Shown piece after piece: positions 1 through 64,000 of a stretch of DNA of 64,000 nucleotides (position 1 is its first letter; each line of letters begins with the position of its first letter). Position numbers and translations under genes: made by a program. A model generated the notes under the pieces. It saw nothing but the letters and a program-made list of their open reading frames with translations. It was not told the origin of the DNA and ran no database searches. Origin of the DNA: Octopus sinensis (taxonomy: Eukaryota); NCBI RefSeq assembly GCF_006345805.1, contig NC_043015.1:42594001-42658000 (forward strand). The letters are read 5' to 3'.

Positions 1-350
1 AATGTTGCTCCAGTTATTTCTGTAAGTTGTTTTCGGTGTGTTTTTACAAAATCTTATAATGTCACCCATGTCTGTTGGATTACACTTTTTCATGATTTTT
101 TCACAAAGTCATACTTGTTCCCTCTGACTGTGTTCGTTTTGCTGATGGACTCGTTATCAGAGTTTTCAGCTGAGGGTAAGTCTTCTGTGTTTATATCTTT
201 GCACGTTAGCTGTTTAAGCATTGTTTTTTGTTGGTCTGTTTCAAGTTTATCCGCGCATACTACCCATCTGATTTCTTTGTTGTTATTTAGGTATTTGCAA
301 AATCCGTGCGGCGTAAATATTTTCATAGTTTATGGACTCTTCTATTTTCA

Positions 351-1079
351 TTATGTTTTGCTTGTAACTGTTCTTGTTTTTTTATGTGCCAAAACGCACT
401 TTGCGATTAAGTGGTCTGGGCTGCCACAGCTGTAACATCGTGGTTTTTTACCTTCTGCTACAACATATAGGCTTTGCCCATTCTCTAAAAGAATCTTATC
501 AGGTAGTTTCTCGATAGAGGACCCATCGATTTGAAGGGTCACCTCTATCGATTTACCACTCCAATTGTCATTTTTGAACACGGCGATTTCTAAAATATTT
601 ATTGTTTTTAGGTGATAACATATCGCCGATGTTATCCATTTGGGTGGTATATCTGTTGGGACATTTTTAATTCTAATTTTGCTCACTCTTTGTCCTTTGT
701 AATACTGAATCATGATGATTTCATCACTTTGTAAAGTCTCTGTAGAGTGAGCTTTTGCCACTTCCTGGTTAGGGAAGTGGACCACCACTGTATTAAACTG
801 GGGACCCCAGTATAATTTTATATATAATCGTGTGTTTGCTTTTGTTTCATTGTGTTGTGGTGTATGCAATACCAGATCCTGTCCTGAGGTTGTGAAGAGT
901 GCTCTCGTTTCTATTAACTCTTCATTTGTGAACTTTATAATTTCTTTTTTCTGACGCAGGGTGTCAGCGAAATTCAGTTCTACTCTGGCAGTTGTTGTTA
1001 CCGCAGCAAAATTAGTGTTAGTTGGTGTAGTGTTGGTAGCATTTCCAAGGAACGTTAATTTTGTTTTATTAATATTCAC
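351..1079 (-). pseudogene. ORF1-like type-A copy 1, open for 242 codons, RRM-like + intact CCHC knuckle
   Basis: ORF track 351..1079 ends RCYSCGSPDHLIAKC. It is in the same frame as the upstream ORF 1125..1373, separated by a TAA. Confidence 0.6.
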
Positions 1080-1497
1080 CAGTAATAGGTGAGATATTAA
1101 AATCTTGTGAAATAGCAGGCATATTTATATCAATATCACTGATGTTGTTGTTGTGGCAGTGGAGGTGGTAGTTTTGGTGGTGTTGGTGATGACAGGGCTA
1201 TCAAGAGTTGTGGAAATATCTTTGTGGTCGACAGCAATTTCTTTTTCAAACCTTGTTTTCGACTTTACATTATCAAGCAATTCGTCTCTTCTTCTTTCTG
1301 TCATTCCTAGGCTGGGAAAATCTTCGTCAGAGAATAGTGTTGACCACTGCTCAACAATCAAATTTCTCGACATTTTTAATATCGAGAAATAAAGTTTAAT
1401 ATTAAAAAAGTGATGAAAATGCCCCTAGGGTCGAATTCCACACTGAAAATACCCGTAAAAATACGGGTTTGGTGGTATTGGTAGCAAAGGTTGTTTT

Positions 1498-1989
1498 CTA
1501 TTTGTTTTGTGTTTTGCTTGTAACTGTTCTTGTTTTTTTATGTGCCAAAACGCACTTTGCGATTAAAAGTTCTGGGCTTCCACAGTTGTAGCATCTTGGC
1601 TTTTTGCCTTCTGCTACCACATATAGTCTTTGCCCATTCTCTAAAAGAATCTTATCAGGAAGTTTCTCTATAGAGGACCCATCAATCTGGATGCTGACTT
1701 CTATCGATTTACCACCCCAATTGTCGTTTTTGTATACGGCAATCTCTAATATGTTTATCGTTTTCAAATGGTAACATATCGCTCCTGTTATCCATTTGTT
1801 AGGTATCTCAGGTGGTACATTTTTTATTTTAATTTTACTGACTCTTTGGTTTCTGTAATAAGGAATCATTATTAGTTCATCGTTTTGTAAATTTTCTGTT
1901 GAGTGGGCTTTTGCTTCTTCCTGATTATGGAAGTGGACCACCACTGTATTAAACTGGGGACCCCAGTTTATGGACTCTTCTATTTTCAT
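1498..1989 (-). pseudogene. ORF1-like type-B copy (163 aa, CYNCGSPELLIAKC, His of knuckle lost)
   Basis: ORF track. Paralogous to type A over WGPQFNTVVVHF...KKTRTVTSKT. A second copy lies at 3130..3621. Confidence 0.55.
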
Positions 1990-2015
1990 TATGTTTTGCT
2001 TGTAACTGTTCTGGT

Positions 2016-3005
2016 TTATTTATGTGCCAAAACGCGATTAAGTGGTCTGGGCTGCCACGGCTGTAACATCGTGGTTTTTTTACCTTCTGCTACAACATAT
2101 AGGCTTTGCCCATTTTCAAAGTATATGATAATGAGCAAGTTCTCGATAGAGGACCCATCGATTTGAAGGGTCACCTTTATCGATTTACCACTCCAATTAT
2201 CGTTTTTAACAATGGCGATTTCCAATATGTTTATTGTGTTTAGGTGATAACATATCGCCGATGTTATCCATTTGGGTGGTATATCTGTTGGGACATTTTT
2301 AATTCTAATTTTGCTCACTCTTTGTCCTTTGTAATACTGAATCATGATGATTTCATCACTTTGTAAAGTCTCTGTAGAGTGAGCTTTTGCCACTTCCTGG
2401 TTAGGGAAGTGGACCACCACTGTATTAAACTGGGGACCCCAGTATAATTTTATATATAATCGTGTGTTTGCTTTTGTTTCATTGTGTTGTGGTGTATGCA
2501 ATACCAGATCCTGTCCTGAGGTTGTGAAGAGTGCTCTCGTTTCTATTAACTCTTCATTTGTGAACTTTATAATTTCTTTTTTCTGACGCAGGGTGTCAGC
2601 GAAATTCAGTTCTATTCTGGCAGTTGTTGTTACCGCAGCAAAATTAGTGTTAGTTGGTGTAGTGTTGGTAGCATTTCCAGGGAACGTTAATTTTGTTTTA
2701 TTAATATTCACCAGTAATAGGTGAGATATTAAAATCTTGTGAAATAGCAGGCACATTTATATCAATATCACTGATGTTGTTGTTGTGGCAGTGGAGGTGG
2801 TAGTTTTGGTGGTGTTGGTGATGACAGGGCTATCAAGAGTTGTGGAAATATCTTTGTGGTCGACAGCAATTTCTTTTTCAAACCTTGTTTTCGACTTTAC
2901 GTTATCCGGCAATTCATGTCTTCTTCTTTCTGTCATTCCTAGGCTGGGAAAATCTTCGTCAGAGAATAGTGTTGACCACTGCTCAACAATCAAATTTCTC
3001 GACAT
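2016..3005 (-). pseudogene. ORF1-like type-A copy 2 (in-frame stop at 2757-2759; frameshift just before the zinc knuckle)
   Basis: ORFs 2757..3005 and 2016..2756 are in the same frame. The C-terminus shifts to EGKKTTMLQPW. Confidence 0.6.
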
Positions 3006-3129
3006 TTTTAATATCGAGAAATAAAGTTTAATATTAAAAAAGTGATGAAAATGCCCCTAGGGTCGAATTCCACACTGAAAATACCCGTAAAAATACGGGT
3101 TTGGTGGTATTGGTAGCAAAGGTTGTTTT

Positions 3130-3621
3130 CTATTTGTTTTGTGTTTTGCTTGTAACTGTTCTTGTTTTTTTATGTGCCAAAACGCACTTTGCGATTAAAA
3201 GTTCTGGGCTTCCACAGTTGTAGCATCTTGGCTTTTTGCCTTCTGCTACCACATATAGGCTTTGCCCATTCTCTAAAAGAATCTTATCAGGAAGTTTCTC
3301 TATAGAGGACCCATCAATCTGGATGCTGACTTCTATCGATTTACCACCCCAATTGTCGTTTTTGTATACGGCAATCTCTAATATGTTTATCGTTTTCAAA
3401 TGGTAACATATCGCTCCTGTTATCCATTTGTTAGGTATCTCAGGTGGTACATTTTTTATTTTAATTTTACTGACTCTTTGGTTTCTGTAATAAGGAATCA
3501 TTATTAGTTCATCGTTTTGTAAATTTTCTGTTGAGTGGGCTTTTGCTTCTTCCTGATTATGGAAGTGGACCACCACTGTATTAAACTGGGGACCCCAGTT
3601 TATGGACTCTTCTATTTTCAT
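3130..3621 (-). pseudogene. ORF1-like type-B copy 2 (163 aa)
   Basis: ORF track; almost identical to 1498..1989. Confidence 0.55.
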
Positions 3622-4671
3622 TATGTTTTGCTTGTAACTGTTCTGGTTTTATTATGTGTCAAAACGCACTTTGCGATTAAGTGGTCTGGGCTGCCACAGC
3701 TGTAACATCGTGGTTTTTTTACCTTCTGCTACAACATATAGGCTTTGCCCATTTTCCAAGTATATGATATTGGGTAAGTTCTCGATAGAGGACCCATCGA
3801 TTTGAAGGGTCACCTCTATCGATTTACCACTCCAATTATCGTTTTTAACAATGGCGATTTCCAATATGTTTATTGTTTTTAGGTGATAACATATCGCCGA
3901 TGTTATCCATTTGGGTGGTATATCTATTGGGACATTTTTAATTCTAATTTTGCTCACTCTTTGTCCTTTGTAATACGGAATCATGATGATTTCATCATTT
4001 TGTAAAGTCCCTGTAGAGTGAGCTTTTGCCACTTCCTGGTTAGGGAAGTGGACCACCACTGTATTAAACTGGGAACCCCAGTATAATTTTATATATAATC
4101 GTTGTTTTTCCTTTTGCTTCCTTAATGTGTTGTGGTGTATGCAATACCAGATCCTGTCCTGAGGTTGTGAAGAGTGATCTTGTTTCTATTAACTCTTCAT
4201 TTGTGAACTGTATAATTTCTTTTTTCTGATGCAGGGTGTCAGCGAAATTAACAGAAGGTCTCTTCTAACTGTTGTTGTTACCGCAGCAAAATATTAGTGT
4301 TAGTTGGTGTAGTGTTGGTAGCATTTCCAGGGAACGTTAATTTTGTTTTATTAATATTCACCAGTAATAGGTGAGATATTCAAATCTTGCGAAATAGCAG
4401 GCACATTTATATCAATATCACTGATGTTGTTGTTGTTGTTAATGATTGTTGTGGCAGTGGAGGTGGTAGTTTTGGTGGTGTTGGTGATGACAGGGCTATC
4501 AAGAGTTGTGGAAATATCTTTGTGGTCGACAGCAATTTCTTTTTCAAACCTTGTTTTCAACTTTACGTTATCCAGCAATTCATGTCTTCTTCTTTCTGTC
4601 ATTCCTAGGCTGGGAAAATCTTCGTCAGAGAATAGTGTTGACCACTGCTCAACAATCAAATTTCTCGACAT
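3610..4671 (-). pseudogene. ORF1-like type-A copy 3 (several frameshifts)
   Basis: ORFs 4351..4671 (MSRNLIVEQW...) and 3652..4059, joined by homologous but frameshifted sequence. Confidence 0.6.
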
Positions 4672-5494
4672 TTTTAATATCGAGAAATAAAATTTAATAT
4701 TAAAAAGGTGAAGAAAATGCCCCTAGGGTCGAATTCCACACTTAGAAATACCCAAACAAAAGTTGGGCGCTTCAAAACTTCGAAAGCAAAAAAATGTAAA
4801 CAAAAAGCCACATGTTGTGGTGTGTGCAGTATCAGATTTTGTCCAGAAGTTGTGAAGAGTGACCGCTTATACATTAGACGAAACATGTAAAAAATAGGGA
4901 GAAGCAAAAATTTTGATATGAAAACTGGGCTGAAATTGCCCCTAGGGGCAAATTCCCCCTTGGAAAACACACCCAGACGAAAGCTGGGTTTCTTACACAC
5001 GTCGTGTGCGAAAATTTGAAACAAAACTTTTACAATAAACAATAAAACAGGCGATTTCTATCGATTTACCACCCCAATTGTCGTTTTTGTATACGGCAAT
5101 CTCTAAAATATTTATAGTTTTCAAATGGTAACAGATCGCTCAGGTATCTCAGGTGGTACATTTTTAATGCTAATTTTACTCACTCTCTGGCCTTTGTGAT
5201 ATGGGATCATGATGATTTCATCATTTTGCAAAGACTCCGTAGAGTGAGCTTTTGCCACTTCCTGGTTAGGGAAGTGGACCACCACTGTATTAAACTGGGG
5301 ACCCCAGTGTAATTTTATATATAATCGTTTTGTTTTCTATTGCTTCCTTAATCTGTTGTGGTGTATCTAATACCAGATCCTGTCCTGAGGTTGTGAAGAG
5401 TGCTCTCGTTTCTATTAACTCTTCATTTGTGAACTTTATAATTTCTTTTTTCTGATGCAGGGTGTCAGCGAAATTTACTGTTATATTCTGGCAG

Positions 5495-6269
5495 TTTTTA
5501 CAGAGTTCGTTCAACTGAATTTTCATATTTTCAGCCAGTTCTTCAATCCTTCGGGTTATTGTATTACGCGACAACCTAACACATTTTATAGCTTTCTCTT
5601 TCTCTGACCCAGAAATTCAATCGCCGAGCTGATTCATTTGTTGATAAAGCCTCCTTCCGAAAAAGGTTTCGTGCAATCTTTTCAGCAATGACAAAACTTA
5701 CTTTATCATCTATTTTCCCAAAAATATTCTGTTGCGAGACTAAATTCCTTGGATGAACAAAATTTGAAATTTATTGTGGAAAAGAAACTACTGTAATTTG
5801 CTCATCAGTATAAGAAGGTGTCCATATCAAAAGTTGTGCCTGAGTAAATTTGAAATTAAATCACCTTAAATGCCAGTTTTATAGAATTATTCATTCATCC
5901 ACCGAGAATCGGTCTTCAAGCACAAAATCTAATGAAATTCTTAGGCGGTGATTTTCCCCATTGATTGAGCGATGTGATTGGCTGCTGGCTTGACTTTACA
6001 GTTTTCAGCCACGGAAAATTGGTATTCGTCCACAACATGGTCAGCAGCTGACTCAGCATGCTTAAAACTATCTCTGTCGCAGATAAATCACGTCTCATAA
6101 TGACGTATGGAGAAGACCTGCGTGTAGCACACTTCCTTGACATAAAGGGGATACTTTAATGTGATTTTTTGTAATTTGTTTTGCAGATACCCATAAATTG
6201 AAGACCGACTAGCGGGCCATATTCTAAGGCTTCGTGGGCTGGATCCAGCCCGGACGTTGGGCAGCACTG
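5495..6269 (-). mobile_element. hAT (Charlie/SPIN/Buster-like) transposon remnant with a terminal-like end
   Basis: SRNTITRRIEELAENMKIQL matches hAT/GTF2IRD2-type transposase. The minus strand at 6269 starts CAGTGCTGCCCAACGTCCGGGC, resembling hAT-Charlie termini. Confidence 0.6.
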
Positions 6270-7194
6270 GTATAAAGCATGTTGTGTATTTTTACTAGTA
6301 AAAGGACCACGACCAGATGGAGTTTGATCTTCCAATCCATTGCTCTCTGAGGGGCCCCTGTTGGGTGCAGGAGATCCAGCATTTTGGACATGGAGGTCAG
6401 GTCCTCCTATTGATGCTGTTATTTGCGTTGGTATTAGTTATCATTATTGCAAAGAATGAGAAGGATTTTGTACAGGCTTTTCACCTTGAGGATGTTTTGA
6501 GATTTTCATGTTAAGAGTCACCCCAAATATAATGCCATCTCTAACATGGTTACCAGCCAAGATTTGAGGGATGCCAAGTTCCACCTGTGTAACTTTTCAC
6601 AGGACTCCCACAGATGCTGACGTTACACTGGCCTCTGTAGAGCATGTGTAGCACCAATTCCCTGAGCTGTTCATATGGACAGCCAAATGCAGAAGGACAT
6701 TATTTGATGTGTCCTTTCTCTATTGATGCTAGGTGCAATTTGAAAGTGATGTAACTGCTCTTTCATGCCAAATAAGTTCTCAGAGAATCTATTGATGACG
6801 TCTAATCTTCTTTGGTTAATGTTCATACCGATATTCATATGCTGAGCTTATCTACGAAAGAACAATCATCATCATTGCATTTCGGAAAAAATGATTTGAT
6901 AAGTTGCCATTTTGTCTTAGTTTATAGTTTCCATTGTGATAACAGGATCTATCGTATTTGAAGTCGAATCTTCGGCCTAGAAACTTTGGATAATATGAAT
7001 CGAAGTTATATTTTCCCCTAACCATATAGTTTGATTGTGGTAACAAGATCTACCATATTCAAAGTCAAATCTCCTGTTTGGACACTCTGGATAAGAAGAG
7101 TCAAAATATCATACTTATGCCTATATAGATATATAATAGACTATTTATGTTAAAGCAATGGGCATATTTGTATGAATATGCTGTAAGTTTTGAA

Positions 7195-7620
7195 GTTTTT
7201 ACAGTTTGTTCAACTGAATTTTCGTATTTTCAGCCAGTTCTTCAATCCTTCGGGTTATTGTATTACGCGACAACCTAACACATTTTATAGCTTTCTATTT
7301 CTCTGGGCACAGAATTTCAATCGCCGAGCTGATACATTTGTTGATAAAGCCTCCTTCCGAAAAAGGTTTCATGTTTTGTGCAATCTTTTCAGCAATGACA
7401 AAACTTACTTTATCATCTATTTTCCCAAAAATATTCTGTTGCGAGACTAAATTCCTTTGAAGTAAAAATACTTGATCTCCTTCATAACGATTATGGGTCG
7501 AAGTGTGCTTTAACGTGTAATGCCGTTTCACATTTTCAACTTTTGGAACTGCGACTGTTTCACCACAGATCAGACAGAGACATTTTGCATTTGATTCCAC
7601 AAAGAAATATAAATTTGTCC
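7195..7620 (-). mobile_element. hAT (SPIN/GTF2IRD2/EPM2AIP1-like) transposase N-terminal fragment with BED-like zinc finger
   Basis: ORF 7295..7600 reads KCLCLICGETVAVPKVENVKRHYTLKH...IAEKIAQNMKPFSEGGFINKC...ILCPEK, then is frameshifted into SRNTITRRIEEL. Confidence 0.75.
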
Positions 7621-8009
7621 ATGCCTTCTTTGGTTAATGTTCATACCGATATTCATATGCTGAGCTTATATCTACGAAAGAACATTACCTCTCAGGAACA
7701 ATTATCATCATTGCAATTCGGAAAAAATGATTTGATAGGTTGCCATTTTGTCTTAGTTTATAGTTTCCATGGTGATAACAGGATCTATCGTATTTGAAGA
7801 CACTTTGGATAATATGAATCAAAGTTATACTTTCCCCTAACCATATAGTTCGATTGTGGTAACAAGATCTACCATATTCAAAGTCAAATCTCCTGTTTGG
7901 ACACTCTGGATAAGAAGAGTCAAAATATCATACTTATGCCTATATAGATATATAATAGACTATTTATGTTAAAGCAATGGGCATGCTTGTATGAATATGC
8001 CACACCTAC

Positions 8010-8620
8010 TTTGTTTCCTTAGATGGTGCCAATTTTGTTCCATTTCCCAAGCATCACAGTAAATTTTTTCTTTTCATTTCCAATTCTTATTTTAACTGAT
8101 TTTTCATTAACATGTGTCACTGTTGTGTCATACGGCAAATCACACGTGAACGGGGTTCGTTCTGCATTTCTTTGATAATAAGATTCTGAAAGTTTGTCAA
8201 ATTTTCTTCGTAACCTTCAGGAAGTCTTTGCACAATTGTTGTTCTATGTTGTACACTTAAGTCATAATGGTTCATAAAATGATAGCACCTGTTCAACGAA
8301 GCTTTAAAGCCCACACTATCAGCTCCACATTTGGTCTTAAATAACTGACCAGCACTTAATCTTATCTCGGTGGTGCTTACACCAAAACCCTCATTGTGTT
8401 CGCCACATATCCAGTGATAAAGTTCAATCTCTAACTCGGGGTATTTTGAGGATGTACCCTTATTGGCATGTTTATTACTAGGCACAGTTTAAAGTTTGTC
8501 CTACTGTTTATGTCAATTTCCAGCACTGGCTTCGTTAATGTTAAAATGCCTTCAGGCAGCTCTATTATTGCTGTGTTCAAATGCATATTCAACAATAATT
8601 AAATTCTACGTCAAATTAAA
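8010..8620 (-). mobile_element. pogo/Tigger (POGK-like) transposase fragment: Brinker-like HTH + CENP-B HTH
   Basis: ORF 8117..8485 reads YPELEIELYHWI...VSTTEIRL...FKAS...FMNHYDLSVQHRTT.VQRLP. Upstream degenerate EYAFEHSNNRAA; internally deleted. Confidence 0.75.
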
Positions 8621-8672
8621 CGATTCATAAGTTCTGCTTATATTGACCACATATTTTTTTTCCCCCTTTGGA

Positions 8673-8885
8673 AATTTATAATCACAAGATTCCATTATAA
8701 TCTGAAAAACGTTTCAAAAATTTTGGGGGAATATTTTCGAAGAACTTTTTAAAAATTTGGGGGGGTAAAATTTTCAAAAAAATTTTCTAAAATTTTGGGG
8801 AAAATTTTCGAAAAACTTTTCAAAACTATTTGGGGGAAAATTTTCAAAAAATTTATAATCGCAACAGATTCCATTATAATCTGAA
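8673..8885. repeat. Short tandem array of (T/G-rich)GGGGAAAATTTTC(G)AAAA units bounded by a ~33-bp direct repeat
   Basis: About 4-5 imperfect units. AATTTATAATC..AGATTCCATTATAATCTGAA occurs at ~8673 and ~8850. Confidence 0.6.
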
Positions 8886-10199
8886 CCTACACTATATCTG
8901 CACCATCTGAAGTGTACTTGTAGAAAGTTTCATTAAGAAATATCCGCGTTTCCGAGAGTTATGAGGAAAGAAATTCGTTGGAGCACGTGTGTGTAGATAT
9001 GCCTCAGCTAACTCTGACCAGTCACTGTATATCGAGATATACATACACCAATGCGCTCCACCAAATTTGTTTTGTCATAACTTCCACCGAAATGGATATT
9101 TTTCAATGAAATTTCCAACAATGTTGTACACACTGACCATTCTGAGAATCTTTAGTCCACATATACTGATTTGCTCTTATTTTTTTTTTTTGTCTTTTCC
9201 TTGTTTATTAATGTTCTTAGCCCCTTCTTTGTTCATTAATTCTTCTCACATGATCTCTGTACTAATTACTCATCCTTTAATCATACTTTTATTTACTTCT
9301 TGTATATTTACTTCCCGGTATAAGCAAAAAAAAAACAATGTCTGGAAGATGCACAATGTAAGAGTGCACTTTTGATGCAGATCTGATGAAGTGCCACTCT
9401 GTCTAAAACTGCAAATGTTACATAAAGTTTTGTGTAAACTGCTGTTACAAGCAGAATTGGTGCAGAAACAATTGTAATGAATCATTAAAGATGTGTTAAA
9501 ATATTTTCTTTGTTTTCTTATTTTTTTTGGATTATAATTCACTCTTCACTTCACCCACACAACAGTTTTACCATTGTGAAACCAGGATTTTCTACTCTTG
9601 AAGAATGTTAGTATTAGTCTGGAATCCAAGATTGTTGATAACCCAGAACTTCAGTTGAGTACTGCATTGGAAATACCCTGCCAGGAACTAAGATAGATAT
9701 ATATATATACATACATACACATATATACATGTACATACATATACATACATATATATATATATATACATACATATATATATACATACATAGATACACTATT
9801 AAAATCAAACTGCACTCTTCAAAACTTGCACTAAGAATAAGTACAAGGTAAAAATTTTTAAAAAACTATTATTTATGGGATAACCCAATATTTATGAGTC
9901 AGTGGGTTAAGCGTTTCCATTGAGGCAAGTTTTTGCAGATTCCTGCCATTTTCAGGAGAACTGATATATAGCGGAGCCCATGCCGATCCAAGCTGAATTA
10001 TCAAAATGGACAAACAACCACCACCAACAGAAATTGTAATGTTTCTTGCTTTGATTCACTGTACCACTTTACAAAAGAATAAAGTCCTAATATTATTTTG
10101 ATTTTTCCAGTTTCAGCTCATGAGCTGTGGCCATGCTGGGGCACCGCCATTAAAAAATCTGCCCCATATCTAAAATGATTCGTTATCAGCTCTTACTAG

Positions 10200-10555
10200 A
10201 AAAAAAATTTGTCTTTGTGGCATTTTTATCAAAAAAAATTTTTGGAAAGGATGCAACAGCTCATGTTGCTTCCCCTGCAAAGACTTTGTTTTTTGTTGTT
10301 TCTTTGTGGCATTTTATCAGAAAAAATGTTGGAAAGGATGCAACAGGTCGTGTTGCTTTCCTTGCAAAGACTTTGTTTTTTGTTGTTTCTTTGTGGCATT
10401 TTATCGGAAAAAATGTTGGAAAGGACGTAACAGGTCGTGTTGCTTCCCTTGCAAAGACTTTGTTTTTGGTGTTTCTTTGTGGCATTTTTATAAAAAAAAT
10501 GTCCGAAGGGATGCAACAGCTCATGTTGCTTCCCTTGCAAAGACTTTTTTGTTGT
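10200..10555. repeat. Minisatellite, ~87-bp unit x4
   Basis: CTTTGTGGCATTTT recurs near 10214, 10301, 10389 and 10475, each followed by GGAAAGGA(T/C)G(C/T)AACAG..GTTGCTTCCC.TGCAAAGACTTT. Confidence 0.85.
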
Positions 10556-10657
10556 CTGCCGCTGCTTGCTCGTCTCATGCTAATTCTGACGATAAAAGTC
10601 TGAAGCCTACGATGTCATGTAGTTAATACCAATTTTACAGAACAATCTTATGAAAAA

Positions 10658-11004
10658 TCTATATATATAAAACTCTAGTTGTGTGAGTGTCTGTCCCCTT
10701 CGATTTAGATTCCTAACTACTCCCACGGAGTTGGTGTCCATGGTCACACCTGCACCTGTTTGCTTCTCCCCCTTTTTCCCTCCCTCGTGAAGCTGTGGGG
10801 AAGGGAGTGTAAGGAAATCAACGTCGTAAAGCGTTGTCAAGGAGACCAGCGTTCTTTTAGAACAACGACTTCATGGCTTGAAGACACCAAAACAGAAATG
10901 GCTAAGAAAACCCGAATTGGCATCTATAAGGGAAGTAACTCTCTAAAAATGCTTATATAGTTATTTCCCTTACAAACCCGAGCAACGCCGGGCGATATTG
11001 CTAG
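10658..11004 (+). mobile_element. Non-autonomous Helitron
   Basis: 5' A|TCTATATATATAAAACT. 3' subterminal hairpin CCCG-AGCAACGC-CGGG, then CTAG|T. Inserted between A and T with no TSD. Confidence 0.75.
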
Positions 11005-11623
11005 TAAGTAATATATTTTCAATTTGATTCTATAATTTTTAAGGGAAGCATTACTTCCCTTGCTTCCATGGACTTCATGCCTATGATAGTGTTTGTGTCC
11101 CTGTAACTTAGCAGTTTGGCAAAAGACTCCAATAGAATAAGTACCAGACCTTAAAATTAAAATGAATAAACATGAGTTGATTCGTTTGACTAAAACATAA
11201 ATTGAAGGCTGTGCCCCCCGGCATGGCCACGGTCTAGTGACTGGAACAGGTAAGAGAATAAATAAAGATTACACAACCACACCTGTATGATGATAAACTT
11301 GCTATCATCATCATCGTTCAATGTCCACTTTCCATGCTGGCATGGGTTGGATGGTTCGACTGAGGGCTGGGCAAGCCAGAAGGCTGCGCCAGGCTCCAGT
11401 CTGATCTGGCAAAGTTTCTACAGCTGGATGCCCTTCCTAATGCCAACCACTCCGAGAGTTTAGCAATTCAAACAACTGGGTTTAATAACAACAAGAACTA
11501 AAGTTTATATCTCAAAAGATATTATTTATATTTGTAGAATATTTACATACATACATCTTTGCTTATAGAATAATACCTTCTCAAAAAATATAGAGAATTA
11601 CAATGGTTTCTTCCAAGATGGTT

Positions 11624-11722
11624 CTACCGTCTTGCTCGGTCGCTTCGGTTCTTCACGTTTGCGTAGTCATAGAAATGCTTTCCAATTTTCTTCTGTCTCT
11701 CTTTGCGATCCAGTTTGCGACG
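11624..11722 (-). CDS. GNL2: GNL2 last coding exon ([32 protein letters not shown])
   Basis: Conserved terminal G..Y...NVKNR motif; TAG stop at 11626-11624. Confidence 0.9.
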   Translation of the reverse strand, partial: RRKLDRKERQKKIGKHFYDYANVKNRSDRARR

Positions 11723-12501
11723 CTGAAGGAAATAAAATGAAATGCCAAGGTGGTCAAAATAGATCGAGAACTTTTCAGGAGTTTACCATAGACACACACA
11801 CACACAAAAGAAGAAAGAGAAAGTCTAAAGAAGACTAAGATTGTTGTGAGACTGACGAATTTGCTTCTCAACCTTGGTTTAGTTCCACAACTTGGCACTT
11901 TAGCTGCCTTCTACTAGAAACCCAAACCGATTAATGACTTGTGAATGACCGTGATAGACAGAAACTGTATTATTCCTACTGTGTGAGTGTGTGCATATAT
12001 ATATATATAGATGTACTTGCATAGCAAGTGACCTGATCTGAGATCGCGTGCTGGAACGAAAACAATTGCAGCGTGGAAGGTGTTTATAAGCCATTTAAGA
12101 AACACACAAAAACCGTTAGATGCAGCACAAAGTTTTATCAGTGAACAGGTCGCGGTCTCAAAGCGACGAAAATATTTTGACACCTTCCATTCTGCAAGAA
12201 CACCTTCAACACACCACGGGTCTCTTCGACCGGGGTCTGGTAAGCCATGGAGGCTGCACCGAGCTCTAGTCTGATTTGGTAGTGTTTCTACAGCTGGATG
12301 CCCTTCCTAATGCCAACCATTCCGTGAGTGTAGTTGGTGTTTTATACGTGCCACCAGCACAGGGGCAAGAGCAGGCTGGCAAACGGCCACGATCGTTTGG
12401 TGCTTTTCTGTGTCACCGACACGGACGCCAGTCAAGCGGCGCTGGCATCTGCCACGTTCCGACGGTGATTTTTATGTGTCACCGGCACGAGTGTCTTAAC
12501 T

Positions 12502-12534
<33 letters not shown>

Positions 12535-13720
12535 CACACACACACACATTGCATGTGTGTGTGTGCGCCTTTGTGTCTGTCTCTGCATCACCATTTTACA
12601 ACTGGTATTGGTGTATCGACATCCCTGTAACTTAGCAGTTCAGCAAGAGAGACCAATAGAATAACTACTAAGCTGAAGAAGTCCTGGGGTCAATTTGTTC
12701 GACCAAAAGCTCTTCACGGTGGTGCTCCAGCCTGGCCGCAGTCAAATGATTGAAACACGTAAAATAATTCCCAATGATATAATAGGGCTTTTTAAGCATT
12801 GAATGGCTGGGAGGGTCCATGTGAGCAAAACAGGAAACAAAGGGGTCCAGAGGTAGAAAAAAAGGGTTTTGAGCAACACTGACCTAAGGCACAATTCTTC
12901 ATTACTTCTACAATATTTTTACAAAAGCTGAACATCATAAAACTGCTGTATCATGGCCAGCCTTAAAATCTGAGCAGTTAAAAAAAACAAACAAAACAAA
13001 CCAAAATAAACTTACTTGTTTTCCGGTCAACTTAGGAGCTTCATCTTCATCGGAACTTTCTTGGTGTCGCTTCTGCTTTCGTTTCTTATTCTTGCCTGAC
13101 TTGGCTATGTTCACCTTGGAAGAACTTTCCTTTGTTGCACTGGTACTAGGCTTGCTTTCTGGTTCCTTCATCTTGTACATGAAATCAGCTGAAATATTCG
13201 AAGACAAAGAAAAAGGGAAAAATGAAAAGCACTGGCATGGCCATGTGGTTAAGAAGCTAGCTTTGCAACCACATGTTTTTGGGTTCAATCCCACAGTGTG
13301 GCACCTGACCAAGTGTTTTCTACTATTATAGCCCCTGGTTGACCAAAGCCTTGTGAGTGAATTTGATGGAAAGAAACTGAAAGAAGGGTTGTCACATGTG
13401 TGTGTTGGTACTTGTTCCTGCTACTGCTTGACCTGGTGTCAGTTTGTTTGTTCCTGTAACTTAGCAGTTTGGCAAAAAGATAATGATTGAATAAGTACCA
13501 GACTTCATAAAAAAAATGTAAGATTAAAAAAAAAAAAAACCCATGTAAACCTATAGGCGCAGGAGTGGCTGTGTGGTAAGTAGCTTGCTTACAAACCACA
13601 TGGTTCCGGGTTCAGTCCCACTGCGTGGCATCTTGGGCAAGTGTCTTCTACTATAGCCCCGGGCCGACCAATGCCTTGTGAGTGGATTTGGTAGACGGAA
13701 ACTGAAAGAAGCCTGTCGTA

Positions 13721-13767
<47 letters not shown>

Positions 13768-15393
13768 ATGTGTTTGTCCCCCTAGCATTGCTTGACAACC
13801 GATGCTGGTGTGTTTACGTCCCCATCACTTAGCGGTTCGGCAAAAGAGACCGATAGAATAAGTACTGGGCTTACAAAGAATTAATCCCGGGGTCGATTTG
13901 CTCGACTAAAAGGCGGTGCTCCAGCATGGCCGCAGTCAAATGACTGAAACAAGTAAAAGAGTAAGAGTATGTAGAAAGATAGAAACCTGGACATCACAAT
14001 GAACTACAAAGTCAGAGACCAGTGTGTACAGCTACTCTCCATCTTCCTGTTAGGCATTAACCCATTCATTACCATATTTCTGTGCTTCTTTCAATTAATT
14101 TTAAATAGAGCAAAGAATTAGTAAAATAACTTAGTTATCATTAAGCTAATGTTAGGAGCATAAATTGTGTAAGTGATTTTAATGATTCTAACAATTTATA
14201 TTAATGTTTTTTTAATAACTACTTGTATTCTTATCTTATATGCATTGAATTTTATGGATGGAAGCACTCCGTCGGTTACGACGACGAGGGTTCCGGTTGA
14301 TCCGATCAACGGAACAGCCAGCTCGTGAAATTAACGTGTAAGTGGCTGAGCACTCCACAGACACGTGTACCCTTAACGTAGTCTTCGGGGATATTCAGCG
14401 TGACACAGAGTGACAAGGCCGGCCCTTTGAAATACAGGTACAACAGAAACAGGAAGAAAGAGTGAGAGAAAGTTGTGGTGAAAGAGTACAGCAGGGATCA
14501 CCACCATCCCTGCCGGAGTCTCGTGGAGCTTTTAGGTGTTTTCGCTCAATAAACACTCACAACGCCCGGTCTGGGAATCGAAACCTCGATCCTACGACCG
14601 CGAGTCCGCTGCCCTAACCACTGGGCCATTGCGCCTCCACCATTGAATTTTATACTGTATATATGTATGTTGTTATGGTTGTCGTTTTCATAATTAAATA
14701 AGTCAACATTCTAATATCCTAAAGCTGATAAACCAACTAATGTGTTTCTCCATTTTCACGTGACCGACCAGGCTATCAGATGTTGCTACACATCGCTGGT
14801 CACAATGCACTTCGTATTGTTTTAGCCTTCGAATGACGCCACCCCGCTGGCTAAACGAGCAGGCCAACAGAAGAAAGAGTGAGAGAAAGTTGTGGCGAAA
14901 GAGTACAGCAGGGGTCGCCACCACCTCCTGCTGGAGCCTCATGGAGTTTTAGGTGTTTTCGCTCAATAAACACACACAACGCCCGGTCTGGGAATCGAAA
15001 CCGCGATCCTCCGACCATGAGTCCGCTGCCCTAACCACTGGGCCATTGCGCCTCCACATTTGTAATATATATATATATATATATATGTATGAAATGCTGA
15101 ACAATGAAAATGAGTGCTCTACACCGCATTGATAGATAGAGGTTCTTTAGTCATGTATTAAGGCTACCATTGGTTTCATGTTAAGAAAAGTGTTTCAATA
15201 TCTTAACAATTTTTCAAGCCGATCATATGGAGGAATGGTGTTTGTTTCCATTTTGGATGAAAACACAAAGTCTTGAATTCTATGAATTCACGAGACTTTG
15301 TGTGCTTGTCCAAAATGGAGACAAACATCATTATTGAAGAATTTTTAAGATAATAAAATATTTTTCTTAACATGAAACCAATGGTAGCCTTTA

Positions 15394-15427
<34 letters not shown>

Positions 15428-18400
15428 CAGTCCAACAATGGGTTAGCTGCTGAAACTTCGAAGTCACAGTCAACAACATCCTTGTTTAAGAATAATAAAT
15501 TTTTACTCTAGAAAAGTATAGAGTAACCCATCAGATTAATGCAAATTTAAAAAAAAAAATTATAACTGAACATAAAAACAAACATCAATATAAATAAATA
15601 TATATATATATACCTTCATCATCAGAATCCTCTGGCATCTGTTGAACAGCAGAAATACCACTTCCTGATGGAATACTCTCAAGAGAAGCTGTCAAAGACT
15701 TTTCTTTGGTTTCATCTTTGCTGTTCTCAATTATCTCTTCGCTCTTATCTTCGTCTTTTGCTGATGTATTTTCTTGTGCAGCCGTCTCCGTAATACTTGA
15801 TGATTCTTTGGAAATGGATTTATCTGAAGAATCATCAGTTCCCTTATCTTTTTCTCCAGCAGCAGCAGTAGCAGCAGCAGCAGTAGCAGCAGTTTGCTCT
15901 GCTTCGTTAGACTTTGTCATTAACTCAACGAATGCTTCCGCATCGGCCGATTCCTTCTCGACATCAGGAATTGCAATTTCTTTCGTCTCCTCTCCATCTT
16001 CATCGCTTTCTTTGTCTGAAACATCTTCAGCGTCGGAATCGTCCCGCGATACATCCAAGTTCACGGATTTAACGTCATCCGCAACAAACTCTGGTTGCAC
16101 CTGAATTTTGCGCAAGTCCTGCTGCACCTGTGGAATGGCTTTGACTGTTTCCTCACCTATTACTGCGGTTTCCTGTGAAGCGGTCTCAACGACTACTTTG
16201 TCAACAATGCTTTCTATTTCGTCTCCCTGCAAAAATTAAATTAATCATTCATTTCAGAATACAATCAAGCATAAGTATCTGGGATTTCTGGAAGACAGGA
16301 AAATAACTTTGAACTTTTATTTACTAAATTATTTAAATCACTCTTACAGCAAAGCAATCACCATCATCATCATCATCATTATTTAACGACCGCTTTCCAT
16401 GCTAGCATGGGTTGGATGATTTGACTGAGGTCTGGCGAACCAGACTCCAATCTGATCTGCCAGAGTTTCTACAGCTGGATGCCCTTCCTAACGCCAACCA
16501 CTCTGAGTGTGTAGTGGGTGCTTTTACATGCCACCGGCACGAGGGCCAGTTTAGTGGTACTGGCAACGGCCATGCTCAAATGGTGCATTTTATGTGCCAC
16601 CTGCACAGGAGCCAGTCCAGCGGCACTGGCGACGACCTCACTCGAATGTTTTTTCACGTGCCACCATCACAAGTGCCAGTAAGGTGACGCAGGGAATGAT
16701 CACGCTCGAATGGTGTGTTTAACGTGCCATCAGCACGAAGGCCAGCTTGTTGCTCAGGCAATGATCTCACTCGTACATGTACCTTCATACTGGTGTTGAC
16801 ATCAGGTAGCCAAATACTGTGAAGAGGCTTTAAACAGCATACTCAAATATAAAATTATTACACACACACACACATTTATATATATGTAGATATTCTTATT
16901 TCTTTTTCTTTAGCAGCAGTTGTAAATAAGTTGCATTTTCACTCCTGTTAATAAAGGCTGCAGTGATGTCCTAAACTGCATATCATCGAGTGTGGGCTGC
17001 CATGGTTCGTGATGCCATCAGAACCAGAGAAGAAGCCGGCTCAACCCGTCCTGGGTGAATTCCGTCACAAGCAAGCAAGCAAGCTTAAACTGCATGCTAT
17101 TTTGCCAGAAACAAAATACTTTCTCCAGCAACCATAAATATATGCGCAGGAGTGGCTGTGTGGTAAGTAGCTTGCTTATCAGCCACATGGCTCCGGGTTC
17201 AGTCCCACTGCGTGGCACCTTGGGCAAGTGTCTTCTGCTATATCCTTGGGCCGACCAAAGCCTTGTGAGTGGATTTGGTAGATGGAAACTGAAAGAAGCC
17301 TGTCATATATATGTATATATATATATGTATGTATGTATGTGTGCGTGTATGTTTGTGTGTCTGTGTTTGTCCCCCTAGCATTGCTTGACAACCAATGCTG
17401 GTGTGTTTATGTCCCTGTCACTTAGCAGTTCGGCAAAAGAGGCCGATAGAATAAGTACTGGGCTTACAAAGAATAAATCCTGGGGTCGATTTGCTCGACT
17501 AAAGGCGGTGCTCCAGCATGGCCGCAGTCAAATGACTGAAACAAGTAAAAGTATATAGACACGCCTGATCCTTGCAAGCATGGAAAAGTGGGCATTGAAA
17601 TGGATGTTGAGGAAGCCAGCCAGCCACACACACACAAAACACCTAATACATTAAAAAAAATTTGTCCACACCTCTCTTACTGGTGGTTTAACAAAATACG
17701 GAAGACGTCCTCGCTGCCAATCATTCAACACAATTTTGGAAATATTGTTGAAATCTGGGTCACCACCCTGAAAATAGTTACATCAAAAAGACACAGAAAT
17801 TTAGAAGTTTATATAAAAAAAAAACAGTTTCTTAAAAAAATTCATTCATTTATATCATAATGCATTCCAGAAGTAACTAATCCATTCTGACATGGGCTGA
17901 ATGGTTCTTCTGTGTTGCTTCTCTCCAAGAAATTCCATATTTTATGAATTCTTCTGTTGTCATTTTGGTTCCTGTGTTAGTGTTTCTCAGCTGGGACCCA
18001 TTTGATCCTTAAGGGTCCATCTAAGGTTTTGATGTTAAAATTTCTGTGTATAAATTGGTTACATTTCTACAATGCACAAAATATTTAACCCTTTCATTAC
18101 TGTATTTATTTTGAGATGCTCTGTGTTTCTTTCAATTACTTTTAATATAACAAAGAATTTAGTAAAATAACTTAGTTATCATTCAGCTAATGTTAGGAAC
18201 ATATACTGACTAAGGTTTGGTGGAAGATTTGAATTCAAAACTTATGAAAACAAGACATTTGTACTACAGAGCCAGAGCCGGTTTCAACAGGAGTGGTAAT
18301 GAAAGGGTTAAAAATATCATGGTGACTTTAATCTTTTTGTTACCATATTTTGTACTACAGAGCCAGTTTCAGCTGGGTTGGTAATGAAAGGGTTCATTTT

Positions 18401-19905
18401 TTTTATTTATTATTCCTAAATTTCTTTTATATACAATGAATGGTTAAGAGTGTCCAGTAGAATACAATAGGAGTGAAAGGGGTCTTTAGGCAGATGAGGT
18501 TGTGAATAGCAAAGAAAGGACTTTGACAAACAATCAATTGATTGTTTAACCAACACATTAAACAAATGACCAATTAGTTGGTTGGTTATATATATTTCTT
18601 TACTACCCACAAGGGGCTAAACATAGAGGAGACAAACAAGGACAGACAAAGGTATTAAGTCGATTACAAAGACCCCAGTGCGTAATTGGTACTTATTTAA
18701 TCGGCCCCGAAAGGATGAAAGGCAAAGTCGATCTTGGCGGAATTTGAACTCAGAACGTAGCAACAGACGAAATACTGCTGAGCATTTCGCCCGGCATGCT
18801 AACGTTTCTGCCAGCTTGCCGCCATTACCATTAACAACTGGTGTTGGTTTGTTTATATCCCCACTACTTAGCAGTTCAGCAAAAGAGACTGAAGACTGAT
18901 TGATAAGTCCAAGACTCAAAAGAAAAAAGAAAAACATAAATACTTGGGTCAATTGCTTTGCCCAAACCTTTCAAGGCAGTGCCCCAGTATGGCCACAGTC
19001 CAATGACTGAAACAAGTGAAAGACAGAAGGTAACTCTCTCCTTTACTCTTTTACATGTTTCAGTCATTTGACTGTGGCCATGCTGGAGCACCGCCTTTAA
19101 TCGAGCAACTCGACCCGGGACTTATTCTTTTGTAAGCCCAGTACTTATTCTATCGGTCTCTTTTGCCGAACCACTAAGTGACGGGGAGATAAACACACCA
19201 GCATCGGTTGTTAAGCAATGATAGGGGAACAAACACAGACACATAAACACACACATATACGTACATATATATACATATATACATACGACGGGCTTCTTTC
19301 AGTTTCCGTCTACCAAATCCACTCACAAGGCTTTGGTCGGTCCGAGGCTATAGTAGAAGACACTTGCCCAAGGTGCCACGCATTGGGACTGAACCCAGAA
19401 CCATGTGGTTGGTAAACAAGCTACTTACCACACAGCCACTCCTGCGCCTAACGAGAAATAAAATCCAAGACAGATTTCTTACCTTCAATAATTTCCCGTA
19501 TCTTTTGGCAAGTTTTTCCAGGAAGTCTTCTGTACCAGTCCAACCTTCTATTTTGTAGGCTCGTGTAATATATTCAGGTCGTACTCGTTCAAGTACAGCT
19601 CCGATGTAGTCTTCGGGATTCCTCAGATGTTCCACTCGTACCTGGAATTTAAGGAGAATGCTTTCATTACAACAAGGTTATCCAGAACAAGCCACTGGCG
19701 GATCAGTCCAATGGATGGAGAAGTGTTTCTCAAAGTTATGAAGAACCCCCCAAGCTTTAAGGAAAAATTCTGGTGTTCTGCAACACGAGAGGAGGCGTCT
19801 TTTAAGAGAATTTAATAAAAATATATTTTATAAAAGAATGGTACATATTTATTATATGTTTGATTTGGTGAATGGAAACTGGAAGAAACCTGTTGTGTGT
19901 GTGTG

Positions 19906-19939
<34 letters not shown>

Positions 19940-22900
19940 TATATATATATCATCATCATCGTTTAACGTCCGTTTTCTGCGCTAGCACGGGTTGGACGGT
20001 TTGACTGGGGTCTGGGAAGCCAGGGGCTGCACCAGGCTCCAGTCTGATCTGGCAGTGTTTCTACAGCTGGATGCCCTTCTTAATGCCAACCACTCCGCGA
20101 GCTGTAGTGGGTGCTTTTTACGTGCCAGGGGAGTCTGGCATCGGCCACGATTGGTTGGTGCTTTTAACATGCCACCGGCACGGAAGCCAGCCAAGGCGAT
20201 ATATATATATATATATATATCATCATCATCGTCGTTTAATGTCCGTTTTCCATTCTAGCATGGGTTGGACGGTTTGATCGGAGTCTGGGAAGCCAGGGGC
20301 TGCACCAGGCTCCAGTCTGATCTGGCAGTGTTTCTACACACATAGAGAATGGTTTAGTGGCTAGCAAAAGCAAAAGATGAAGACATTCAGATGATGAATA
20401 TTTAAGTACAAATATTTAGATATTTATATTAATAGATCCAACTTACACAGAGTACAAACAGAGAAAATTAATTTTGAATAATGTAGTCCTAGAGTTACAA
20501 AAGAACGGGATGGTCATGGATGGAGAGAATGAAATCTCTATAATACTTACCACACCTTTCAAAACGATTTCTGTAGGAGTGGAACCAGACGGATACACCA
20601 CACCAGGACAATCTACCAGATATATTCTTCTCATCAGTGTTATGTACTGCCACACCTGTAAAACAGAAAGAAGAGAATGAATTGAGTTATAAGAGTAAAT
20701 TAGTACGTAAAGAAATACTAAAGATGAGAGACGAAGCATTTTATGTGATAGAATGTATGAACCCTAGGCGGCGAGCTGGCAGAAAAGTTAGCATGCCAAG
20801 TGAAATGCTTAGCGGTATTTCATCTGCCGTTACGTTCTGAGTTCGAATTTGCCTTTCATCCTTTCAGGGTCGATAAATTAAGTACCAGTTACACACTGGG
20901 GTTGATGTAATCGACTCAATCCCTTTGTCTGTCCTTGTTTGTCCCCTCTGTGTTTAGCCCCTTGTGGGCAATAAAGAAATAAGAATGTATGAACCTTTTA
21001 GCATTTTAACCAGCCATATCCAGCCCAAATCCAAGGGGGTGAGGTGAAAAGTTCATAGGCTGACTATGAAGGGGTGATGCTAGAGCTGTGAAATCTTGCT
21101 TGCAGTAATTTCAAGTCTTCTTATTAACAACTGCATTGTTTTTTTCCAGGTAAACTGACACCTGGCTGTTCAAAAAGACTTCAAAAGTAACTAGTATTGA
21201 CTTCTTTTGAAAATGGATAAAAAGTTTGGTATCATGGTTTTATCAAGTACCTGCAGAAAAAGGGTTTAGCTCCCAACGACATTCATTCTGACATTTTTGC
21301 TACATTAGTTTCAGCTCACGAGCCGTGGCCATGCTGGGGCACTGCCATTAAATAAACTATGCGCCCGCAGAGGGACTCGAACCCGCGTCCCTCAGATTAC
21401 TTCTAAAGTTGACCTATAAAAGTCTGATGCTCTACCGACTGAACTATGTGGGCGACAAATAAACTATGCACCCGCAGAGGGACTCGAACCCGCGTCCCTC
21501 AGATTACTTCTAAGGCTGACCTATAAAAGTCTGATGCTCTACTGACTGAACTATGCCAGGATGCTGCCCACTCGGCACCCAGGCTACATTCTTAGCGCCC
21601 CCTCCCCCACCACAAATATAGACCCACTTTCTGCAGCAAATTCAAAACAAATAAAACTTAATTAAACCTAATTAATCTATTAATTTTTTTTTTTTTTACA
21701 TCTATCACCTGATTGTGGCCACCCCATTATCATCCTATTTTTCTTCAACATTCCACTGGATCTTTACACTGCCCACTTTGAGAATCCCTGCTCTAGCTCT
21801 ATCAACAGTGCAAAAGCAGGTGGCTCAATTTAGGAGGGGAACAGAGAGTCTTGAAGATGACCCAAGCTTTGGATATCTTGCACCAAGGAAAACGTTGATT
21901 ATGTTCATCACATGGTGATGGACGACAGGTGAGCGACTATAAATCAAATAGCCAATGGTATTAGCATATCCAGCTGTAGAAACACTGCCAGATCAGACTG
22001 GGCCTGGTGCAGCCAACTGGCTTCCCAGACCCCAGTCGAACCGTCCAACCCATGCTAGCACGGAAAGCTGACGTTAAACAATGATGATGAGAGAATTAAG
22101 AATATTCTGCACAAAGAACTTGGCAGGAAATCACATCACAAGAAAGTATGACATATTGAGGCATATCCAGCTGATTTCTTTGAACATTTCCTAACCCAGG
22201 ATGAATGTTGGACTCATCACTTTGAGTCAGAGAGAAAGAGACAATCCATACACTGGAAACACCCCTCTTCATCTGCTCCAATGAAGGCCAAGGTAATTTG
22301 AGGGAGATTTGGTTGCTATTTCTAATAGGTCAAGAGTCCACATAGAGGCTCCCTCATAGACTGATCCCCAAAATTGTTTACTCTTTTACTTGTTTCAGTC
22401 ATTTGACTGTGGCCATGCTGGAGCACCGCCTTTAGTCTAGGAAATCGACCCCCAGGACTTATTCTTTGTAAGCCTAGTACTTATTCTATCGGTCTTTTTT
22501 GCCAAACCGCTAAGTTACAGGGACGTAAACACACCAGTATCGGTTGTCAAGCGATGTTGGGGGGACAAACACAGACACACAAACACATATATATCACGGG
22601 CTTCTTTCAGTTTCTGTCTACCAAATTCACTCACAAGGCTTTGGTCGGCCCAAGGCTATAGCAGAGGACACTTGCCCAAGGTGCCACGCAGTGGGACTGA
22701 ACCCGGAACCATGTGGTTGGTAAGCAAGCTACTTACCACACAGCCACTCCTGCGCCTATTTGTTTACTGTTGTATAAAAAAAAGTATTGTTCATTCCACT
22801 GAACTCATAAAACAGCAATACAATAAACGACAAGAAATCAAATTGAACATTGAAATCTCTCTAGTACTCTTTTACTCATTTGACTGCGGCCATGCTGGAG

Positions 22901-23075
22901 CACCACCTTTAGTCAAACAAATCACCCCCAGGACTTATTCTTTGTAAGCCTAGTGCTTATTCTATCAGTTTCTTTTCCCAAACAGCTAAGTTATGGGGAA
23001 GTAAACACACCAATATCGGTTGTCAAGCAATGGTGGCAGGGAAAAACAGATATACATACACACACCCACACGCAC

Positions 23076-23114
<39 letters not shown>

Positions 23115-26100
23115 ATGGGCTTCTTTCAGTTTCTGTGACCAAATCTATTCACAAGGCTTTAGTTGGCCCAACGCTATAGTAGAAGACACTTGCCCAAGGT
23201 GCCATGCAGTGGGACTGAACCCATAACCATGTGGTTGGGAAGCAAGCTTCTTATCACAAGGCCGCTCCTGTGTCTATGTATGATCTTCAGACCATACCTG
23301 TGGTTTGTGTCATTTACTTACCTTTGTCTCACCAGCAATCGGAGCCACTTTACAAACTTTCTTCTTGCGCAAAGTATTAATAACGGAACTTTTCCCAACA
23401 TTTGGATAACCTATAAATCCAACACTGATTTGTTTTTTATTCGAATGGAGCTGGAAGCAAAAAAAAAGTAGAGTTAATACCTGTAATAGGTAGAAGGTAA
23501 GGTAGATAAAACAGCAGAAAATCTTGTTAGCAACAGACTAAAATATACATGGCTCAGTGGTTAGAGCATCGAGCTTACAATCGCGAGGTTGTGAGTTCGA
23601 ATCCTGAACTGGGCTGCGTGTTGTGTTCTTGAGCAAGACACTTTATCTCACGTTGCTCCAGCTGTAGAAATGAGTTGCGACACCACAGGTGCCAAGCTGT
23701 ATCGGCCCCTTTGCTTTCCCTTGGATAGCACCGGTGGTGTGGAGAGGGGAGGCTGGTATGCATGGGCGACTGCTGGTCACCCATAAACAACCTTGCCCAG
23801 ACTTGTGCCTTGGAGGGTAACTTTCTGGGTGCAATCCCACAGTCAGTCATGACCGAAGGGGGTCTCAGCAGCACCAGCAAAATATACATGTATAAATATA
23901 TCTACGACATATATGGAAAACCGGTGTGTGTTTGTTTGTGGTGTTGTTAGCTAACTCCCCCTACATTGTATAATTGATTTTGATGAAACTTGACATGTGA
24001 GTAGAACTCATGTCTGGAAACCTCATGACGAAAAATGTAACAAATTGTTTCATAACTTAAAGCATGTAAAGATAATTTATATTATTACATTCAATAATAG
24101 ACAAATTACTGACAATGTCTGCATTAATGTTTTGTAGGATGATACATTCAGGAGCTCTTTTATGAGTTCTATTGGATCACTTGAATTGATATATTGTGAC
24201 GGGCGAAGGACCCCGAGGGCCCTATTATGTTTTGTGCGAGTGGCACGTAAAAAGCACCATCCGATTGTGGCTGTTTGCCAGCCTCGCCTGGCACCTAAAA
24301 AGCACCCACTACACTCATGGAGTGGTTGGTGTTAGGAAGGGCATCCAGCTGTAGAAACATTGCCAGATCAGACTGGGGCCTGGTGCAGCCACCTGGCTTC
24401 CCAGACCTCAGTTGAACCGTCCAACCCATGCCAGCATGGAAAGCAGACGCTAAACGATGATGATGATGATATATATATATATATGTATATATGTTATTGT
24501 TATACTTGGGGATGGTCATCTTTTGCTGATTAAACACACACACTGTTTATTTGATCTTCACTTTGTTTTTTATTTATATTATTTTTAGTTTATATGTCTG
24601 TCAAAGTTCCTTTGTCACACATCCTGTGACACATGGGACAGAGAGCCACTGATGCTGGGGAAGCCTACTTCTTAATCACACAGCCATGCTTGCTTATGGA
24701 AGCACTCCGTCGGTTCCGACGACGAGGGTTCCGGTTGATCTGAATCAACAGAACAGCCTGCTCGTGAAATTAACGTGTAAGTGGCTGAGCACTCCACAGA
24801 CACGTGTACCCTTAATGTAGTTCTCGGGGATATTCAGCGTGACACAGAGAGTGACAAGGCCGGCCCTTTGAAATACAGGTACAACAGAAACAGGAAGTAA
24901 GAGTGAGAGAAAGTTGTGGTGAAAGGGTACAGCAGGGATCACCACCATCCCCTGCCGGAGCCTTGTGGAGCTTTAGGTGTTTTCGCTCAATAAACACTCA
25001 CAATGCCCGGTCTGGGAATCGAAACCGCGATCCTATGACCGCGAGTCCGCTGCCCTAACCACTGGGCCATTGCGCCTCCCATGCTTGCTTATACAAAAAC
25101 AAAGAATATTTTTCTGCTATTTTCAAAATGCAATAATTACCAAAACAAAGGGATATGAAATATAAAATGTTTTTCTTTTCTTTCTAACCTTTGCAAACTG
25201 TCGTAGCAAATTAATAAATGCTCCTTTTCCAAAAGCGTTGGTAAGGCTTGCATGGAACGCCATGGTAGGTTGGGCTTCTGACAAAATAGTCACCCATTTT
25301 TGCTGTCAAAAGAAAAGTACATAAAATATACCTTCAGTATAAATATTAACACACACACAAAAATTTTTTTAAAATAACAGATACTAGCACTATGACCTGG
25401 GATATATACAAGCAGCTAAGCCCGGTTTCACTTGGTCTGTTTGGATGATGTGGCTGTGATCGTTTTCGGTAAGGCATAATCTATAACAGCGTTTCTCAAC
25501 TTTATCATTTCGAGTCCCCTGTTTCGATTGGAGCCTCCAGATGTATGAAAATTTCTTTTAGAAAAGTTTTAATCGATTTTCTCGGTAAGTATGTGGGCTA
25601 GGAAAAAACAACAAACCGCATTCCAATCTATGCACCCGTCTCTACATGTGTGCCATTTTTCACACGAATCCACCCAGCCGTTTGGCTGTGAACCTCAGGA
25701 CAAGAAAGAATACAACGATCGCCCATGTCCAATTTATATTATAGATATCTGTGTCGGTGGCACATAAAATCACCCACTACACTCTCGGAGTGGTTGGCGT
25801 TAGGAAGGGCATCCAGCTGTAGAAACACTGCCAGATCTGACTGGCCTGGTGCAGCCTTCGGGCTTGCCAGACCCCAGTTGAACCGTCCAACCCATGCTAG
25901 CATGGAAAGCGGACGTTAAACGATGATGATGATATGTATATATATATATATATATATTATATGTCTCTGTACGTATTGGGAAGTCTGACTGTTAACTTAC
26001 CGTAACCCAAACTGGAACAAGGTCGACTTTGTTCAAAATAAAAATCAACTGCTTGTGAGGTTTCTCTTTTTTAAGGTATTTTTCAATTTGATAACATCTT

Positions 26101-29100
26101 GTTCCTAAGGGATCTCGGGCATCTAAAACTTGGACAAGGACATCTGAAGAATCAATGACCTGCACAAGAAAAAAAAGGTGAATAAATAAAGAAAACATAA
26201 AAATAATATTTGTAAGTTTTTAAAATATTTAACCAAAATTGGTAAAAAATGATTGAAATATAATTTTTAAATTTTTAATATCCATAGGGACTGGTACTCG
26301 GGTGTTGCCAGTGCTGCTGGACTGACTCCTGTGCAGGTGGCAAGTAAAGAAACACCGTTTCGACCCTGTGCTTGAGGAGACCTATTGAGTCAATTACATC
26401 AACATCAAAAATCAATGGAAATTGTAGTTGTGATCCCTGTGCCGGTGGCACGTAAAAAGCACCACCCGAACGTGGCCAATGCCAGCGCCACCTTGACTGG
26501 CTTCCATGCCGGTGGCACATAAAAAGCACCAACTGAATGTGGACATTGCCAGCCTACCCTGGCACCTGTGCTGGTGGCACGTAAAAAGCACCATCCGAAC
26601 GTGGCCAATGCCAGCGCCACCATGACTGGCTTCCATGCCGGTGGCACATAAAAAGCACCAACTGAATGTGGACATTGCCAGCCTACCCTGGCACCTGTGC
26701 CGGTGGCACGTAAAATGCACCACCCGAACGTGGCCAATGCCAGCGCCACCTTGACTGGCTTCCATGCCGGTGGCACATAAAAAGCACCAACTGAATGTGG
26801 ACATTGCCAGCCTACCCTGGCACGTAAAAAGCACCACCCGAACGTGGCCAATGCCAGCGCCACCTTGACTGGCTTCCATGCCGGTGGCACATAAAAAGCA
26901 CCAACTGAATGTGGACATTGCCAGCCTACCCTGGCACCTGTGCTGGTGGCACGTAAAAAGCACCATCCGAACGTGGCCAATGCCAGCGCCACCATGACTG
27001 GCTTCCATGCCGGTGGCACATAAAAAGCACCAACTGAATGTGGACATTGCCAGCCTACCCTGGCACGTAAAAAGCACCACCCGAACGTGGCCAATGCCAG
27101 CGCCACCATGACTGGCTTCCATGCCGGTGGCACATAAAAAGCGCCAACCGAATGTGGACATTGCCAGCCTACCCTGGCACCTGTGCCGGTGAACGTAAAA
27201 TGCACCACCCGAACGTGGCCAATGCCAGCGCCACCTTGACTGGCTTCCATGCCGGTGGCACATAAAAAGCGCCAACCGAATGTGGACATTGCCAGCCTAC
27301 CCTGGCACCTGTGCCGGTGAACGTAAAATGCACCACCCGAACGTGGCCAATGCCAGCGCCACCTTGACTGGCTTCCATGCCGGTGGCACATAAAAAGCAC
27401 CAACCGAATGTGGACATTGCCAGCCTACCCTGGCACGTAAAAAGCACCACCCGAACGTGGCCAATGCCAGCGCCACCATGACTGGCTTCCATGCCGGTGG
27501 CACATAAAAAGCGCCAACCGAATGTGGACATTGCCAGCCTACCCTGGCACCTGTGCTGGTGGCACGTAAAAAGCACCCACTACACTCAGAGAAAGAGAAA
27601 GTTGTCATGGAGATACCTGCTCAGAGGTCTATGCAAAATTGCAGAAAGTGTATGCCAGCTTGCTGCCTTTTTTTGTAGTTGAGCAATTAGAAACAGAAAG
27701 ATACGCTGGCTGTGAAAATAATCTTTTGCTCCACCAACAAAAAACAACCTTGACCATAGTGCAAGCAGGGATAATGTGTATGTTGGATGGAACCTACACT
27801 CACCTCCTTATGAGAGCTCAAAATCTCTCGTGGAAGCACCATCCAACCAAAATGCAAATATATGGGAAATTACCACCTGTGTCATCTCTTGTGAAAGGTA
27901 GGAGAGTCCAGTTTGTTGTAGAGCTGAAAAAGAGGTAATTTCTACTCTTCTCCTCTGGAAGCCATCTACTCGCAATACCAGAGTGCGCACACTCTCCTAC
28001 CCTGATGTAATCTCCAGGGATACAGGCATCCAGCAACAGGACCTCCGTAATGCTATGATGGACCGTGAAGTCTGGCGTAACATAGTAAATTCCATTGTCT
28101 CGACCACAGTCGAACAATGATGATGATGAAAGTGTATGTAACTCAAATAAAACCATAAAGCAGATATTACTTGCAGAAACACCTAAAACTCCAAAATATA
28201 CATCAGGGGACCGATTGTACTCACTTTATAGAGTTCGTTCCAGATACGTTTCGATTGTCCCGCTTTGAACACCATTTCAATGGCTTCATCACGGACACCA
28301 TCATATTCAACCATTAAATCCATGTCTTTCTGGGGATTATACTTCTCTGCAGATTCTTGGACAAGTTTGCTTAAATCCTACGGATGGAGAAAAAAAAAAA
28401 AAAAGATCAAATTACAAATTTAAAATGAAATTTTGCATTTCGAAGATATTTTATGTCCAGCTGGGGGGGGGGGCATATGCCACAAAAACAGGGAAACTGG
28501 GCCCATGAACCTGGCTAGGCTTGAAAAGGGCACATAAATAAAAAATAAAAGAACTTTATGTGAAATCCAATTAGGTTCTAACAGACACTTCCCCACATTT
28601 ACTTCAACAGACAAAAATGCAATCTCTCTCTCTTTTATTCTTTTACTTGTTTCAGTCATTTGACTGCGGCCATGCTAGAGCACCGCCTTTAATCAAGCAA
28701 CTCGACCCCCAGGACTCATTCTTTGTAAGCCCAGTACTTATTCTATCGGGTCTCTTTTTGCCGAACCGCTAAGTGACGGGGACATAAACACACCAGCATC
28801 GGTTGTCAAGCAATGCTAGGGGAACAAACACAGACACACACATTTATATTTATATATATACATATATAAATGGCGTTAGGAAGGGCATCCAGCCATAGAA
28901 ACACTGCCAGATCTGACTGGGCCTGATGAAGCCTTCCAGCTTCACAGACCCCAGTTGAACCGTCCAACCCATGCTAGCATGGAAAACGGACGCTAAATGA
29001 TGATGATGATGATGATGATATATACGACGGGCTTCTTTCAATTTCCGTTTACCAAATCCACTCACAAGGCTTTGGTCGGCCCGAGGCTATAGTAGAAGAC

Positions 29101-32100
29101 ACTTGCCCAAGGTGTCACACAGTGGGAATGAACCCGGAACCATGTGGTTGGTAAACAAGCTACTTACCACACAGCCACTCCTGTGCCAATCGTGTAGATA
29201 CAATGGAACTTCCAATTTCTTTCTACACACACACACACAAAAAAAAGCAGATTTTTTTCAAAAATTATACAAAACATACCAGTATGGAACACAGACATGA
29301 AATAGTAATGATGATGATGATGTACAAAACATGAGTTACCTCCAAATTGTCAACTTTGATTTTCGGTCTTTTGCGCTGAGCTTTCTTTCCAAATGTCACA
29401 GCGTAGCTCTCGGTATCCAAAAGATGAGGTCGAGCATACTGAAAGGCAAGAAACGGTGAAATAAATACTTTAAATTTAACATCTGCCACTCCAGCATCCT
29501 TCTCTTGTCTACCATCTTGGTTCATGCCTGTCTGTGAGCCTCTGCCTCTTGCACACCTGTATCCTCATTGCCCCATCAACCATTTCCTCCCCTAACACCC
29601 ATACTTCTCTATCACCTGAGAGCAAGAAAGCACATGCTTTATCAATCACCATCAAGTGCCGAAAAGGAACTTTCTTATCTTCCATTTTAAAGGGATACAG
29701 AATTAACACAGGTTATAGGAACATAAACCTTCTTCCACGAAAAGATAGCTTAAACTGTGCTCTGATTGGAGGTGTAGTCAAATCCTATTTTATGGACTCA
29801 ACCATGTTCTAAATTAAGTCGAAAGGTAAGCTACTATAATTTGGCATGAACTTTCCGGACAACCCAATACAACTAATGATGCTATTGACAACAAAATGTA
29901 AAATAAAGATAAATCAATAAAAAATTTTTTAAATGGTCTACACACTTTGGCAGCTTCATTCAGTAGGGAAACAGGAAGTTTACTCTGTCTCATAACCATC
30001 TTGTAAGGGTCCTTCTTAACTTTCTCCATCTCCTCTTGAAATCTCTGCAGTGCATTCTGGGTAATCACCCGGGTATTACCTGTACAGCAAAAAAAAAATA
30101 AATAAATGATGAGTAAACTTCGTTACAGAAAAAAAAAAAAACCTCTTACGTCAAAATGTAATTTACCTTCACACAGTTTTATATTCTTTTATTTGTTTCA
30201 GTCATTTGATTGCGGCCATGCTGGAGCACTGCCTTTTAGGCGAACAAATCGACCCCAGAACTTATTCTTTGTAAGCCTAGTACTTATTCCATCAGTTTCT
30301 TTTGCTGAACACACCACCATCGGCTGTCAAGCGATGGTGGGAGGAAAAAAACAGACACACATACATATATATACGACGGGCTTCTTTCAGTTTCCATCAA
30401 CCAGATTCACTCACAAGAGAATTTGGTCAGCCTGAGGCCATAGTAGAAGACACTTGCCCAAGGTACCATGCAGTTGTTTCAGTCATTTGATTGCGGCCAT
30501 GCTAGAGCACTGCTTTTAGTTGAACAAATCGACCCCAGGACTATATTCTTTGTAAGCCTAGTATTTATTCTACCTGTGTCTTTTGCTGAACCATTAAGTT
30601 ACAAGGACATAAACACACCATCAGTTGTCAAGCGATGGTGGGGGACAAACACAGACATATAAACACATACATATATATATCAGGGATAATCGATCAATGG
30701 AAATTGCAGCTGAGGTGCTGGTGGCATGTAAGAGAACCATCCGAATGTGACCTTTGCCAGCGCCGCCCCGACTGGCCTCGTGCCGGTCATGGCCGTTGCC
30801 AGCCTCGCCTGGCCCCCATGCCGGTGGCACATAAAAGGCACCAACCGATCGTGGCTGTTTGCCAGACTCGTCTGGCACGTAAAAAGCACCCACTACACTC
30901 ATGGAGTGGTTGGCGTTAGGAAGGGCATCCAGCCATAGAAACATTGCCAGATCAAACTGGGCCTGGTGCAGCCTCCTGGCTTCCCAGACCCCAGTTGAAC
31001 CGTCCAACCCATGCTAGCATGGAAAGCGGATGCTAAACGATGATGATGATGTGCCACTTGGGTAGGCAAGGCAGGCAGTGCCTACCCTGAATAAAATAGC
31101 TCGATAATAACATTTTCTTTTTATGGCAGCAATCACCGTACACATGTATGTATAGGCGTAGCTGTGTGGTTGAGAAGTTCATTTCCAACTCACTTGGGTG
31201 AGCGTTTTCTATTATAGCCCTGGGCCAAGCAACGCCTTGAGTAGATATGATAGATGAAAACTGAAAGAAGCCCACTGTACATGTGTGTGCTTGTGATGAT
31301 GATGTGCTTTGTCTTGACATCCTGGCATTGTTATAAATTAGAGGATTTACAGTTTCTGAGAGAAGGCATGGGTCCAAGTTCTATTGTGTTGATGTTTAAG
31401 CAACCGTTCCATTATGCCATTCCATCATGGAAGACTAGAATGAAAGGTTTACGGTCAGGCAAGTTCATCTCCGGCCCTGGTTTGATGAATTACTTCATCC
31501 TTCACCTGAAAGGAAGATAGGGCTGGAGAGAAAATGCCTGACTAAGAGAGTGTACGAAGAACGATGGAAGGATGTAGCACGAAAGTTGCCAGTGGATGAT
31601 ACCACATAAATGTAAAACTAGACGAAACCAAAGTATCAGTGGGGAGGTGGGGCTCGTGGGGTCCGAGCTAAACCCGCTCCCACTCCATCCGTAATGTCTT
31701 CCGGTCTGTTCTCCATTCGATTTTATATTTGTATTTTATTGAATTTTTAAACTCATCTTTGTGTAACCCCATTCGTATATCTGACCCCACATCAGATTGT
31801 ATTGTCCCCTCTATGTTCGCCCCTTGTGGGTAATAATAAAACCATTCCATTATGCCAGAAACTTTCCTTAATCATCATCATGATCATCATTTAGCGTCTG
31901 TTTTCCATACTGGCAGGGGTTAGATGGTTTGACTGGAATTGGTAAGCCAGGATCCAGTCTGTGTTTTGGCTTCGTTTCTATGGCTGGATGCCCTTCCTAA
32001 TGCCAACCACTTTACAAAGTGTTTCAGGTGCCTTTAACATGTCACCAATTTCTTTACTACCCACAAGGGGCGAAAATACAGACAAACGGATTAAGTCAAT

Positions 32101-33131
32101 TACATCGAACCCAGTGTGTAACTGGTACTTAATTTATCGACCCTGAAAGGATGACAAACCAAGTCAACCTTGGCGAAATTTGAACTCAGAACCTAACGGC
32201 AGACGAAATATCACAAAGCATTTCGCCCGGCGTGCTAACGTTTCTGTTAGCTGGCCGCCTTTGACACCAATTACCAGATTGAAAGAGTACTGGGGTCGAT
32301 ACCAGACTAAAAACCTCTTGAAGAAAAGCATAACAAAACAAAACAAAGGGAGCAGGGAAGGTAAGAGCACAATGTATTTACCAAACCATCTTCTGTTTGG
32401 TTCCACACGAGCAACAGTTCCAGATTTTAACCAAGTTTGAAACGGTGCTGGCCGCAAGATTTTTCCTGCACTGTCTCTGTAAAAAATAATAAAAGAATTG
32501 TGATTAGAATGCATGTTCTTCTATGTGCCTCGTAAAATTAAAGTATCGTTATTATTATTATTAGTATCATCATAATCACCATCATCATTATTATTAGTGA
32601 GGGAGCACTGCATGCCATCAAAGTGACACTGGGGTAAAATATACGAAGCCCAGTACACCCATCATGACTACCCATCTGATAAGGGATAAAGGTAGGCACA
32701 TGCATCACAACCATATGTGCGCGACATGGTGATCTCATATCAAGATAAACAACACATGACCTTGCAGGTGGGACCCAGTTAGAATTCTGTTCTGGTCGAG
32801 TAGCCCATTCCGCTCAAAATGGTCCCTGAATAAGGATTATTTAAAGATGTTGAACGAACCACCCATGTTTCCATATTTCAGAGATGTTTGACCTCATAAC
32901 TGGCACGAACTGATTAGATTTGGGGATCAATCAGGTACCGGACAAGGATTCTGGATTATTTTTCCTTTTTATTTTTTTTACCTAATTTTTGATAGGTCAG
33001 GTTCATTGTTTGTATTCTTGTTTGAAAGAACATTTAAATTTATTTAAGATATTCTCATTTTAAAAATCACCTCCGGCTAATCACTGAAAGGATGTTAGTG
33101 TTGCTTCAGCGGAGGTTTGCGCTGAGTGCTC

Positions 33132-33165
<34 letters not shown>

Positions 33166-36100
33166 GGTGGTGAAGTCAGCAAGCCAGGAAAAATGCTTAG
33201 TAGCATTTCATCTATTCTTCCGAGGTTGACTTTGCTTTTCGTCCTTTTGAGGTAATGAAATAAATACCTGTAGAACAGTGGGTTTGATGTAATCAACTTG
33301 CCTATTCCACAAATTTTCATATAAACATATATATATTATATATACATGAATGTATGTGTGTGTGTGTGTGGTAGATAGTTAAACTAAGAGAATTTGAGTT
33401 AATACTCAGCCTCGTGCTAAGAACACCATCCAAGCATGATCGTAACCAGAGCGGCTAACTGGCTTCCGTGCCAGTGGCATGTGTAAAAGATTCGAGCGAA
33501 GTCGTTGCCAGTACCGCCTGACTGGCCCCCGTGCCAGTGGCATGTAAAAAGCACTTGCTACACTCTCGGAGTGGTTGGCGTTAGGAAGGGCATCCAGCTG
33601 TAGAAACTCTGCCAGATCAAGACTGGAGCCTGGTGCAGCCATCTGGTTCGCCAGCCCACAGTCAAACCGTCCAACCCATGCTAGCATGGAAAGCGGACGT
33701 TAAACAATGATGATGATGATGATGAAGTCATACTAATTTCACGAAGCCTACAAAAAGGAAGTAATTAATGTTACCTTTTTGGTTTGTAATTTCTGTACAT
33801 TTGGAGACGTTTAATGGTGGTCCGGTCCCTCATGTTATGTCCACCATGCCCTTCAGATTTGGGGCGATCTGGAAAAAAAAAAAAAAATAAATAAACAATG
33901 GGAAAACATGAAATTAGGAATTAACAGCTTATATGGAAATTTAAGAAAATATGATCTGTTGAAATAGCAATTTGTGGTTTTAGGTGTAAGGTCTTGTAGC
34001 TGTAACTGGTCATGAAAGGTACTGGATCATCAATTCACAGGTTGTAAGTTCAAATCCTTCACAAACATCATCATCATTTAACGTCCGCTTTCCATGCTAG
34101 CATGGGTTGGACGATTTGACTGAGGTCTGGCAGAGTTTCTACAGCTGGATGCCCTTCCTAACACCAACCACTCCAAGAGTGTAGTGGGTGCTTTTACGTG
34201 TCACCGGCACAAGCGCCAGTTTGGTGGTACTGGCATCGGCCACGCCCAAATGGTGCTTTTTATGTGCCACCTGCACAGGAGCCAGTCCAGCGGCACTGGT
34301 GACGACCTCACTCGTGCCACCAGCACAAATGCTACCATTATTTCTCTAGGCAGGACTTGACAATTAACCCTTTTGATATTAACACATCTGAGACTCTCCC
34401 AGCTTCTACAATACAGTCATCCTGTTTTGAAGTGATACAAATTCAAACTTTCCATCAGAATTTCCTGTTAATTTATGTCCAAAACACCAGTTTCATAATC
34501 CTTTGTCCAAAACACCAGTTTCATAGGCAGAGGGCCTGAAATTTGGGGGTGAAGGGGTCTAACCGATTACATCAACCCCCAGAGCTCAACTGATACTTAT
34601 TTTATCTAACACCAGAAGGATGAAAGGGGACCTTGGCAGAACTTGAAGACAGAAACGTAAAGAAATCGAACTTGGTGTGAAACTATAAATTTACCGAATA
34701 TTCTCCAAGTGGTTGGTGATGGAGCAGAGATAGTGTAAAATCGAGAGGGCCCTTTGGCTTTCTTCAAGACATGATCTAGTGTGCTGGTTTCACAATAAAG
34801 TACACCCAATGCAGTCTGTAAAGTGATCCAGCTGAGAAACTATAGCAAAAACGAAACATATGTGTTGGAGAGTAACTTTGAACAAAAACTGCTGGGCCAG
34901 AGGATATACGGCTTGTATATAAATAATAATACCATTGCTCAACTCAAGAAGGCATGGAACTAATTTTGACGTCCACTTTCCATGTTTGCATACGTCAAAA
35001 TATATTGTAGAACTGGATGCCCATCCTGTCGCCAACCCTCATCCGTTTCCAAAGAAAGTAATATTTTTTCCTTGACCAGACTGCCGGCATCAGTTGTTAG
35101 TTATCGGAGCACTGCATCCTTCAAAACTTCCATGCTTCCTGAGATTCGTCAACACTACACCTGATTTTCTGATAATGTCGTTATATCTATACTCCACAAC
35201 CCACGAAAATACCCAAAGTGAAATGTCTTGATTTGGTCGAGTTATATCGAAAGAATACCAACTTTGGTCAGCCAAGAGTTACTAGCACTTCTATCTCTTG
35301 TTAATTATTTCCAAATAAGGTTCCATACCATTTAACAAACTCATTTGTCAGTATCATCGTCATCATCCCTGGATATTACTGTATTGAGTCCTACGATTAC
35401 CTGGAATTCATGGTGTAGAAGTGACCGAGATCACAACATTCACCCTGAATGGGATGCCAGTCCATCGCAGGTTTACTCGTCAACAGGTGACCCGACTGGA
35501 GCAACTCTGCTCCAGAAAAACGACGAGCCACCTGGTCCGCGAACCGAAACCACGATCCAACGATCTCCAGTGCAACACTCTAACCACAACTAAGACACGC
35601 ACCTTCACTGCCGTCATTTGTGAAATGATTAAGTTGAAGAAATATGAGAAACCACATGTAAAATATGTCAAGTTATTTAGTGGGGGGGGGGGTAAAGTGG
35701 AGTGGCGATCTTGCATTAATTCCTATTTTCCTTTTTCTCAAAAGCAATGAAAAATCGAATATCAATAACTAAATACATAGAATCGACACAGAGATATAAA
35801 TTTCTTTACTAAATCTTTTCTCCTTTGGAAGCGAATAATGTTTTATCTTCATGTACATGTTCTAATAAGTCACACAATATATATTTCTTTACTACCCACA
35901 AGGGGCTAAACACAGAGGGGACAAACAAGGGACAGGCAAAGGGATTAAGTCGATTGCATCGACCCCAGTGCGTAACTGGTACTTAATTTATCGACCCCCG
36001 AAGGGATGAAAGGCAAAGTCGACCTCGGCAGAATTTGAACCCAGAACGCAACGGCAGACGAAATACCTATTTCTACTTCTTTACTACCCACAAGGGGGCT

Positions 36101-36620
36101 AAACACAAAAGGGACAAACAAGGACAGACATAGGTATTAAGTCGATTATATCGACCCCAGTGCATAACTGGTACTTATTTAATCGACCCCGAAAGGATGG
36201 GGACGGCAGACGAAATACCCATTTCTTTATTGCACACAAGGGGCTAAACATAGAGGGGACAAACAAGGACAGAGAAACGGATTAAGTCGATTACATCAAC
36301 CCTAGTGCATAACTGGTACTTATTTAATCGACCCCGAAGTGATGAAAGGCAAAGTCGACCTCGGCGGAATTCGAACCCAGACGAAATACGGCTACGCATT
36401 TCGCCCGACGTGCTAACGACTCCGCCAGCTCCGTGGCTTAAAAATCACACAATTTAGGACCAAGACACGTTTACAGCAAAAAAGACAAACACGTGGTGGA
36501 CCAAAAAGCAAAGGAAAATAAACATCGAAATAACTCACCTATATTCATACTATGGCTAGATTTATTAAGCCTTTCGGGCCTCTTGCCCCTTTGGCCCCTG
36601 TGTACTTTGTTACTGACCAT
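11624..36620 (-). CDS. GNL2: Nucleolar GTP-binding protein 2 (Nog2/NGP1), 15 coding exons, 764 aa
   Basis: complement(join(11624..11722,13016..13188,15614..16226,17681..17767,19483..19641,20551..20655,23322..23450,25189..25302,26001..26159,28225..28377,29340..29438,29946..30079,32382..32476,33775..33868,36539..36620)) = 2295 nt. All introns are GT-AG and the phases are consistent. Motifs: NGP1NT ([16 protein letters not shown]), [23 protein letters not shown]. Confidence 0.95.
13016..13188 (-). CDS. GNL2: GNL2 exon 14 (basic, KNKKRKQKR...PKLTGKQ)
   Basis: Phase-1 acceptor TTTCAG|CT; donor GTAAGT. Confidence 0.85.
13555..13967 (+). mobile_element. tRNA-derived SINE family 2 (AGGCGCAGGAGTGGCTGTGTGG...AGTAAAAGAG tail), internal (TA)n/(TG)n
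   Basis: Many near-identical copies: also 17143-17552(+), 19042-19449(-), 22378-22757(-), 22863-23270(-), 28630-29190(-), 62620-62990(-) and partial copies. A/B-box-like head. Confidence 0.85.
14256..14640 (-). mobile_element. tRNA-derived SINE family 1 (GTGGAGGCGCAATGGCCCAGTGG...GTGCTTCCA), full length with 13-bp TSD
   Basis: TSD CATTGAATTTTAT at 14243-14255 and 14641-14653; tRNA-like head; 3' stem-loops. Confidence 0.9.
14750..15057 (-). mobile_element. SINE sharing the family-1 head but with a different 3' tail
   Basis: 14880-15057 matches the family-1 head and body; 14750-14880 is an unrelated tail. Confidence 0.7.
15161..15390. mobile_element. Fold-back MITE (PIF/Harbinger-like), TTA TSD
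   Basis: TTA|AGGCTACCATTGGTTTCATGTTAAGAAAA ... TTTTCTTAACATGAAACCAATGGTAGCCT|TTA; the arms extend almost to the centre. Confidence 0.75.
15614..16226 (-). CDS. GNL2: GNL2 exon 13, 613-nt acidic low-complexity exon
   Basis: Open frame containing VQPEFVADD (cf. V.PQF..DD); a phase-0 acceptor and phase-1 donor fit the neighbouring exons. Confidence 0.85.
16370..16770 (-). mobile_element. Interspersed retroposon family 4 with (GAT)n tail and internal GTGCCACCGGCAC repeats
   Basis: More than 15 full or partial copies, e.g. 12230-12490, 19950-20340, 24230-24470, 25760-25935, 30700-31050, 33420-33725, 34070-34325, 43150-43490, 48915-49350, 51850-52180, 59830-60290. Confidence 0.85.
17681..17767 (-). 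CDS. GNL2: GNL2 exon 12 ([29 protein letters not shown])
   Basis: Conserved LNDWQRG..P.F. Confidence 0.95.
18089..18307. mobile_element. piggyBac-like MITE (TTAA TSD, CCCTTTC..TAC TIR)
   Basis: TTAA|CCCTTTCATTAC...GTAATGAAAGGG|TTAA; a second copy lies at 54069-54289. Confidence 0.8.
19483..19641 (-). CDS. GNL2: GNL2 exon 11 ([19 protein letters not shown]...GKLLK)
   Basis: Conserved helical domain; AG/GT boundaries. Confidence 0.93.
20551..20655 (-). CDS. GNL2: GNL2 exon 10 ([22 protein letters not shown]...)
   Basis: G3 motif DCPG. Confidence 0.95.
21362..21453 (-). tRNA. tRNA-Lys(UUU) with a 19-nt intron at position 37/38 (two stem mismatches; function uncertain)
   Basis: GCCCACATAGTTCAGTCGGTAGAGCATCAGACTTTTA[TAGGTCAACTTTAGAAGTA]ATCTGAGGGACGCGGGTTCGAGTCCCTCTGCGGGCG. 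A and B boxes present, C32:G anticodon-intron pair present, followed by TTTATTT. Mismatches A5.C68 and C50.U64. Confidence 0.8.
21469..21560 (-). pseudogene. Second tandem tRNA-Lys(UUU) copy with intron; acceptor stem and D-loop GG damaged
   Basis: 107-bp offset from the first copy; 5' CCTGGCA versus 3' TGCGGGT; G18>A; intron TAGGTCAGCCTTAGAAGTA. Confidence 0.75.
23322..23450 (-). CDS. GNL2: GNL2 exon 9 ([27 protein letters not shown]...GETK)
   Basis: P-loop G1 and G2 motifs. Confidence 0.95.
23550..23870 (+). mobile_element. tRNA-derived SINE, further family with CORE-like TTGAGCAAGACACTT
   Basis: Head GGCTCAGTGGTTAGAGC...GTTCGAATCC; the same head recurs at ~51525-51590. Confidence 0.65.
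24698..25079 (-). mobile_element. SINE family 1, full length, 13-bp TSD
   Basis: TSD CATGCTTGCTTAT at 24685-24697 and 25080-25092. Confidence 0.9.
25189..25302 (-). CDS. GNL2: GNL2 exon 8 ([38 protein letters not shown])
   Basis: Conserved AFHAS..N.FGKG...LLRQF. Confidence 0.93.
26001..26159 (-). CDS. GNL2: GNL2 exon 7 ([21 protein letters not shown]...[11 protein letters not shown])
   Basis: G5 and G4 motifs of circularly permuted GTPases. Confidence 0.95.
26438..27590. repeat. Minisatellite of nine 114/129-bp units amplified from the internal repeats of retroposon family 4 (GNL2 intron 6)
   Basis: GGCACGTAAAA(A/T)GCACC (GAACG variant in two units) recurs at 26447, 26576, 26705, 26819, 26948, 27062, ~27191, ~27319, 27432 and 27561; flanked by family-4 sequence. 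Confidence 0.9.
27783..28129 (+). mobile_element. RTE-X-like LINE 3' end with (ATG)n tail
   Basis: [41 protein letters not shown], then LLLWKP...[11 protein letters not shown]...[12 protein letters not shown]. Confidence 0.75.
28225..28377 (-). CDS. GNL2: GNL2 exon 6 (...[14 protein letters not shown])
   Basis: Conserved GQSKRIW.ELYK; not shown in the ORF track. Confidence 0.93.
29340..29438 (-). CDS. GNL2: GNL2 exon 5 ([26 protein letters not shown]...)
   Basis: Conserved H.LDTES...TFG.K.QRKRP. Confidence 0.93.
29946..30079 (-). CDS. GNL2: GNL2 exon 4 ([18 protein letters not shown]...[12 protein letters not shown])
   Basis: Conserved NGP1NT sequence; AG/GT boundaries. Confidence 0.93.
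32382..32476 (-). CDS. GNL2: GNL2 exon 3 ([32 protein letters not shown])
   Basis: Conserved VARVEPN..WF; AG/GT boundaries. Confidence 0.93.
33775..33868 (-). CDS. GNL2: GNL2 exon 2 ([31 protein letters not shown])
   Basis: Matches the NMRDRATIRRLNMY motif; AG/GT boundaries. Confidence 0.92.
35883..36432 (-). mobile_element. SINE family 3 concatemer (3 units)
   Basis: Repeats of TTTCTTTACTACCCACAAGGGG...GCAGACGAAATAC; only the last unit continues into the tRNA-like head. Confidence 0.85.
36539..36620 (-). CDS. GNL2: GNL2 exon 1 ([27 protein letters not shown])
   Basis: ATG at 36620; donor GTGAGT; phase 1 joins to exon 2. Confidence 0.85.
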
Positions 36621-37363
36621 CTTTCCCCCCTTTGTTTTGCCAGAACTTGTAAAAGAATTGCCAGGAAAAATACAGAAATCAACAACGATGTCACTTTCAG
36701 AACTTTATTAATGCAGATGAATTATTCGCTGGCGGTGATTGGATGAAATTAAAATCGAAATGTTTTAACAAAAGAAAACGAATTACGATATTAAGTAAAT
36801 TAATTTATTTTATTTAGATTTTTTAATATGCAATTTACATAATATTTTAAGTTAATAACATATTATTATTAATATTGTATAGCATTTTTATATTGCATTT
36901 GCTGCCGAACACAATTGCATCAAACCGGTGTACTTGAAAATAAGTAATGTCTGTTTAAAATTCCGTAATACGAATTGAGTTTTATTTTTTTCATTCATAA
37001 AATTTGAGTCGCGTGTTCATTTCTTCATATAGCATGTAGCATACAAAAAGGCGATCCTTCGGTATAGGTACCGTAAGTACCGGAAGTGGCTTTATTTACA
37101 TTTCTGAAGATAACAAAAACCCTTTTCTCCCACCCCTAACCCTAACCCTAACACCCCATATATATATTTTTAAAAAATCACTTTCTTGAAATGTATCCGG
37201 TACTTCCGGTACCTATACCGAAGTTACGCCCAAAAACACAAAGTAAGGATCAACTAGTCACGACTAGCCAGCGCGGAGTAAGCGAGTGCGCGCACCGAGA
37301 CCACTGTTGCTAACTCTTTAACGTCGTGAGATAGGTTTCGTGCACAACGTTGTATTTTCAAAA
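36621..37363. promoter_or_regulatory. Probable bidirectional promoter between GNL2 and the CENP-W-like gene
   Basis: The divergent ATGs are 743 bp apart; locally CpG-rich at 37255-37350 (including palindromic TGCGCGCA). TSS not determined. Confidence 0.6.
37050..37230. mobile_element. MITE with ~35-bp TIRs and internal (CCCTAA)n
   Basis: GGCGATCCTTCGGTATAGGTACCGTAAGTACCGGA / TCCGGTACTTCCGGTACCTATACCGAAGTTACGCC; CAAAAA flanks both sides. Confidence 0.75.
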
Positions 37364-37474
37364 ATGTCCCGCAATATTTGTCCTCATCGATCTGGAACTT
37401 GTATAGCTGCAAAAAACGTCATCAAGAAATATAAGAGGAAATATAGGATTGCTGGCGATAATTCGATGAATATG
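37364..37474 (+). CDS. CENPW: CENP-W-like exon 1
   Basis: AAAATG start; 37 codons; donor GTAAGC. Confidence 0.7.
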
Positions 37475-40335
37475 GTAAGCCTCTGAGATTAATGATTTCC
37501 TTTTGTTTTTAAATCTAAATTACGAATGTGGCAGGAAATCTCCGTCTCAAATAAAGACACTTCCTTTAGTAATATTTAGAAAAAGGAAGAAATTATTCGC
37601 GTCTGGGTGTTTATTAGCGGTTCCCAACCGTTTATTCTGTTTGCTCGCTGGCAATTTTGGAAAGTAAATTTACATAGCCTTCCTCCTGCTCTGTTTTGTT
37701 TAGTAATTTGACTTGCACCCCGGCGGAGGTAAAGAATACTCATGCCACCCGTTTTATATTTCTATTTCTTTACTGCCCACAAGGGGCTACACACAGAGGG
37801 GACAAACAAGGACAGACATAGGTATTAAGTCGATTACATCGACCCCAATGCGTAACTGGTACTTAATTTATCGACCCCAAAAGAATGAAAGGCAAAGTCG
37901 ACCTCGGCGGAATTTGAACTCGGAACGAAACGGCAGACGAAATACCTGTTTCTTTACTACCCACAAGGGGCTAAACATGGAGGGGACAAACAAGGACAGA
38001 CAAAGGAATTAAGTCGATTACATCGACCCCAGTGCGTAACTGGTACTTAATTTATAGACCTCGGTAGAATTTGAACTCAGAACGTAACGGCAGACGAAAT
38101 ACGGCTACGCACTTCGCCAGGCGTGCTAACCACTCTGCCAGCTCGACGTAACCCTAAACCTAAAAGTTACTCTAACCTTAACCCTACACCTAACCCTAAA
38201 CGCCGAAAACAGGTGGTGTGCTTCTTCTACTTTTATAACATTCCTTCGATATAACTCGACAAAATCAAAACATTTCACTTCGGGGTATTTCCGTGGAAAC
38301 AAATGACAGTTCGATTCTGTTTTCTTCTTGGAAATTTGCGGTTCCCTTTGAAATGGGTGTATTTTCGTGTCACATCCATTTCATTAATACCATTATATGC
38401 ACCCCCAACAATCGGAATATATAGTCGTACCTGGTTTTATGAATTTTTTGATAAGGGGTAAAAGAGTTTCAGAGGAACGGTCAGGTACGAAAACTAGAAC
38501 CCCTTTCTTGTCTTCTCTGTACCACTGTTCGCTAGTAGTACCAGAACAAATATGCAAGGCATTTTTTCTTGAAGTTTAAAATGAGACATTGCTGGCGTAA
38601 TTTCGTTATATCCATACTCCACAACCCACGAAAATACCCAAAGTGAAATGTTTTGATTTTGTCGAGTTATATCGAAGGAATGCCAACAACTGACAAGAAG
38701 GAAACTTGAAACACTATTTATAGAGTTTATTATTTGGCATAACTGCGGATTTCTGATTTAAGCACGCCATATCAACTTCTTGTAACTTCTTTTATCTTTG
38801 GGAATTTTCAGAAAATTTTTGCGAAAACACAGCGATCTGGCAGAATAGTTAGGATGATGGTAGGTGTAATTTATCCTCTGTAGGATGAGCTAAAGGAAAA
38901 TGTGTGTATTGCACAAAATATTTTTTTACCAGGATTTTGTACCTTATAACTAATGATGTTGATCGTGTATATGAGTGTGGCTTATATACAGGTAAACCAT
39001 GTAAATCTGTTATAATGGATGGAAGCACTCCGTCGGTTATGACGCCGAGGGTTCCGATTGATCCGAATCAACGGAACAGCCTGCTCGTGAAATTAACGTG
39101 TAAGTGGCTGAGCACTCCACAGACACGTGTACCCTTAACGTAGTTCTCGGGGATATTCAGCGTGACACAGAGAGTGACAAGGCCGGCCCTTTGAAATACA
39201 GGTACAACAGAAACAGGAAGTAAGAGTGAGAGAAAGTTGTGGTGAAAGAGTACAGCAGGGATCACCACCATCCCCTGCCGGAGCCTCGTGGAGCTTTTAG
39301 GTGTTTTCGCTCAATAAACACTCACAACGCCCGGTCTGGGAATCGAAACCGTGATCCTACGACCACGAGTCCGCTGCCCTAACCACTGGGCCATTGCGCC
39401 TCCACAAATCGGTTATAAAAGGTAAGCATCATTAAAGCATTTCAAAATATATATCAATCTATCTTTCTTTTCTGTTGTTTTAGGTATGGTTATCGTATTT
39501 GAAGTTCCTTGAAATGTTTAGTAAAGATCTACGTGAATATGCTGCAGAGAATCAAATTAAGAAATATACGCCTTCTCAAATAAATAAACTATATGTTGTA
39601 AGTCTGAGATTTTTTTATCATTTATTTTTCTTTTGCCTTAGTTGGATTTTCTAATATTTCCCTGTTTTTTTAACAATGGAGTTCCTTTTCTTTCATTCTT
39701 TAGTCTTTAGATTGCAGCCATGGTGTGCTGTTGTGGGGTATGGGATCTTTTAGCTCAGCTGTTTTGGCATCACTGATTCGATGCTGACTTATTTGACAGC
39801 AGGCGTTTTAAAAGGTCCAGAATGGGTTAACCCTTTAGTGTTTAAACCGGCCATATCTGGCCCAGATATTCTACATGTTTTATATTCAAACTGGCCATAT
39901 CCAGCCTCTTACACCTAACCTACATTGACATTCTAAAAATAGACAATTACATCATTGTAACCTCAAAGATATAACATAATGCATGATTCATTCAAAACAA
40001 TTTGAGTGAAAAAGTATTGCATTTAACAGAGTAATCTGAACACTAAAGGGTTAAAAGGTAGAGGTGTATTATGAAGAAAGGCAGAGGGATATCAGGGTGT
40101 GGAGTTTGGTAGGGATGGTGAATGAGATAAAAGGAAGATTAGATGCTTGACAGCAATAAAAGTGACCCAGGGGAGTGAGAGTGCTGCGTGGAATACGAAT
40201 GTTTTGGCAGAATTTCATTAAAACAATTTTTTTGTTTTACAATAGTAATTATTCATTATATAAATATATTTTTCGTTATATAAATATGGTTTTTAATTCC
40301 TTTTCCAGGATAAAATGGAGAAATACAAGATATGA
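37364..40335 (+). CDS. CENPW: Small 3-exon gene, 83 aa, probable CENP-W (histone-fold kinetochore protein)
   Basis: join(37364..37474,39484..39597,40309..40335), all phase 0 with GTAAG donors and pyrimidine-rich acceptors. Protein: MSRNICPHRSGTCIAAKNVIKKYKRKYRIAGDNSMNM|VWLSYLKFLEMFSKDLREYAAENQIKKYTPSQINKLYV|DKMEKYKI*. The pattern aligns without gaps in exon 2 to vertebrate CENP-W as recalled (VHLNCLLFVHRLAEESRTNA...), and the 38-aa middle and 8-aa last exons match. Identity is low. Confidence 0.7.
37764..38145 (-). mobile_element. SINE family 3 concatemer (2 units)
   Basis: Same junction as the 35883 array. Confidence 0.8.
38240..38685. mobile_element. MITE with ~58-bp TIRs
   Basis: CATTCCTTCGATATAACTCGACAAAATCAAAACATTTCACTT at 38240 is inverted at ~38640-38685; a partial copy lies at ~35180-35260. 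Confidence 0.7.
39016..39405 (-). mobile_element. SINE family 1, full length, 13-bp TSD (1 mismatch)
   Basis: AAATCTGTTATAA / AAATCGGTTATAA flanks. Confidence 0.9.
39484..39597 (+). CDS. CENPW: CENP-W-like exon 2 (114 nt, long histone-fold helix)
   Basis: TTTTAG|GTA TGG TTA...; donor GTAAGT. Confidence 0.75.
39831..40050. mobile_element. TTAA-flanked MITE, second piggyBac-like family
   Basis: TTAA|CCCTTTAG...CTAAAGGG|TTAA; related copies at ~41020-41185 and ~45535-45757. Confidence 0.7.
40309..40335 (+). CDS. CENPW: CENP-W-like exon 3 (DKMEKYKI*)
   Basis: Acceptor TTCCTTTTCCAG|GAT; TGA at 40333-40335. Confidence 0.6.
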   Translation, partial: DKMEKYKI

Positions 40336-41268
40336 CTTGGACATAAAATACTTGGCAAGAAATTTTAAAAATTCCTTTTTTTTAAAAAAAAATATGCTTA
40401 GACATTCCCATTGCTCAATGGATGTTTCTGGATACTTTCTGATCACATTTTTCCCTTGCTGGCTCCATTCTTCGAAGAGGTCTCTTCACTGATCTTTGCC
40501 ACGCTGCCTTGACACTTTGAGAACATCCCTTTTGCTATGGTAGCTTCATTCTTTGAAGATGTCCTTTTTTTTTCCCCCTTTTTTGTTCACGAAGTATTTT
40601 TATTAAGGTTGCCATAATATTCATCATACTTTTGAAATGATGCCTCTTTTTAAAACAAAGCTGAAGCAAGATGGGGAATCAATGAGGGGTTAATTGTTTG
40701 TTTTTTTTAACCCCTATTTTCTTTTTATTTCGTATAATTCAGTTTTACACTCAATAATGTGTTTTTACACTTTTGTCTGTTTTTAAAAAACATTTTTTCC
40801 CCTTTTAACATAAAAAAAAATTTCGCCTTAATGTAGTCTTGTCTAACCTATGAAATCAAAGAAAAATAGATATTAGTACAGACAGAGCTGTGTGGTTAAG
40901 TAAGCCACTTTGCAACCACCTGGTTTCAGGTTCAATCTCACCCAGTAGCTCCTTAATCCTTAATCCTGAAGCATTCAGATTATTCTATGAAATATGTTTA
41001 TTTTATTCAAATTGGCTTGGATTGATGATGCATTATCTCACTTCTAGATTTCAGTCATGTGATTGCATATTTTTACAATGACATTGTAGGGTATGCATGA
41101 GAGACCAAATCTGGTTGGTTTGAACATAAAAACAAGTAGGATATTTAGGCCAGATATGGCTGGTTTAAATATCAAAGGGGTTAAGTGAATGTCTTCTGCT
41201 ATATAGCCCTGGATTGACCAATGCCTTGTGAGTGAATTTAGTAGGCGGAAACTGTGTTGAAGCCCATG

Positions 41269-41299
<31 letters not shown>

Positions 41300-43939
41300 T
41301 TTTGTTTTTCTCCCCATCATTTAACAGCCAGTGTTGGTTTGTTTATGTCCTTGTAACTTAGCAACTTGGCAGAAGCTGATAAAATAAATACCAAACTTAA
41401 AAAAACAAAAATTGTTGAATGGTTGATTCGTTTGAATGCACCCTTCAAGGCAGTGCTCCAGTATGGCCACAGTCCAGTGATTGAAATGAGTACAAGAAAG
41501 AAAAGATTTTTCTTCTCCACAATTTTTTTTAATTTTGTTTTCCTTGTAAAAATGTAAAATAAAACTTTATTGGCGTTTATATTCTGTACAGCTGATCTTT
41601 TATTTTTTGAATATTGGTTAAAAACAGCTCCACTCCTGGTTGAGTTATTGGCTGTGGTGAAAGACATGATTGTAAAATAAAAAATAAAAAATACATTCTC
41701 GAGTTATATAATATGCAGTTTTTTAAATTTTGTATTATAAAAAAAAAAAGAATAAAAAGAAATACAGAACCTGTGGAGGCGCAATGGCCCAGTGGTCAGG
41801 GCAGCGGACTTGCGGTCGGAGGATCGCGGTTTCGATTCCCAGACCGGGCGTTGTGTGTGTTTATTGAGCGAAAACACCTAAAAGCTCCACGAGGCTCCGG
41901 CAGGAGGTGGTGATCCCTGCTGTACTCTTTCACCACTCTAAAAGGCGGTGCTCCAGCATGGCCGCAGTCAAATGACTGAAACAAGTACAGTACAGAAAAC
42001 CTCATCCATGTCCTGGTGGAATGATGGAAATGGTAAAATAAAATAATGTAAACCAATAAATTGTTTTGATATTTGTTCATTCCTTTTAAAATTTCTTCCG
42101 TGCATCATGTTTGCAGTTCCACTCCGTCTCCCAGCTGAAAGGTCAGCGTCTCACAAGTTACTTAGTAACCCTGTTGTTGTCAGTGTCATGTCAAAAGCAC
42201 CCAGTACACTCTGTAAAATGGTTGATGTTAGGAAGGGTATCCAGCTGTAGAAATCGTGCCGAAGCAGAGAAACGGGGCATGGCGTGATTCTCTGGCTTGC
42301 CAGATCCTCTCAAGCCCATTTCTTTACTACCCACAAGGGAGCCAAACAGAGAGGACAAACAAGGACAGACAAACGGATTAAGTCGATTACATAGACCCCA
42401 GTGGGTAACTGGTACTTAATTTATTGACCCCGAAAGGATGAAAAGCAAAGTCGACCTCGGCGGAATTTGAACTCAGAACGTAACGGCAGACGAAATACGG
42501 CTACGCATTTCGCCCGGCGTGCTAACGATTCTGCCACCTCTCAAGCCATCCAACCCAAGTCAGCATGGGAGACAGATGTTAAACGATTATAAACATCAAC
42601 CTCTGTTACTCTATGGTTGGCTTGGAGGAATTGGTGATCATCTCCGTTTTGGATAAAAACATGGGAATTCCTGATAAAGTCTTGCAAGAATTATTGATAA
42701 ACAAAAACAAGAAATCAAGTGGAACAACTCTTGGATATATATATATATATATATGATCATCATCATCATGAACGACAAATGAGGGTTCAGGAAAATAAAG
42801 CAGTGTAATCATGTTCTATGGACACGAGTGTGTCTCTTGAGGTGGTGAGCTGGCAGAAACGTTAGCATGCCAGACGAAAATGTTTAGCCATATTTTGTCT
42901 GCCGTTACATTCTGAGTTCAAATTCCGCCGTGGTCGACTTTGCTTTTCATCCTTTCGGGGTCGATAAATTAAGTACCAGTTACACACTGGGGTTGATCTA
43001 ATTGACTTAATCCCTTTGTCTGTCCCCTCTGTGTTTAACCCCTTGTGGGCAATAAAGGAATACAAATGTGTCTCTTGAGGCCTGCAGGTGCCTTGCAAAC
43101 CTTTTAGTAAATGGAATAAGTTGAGGATTCTGCATGAGTACCATGATCGTTACCTGCGTCGCCTTACTAGCACTTGTGCCGGTGGCACGTGAGAAAACAT
43201 TCGAGCGAGGTCGTTGCCAGTGCTGCTGGACTGGCTCCTGTGCAGGTGGCACATAAAAAGCACCATTTGAGCATGGCTGTTGCCAGTATCGCCTGACTGG
43301 CTCTCGTGCCGGTGGCACGCAAAAAGAACCCACTGCACTCTCGGAGTGGTTGGGGTTAGGAAGGACATCCAGCTGTAGAAACCCTGCCAGATCAGATTGA
43401 AGTCTGGTGCAGCCATCTGGTTCGCCAGTCCTCAGTCAAATCGTCCAACCCATGCTAGCATGGAAAGCGGATGTTAAATGATGATGATGACATCAAGGAT
43501 CTCTCTCTGTTTTGTGCCAGAAAACTGCAATGACAGAAAAAGGCTTCCATTTAGCGGAGCAGTATTTTCCCAGCATGCTTTTGTGCTTGCATGAAGTTGG
43601 AGTCAACTTTACTGAAATCTTTGAACTGAGAAGAAGCAAGACTGGCACCAGGTCCTGCATTCTGATGCTTTGTCCCCACAATTGGTTGATAACTGCTATT
43701 GGTTTGTTTACGGCCCCATAGCTTAAAAGTTTGGCATAAGTACCGGACTTTAAAAATAAGTCCTGGGGATCGATTTGTTTGGCTAAAACCCTTCAAGGTG
43801 GTGCCCCAGTATGGCCACAGTCCAATACACTGAAGCAAGTAAATGACAAACGATACGTATTTTAAATTTTTTATTTCTCTCTAAGAATACAAAGACTTGC
43901 TGAAAGTTTCTGTTTTTACATAACTTCATATTCTCTCGC

Positions 43940-44116
43940 TTATTGCTTCAGCATGGCAGATGTTGTCAGACAGTTTCCATAACTTGGTGCTCTACCGAAT
44001 TGGCGAGGAGGAAAAAAAAATTGCCGACCAAGGTGAAAAATCCCCTCAATGTTATACGGTTTAACATCAATGCAATCTTCTGAAAGACGCTTTGCTTCCA
44101 AAAGTCTGTGAACTGC
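43940..44116 (-). CDS. LRRC34: LRRC34 terminal exon copy 9b (distal, ends FGRAPSYGNCLTTSAMLKQ*)
   Basis: Intact acceptor TTCGTCTTTCTTTAAG|GCA; 58 aa; the SYG segment resembles the C-terminus of orthologues. Confidence 0.65.
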   Translation of the reverse strand, partial: AVHRLLEAKRLSEDCIDVKPYNIEGIFHLGRQFFFPPRQFGRAPSYGNCLTTSAMLKQ

Positions 44117-47100
44117 CTTAAAGAAAGACGAATAAAAAAAAAAAAAGGTATCAGGTGCAGAGCATGGCTGTGTGGTAAGAAGCTTGCTTCCCAACCACGT
44201 GGTTCAGAGTTCAGTTCCACCGTGAGTCGCACCTCGGGCAAATGTCTTCTACTACAGCCCATATATATATATAAGAATTTTTTGTGAAATAAGATAAAAT
44301 AAAACCAAGGCTGTGTAGATATCAGAGCATTTATAGATAGAAGGTCTTACTGCTGCTTCTGGCGAAAAAGAAATTGCCGACCAAGGTGATAAATCCCCTC
44401 AATGTTATACGGTTTAACATCAATGCAATCTTCTGAAAGACGCTTTTCTTCCAAAAGTCTGTGAACTGCCTTAAAGAAAGACGAAAAAAAATAAGATAAG
44501 ATATCAGGTGCAGGCACGGCTGTGTGGTAAGAAGGTTGCTTCCCAACCACATAGTTCTACTGTGTGGCATCTTGGGCAAATATCTTCTACTACAGCCCAT
44601 ATTTATATATACATACATATATATATATAAGAATTTTTTGTGTAATAAGATAAAAATCCCAAGGCTGTGTAGCTATTAGAGCATTTATAGATAGGTCTAC
44701 AGCTGTTTCTAGAATATTTATTAATTATATCCCTTCATCAGAGACGGTGTGAGAGGATTAACTATGACTTAACTTTTCCTCTCACACCGTCTCTGATGAA
44801 GGGATATAATTAATAAATATTCTAGAAACAGCTGTAGACCTTCTATCTATAAATGCTCTAATAGCTACACAGCCCTGGTTTTTTTTTTATCTCATTACGC
44901 AAAAAATTCTTATATACACACACTGACATAGAACCAACGTTGAACCCTTTATTCACAATATTACCAAATATAATTATGATGATATTATATATTTTTCCTT
45001 ATTTGGGATTTATTTAAGTTTTTTTTTTTTTCATTTGCAAAATTATTGAAGCCAGTTATAACAAAATAATTAGTTTTTTTTTTTTTTGTTAAGTCAAGAC
45101 TGTTCTAGGGGTTTGTAGATATATACGAGTAGGTTATTGTCTGCGTATGTATGAGGGGGTGCTGAAAAGTTCCTGGCTTTAAGGGTCTCATGAAAGACCT
45201 GGTTGGAGGCTGAACTTACCGAGTTCTTTTACAGGTCTTAGAAAACCTGAAGGACCACTTCAACAAGTGTGTGAATCTGAGAGGGGAATATGTTGAATAA
45301 AATCATAATTAACTGATCCGTCTGTATTTTCTTTTATACAAAGCCAGGAACTTTTCAGTCCCTACTCCTATATATATAAGGGGTGCAGAAAAATTACTGG
45401 CATTAAGGGTATCGCAAAAGGTTTGGTTTGAGGCCCAAATTTCTGAGTTCTTTTCCAGGTTTAGAAAAACTGAAGGATTGCTGCAATAAGTGTGTGAATC
45501 TGAGAAGGAAATATGTGGAATAAAATCATAATTAACCCTTTAGAGTTCAGATTATTCTGTCAAATGTGATGTTTGTTTATTTAAAATGGTTTGAATTAAT
45601 CCTGCATTATCTTGTAGTTTAGAGATTTCAGTGATGTGATTTTTTAGTTTTAGAATGACATTGTAGGGCTGAGGTGAGAGGCAAGATCTGGTCAGTTTCA
45701 ATATAAAACAGGTTAAATATTTTGGCCGGATATGGCCGGTTTGAATGCTAAAGGGCTAACTGATCCTCCTGTATTTGCTTTCATTCAAAGCCAGGGACTA
45801 TTTCACCATTCCTCATATATGTATGTGTTTGTGTGTGTGTGTCTGTGTTAGTGCATATGTGAACTTACTCTCACATAGTAGGTTTGCATATGAATTTAAT
45901 ACACATTTGAGTGTCTCATGGACAGCGAGGCTCACCAATGAAGAAGTTCTTAAGCAGATCAGGCCGAAAATGTCGCTAGAAGCTAAGATCACCAAGCGTA
46001 GATTGGCATATTTCGGTCATATTATGCAAAGAAAATCCCTGGAGAAGGACATCATGCTCGGAATGGTCAGTGGCAAGAGAGGAAGAGGCCGACCAAGAAC
46101 CCGCTGGCTTGACACCATCAAGAGTGATACCAGAATGGACATAGCCAATCTGAAAGAAGCGGCCCAGGATAGAACTGACTGGAGGACACTGATCCAATGG
46201 GTAACCGAGAGTCGACTTCGACTGAGCGGATAGATATATATATATACGGAATGGTCAGTGGCAAGAGAGGAAGATGTCGACCAATGGAGAAGTTCTTAAG
46301 CAGATCAGGCCGAAAATGTCGCTAGAAGCTAGGATCACCAAGCATAGATTGGCATATTTCGGTCATATTATGCGAAGAAAATCCCTGGAGAAGGACATCA
46401 TGCTCGGAATGGTCAGTGGCAAGAGAGGAAGAAGCCGACCAAGAACCCACTGGCTTGACACCATCAAGAGTGATACCAGAATGGACATAGCCAATCTGAA
46501 AGAAGCAGCCCAGGATAGAACTGACTGGAGGACACTGATCCAACGAGTAACCGAGAGTCAACTTCGACCGAGCGGATAGATAGATAGATAGATAGTGAGT
46601 GTCTCATTATTTTTTAAGCATGTGTATTCCAAACGTAGATACATAAGCACGTGTCTATGTGTGCATGTTTGTATTTAAATATTTACATATGCATGCATGT
46701 AAATATGCAAGGATTTATGTATGCATGCATGCATGCATGTAAAACTTTATATATGAATGTGGAGGCGCAATGGCCCAGTGGTTAGGGCAGCGGACTCGCA
46801 GTCATAGGATTGCGGTTTCGATTCCCGGACTGGGCGTTGTGAGTGTTTATTGAGCGAAAACACCTAAAAGCTCCACGAGGCTCCGGCAGGGGATGGTGGT
46901 GATCCCTGCCGTACTCTTTCACCACAACTTTCTCTCACTCTTACTTCCTTCCTGTTTCTGTTGTACATGTATTTCAAAGGGCCGGCCTTGTCACTCTCTG
47001 TGTCACACTGAATATCCCCGAGAACTACATTAAGGGTACACGTGTCTGTGGAGTGCTCAGCCACTTACACGTTAATTTCACGAGCAGGCTGTTCCGTTGA

Positions 47101-50100
47101 TTCGGATCAACCGGAACCCTCGTCGTCGTAACCGACGGAGTGCTTCCATATATGAATATGTGTATGCATGTATGTATTTCAGACTTCGTATATGAATACG
47201 TGTATGCGTTTATATATGGATGCATGTGTGTAAGGCTTAATATATAAATGTGTGCATGTATGTATGTATTTATGTGTGTAAGGATGTATGCATGGATCAG
47301 GGGTGGAGTGAGCTGTTGGTCAATTGGGCACTGCCCAAGGACCCAGAGCTCTGAGGGGCCCACACTTTACAGTTATACCCAAGAGTCCTTAATACTCTCA
47401 GTCCACCTCTTGTATGGATGTATGTATGTATATATGCTTGTATGCATTCATTATGTGTGTATATAAGTATGTATATATATATATGTTAGTATGCATACTT
47501 ACTTCTCCAGCAGAGGGCTGCACGTCATTTCCCCATATGAACAAAGATGTCAGGCTCTTGTTTACGTTTATCAACACCTCTATAATTGTTATAATTCCAT
47601 TCACTCCAATGTTGTTGGATACTATAATCAAACTACAGAGAAGAAAATTATATAAACAGTCGTATGCACACACATGCACTCATCACCCCACCACCCATCA
47701 CCCTCACCACCCATCACCTATCACCACCCACCACCCATCACCCCACCACCCATCACCCTCACCACCCATCTCACCTATCACCACCCCACCACCACCCATC
47801 ATCAACCCCACCACCCACCCATCATAAACCACCCCCTCACCACCCATCACCTATCACCACACCAACCCACCCCACCAACCATCACCCTCACCACCCACAC
47901 CCTCACCACCCATCACCACACACCATCCATCACCTATCACCACCTGCCACCCTCACCACCCATCACCCTCACCACCCATCACCCTCACCATCCATCACCC
48001 TCACCACCCATCACCCTCACCACCCATCACCCTCACCACCCACCACACTCACCACCCATCACCCTCATCACCAACCTCCCACCTTCACCAACCATCATCC
48101 CCTCACCAACCATCACCCTCAACCCACCCCTCACATAATAACCAATCACCACGCCCACCCACACCTCACCACCCATCACCCTCACCACCCATCACCCTCA
48201 CCAACCATCACCCTCACCACCCACCACACTCACCTATCACCACCCGCCACCCTCACCACCCATCACCTTCACCATCCATCACCCTCACCACCCATCACCC
48301 TCACCACCCATCACCCTCACTCACCCACCACCATCACCACCCATCACCCTCATCACCACCACATCACCACCACCACACCCCGCCATTTCACCATCCATCA
48401 CCCCATCAACCACCCATCACCCTCACCACCCATCACCTTCACACATCCACCACTCACCCCATCACCCCACCACCCTCACCCTCACCACCCATCACCACCC
48501 CCCCCACCACCCACCACCCTCCCCCCACCTCCCAGTCACCCTCCCTCCCCCTTGTGACCTGCATCCCCACAAACACTCACTCCATTCCACCACGCTCCAC
48601 CCCCATCGCCCGCCACCCCCACACCGCCACTATATCACTCCATCCCACAACAACAAAAAGAAAGAAAGAAAGAACTTACGTCTTCAAAGACGTGTTTACT
48701 TTGAGCAGGTCTGCCAAATACACGGCCCCTGTGTTACCGATTCTGTTATACCCAATATTCAATAACTCTGTTGTGCCACTGACAGCCATAGCATCAGCAA
48801 GCATATTCATTCCATCCTCGCCTATCCTGTTACTGAAAAAAAGCACCAACAAAAACAACAAGAAATTAATAAAATAGAGAAAAAAAAAGAAAGAAAACAT
48901 CTCTGTGTAATCATCATCAGTTTTTAAACATCCGCTTTCCATGCTAGCATGGGTTGGACAATTTGACTGAGGTCCGGCAAACCAGATGGCTGCATCAGAC
49001 TCCAATCTGATCTGGCAGAGTTTCTACGGCTGCCTAACACCAACGACTCCAAGAGAGTAGTGGGTGGTTTTACATGCCACAGGCATGAGGGCCAGTCAGG
49101 CGGTACTGGCAACAGCCACGCTCAAATGGTGCTTTTTATGTGCTACCTGCACAGGAGCCAGTCCAGCAGCACTGGCAATGGCCTCGCTCGAATGTTTTTC
49201 ACATGCCACCAGGACAAGTGCTAATAAGGCAACGCAGGTAAGAATCACGCTCGAATGGTGTTTTTAACATGCCATCGGCACGGAGGCAAGCTTTTTGCTC
49301 TGGCAACAATCACGCTCGTATGGTACTCTTAGCGCTCCACTAGCACAGATGCCAGTCATCGATTTTGATTTCGATCACTTTCCAATAACAACAAGAGCAT
49401 TCGGAGAGCGCAAACTTCCGTGAAGGTGACACCAACATCCTCTCATCAATTAGGCAGAGATGATTTTTAAAATGAGAATATCTGAAATAAAATCGACTGC
49501 TCTCACAAAAGAGAATATTAAAAATGAACCCAACTACTCTCAAAAACTAAGTAAAAAAAACAGGAAAAATAATCCAGAACATGCTTTCAAGGGAGATAAT
49601 AAGAGAAAGACTTGAAAGTGAACATAAGATTGTAATACTTCATGTAAAGTAAATATAACAAATAATCCAGAATCCTTGTCTGGTACCAGATCAATCCCAG
49701 AATCTAATCAGTTTGTGCCAGTCACGAGGCCAAACATCTCTGAAAGTTTCATCCAAATCCATCCAGCGGTTCTTGAGATATCTTGTCCATAGACAAACAA
49801 ACAAACATGACTGAAAACAATACCTCCACCTTCGCTAAGGTGGAGGTAACAAAGAAGGTTTAGGTTTTTCAGAGTTACAGCCCCCTAAAAATCCCCTGTG
49901 TATTATACTCAAGGGTGGACTATACTCGAGGATTTACGGTACTTGGTGTCTCTGTATGTGACCAAATTTCAGACAACAGCATCTGAGAACAATGCCAGCA
50001 CCAGAAGACCACTGAAGACCAAGTCTGCCAATGCAGGCTACAATAGTTTGGCCACACCTGCAGGACGAGCACCAGAAGACTACCACACCAAATATTGTGG

Positions 50101-50643
50101 TGGCAGTGACCTGTGCACTGGAGGGTCCAGTGCAGTGCACCAAAGAAGACATGCTTCTGGCTTGGCTTCATGGTCTTTCTCGATGGAGCTGGGGTCGTTC
50201 CAGGTCAGTGGTCCCAGAAGCTTCATCATGCATTGAGCCGACCAGGTCTACTGGTGCTCTCCATCATTGGTGTTCCTGCAGCAGCAGCAGCAGCCGGTCA
50301 AGAATTTGGACCTGGAGATCTCCATTTCCGGTGACTTTGAGGGCCACCTCCCAGCGGTGTCAGGCGTCAACGATGAGCCCTCGACTACAACAAGACGACC
50401 AAAGTTGTTGTTTTTTTCCCAAGGTCTGGGGTCTCCTGCCCCCTAAGCCCTAGACCATCACCTAATCACCCTTACCCGTCTTGTTGCTTAGCAACAACAA
50501 AAAAGGCAGCAGCAGCAGAAGAAGTAGTAGTAGTAGTAGTAGAAAAAGAAGGAGAAAAAGAAGAACAAGAAGAAATAGTAGTAGTAGTAGTAGAAGAAGA
50601 AGAAGAAGAAGAAGAAAGAAAAGAAGAAGAAGAAGAAGAAGAA

Positions 50644-50704
<61 letters not shown>

Positions 50705-53700
50705 AGAAAAAGAAGAAGGAGGAGGAGGAGGAGGAGAAGAAGATGAAGGAAAAAAGACATGGACAAAACAAACTGAGGAAGACCTGAAGTCGCTCCAGCT
50801 CAACCTCCATTATGCTAAGGCCAGCAAATGATGATGATGATGACAATAATGATGAGGATGGGGATGATAGTGATGATGATGATGATGATAGTGATGAGGA
50901 TGGGGATGATAGTGATGATGATGATGATATAGTGATGAGGATGATGATGATAGTGATGATGATGATGATGATGATGATGATAGTGATGAGGATGGGGATG
51001 ATAGTGATGATGATGATGATGATAGTGATGAGGATGGGGATGATATGATGATGATGATGATGATAGTGATGAGGATGGGGATGATAGTGATGATGATGAT
51101 GATGATAGTGATGAGGATGGGGATGATAGTGATGATGATGATGATGATAGTGATGAGGATGGGGATGATAGTGATGATGATGATGATGATAGTGATGAGG
51201 ATGGGGATGATAGTGATGATGATGATGATGATAGTGATGAGGATGGGGATGATAGTGATGATGATGATGATGATAGTGATGAGGATGATTTAAAACAGAT
51301 TACCAACTTAGATCCAAATGTGTAAGAATGGTATTATTTCTTAGACTTTCAGAAATTATCGTTGCACCGTAATCCTCCATGCCGAGTTGTTGCAGGTGTA
51401 ACTCAATGAGAACTGGATTCATCTGGTTTGAGTAAAAAAAAGGGAGAAAGATTTATTTACTTTTTTTTTTATATCACTTACACCTTGCTAGCTAATAATC
51501 CTAAATCTATAGACACACACATTGAAGGTGCATGGCTCAGTAGTTAGAGCGTCGAGCTTACGATCGTGAGGTTGTGAGTTCGAATCCCGCATTAGCTTCC
51601 ACACCTGAAATTTCTTTTCTAGTTCCAGTAGTGATTCTGCTACGAGGAGCTCCCAGGGGCAACCCATCTTGAATTCCTCTGTTATTGCCTGGAGGACTAT
51701 GATGAATAAAAGGGGACTGAGGGCTGAACCTTGGTGGACCCCTACTTCTACCCGGAATTCTTCACTATACACGTTGCCAATCCTAACCTTACTAATGGCC
51801 TCTCTGTATAGGGCCTGTACAGCCCTTATGCATATATATGTATGTGTGAAATTGTAGTTAAGACACCTGTGCTGGTGACACATAAAAAGCACCGTCCGAA
51901 CGTGGCAGATGCCAGCGCCGCCTGACTGGCGTCCGTGTCGGTGACACGTATAAGCACCAACTGATCATGGCCGTTTACCATCCCGCTCTGGCCCCTGTGC
52001 CGGTGGCACGTAAAAAGCACCCACTACACTCACGGAGTGGTTGGCATTAGGAAGGGTATCCAGCTGTAGAAACACTGCGAAATCAGACTGGAGTCTGTTG
52101 CAGCCTCCATGGCTTACCAGACCCTGGTCGAACCGTCTGACCAATGCTAGCGTGGAAAAGGGACGTTAAATGATGATGATGTGTGTGTATATACTAATAG
52201 AGAGCATATTGACCTACCTTTAGGAGATGACTTATATGCCCTGAAATAATTTCTTCTTCCATATTTTTCAACAAAGGTCTGTTCAGATTAATGCGAAGTA
52301 ATGTACAGTTTGAGAAACAAAGCACTGTAGCCATTGCTATCATACTGTCAATATTCTGTGCAAGACAAAAGGACAAATTAATTAATTCTTTTATTAAAGC
52401 AAAGGACAAATTAATGAGAAGAAATTATAAGAAATTTATAATTTATAAGAATATGTTATTTATAATTTATGAATAATCTTTCCTACTCTAGGCACAAGGC
52501 CTGAAATTTTGGGGGAGTGGGGAGGCAGTCGATTAGATCGACCCCAGTACACAACTGGTACTTAATTTATCGACTCTGAACGGATGAAAGGCAATGTCAA
52601 TCTCAGCGGAATTTGAACTCTGAACGTAAAGATAGATGAAATACCACTAAGCATTTTGCCCAGCGTGCTAACGTTTCTGCCAGCTGATTGCAGAAAGCTC
52701 GTTAAATACAAACTGGTTTAGAACAAAACAACAGAAAATATATCAAAGTCTGCAAGGTCTCAACTCAATCTGGAAAGGGTGGTACCTTCCAATTTGATTA
52801 AAAAAAAAAAAACCTGTCCATGTGTCTACATCTGCTAAAAATTTCAGATCTCAAATTAAGTAGTGTGTTGGAATTGCTGGATCTAAGCCATATGTTAATG
52901 GATCTAAGAAATGCAACTTATGCACAGCAGAAAAATCTCATATTCTTCTTAGATCCTGCTTAATTCAGAATCTTAAATTTGCTTTCAATCCTTTTGGGAT
53001 CAATGAAATGACTACCAATTGAGTGCTGGTGTTGATGTAATTGGCTTATCCCCTCTCCCACTAAAATTATTGGTTTTATGCCGAAATTTGAAATCGTTAA
53101 AGATGGTAAACCTGGCAGAATTGTTAGCAGATTGGACAAAATACTCAATGGCATTTCTTCTGGCTCTTTACATTCTAAGTTCAAATGCCACCAAAGTCAA
53201 CTTTATCTTTCATCATTTCAGGGTTCATAAAATAATGTAATTGATTGTCCCTCTCTCGTCAAAATTGCTAACGAGTTCAAATGCTGCTGCAGTTGACTTT
53301 GCCCTTCATCCTTTCAGGCTTGATAAAATAAGTATCAGTTATGTACTGAGGTCAATCTAATTGACTATCCCCACCTCCCATCAAAATTGCTGCCTTTGAG
53401 CCAAAATTTAGAAAGAATTACTTACCATGTCGGTATGGCCAACATTCAATTCCTTTAAGCCAATATTGAACTGAAGAGCCCGAGCAAACATCAACACGCC
53501 GTTTCTTCCAATCTTGTTACCATTCATGTTTAGAGACTCTAAAGTACTATTTGTCTGAAAGCAAATAGAAAATAATACATAAATAATTCTATTTTGAAGT
53601 AAAGACTATTTGCCAACATAACATGGCAGTCCTGGTTTAGGATGAATATTGCTGTAATTTAGCCCCAGGAGACATCGCCTCCAGCTGGCAATATGACATG

Positions 53701-55338
53701 ATCTGTGTCCTTATATTTTTGAACAAAGGAATCTAGCACCCCCACTCAGCTCAAAACAATATCTGTGTATCGCAATTTTGGGGTTATTTCCCTTCATCAG
53801 CACAGAATAATTGTTTGCTTAGAGGTGGCACTGCCAAATTCCCATTCGAAATATATAGTTTTCAAAGTGACAACTAGTTACTAATCTATAAATTAGAACT
53901 GAGTGGAGGACCAAACCTTAGTCCCAATTAATGTTACTAACACTAGCTGAATGATAACTAAGTTATTTTACTAAATTCTTTGTTATATTTAAAGTAATTG
54001 AAAGAAACACAGAGCATCTCAACAGAAATATGGTAACAAAAGGGTTAAAGTTACCATGATATTTTTAACCCTTTCGTTACCAACCTGGCTGAAACCCCCT
54101 CTGGCTCTGAGTACAAATGTCTTGTTTTCATAAGTTTTGAATTAAAATCTTCCACCAAACCTTAATCACAATTTATGTTCCTGACACTAGCTTAATGATA
54201 ACTAAGTTATTCTACTAAATTCTTTGCTATATTTCAAATTAATTGAAAGAAACACAGAGCATCTCAAAATAAATACAGTAATGAAAGGGTTAATGTCTAT
54301 CTGTCCATGAAGCTCGAAGAAACAGCAAAGCTCCATGTAAAAAAAATTTTTTCTCTGTGTTAGCAGATATAGAAACATGGTATCATCTGCATGATTAAGA
54401 CAGCGAGATAAAGCGAGATGTGACATGCGCATTGTGTTTTATTCTTCTCTTCCGTTTTATAAATCCAGCGTGCATTATGTGCTCATACTTTTCTTTCTAG
54501 TTCCTACTAGTAACTGTTTACACGTCACAACCGTCTCACGGACCTGTGGCTGTGACGAGTGCTTTCCACTCTGATGTTGATGAAAAAATAAATAAACAGA
54601 AGCATATAGAAACAATGGAATTCTTTGGAACAGGGCTTCTCAACCCTTCTTTTATCCATGGATCCCTTGGATTTCTACTTTAGTCTGGTGGACCCCTATA
54701 ACCTTTCAATTTTTAAAAACTAGTTTTATAGAAATTTCTAATAAAATTCTTATTTTGCTTTTCATGCATTAACTTGTGGAAAATGTTAGAGAAAGGAACC
54801 TGTTTCTTGCAACACATCTAAAGTAGAAGTTTTTCAGGGGCCCTTAAAATACTATTATAGATCCCCAATTTACTATTTTGTTTTGTAGATCCCCAAAAAT
54901 CTTATATGGGCCCTCAGTGTGTGTGTGTGGGGGGGGGGCATATGAACCCTGGTTGATAACCACTGCTTTAGAATAAGGAATGAGGAGGATTTACTTACCT
55001 GCAAAGCGGCAGCAATTAATTCTCCACCTTTTGGACCGATATCGTTACACATAAGGTTCAAACATATCAAGGAAGAACTAGACTGGAAGAAATTTTGTAA
55101 AGAAATTAGGGAAAAATAAACATTACAAACAAATTGACGAGTGGTTAAGAAGTCTACTTTGCAATCAAGTAGTTTTAGGTATTATTGGACACTCATGAAG
55201 GAAGGGAAGAAGGAGGGTTTTACGTTTCGAGCGGAGCTCTTCGTCAGAAACATAGGAAAAGGAAAGATCCAGAGAAGGGAAGACGGAGGGTAAAACATCG
55301 CCAATGGTACACACGTGGTCACATTTTATATATATATG

Positions 55339-55369
<31 letters not shown>

Positions 55370-58300
55370 CATGTTGAACCATATATTTCTACACAATTTT
55401 TTCCGCTCTCCATTTTTTAAAAAACTCTCTCCTTTTTTACCTTCTCAATCCTTTCTGACAAAGAGCATAGGTTCAAAACATCAAAGATTTTTCCAGTCAT
55501 CCCGAGCATGAAACTAATACACCTGCTTATTGTTCCCTCACCTGTCTTCATCTTTTGTTTCTGTACGTACGTACATACATACACACACACACACACACAT
55601 ACATACATACATATAAAATGGGCTTCTTTCAATTTCTGTCTACCAAATCCACTCACAAGGCTTTGGTTGGCCTGAGACTATGGTATATGACACTTACACA
55701 AGGTGCCACATGGTGAAACTGAACCCAGAATCATGTGGACGGGAAGCAAGCTTCTTACCACACAGCCACATCTGCACCTGTATACTTTAGAACGACATTG
55801 TAGGTTAAGCGTGAGAGGCCATATTTAGCCTTTTTGACCTTAAAACAGACAGATATATTTTGGCTGGATATGGCCAGATATGGTTGGATGTAGCCACATA
55901 TGGCTGGATATGGCCAGTTTTAATACTAAAGGGTTAAATATGGTTGAAGGAAAGTACAGAGTCAAAATAACACATTTGCAAGTTGAATCAAGGAATAAAA
56001 AAGAAAGGAAGAAACAACGAATCACCTTAATGAGTTGAGCCACGCTATGTGATCCTTCATCAGTGATATTATTGTAGCTTAAATTCACACTGACAAATAG
56101 ATATTGATCCTTGAGAATTTTGTACATAACCAACATGTCTTTGTCTCCAAGGTGTTCCCCAGAGAATGTTGTCACATTTCCAGCAACATTTAAGCACCTG
56201 AAAGACATAAGACAATGGTTTGGTTCACATTTTGGTAATACCGGTTTAAAGTTTTCTTATTTCTTATTTTTTTACTGCCCACAAGGGGCTAAACACAGAG
56301 GGGACAAACAAGGACAGACAAACAGATTAAGTCGATTATATCGACCCAAGCCCAGTGTGTAACTGGTACTTATTTAATCGACCCCGAAAGGATGAAAGGC
56401 AAAGTCAATCTCGGCGGAATTTGAACTCAGAACGTAGTAGCAGACGAAATACCTATTTCTTTACTACCTACAAGGGGCTAAACACAGAGAGGACAAACAA
56501 GGATTAAGTCGATTATATCGACCCCAGTGTGTAACTGGTACTTATTTAATCGACCCCGAAAGGATGAAAGGCAAAGTCAATCTAGGCGGAATTTGAACTC
56601 AGAATGTAGCGGCAGACGAAATACCTATTTCTTTACTATCCACAAGGGGCTAAACACAGAGAGGACAAACAAGGACAGACAAATGGATGAAGTTGATTAC
56701 ATCGACTCCAGTGTGTAACTGGTACTTATTTAATTGACCCTGAAAGGATGAAAGGTAAAGTCAACCTCAGCGGAATTTGAACTCAGAATGTAGCAGCAGA
56801 CAAAATACCGCTAAGCATTTCGCCTGGCGTGCTAACGTTTCTGCCAGCTCGCCGCCTTCTATATTTTCAATATTGGTTTCAAGTTTTGGCACAAGGCCAG
56901 CAATTTTGGGGGAAGCGGGTTAAGTTGTACAGATTGACTTAAGTGTTGATCTTGAAAGGATGAAAGGCTAAGTTCACCTTGGTGGAATGTGAACTCAGAA
57001 TGGGAAGACAGACGAAATACTGCTAAGTATTTTGCCTGGCATACTAACACTTTGGTAATATTGTTATCAAATTAAATTCCACCGAGGCCGGCTTTGCCTT
57101 TCATACTTTCAGGGTTGATAAATTAAGTACCAGTTGTATACTGGGGTCGATCTAATCGACTGGCTCCTCCCCCCCTCTCCCAAAATTTTAGGCCTTGTGA
57201 AAAGAATATTGTTATCAAATTTCGGCACAATGCCAGCTATTTCAGGAAATGAGTAAGTCAACCACATTGACCCCCAATGTTTGACTGGTACTATTATCGA
57301 TCCCAGAAGGATGAAAGGCGTAGTCGACCTTGGCAGAATTTAAACTCAGAACATAAAGACCGATGAAATGCCGCTAAGCATTTTGCTTGGCGTGCTAACC
57401 ATTCTGCCAGCTCAGCACTTTACATTTTGGTAATATAGGTTTCAAATTTTAGCACAAGGCCAGTAATTTTCAGGGGTGGTGGTGAGGGAGTAAATCAATT
57501 ACATCGACCCCAGTGTTCAACTGGTATTTATTTCATTGACCTCGGCGAGGTTTGAACTCAGAGTGTAAAGATGGACAGAATGCCACAGAACATTTTGCCA
57601 GACATGCTAATGATTTTACCACTTTGGTAATATTAATTACCACTTTGGTAATATTAATTAGATTGCATTGACCCTGAAAAGGATGAAAAGCAAAATTTGA
57701 CCTCGGCGAGATTTGAACTCAGAATATAAAGATGGACAGAATGCCACAGAACATTTTGCCAGACCTGCTAATGATTCTGCCACTTTGGTAATATTAATTA
57801 CCACTTTGGTAATATTAATTAGATTGCATTGACCCTGGAAAGGATGAAAAGCAAAATTTGACCTCGGCGAGATTTGAACTCAGAATATAAAGATGGACAG
57901 AATGCCCCTGAACATTTTGCCAGACCTGCTAATGATTCTGCCACTTTGGTAATATTAATTACCACTTTGGTAATATTAATTAGATTTAAGATGCATAAGA
58001 TTAGTTTCTAGATTGATTTGTTCAATGCAGTTAACGGATTATCATGTTGATATGGTCAATAGGATTAAGTTTGCGATATAGTGAAAGGATTAAGCTAAAC
58101 AGCTGTTATCATCCTCATTGTTATTGTTTTAATGTCCGTTTTTCCAAGCTTACATGGATCAGACAGGAAATATTTTGGCAAAGATTTTTCTATGGGTGGG
58201 TGCTCTTCCTGTTGCCAACCCGAACCGGTTCCCAACCAAAGTAATATCTCTTCTAATTGTTTGGATACAAAGAGTTTAATGGAAATAAATGGTACCGTTT

Positions 58301-59371
58301 TTGTTTGGTACGAACAGTGATTTTTGCCAACGGTTAGCATGCATGGAGAGACCTGGAGACACAAATGCTCGTACATGGAAGGAGGTGGAGGAGAAGGGTG
58401 AGGATGAAGAAGAAGAAGAAGAAGGAGAAGGAGAAGGAGGAGAAGAATGAAGGGGAGAAGAAAGAGAAGACGAATGAGGGGAAGAAGAAGATGGATGGGG
58501 GGAAGAAGGGGAGAAGGAGAAAAAGGATGAGGATGAGAATGAAGGGGAAGAAGAAGGATGAAGAAGAGGAGAGAAGGATGAGGATGAGAATGAAGAGGAG
58601 AAGGAGAAAAAGGATGAGGATGAGAATGAAGAGGAGAAGGAGAAGAGGACGAAGGAGAGAAGGAGTAGGAGGGAGGAGAAGAAGGATGAAGAAGAGGAGA
58701 GAAGGATGAGGATGAAGGGAAGGAGGAGGAGGTGGAGGAGAAGAAGGATGAAGAAGAGGAGGAGAAGGATGAGGATGAAGAGAAGGAGGAGGAGGTGGAG
58801 GAGAAGAAGGATGAAGAAGAGGAGGAGGAGGAGGATGAAGAGGAGAAGGGGAGAAAGAGAAGAAGAAAAAGGATGGGGATGAAGAGGAGAAGGATGAAGA
58901 AGAGGAGGAGGAGAAGAAGAAGGATGAAGAGGAGGGGTAGGAGGAGGAAGAGGAGAAGAAAAAGAAGAAGAAGAAGAAGAAGAAGAAAGAGATGAAGGAG
59001 AATGTGAAGAAGAAGGATGAGGATGAGAATGAGGAGAAGAAGAAGGAAGAAAAGGAGGCGAAGGAGAAGGGGGTGGAGAAGACGACAGTGAAGAAGAAAA
59101 AAGAAGATAGGGATTAGGAAGAAAGAAGATGAAAGAGAGGAGGGGCCTGGAGGAAGAGGAGGAAAGAAGGAAAATTATTATTATTATTATTATTATTATT
59201 ATCATCAATATTATCATTATTATTATCCTTATTATAATAATAATAGTTATTATTATATTATTATTATCATTATTATCATTATTATTATTATTATTATCAT
59301 TATTATTATCATTATTATTATTATCATTATTATTATCATTATTATTATTATTATTATCATTATTATTATCA

Positions 59372-59402
<31 letters not shown>

Positions 59403-59406
59403 TATT

Positions 59407-59441
<35 letters not shown>

Positions 59442-59462
59442 TATTATTATTATTATTATTAC

Positions 59463-59555
<93 letters not shown>

Positions 59556-59672
59556 CACTTACTGATTTGACTGGTGCTTTATTGCTTGAACTATCAACGG
59601 GTGAGGTTCTTTTTCAAAACACTCCCGATATGCTTTCCGACATTTTTCCAAAAGATGGTCACTTTCGTCCAT
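43940..59672 (-). CDS. LRRC34: Leucine-rich repeat-containing protein 34 (RNI-like LRRs), 9 coding exons, 403 aa with exon 9b or 385 aa with exon 9a
   Basis: complement(join(43940..44116 or 44347..44469,47503..47632,48680..48832,51304..51422,52218..52355,53426..53554,54999..55082,56026..56197,59563..59672)). All introns are GT-AG and the phases are consistent. LNLMCNDIGPKGGELIA, INLNRPLL and DVKPY..EG..HL match LRRC34 as recalled. Confidence 0.85.
44347..44469 (-). CDS. LRRC34: LRRC34 terminal exon copy 9a (proximal, truncated, ends RQFLFRQKQQ*)
   Basis: Intact acceptor TTTCGTCTTTCTTTAAG|GCA; 40 aa. Confidence 0.55.
   Translation of the reverse strand, partial: AVHRLLEEKRLSEDCIDVKPYNIEGIYHLGRQFLFRQKQQ
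44624..44916. mobile_element. Fold-back MITE, ~135-bp near-perfect arms and a 19-nt loop, in (TA)n
   Basis: Left arm 44624-44757, right arm 44777-44916. Confidence 0.85.
45152..45369. mobile_element. Mariner-derived MITE (a second copy at ~45379-45815 contains a nested TTAA MITE)
   Basis: TA|TGAGGGGGTGCTGAAAAGTTCCTGGCTTT ... AAAGCCAGGAACTTTTCAG. Confidence 0.7.
45905..46595 (+). mobile_element. RTE (BovB-like) LINE 3' end, tandemly duplicated
   Basis: SWTARLTNEEVL...RRLAYFGHIMQR..LEKDIMLG.V.GKRGRGRPRTRWLD..K appears twice (ending at 46233 and 46579); (GATA)n tail. Confidence 0.85.
46759..47147 (+). mobile_element. SINE family 1, full length, 10-bp TSD
   Basis: ATATATGAAT at 46749-46758 and 47148-47157. 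Confidence 0.9.
47503..47632 (-). CDS. LRRC34: LRRC34 exon 8
   Basis: LIIVSNNIGVNG...LTSLFIWGNDVQPSAGE. Confidence 0.9.
47680..48610. repeat. C/A-rich degenerate microsatellite (CACCACCCATCACCCT)n
   Basis: About 930 bp that is nearly G-free on the + strand; LRRC34 intron 7. Confidence 0.9.
48680..48832 (-). CDS. LRRC34: LRRC34 exon 7
   Basis: NRIGEDGMNMLADAM...NIGYNRIGNTGAVYLADLLKVNTSLK. Confidence 0.9.
49390..49852 (+). mobile_element. Helentron/DINE-1-like non-autonomous element (HINE)
   Basis: Starts AACAAGAGC; contains (ACAA)n; ends in a perfect 12-bp hairpin TACCTCCACCTT-CGCT-AAGGTGGAGGTA (49821-49848). A partial reverse copy lies at ~32882-33135. Confidence 0.65.
50500..50760. repeat. 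Compound microsatellite (AGC/AGT/AAG/AAAG/GAG)
   Basis: Directly visible. Confidence 0.9.
50828..51290. repeat. 33-bp minisatellite (GAT)6AGTGATGAGGATGGG
   Basis: Directly visible; starts about 14 nt after the LRRC34 exon 6 donor. Confidence 0.9.
51304..51422 (-). CDS. LRRC34: LRRC34 exon 6
   Basis: MNPVLIELHLQQLGMEDYGATIISESLRNNTILTHLDLS; not shown in the ORF track. Confidence 0.88.
51590..51830 (-). mobile_element. RTE-type reverse transcriptase fragment
   Basis: LYREAISKVRIG...EEFRVEVGVHQGSALSPLLFIIVL...CPWELL|VAESL; the YADD motif is absent. Confidence 0.8.
52218..52355 (-). CDS. LRRC34: LRRC34 exon 5
   Basis: NIDSMIAMATVL...INLNRPLLKNMEEE...HISHLLK. Confidence 0.88.
53426..53554 (-). 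CDS. LRRC34: LRRC34 exon 4
   Basis: TNSTLESLNMNGNKIGRNGVLMFARALQFNIGLKELNVGHTDM. Confidence 0.9.
54631..54966. mobile_element. hAT-type MITE
   Basis: CAGGGCTTCTCAACC ... GGTTGATAACCACTG termini. Confidence 0.6.
54999..55082 (-). CDS. LRRC34: LRRC34 exon 3
   Basis: SSSSLICLNLMCNDIGPKGGELIAAALQ; 84 nt = one 28-aa RI-type repeat. Confidence 0.9.
56026..56197 (-). CDS. LRRC34: LRRC34 exon 2 (CLNVAGN...NLSYNNITDEGSHSVAQLIK)
   Basis: LRR motif; AG/GT boundaries. Confidence 0.88.
56262..56858 (-). mobile_element. SINE family 3 concatemer (3 units)
   Basis: Junction GCAGACGAAATACCT|ATTTCTTTACT occurs twice. Confidence 0.85.
57538..57985. repeat. ~160-bp tandem repeat (x~3) derived from SINE family 3, with an internal duplication of ACCACTTTGGTAATATTAATT
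   Basis: GACCTCGGCGAG at ~57538, 57700 and 57860. Confidence 0.8.
58380..59555. repeat. Purine-rich (GAA/GAG/GAT) tract followed by (ATT)n(ATC)n(AGT)n
   Basis: About 1.2 kb directly after the LRRC34 exon 1 donor. Confidence 0.9.
59563..59672 (-). CDS. LRRC34: LRRC34 exon 1 (MDESDHLLEKCRKAYRECFEKEPHPLIVQAIKHQSN)
   Basis: GCTTCACCATGG start context; donor GTAAGT; phase 2 fits exon 2. Confidence 0.75.
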
Positions 59673-60579
59673 GGTGAAGCTTGTTTCTCTTCTAACTACT
59701 TCTTAATCATATTTTTTAAATGAAAAAATATAATATATATATATATATATATATAAAAAAAGAAACAAGAAATGAAGAATAAAGCTAAAATAAAACATTG
59801 CCATCACGAGGAAGAAATGGTTAATCATCATCATCATCATCATCATCGTTTAACGTCCGCTTTCCATGCTAGCATGGGTTGGATGGTTCAACTGGGGTCT
59901 GGCAAGCCCGAAGGCTGCACCAGGCCAGTCAGATCTGGCAGTGTTTCTACAGCTGGATGCCCTTTCTAACGCCAACCACTCCGAGAGTGTAGTGGGTGAT
60001 TTTATGTGCCACCGACACAGGTACCAGACAAGGCTGGCAGACGGCCACGCTCGGATGGTGTTTTTTATGTGCCACCGACACAGGTGCCAGATGAGGCTGG
60101 CAGACAGCCACGCACGGATGGTGTTTTCTTATGTGTCACCGACACAGGTGCCAGACGAGGCTGGTGAACGGCCACGCTCGGATGGTGTTTGTTACGTGCC
60201 CTCAGCACGGAGGCCAGTCGATGCGGTACTGGCTATGGTCACGTTCAGATGGTTTTCTTATGTGCCACCGGCACTGGTACCACAAGGATACAAATTCCAT
60301 TGATGTTCATCTATTTTGATTTGGTTTGATTTGATTTGATTTGATTTTCACTTGCCTCAACAGGTCTTCACAAGTGTCACAAGAAGGAAGGTATGCACAG
60401 GTGGACTGACTATGTCCCAGGTAGGGGCCACGGGTTATGGCTTGTTTAGTAATTCACATGATTCTGTCAAAGGTAATGCTTATATTTATTCACATGGTTT
60501 TCAATTAATCATGGATTATCTCATAGCTGTGAGATTTCAATGGGATTACTCTTACTCTCTTTACGCTTTTACATTTCAA

Positions 60580-61132
60580 TCGGTTTTAGGGTTAGGGTTA
60601 GGGGGGAAGGGTATCTTTTTTTCTTCACAAATGTAAATAAACCCAATCTGTTTCTTAAATGAGGGACATATTCATACGGCACAGAATGTTTTTTTACCTC
60701 AATAGACGTCATTGATCGGTTGAAATTGCAGAATTTGAAGAAAAAAAACAACAAATATCTTACAAACTGTAGAATTTTCTCAATAAAGCCAAGAGAAAAA
60801 GATGTTTTATGTAACACATTCTACCAGTATACGAAGTTTAAAAGTGTTTAGTTACGTGGAAATGTAAATAAACCCAATCTGTTTCTTAAATGAGGGACAT
60901 ATTCATACGGCACAATGTTTTTTTTTACCTCAATAGACGTCATTGATCGGTTGAAATTGCAGAAATTGAAGAAAAAAACAACAACAAATATCTTACAAAC
61001 TGTAGAATTTTCTCAATAGAGCCAAGAGAAAAAGATGTTTTATGTAACACATTCTACCAGTATACGAAGTTTAAAAGTGTTTAGTTACGTGGAAATTATA
61101 TTAAAAAACTGCCATTCAAACTGAAAAGATCC
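60580..61132. mobile_element. GGATC-TIR MITE remnant with a ~231-bp internal tandem duplication
   Basis: 60632-60860 is repeated at 60863-61090; right end TTCAAACTGAAAAGATCC; TTAGGG repeats. Confidence 0.65.
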
Positions 61133-61440
61133 GGCAATTGGGTAAAATAACCCTGTGGACAAGCGAGTGACGCCTGATGTTAAGATTTAGACAATCACCT
61201 GTTGTGAACACAAATGTCCAAACTTGCTTCTGTAACTTGGTTACGAGAAACGAAGTGAATTAATTGAAAACTTTACAAGTTCTTTGGTAATTTAAATTGT
61301 TGATAATGAATGATTACATAATATAGAAATTGAGATTTGTTTGTTCGTTGATTGAAACATCGCTAAAAATACGTACTGACTTCCAAGCTATGCAATCAAA
61401 TTAATTACATTGCAGTCTTCTCATTTGCCCGAAATGTATT

Positions 61441-61614
61441 GGATCTTTTCGGTTTGAACGGCAGTTTTTAACATAATTTCTAGGTAACCAACTCTAACTA
61501 ACCCTAACCCTAAAAGAGATTGAGATGCAATAGATCGATACTAGGGTCATAATTATGGGTGACAATTTCATATGACACCACTAGAAAAAACTGACGTTCA
61601 AACCGAAAAGATCC
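61441..61614. mobile_element. GGATC-TIR MITE (Merlin-like), 8-bp TSD
   Basis: GGATCTTTTCGGTTTGAACG / CGTTCAAACCGAAAAGATCC; flanks AATGTATT / AAAGTATT. Confidence 0.7.
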
Positions 61615-61733
61615 AAAGTATTTGCTACAACCATTAACTTATGGTAGTTAATATTTTGATCTTAGAGTGTTAGGGTTTATTGGTTTCACAAATACCGCTG
61701 GCATCAACTTTTAGGTCCTTCAAAAGAAATAAG

Positions 61734-62364
61734 GGATCTTTTCCTTTTGAACGGCAGATGTCAACACAATTTCTAGTTAACTGAACACTTTTAAACTTCG
61801 TATACTGGTAGAATGTGTTTATAAAACATCATTTTCTCTTGGTTTTATTGAGAAAATTCTATAGTTTGTAAGATATTTCGTCTGAAAATCCGAGCATTTC
61901 GGCAATTTTAACCAATCGATTACCTCCATTCAACTAAAATCATTTGCTGTGTCTAAAACTGAGACATCCTGTAACTAACTCTAAACCTCCTCCCTAACCC
62001 TAACCCTAATTTTTTTTTCTTAATCGTTAAATTAATTTAATTCCATTGCTTTAGTTTTTTTACATGCATAACAATTAAATTAATTTAACAATTAAGAAAA
62101 ACAAATTTAAGGTTAGGGGGGAGGTTTAGGGTTAGTTACAGGATGTTGTCTCAGTTTTAGAGGCAGCAAATGATTTTAGCTCAAAAGAGAGCATAGGATT
62201 GGTTAAAATTCGAAAAATTAAACTACGTTAAACAAACAAATTACAATTTTCTCAAGAAAGCCAAGAGAAAAAAAATGTTTTATTTTGACACATTCTACCA
62301 GTATACAAAGTTTTAAAGTGTTTAGTTAACTAGAAATTGTCTGCCGTTCAAAAGGAAAAGATCC
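61734..62364. mobile_element. Long palindromic GGATC-TIR MITE (Merlin-like), perfect 8-bp TSD GAAATAAG
   Basis: The arms run through most of the element; internal CCCTAA/TTAGGG. Confidence 0.75.
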
Positions 62365-62387
62365 GAAATAAGAAACAAGCAAGTGTA

Positions 62388-62820
62388 CAGTTTGGTGCCC
62401 CACCTAATTTTGTGTTCTCATTACTTTTCGGGAAATGATTATATTTTAAAATGAAATTGTACATCGATATGCTTTCGTGGGTGTGGATAACGGTTATGTC
62501 GATAATATTAGGATCTCAACCCCACCTTCAGGACTGTCTTTAATTTGCATAATTTTAAATGACATTTTATAGAAATTCATTTTCAAAGCTGCTAGTTATG
62601 GAATTTACTTTTACTTTTATTTTTACTTGTTTCAGTCATTTGACTGCGGCCATGCTGGAGCACCGCCTTTAGTCGAGCAAATCAACCCCGGGACTTATTC
62701 TTTGTAAGCCCAATACTTATTCTATCGGTCTCTTTTTGCCGAACCGCTAAGTGACGGGGACGTAAACACACCAGCATCGGTTGTCAAGCAATGCTTAGGG
62801 GGACAAACACAGACACACAA

Positions 62821-62853
<33 letters not shown>

Positions 62854-63797
62854 CATGTATACGACAGGCTTCTTTCAGTTTCCGTCTACCAAATCCACTC
62901 ACAAGGCATTGGTCGGCCCGGGGCTATAGCAGAAGGCACTTGCCCAAGATGCCGCGCAGTGGGACTGAACCCGGAACCATGTGGTTGGTTAATATTTCAA
63001 ATATATAGATCCGAAAAAGTACTTCAAAAATGCTAAAATCGCGGAAATTGATGGTGACAGAGTCAGTGGAAAGGAGAAAATGATCTGAAATTCTCGACCC
63101 TATGAAAATGTTTGAAAAAGAAAATTTTTTTGGCAAAGTTTCGTTTGTCGTAGCACACGTTTCCGTCGATTCCGTAAAAACTTTTATTTTTTTACATATG
63201 GCTTTGCGGGAATATTTGAAGTAATGAGAGCGAAAGAGACTAAGAGGAAGCGATTTTATGACGAGGGAATTTCTTTTGAAGTCCCCGTGTGTGTGTTTGA
63301 TGGGGTGTGGGAGACAGACAGTATGTTGTGTAAGTGAAGTGCTTCTGTTAGTGTGTGCGAAGAGACAGAGAGAGTAATGTGTGAAAGAGAGAGATAACTG
63401 AAATTTTTTACTCGGTGTATGTGTATATGTATGTGTGTGTGTGTATGTATCTATGTATGTGTGTGTGTATGTATGTGTGTGTGTGTGTAAGTATGTGTGT
63501 GTGTATGTATGTATGGCCGATTCAGTGTATATGTATGTCTGCATGTATGTGTGTGTGTGTATGTATCTATGTATGTGTGTGTGTGTATGTATGTGTGTGT
63601 GTATGTATGTGTGTATGTATGTATGTATGTATGGCCGATTCAGTGTTTACATTTTTTACGGAAATCGACAATCGACGGAGGAAATCGACGGAAACGTGTG
63701 CTACGACAAACGAAACATCGCCTTTTTTTTTTTTAAATGCCCATTTTAATAAGTTATGGAAAAACAAAGTCAAATGGGTTGGTGGGGCACTAAACTG
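62388..63797. mobile_element. Tc1/mariner-like non-autonomous element with nested SINE-2 and a nested MITE (63132-63722)
   Basis: TA|CAGTTTGGTGCCCCACC ... GGTGGGGCACTAAACTG|TA (17-bp TIR, 1 mismatch). Confidence 0.65.
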
Positions 63798-64000
63798 TAG
63801 TTATGCCTAAATATCAAACCTACTCACCACCGAGCTTTTTCGCGGCTATTTGAGCGGCATTCAGCTTTATGCCCGACATTCGCAAAATATTTCTGAAAAT
63901 TCCTAAAAAATAAAAAGTTATGCCGTACTTAAAACAGAATTCCTCCCTCATATGACTTGCTAGAAACAACTCAAACTATCTTAATAATAAAGAAAGAAAA

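Follow-up and report, generated by a model that had tools for sequence, protein, structure and literature searches.

Three short exons in Octopus sinensis encode what we take, at a probability of about 0.75, to be a fast-evolved octopus orthologue of CENP-W. CENP-W is a small histone-fold subunit of the inner kinetochore and an obligate partner to CENP-T. The exons lie in the window, the 64,000-nucleotide stretch of contig NC_043015.1 that was analysed (Table 1), and CENP-W is the best-supported and most likely identity of their product in view of its specificity in the PDB, family HMMs, Foldseek and shared introns. The gene is most likely an expected one that standard annotation leaves unnamed. 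An earlier note on this DNA had described it as hidden, which holds for its absence from the track of open reading frames (ORFs), but the same 83-aa three-exon model is already predicted in O. bimaculoides (A0A0L8H315) and O. vulgaris (CAI9736626.1), where UniProt and GenBank annotate it just as an uncharacterized protein. The gene has thus been predicted without receiving a name.

A splice-and-translate script joins the three exons into an ORF of 83 aa that starts with MSRNICPHRS, ends with MEKYKI and is split by two phase-0 GT-AG introns. The exon coordinates, the lengths and the phase-0 splice sites given by the earlier note were all reproduced from the sequence in this way. None of the three exons yields an ORF of at least 60 aa, so the gene is missing from the ORF track as expected. 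Its start codon has an A at -3 and is preceded, 15 codons before, by a stop in the same frame; the encoded protein is basic (pI 9.8). Downstream of the gene, the canonical AATAAA first occurs at 41383. We also considered that this might be part of a larger CENP-T gene, and reject it because of the in-frame stop upstream and because two annotated genomes carry the same 83-aa model.

Table 1. Features of the octopus locus, in positions of the window.
Feature	Position	Strand	Description
Intergenic region and 5' UTR	36621-37363		between two head-to-head genes; probable shared promoter
Coding exon 1	37364-37474	+	111 nt, M1-M37; ATG at 37364; followed by donor gtaagc; basic N-terminal tail, predicted helix α1, loop L1
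Intron 1	37475-39483	+	phase 0, at the L1/α2 boundary; GT..AG with polypyrimidine tract
Repeat insertion	39019-39406		388 bp, lies within intron 1; no role in the function of the gene
Coding exon 2	39484-39597	+	114 nt, V38-V75; preceded by ttctgttgttttag; followed by donor gtaagt; long central helix α2, loop L2, start of α3
Intron 2	39598-40308	+	phase 0; gtaagt..ccag; eight codons ahead of the stop
Coding exon 3	40309-40335	+	24 nt plus TGA (40333-40335); D76-I83; preceded by ttccttttccag; end of α3

Judged by comparison of the sequences, this is a real gene, with its ORF and splice sites intact in three Octopus species. Amino acid identities of the protein across these species are 96% and 87%, the latter with the 83-aa orthologue of the more distant O. 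bimaculoides, where the reading frame is intact from start codon to stop and each of the four splice sites is retained; the core of helix α2 (W39-A57) is invariant in all three. Relative to O. vulgaris, the coding sequence carries five synonymous and three non-synonymous differences (ω ~0.13 in this two-species comparison) and has diverged by 3.2%, as against ~5-9% in flanking non-coding DNA; the 60 nt upstream of the exon 1 ATG are identical. It is very improbable that these models stem from a fortuitous ORF or from non-coding RNA and were propagated by prediction pipelines between close genomes. Such an origin would accord with the 92-95% identity of the window to O. vulgaris even in non-coding DNA, because of which conservation between these two tells little, as well as with the lack of a canonical poly(A) signal within 1 kb of the stop and of any domain match over a curated threshold. 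However, the retention of the whole gene model in O. bimaculoides with an invariant helix core, the lower divergence of coding than of flanking DNA and the low ω all speak against it, and an ORF arisen by chance would not match CENP-W specifically in the PDB and also share both of its intron positions.

The similarity of the protein to CENP-W is specific. When it was searched with phmmer against 177,635 PDB sequences, the top three matches were chicken CENP-W (E=0.0013-0.0018), and a profile of the three Octopus orthologues returned the same three chicken CENP-W entries and nothing else at E≤10; a histone-fold protein other than CENP-W appeared in neither search. In the HMMER alignment, K17-I29 pairs with RKIIKKHKPHLRL of chicken CENP-W (α1) and V38-A57 pairs without gaps with VHLSFLLFLHRLAEEARTNA, so both alignments quoted in the earlier note reappear unprompted. 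The basic residues of α1 are kept (K17, K21, K22, K24 and R28 in octopus; R11, K15, K16, K18 and R22 in chicken), and the α2 pattern LxxLxF...A.EN is present. When the whole window was scanned blindly as 2,113 stop-to-stop fragments in six frames, exon 2 supplied the fragment with the best match to the CENP-W HMM.

For family HMMs we used the curated sets of orthologues published by van Hooff et al. 2017 (PMC5579357). The octopus protein scores 19.1 bits for CENP-W (P=6e-8), 8.7 for the CENP-T HFD, 5.7 for CENP-S and 0.9 for CENP-X, and the corresponding hhalign probabilities are 86%, 10%, 3% and 0.4%. Among ~20,000 shuffles none attains 19.1 bits, the best reaching 12.7. The CENP-W profile score is 14.5 bits with amniote sequences and rises to 19.1 once fungi, a choanoflagellate and a stramenopile are included, and pairwise P values are ≤3e-5 for five independent CENP-Ws (Saccoglossus, S. 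pombe, Mucor, Neurospora and Debaryomyces). Likewise, hhalign against an amniote-only CENP-W alignment is weak (P=0.0013, probability 18%), and the comparison gained information only when the diverse set of sequences took its place.

The other histone-fold subunits of the CENP-T-W-S-X particle fit less well. CENP-T (PF15511) was rejected, given its HMM score and an ORF of only 83 aa between the in-frame stop and TGA. The octopus protein shares with CENP-T a DL.xYA motif in α2 and a weak Pfam match, but CENP-T is 360-900 aa long, with a long N-terminus for recruitment of the outer kinetochore and two extra helices following the fold, neither of which the octopus protein has. CENP-X/MHF2 and CENP-S/MHF1 are small like the octopus protein, but the CENP-S signature HAKR.T...DVKLL.RR is missing from it. 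That the gene encodes CENP-X (MHF2; PF09415), a histone-fold subunit of ~80 aa, is an identity effectively refuted by the 0.9-bit and 0.4% scores; it would suit the size, and CENP-X is given as the closest paralogue of CENP-W in a passage of PMC9252888 that cites Tromer et al. 2019, but the C-terminal HxEKILPQLLLDF signature of CENP-X, with its LPQLLLDF core, is missing as well.

Membership of the histone-fold superfamily is indicated by profile similarity and by a predicted helix-loop-long helix-loop-helix layout. AlphaFold2, run with an Octopus-only alignment, places helices at 10-27, 33-59 and 67-82 at low confidence (pLDDT 63), and these would fit α1, α2 and α3 of one histone fold. When the model was compared with the PDB by Foldseek, the best four matches were the CENP-W chains 3b0d_C, 3vh5_W, 3b0c_W and 7xho_W, none of them significant (E-values 0.24-2.4), followed mostly by H2B, H4, H3 and MHF1 chains. 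With 83 aa, a basic composition and no extension past the fold, the protein is CENP-W-like in size and form (~75-90 aa), and its bare basic fold α1-L1-α2-L2-α3 is that of CENP-W (CENPW/CUG2; fungal Wip1/New1; PF15510).

The architecture of the gene provides a further line of evidence. Intron positions were compared with the CENP-W genes of one bird and one ruminant, namely a raptor (locus L002, GCA_947461875.1) with exons of 90, 114 and 27 nt and a musk deer with exons of 126, 114 and 27 nt, and both phase-0 introns of the octopus gene lie at identical positions. In the alignment, intron 1 lies between corresponding codons, M37|V38 in octopus, L30|V31 in the bird and L42|V43 in musk deer, and intron 2 is common to the three genes, leaving a third exon of 27 nt including the stop. 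Middle and last exons of 38 and 8 aa, as the earlier note gave them for human CENP-W, are therefore seen in raptor and musk deer, and a human CENP-W isoform in a published dataset has an insertion exactly at the first junction. Octopus, bird and Saccoglossus also agree in having 46 residues between the beginning of exon 2 and the C-terminus.

These results have to be weighed against the possibility, which we regard as unlikely, that the protein has a histone fold but is no orthologue of CENP-W, being instead cephalopod-specific or heavily repurposed, for example from a CENP-T/S-like or another lineage, and having another partner or another function. Its resemblance to CENP-W is of the order found among different histone-fold families: the CENP-W HMM scores up to 16.4 bits on CENP-X sequences, just below the 19.1 bits of the octopus protein, and hhalign gives octopus against CENP-W the same score as CENP-X against CENP-W. 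In leave-one-out tests, bona fide CENP-Ws score 36-80 bits, the stramenopile included, and S. cerevisiae Wip1 alone is lower, at 12; fish and hemichordate CENP-W reach 55-59 bits versus 19 for the octopus protein, which is far more diverged than the other animal CENP-Ws tested. True CENP-Ws are also nearer to CENP-X than to CENP-T, whereas the octopus protein ranks CENP-T above CENP-S and CENP-S above CENP-X. Pfam agrees with this picture. The hmmscan check suggested by the earlier note went against CENP-W: PF15510 has no match at E≤10 in any of the three Octopus proteins and is carried by all of at least 150 amniote CENP-Ws among the matches listed, and the sole Pfam match of the octopus protein is CENP-T_C (E=0.11, 13 bits versus a cut-off of 28.1).

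Several motifs point the same way. The end of α2 reads DLREYAA and is closer in look to CENP-T or CENP-S (DLExFA.HA motif); the N-terminus has GTCIAAK in place of the PR motif, (Y/A)PR..L+, that most CENP-Ws carry directly ahead of α1; and the C-terminal [KRQ]G is missing, 13 of 16 curated CENP-Ws ending in RG, KG or QG. The replacement of the terminal RG by KI was confirmed (KYKI), and O. bimaculoides has KK (KYKK). Furthermore, the Octopus profile, run exhaustively with HMMER against 1.8 billion representatives, found no relative outside Octopus, returning the Octopus protein itself and two long, unrelated-looking proteins. Word-indexed searches yielded the O. bimaculoides cluster alone for the octopus protein and, for human CENP-W or a mixed alignment, amniotes alone among the matches listed, which included no invertebrate bridge sequence.

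Against a histone-fold protein of other descent stand the lead of CENP-W over CENP-T, CENP-S and CENP-X by at least 10 bits, and the fact that the PDB holds all major histone-fold families, yet CENP-W alone was matched. Both introns coincide exactly with those of CENP-W, and neither the long N-terminus and two-helix extension of CENP-T nor the LPQLLLDF of CENP-X is present. In addition, Pfam gives no match at all for NF-YB, NC2, CHRAC, POLE3/4, TAFs or core histones. The profile searches that were to decide the matter hence divide: the custom HMMs prefer CENP-W, but Pfam CENP-W is silent and the margin over the cross-family level is slight. The claim of a diverged CENP-W accordingly stands on the sole PDB family, on the ~10 bits over CENP-T, CENP-S and CENP-X and on the introns, and is weakened by the silence of Pfam and by a score near the cross-family level. 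An octopus CENP-W that evolves unusually fast would for that reason have gone unnamed in family databases.

If the protein is CENP-W, its mode of action can be proposed from the known CENP-T-W of chicken, human and yeast. At the inner kinetochore it would form an obligate heterodimer with CENP-T by pairing with the histone fold at the C-terminus of CENP-T, and the dimer would join CENP-S-X in a nucleosome-like tetramer able to bind and bend linker DNA at centromeres. CENP-T would thereby be held in place, and its N-terminal tail could recruit the Ndc80 and Mis12 complexes. It is also conceivable, with a distinctly low probability, that the protein is a remodelled cephalopod CENP-W with an altered CENP-T-W interface or DNA-binding surface, or else a lineage-specific histone-fold protein with a non-kinetochore role; remodelling is considered because RG and PR are lost, the helix end (DLxEYA) is CENP-T/S-like and no relatives were detected outside Octopus.

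An octopus CENP-W would bear on how the inner kinetochore is mapped among animals, since CENP-W, being short and fast-evolving, is under-detected in comparative maps. For example, in the curated 2017 dataset (PMC5579357) zebrafish, Ciona and Capsaspora have an entry for CENP-T and none for CENP-W, and molluscs are absent altogether. Among the papers searched, none dealt with CENP-W or the CCAN of octopus, other molluscs or Lophotrochozoa, and naming the octopus gene would fill the cephalopod gap. The CCAN of Bombyx mori offers a parallel, as this is a protostome where standard searches miss CENP-W; there the absence is considered real, with an altered CENP-T fold that compensates (PMC13281801), whereas Octopus does have a candidate gene. 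The octopus sequence, together with the intron-position criterion, may serve as a seed for finding lophotrochozoan CENP-Ws and so help to tell real losses, as in Bombyx, from detection failures. The gain is one of annotation and brings no new mechanism, a CCAN in molluscs being expected anyway.

Two features of the surroundings complete the description of the locus. The repeat inside intron 1 is missing from the orthologous O. vulgaris intron; a copy of it in reverse orientation, with 96.6% identity, lies elsewhere in L001. On the minus strand, the neighbouring gene has its start codon at ~36620 and a product of 785 aa in O. vulgaris; from this head-to-head arrangement, the region between the two genes is probably a promoter that they share. 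By motif match alone, this region holds ETS-like CCGGAAG at 37080 and 37203 (reverse complement) and a CHR-like TTCAAA at 37357.

The three-exon gene at window 37364-40335 on the forward strand encodes a small basic protein (pI 9.8) that we regard, at odds of roughly three to one, as an orthologue of CENP-W, a histone-fold subunit of the CENP-T-W-S-X particle in the inner kinetochore (CCAN). Reading and splicing the intervals reproduced exactly the earlier note's model of three phase-0 exons with good splice sites. Both introns are canonical GT-AG with polypyrimidine tracts, and splicing and translation of the exons yield an 83-aa product, MSRNICPHRSGTCIAAKNVIKKYKRKYRIAGDNSMNMVWLSYLKFLEMFSKDLREYAAENQIKKYTPSQINKLYVDKMEKYKI. 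At -3 from the start ATG stands an A, and an in-frame stop 15 codons before the ATG shows that the ORF does not form the end of a larger frame. As had also been observed, the gene is absent from the ORF track, no single exon giving an ORF long enough for such a track. Downstream of the stop (window 40336-41383), the first 1.05 kb contain no canonical AATAAA or ATTAAA; since the first AATAAA is only at 41383, either the 3' UTR is long or a variant signal serves instead.

Coordinates of the 83-aa gene, its neighbours and nearby repeats (L001, orthologous O. vulgaris locus)
Feature	Position	Strand	Description
Coding exon 1	window 37364-37474	+	111 nt, from ATG to ...AATATG, donor gtaagc
Coding exon 2	window 39484-39597	+	114 nt, ttgttttag/GTATGG... 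through ...TATGTT/gtaagt
Coding exon 3	window 40309-40335	+	27 nt including stop, cttttccag/GATAAA...ATATGA
Head-to-head neighbour gene	start codon at window ~36620	-	785-aa product in O. vulgaris, no Pfam match
Downstream neighbour	L001 16181-22298; window ~43900 onwards	-	397-aa product in O. vulgaris, weak LRR / TMOD-LMOD Pfam matches
388-bp element	window 39019-39406		inside intron 1, missing from the orthologous O. vulgaris intron
Partial second copy of 388-bp element	window 41772-41936		2.4 kb downstream
~180-bp repeat family	window 35872-36381, 37757-38145, 42315-42540, 42847-43139		tandem and dispersed, around the gene and in intron 1

The gene had been called hidden, which holds only in part: it is already predicted in two Octopus genomes, but those models carry neither name nor domain. 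The O. bimaculoides protein A0A0L8H315 ('Uncharacterized protein', 83 aa) shows 88% local (BLASTP) identity and 87% over the full-length alignment, and the same cluster contains O. vulgaris CAI9736626.1 ('Hypothetical predicted protein'), 96% identical to the window protein, whose exact sequence was not found in the protein collection searched. In the O. vulgaris locus, the three exons and their splice sites are as in the window. This conservation alone is weak evidence against a non-functional sequence, because the window derives from a near relative of O. vulgaris and the two are 92-95% identical, non-coding DNA being no exception. Nevertheless, such a sequence is very improbable: of the 252 nt of coding sequence only 8 differ, 5 of the changes being synonymous and 3 non-synonymous (omega ~0.13), ORF length, start and stop are all kept in the more distant O. 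bimaculoides, and that comparison shows no change across W39-A57, which forms the core of the long helix. The gene is thus real with high probability.

A Pfam search, a check proposed in the earlier note, gave no match to CENP-W (PF15510). Its sole match was a sub-threshold one to CENP-T_C (E=0.11, 13 bits vs a cut-off of 28.1), probably because alpha2 ends in DLREYAA, which is similar to DLExFA.HA, a motif of CENP-T and CENP-S. In a phmmer search of the complete set of 177,635 distinct PDB sequences, chicken CENP-W supplied the best three matches (E=0.0013-0.0018), followed by an unrelated protein at E=0.76, and a profile built from the three Octopus proteins matched these three chains alone at E<=10. 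This result is specific, as every major histone-fold family is present in the PDB. An exhaustive HMMER profile search covering 1.8 billion protein representatives found no non-Octopus relative at E<=0.001, whether from squid, nautilus or other molluscs; either annotation has missed the orthologues in other genomes, or the sequence changes very rapidly among cephalopods.

HMMs for four histone-fold families were built from the orthologues curated by van Hooff et al. 2017 (Dataset EV1, PMC5579357). The CENP-W HMM scored the octopus protein at 19.1 bits (P=6e-8; hhalign probability 86%), to be read beside the up to 16.4 bits that it reaches on CENP-X sequences, followed by the CENP-T fold (8.7 bits, 10%), CENP-S (5.7 bits, 3%) and CENP-X (0.9 bits, 0.4%). 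None of ~20,000 shuffles of the protein exceeded 12.7 bits, and among all 2,113 stop-to-stop fragments of the window, scanned blind, the top CENP-W match was the exon-2 fragment. An amniote-only CENP-W profile gave 14.5 bits, and the full score came on widening to animals, fungi, a choanoflagellate and a stramenopile, a gain that would be expected of a true homologue. In leave-one-out controls, real CENP-Ws score 36-80 bits, with only budding-yeast Wip1 below (12 bits), and the hhalign score of octopus with CENP-W equals that of CENP-X with CENP-W. Given these controls, sequence alone establishes a histone fold closest to CENP-W and stops short of orthology. That the protein is itself CENP-X is hardly credible given its score with that family's own HMM, for all the cross-matching between the two families.

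AlphaFold2 with an Octopus-only alignment predicted, at low confidence (pLDDT 63), helices at 10-27, 33-59 and 67-82, a modelled layout that follows the histone-fold pattern with a 27-residue central helix. Foldseek against the PDB placed four CENP-W chains first (3b0d_C, 3vh5_W, 3b0c_W and 7xho_W), all non-significant (E-values >=0.24), above mostly H2B, H4, H3 and MHF1 chains and a few unrelated ones. The basic alpha1 residues aligned with R11, K15, K16, K18 and R22 of chicken CENP-W are kept. In contrast to the family, the protein lacks the PR motif before alpha1 and the [KRQ]G end that 13 of 16 curated CENP-Ws carry; as the earlier note stated, KI replaces the terminal RG (KK in O. bimaculoides). 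Another or repurposed histone-fold protein might show such departures, but we consider this unlikely in view of the PDB matches and of the gene structure.

Exons were mapped at two vertebrate CENP-W loci, in a raptor (GCA_947461875.1; 90/114/27 nt) and musk deer (126/114/27 nt), all introns being phase 0; the sizes that the earlier note gave for the middle and last coding exons of human CENP-W are thus borne out in these two species. An HMMER alignment made blind to introns sets octopus V38 opposite chicken V31, and intron 1 lies directly before this residue or its equivalent in each of the three genes. The module that runs from this point to the C-terminus aligns ungapped and counts exactly 46 residues in octopus, bird and Saccoglossus, and intron 2 follows residue 38 of this module in octopus, raptor and musk deer. 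The human CenpW entry in Dataset EV1 (PMC5579357) represents an isoform in which 14 extra residues sit just where exons 1 and 2 meet. Because both introns coincide exactly in position and phase and exons 2 and 3 have the same lengths, the borderline match rises to probable orthology, as judged among the octopus, raptor and musk deer genes. The proposal of a diverged CENP-W is thus partly supported: it gains from profiles and PDB matches, which make this the closest family, and from the intron positions, and is weakened by the absence of a Pfam CENP-W match and a score near the CENP-X cross-match.

By family resemblance, the octopus protein would pair with the histone fold of CENP-T in a handshake heterodimer, and CENP-T-W would assemble with CENP-S-X into a nucleosome-like particle on the linker DNA of centromeres, anchoring CENP-T so that its tail could recruit the Ndc80 and Mis12 complexes (mechanism reviewed in PMC9252888). 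That a mollusc should have a CCAN is no surprise, and the gene extends a known family by an unusually diverged new member; it does not define a new class. Our literature search found no mention of CENP-W or CCAN in octopus, molluscs or Lophotrochozoa. The suggestion that CENP-W is under-detected in animals is fair, because the 2017 survey included no mollusc and lists CENP-T without CENP-W for zebrafish (Danio), Ciona and Capsaspora (PMC5579357). For Bombyx, the absence of CENP-W is taken to be genuine (PMC13281801).

The head-to-head arrangement, with start codons ~743 bp apart, suggests a bidirectional promoter. ETS-like CCGGAAG occurs at 37080 and 37203 (reverse complement). Directly before the ATG is a CHR-like TTCAAA. 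The 388-bp element in intron 1 is 96.6% identical to a reverse-oriented copy at L001 18978-19365 and, from these sequences, has the look of a repeat that moved recently and varies among close Octopus relatives. The ~180-bp family has many copies in the O. vulgaris locus as well, and TRF reports a 145-bp period at window 36077-36338.
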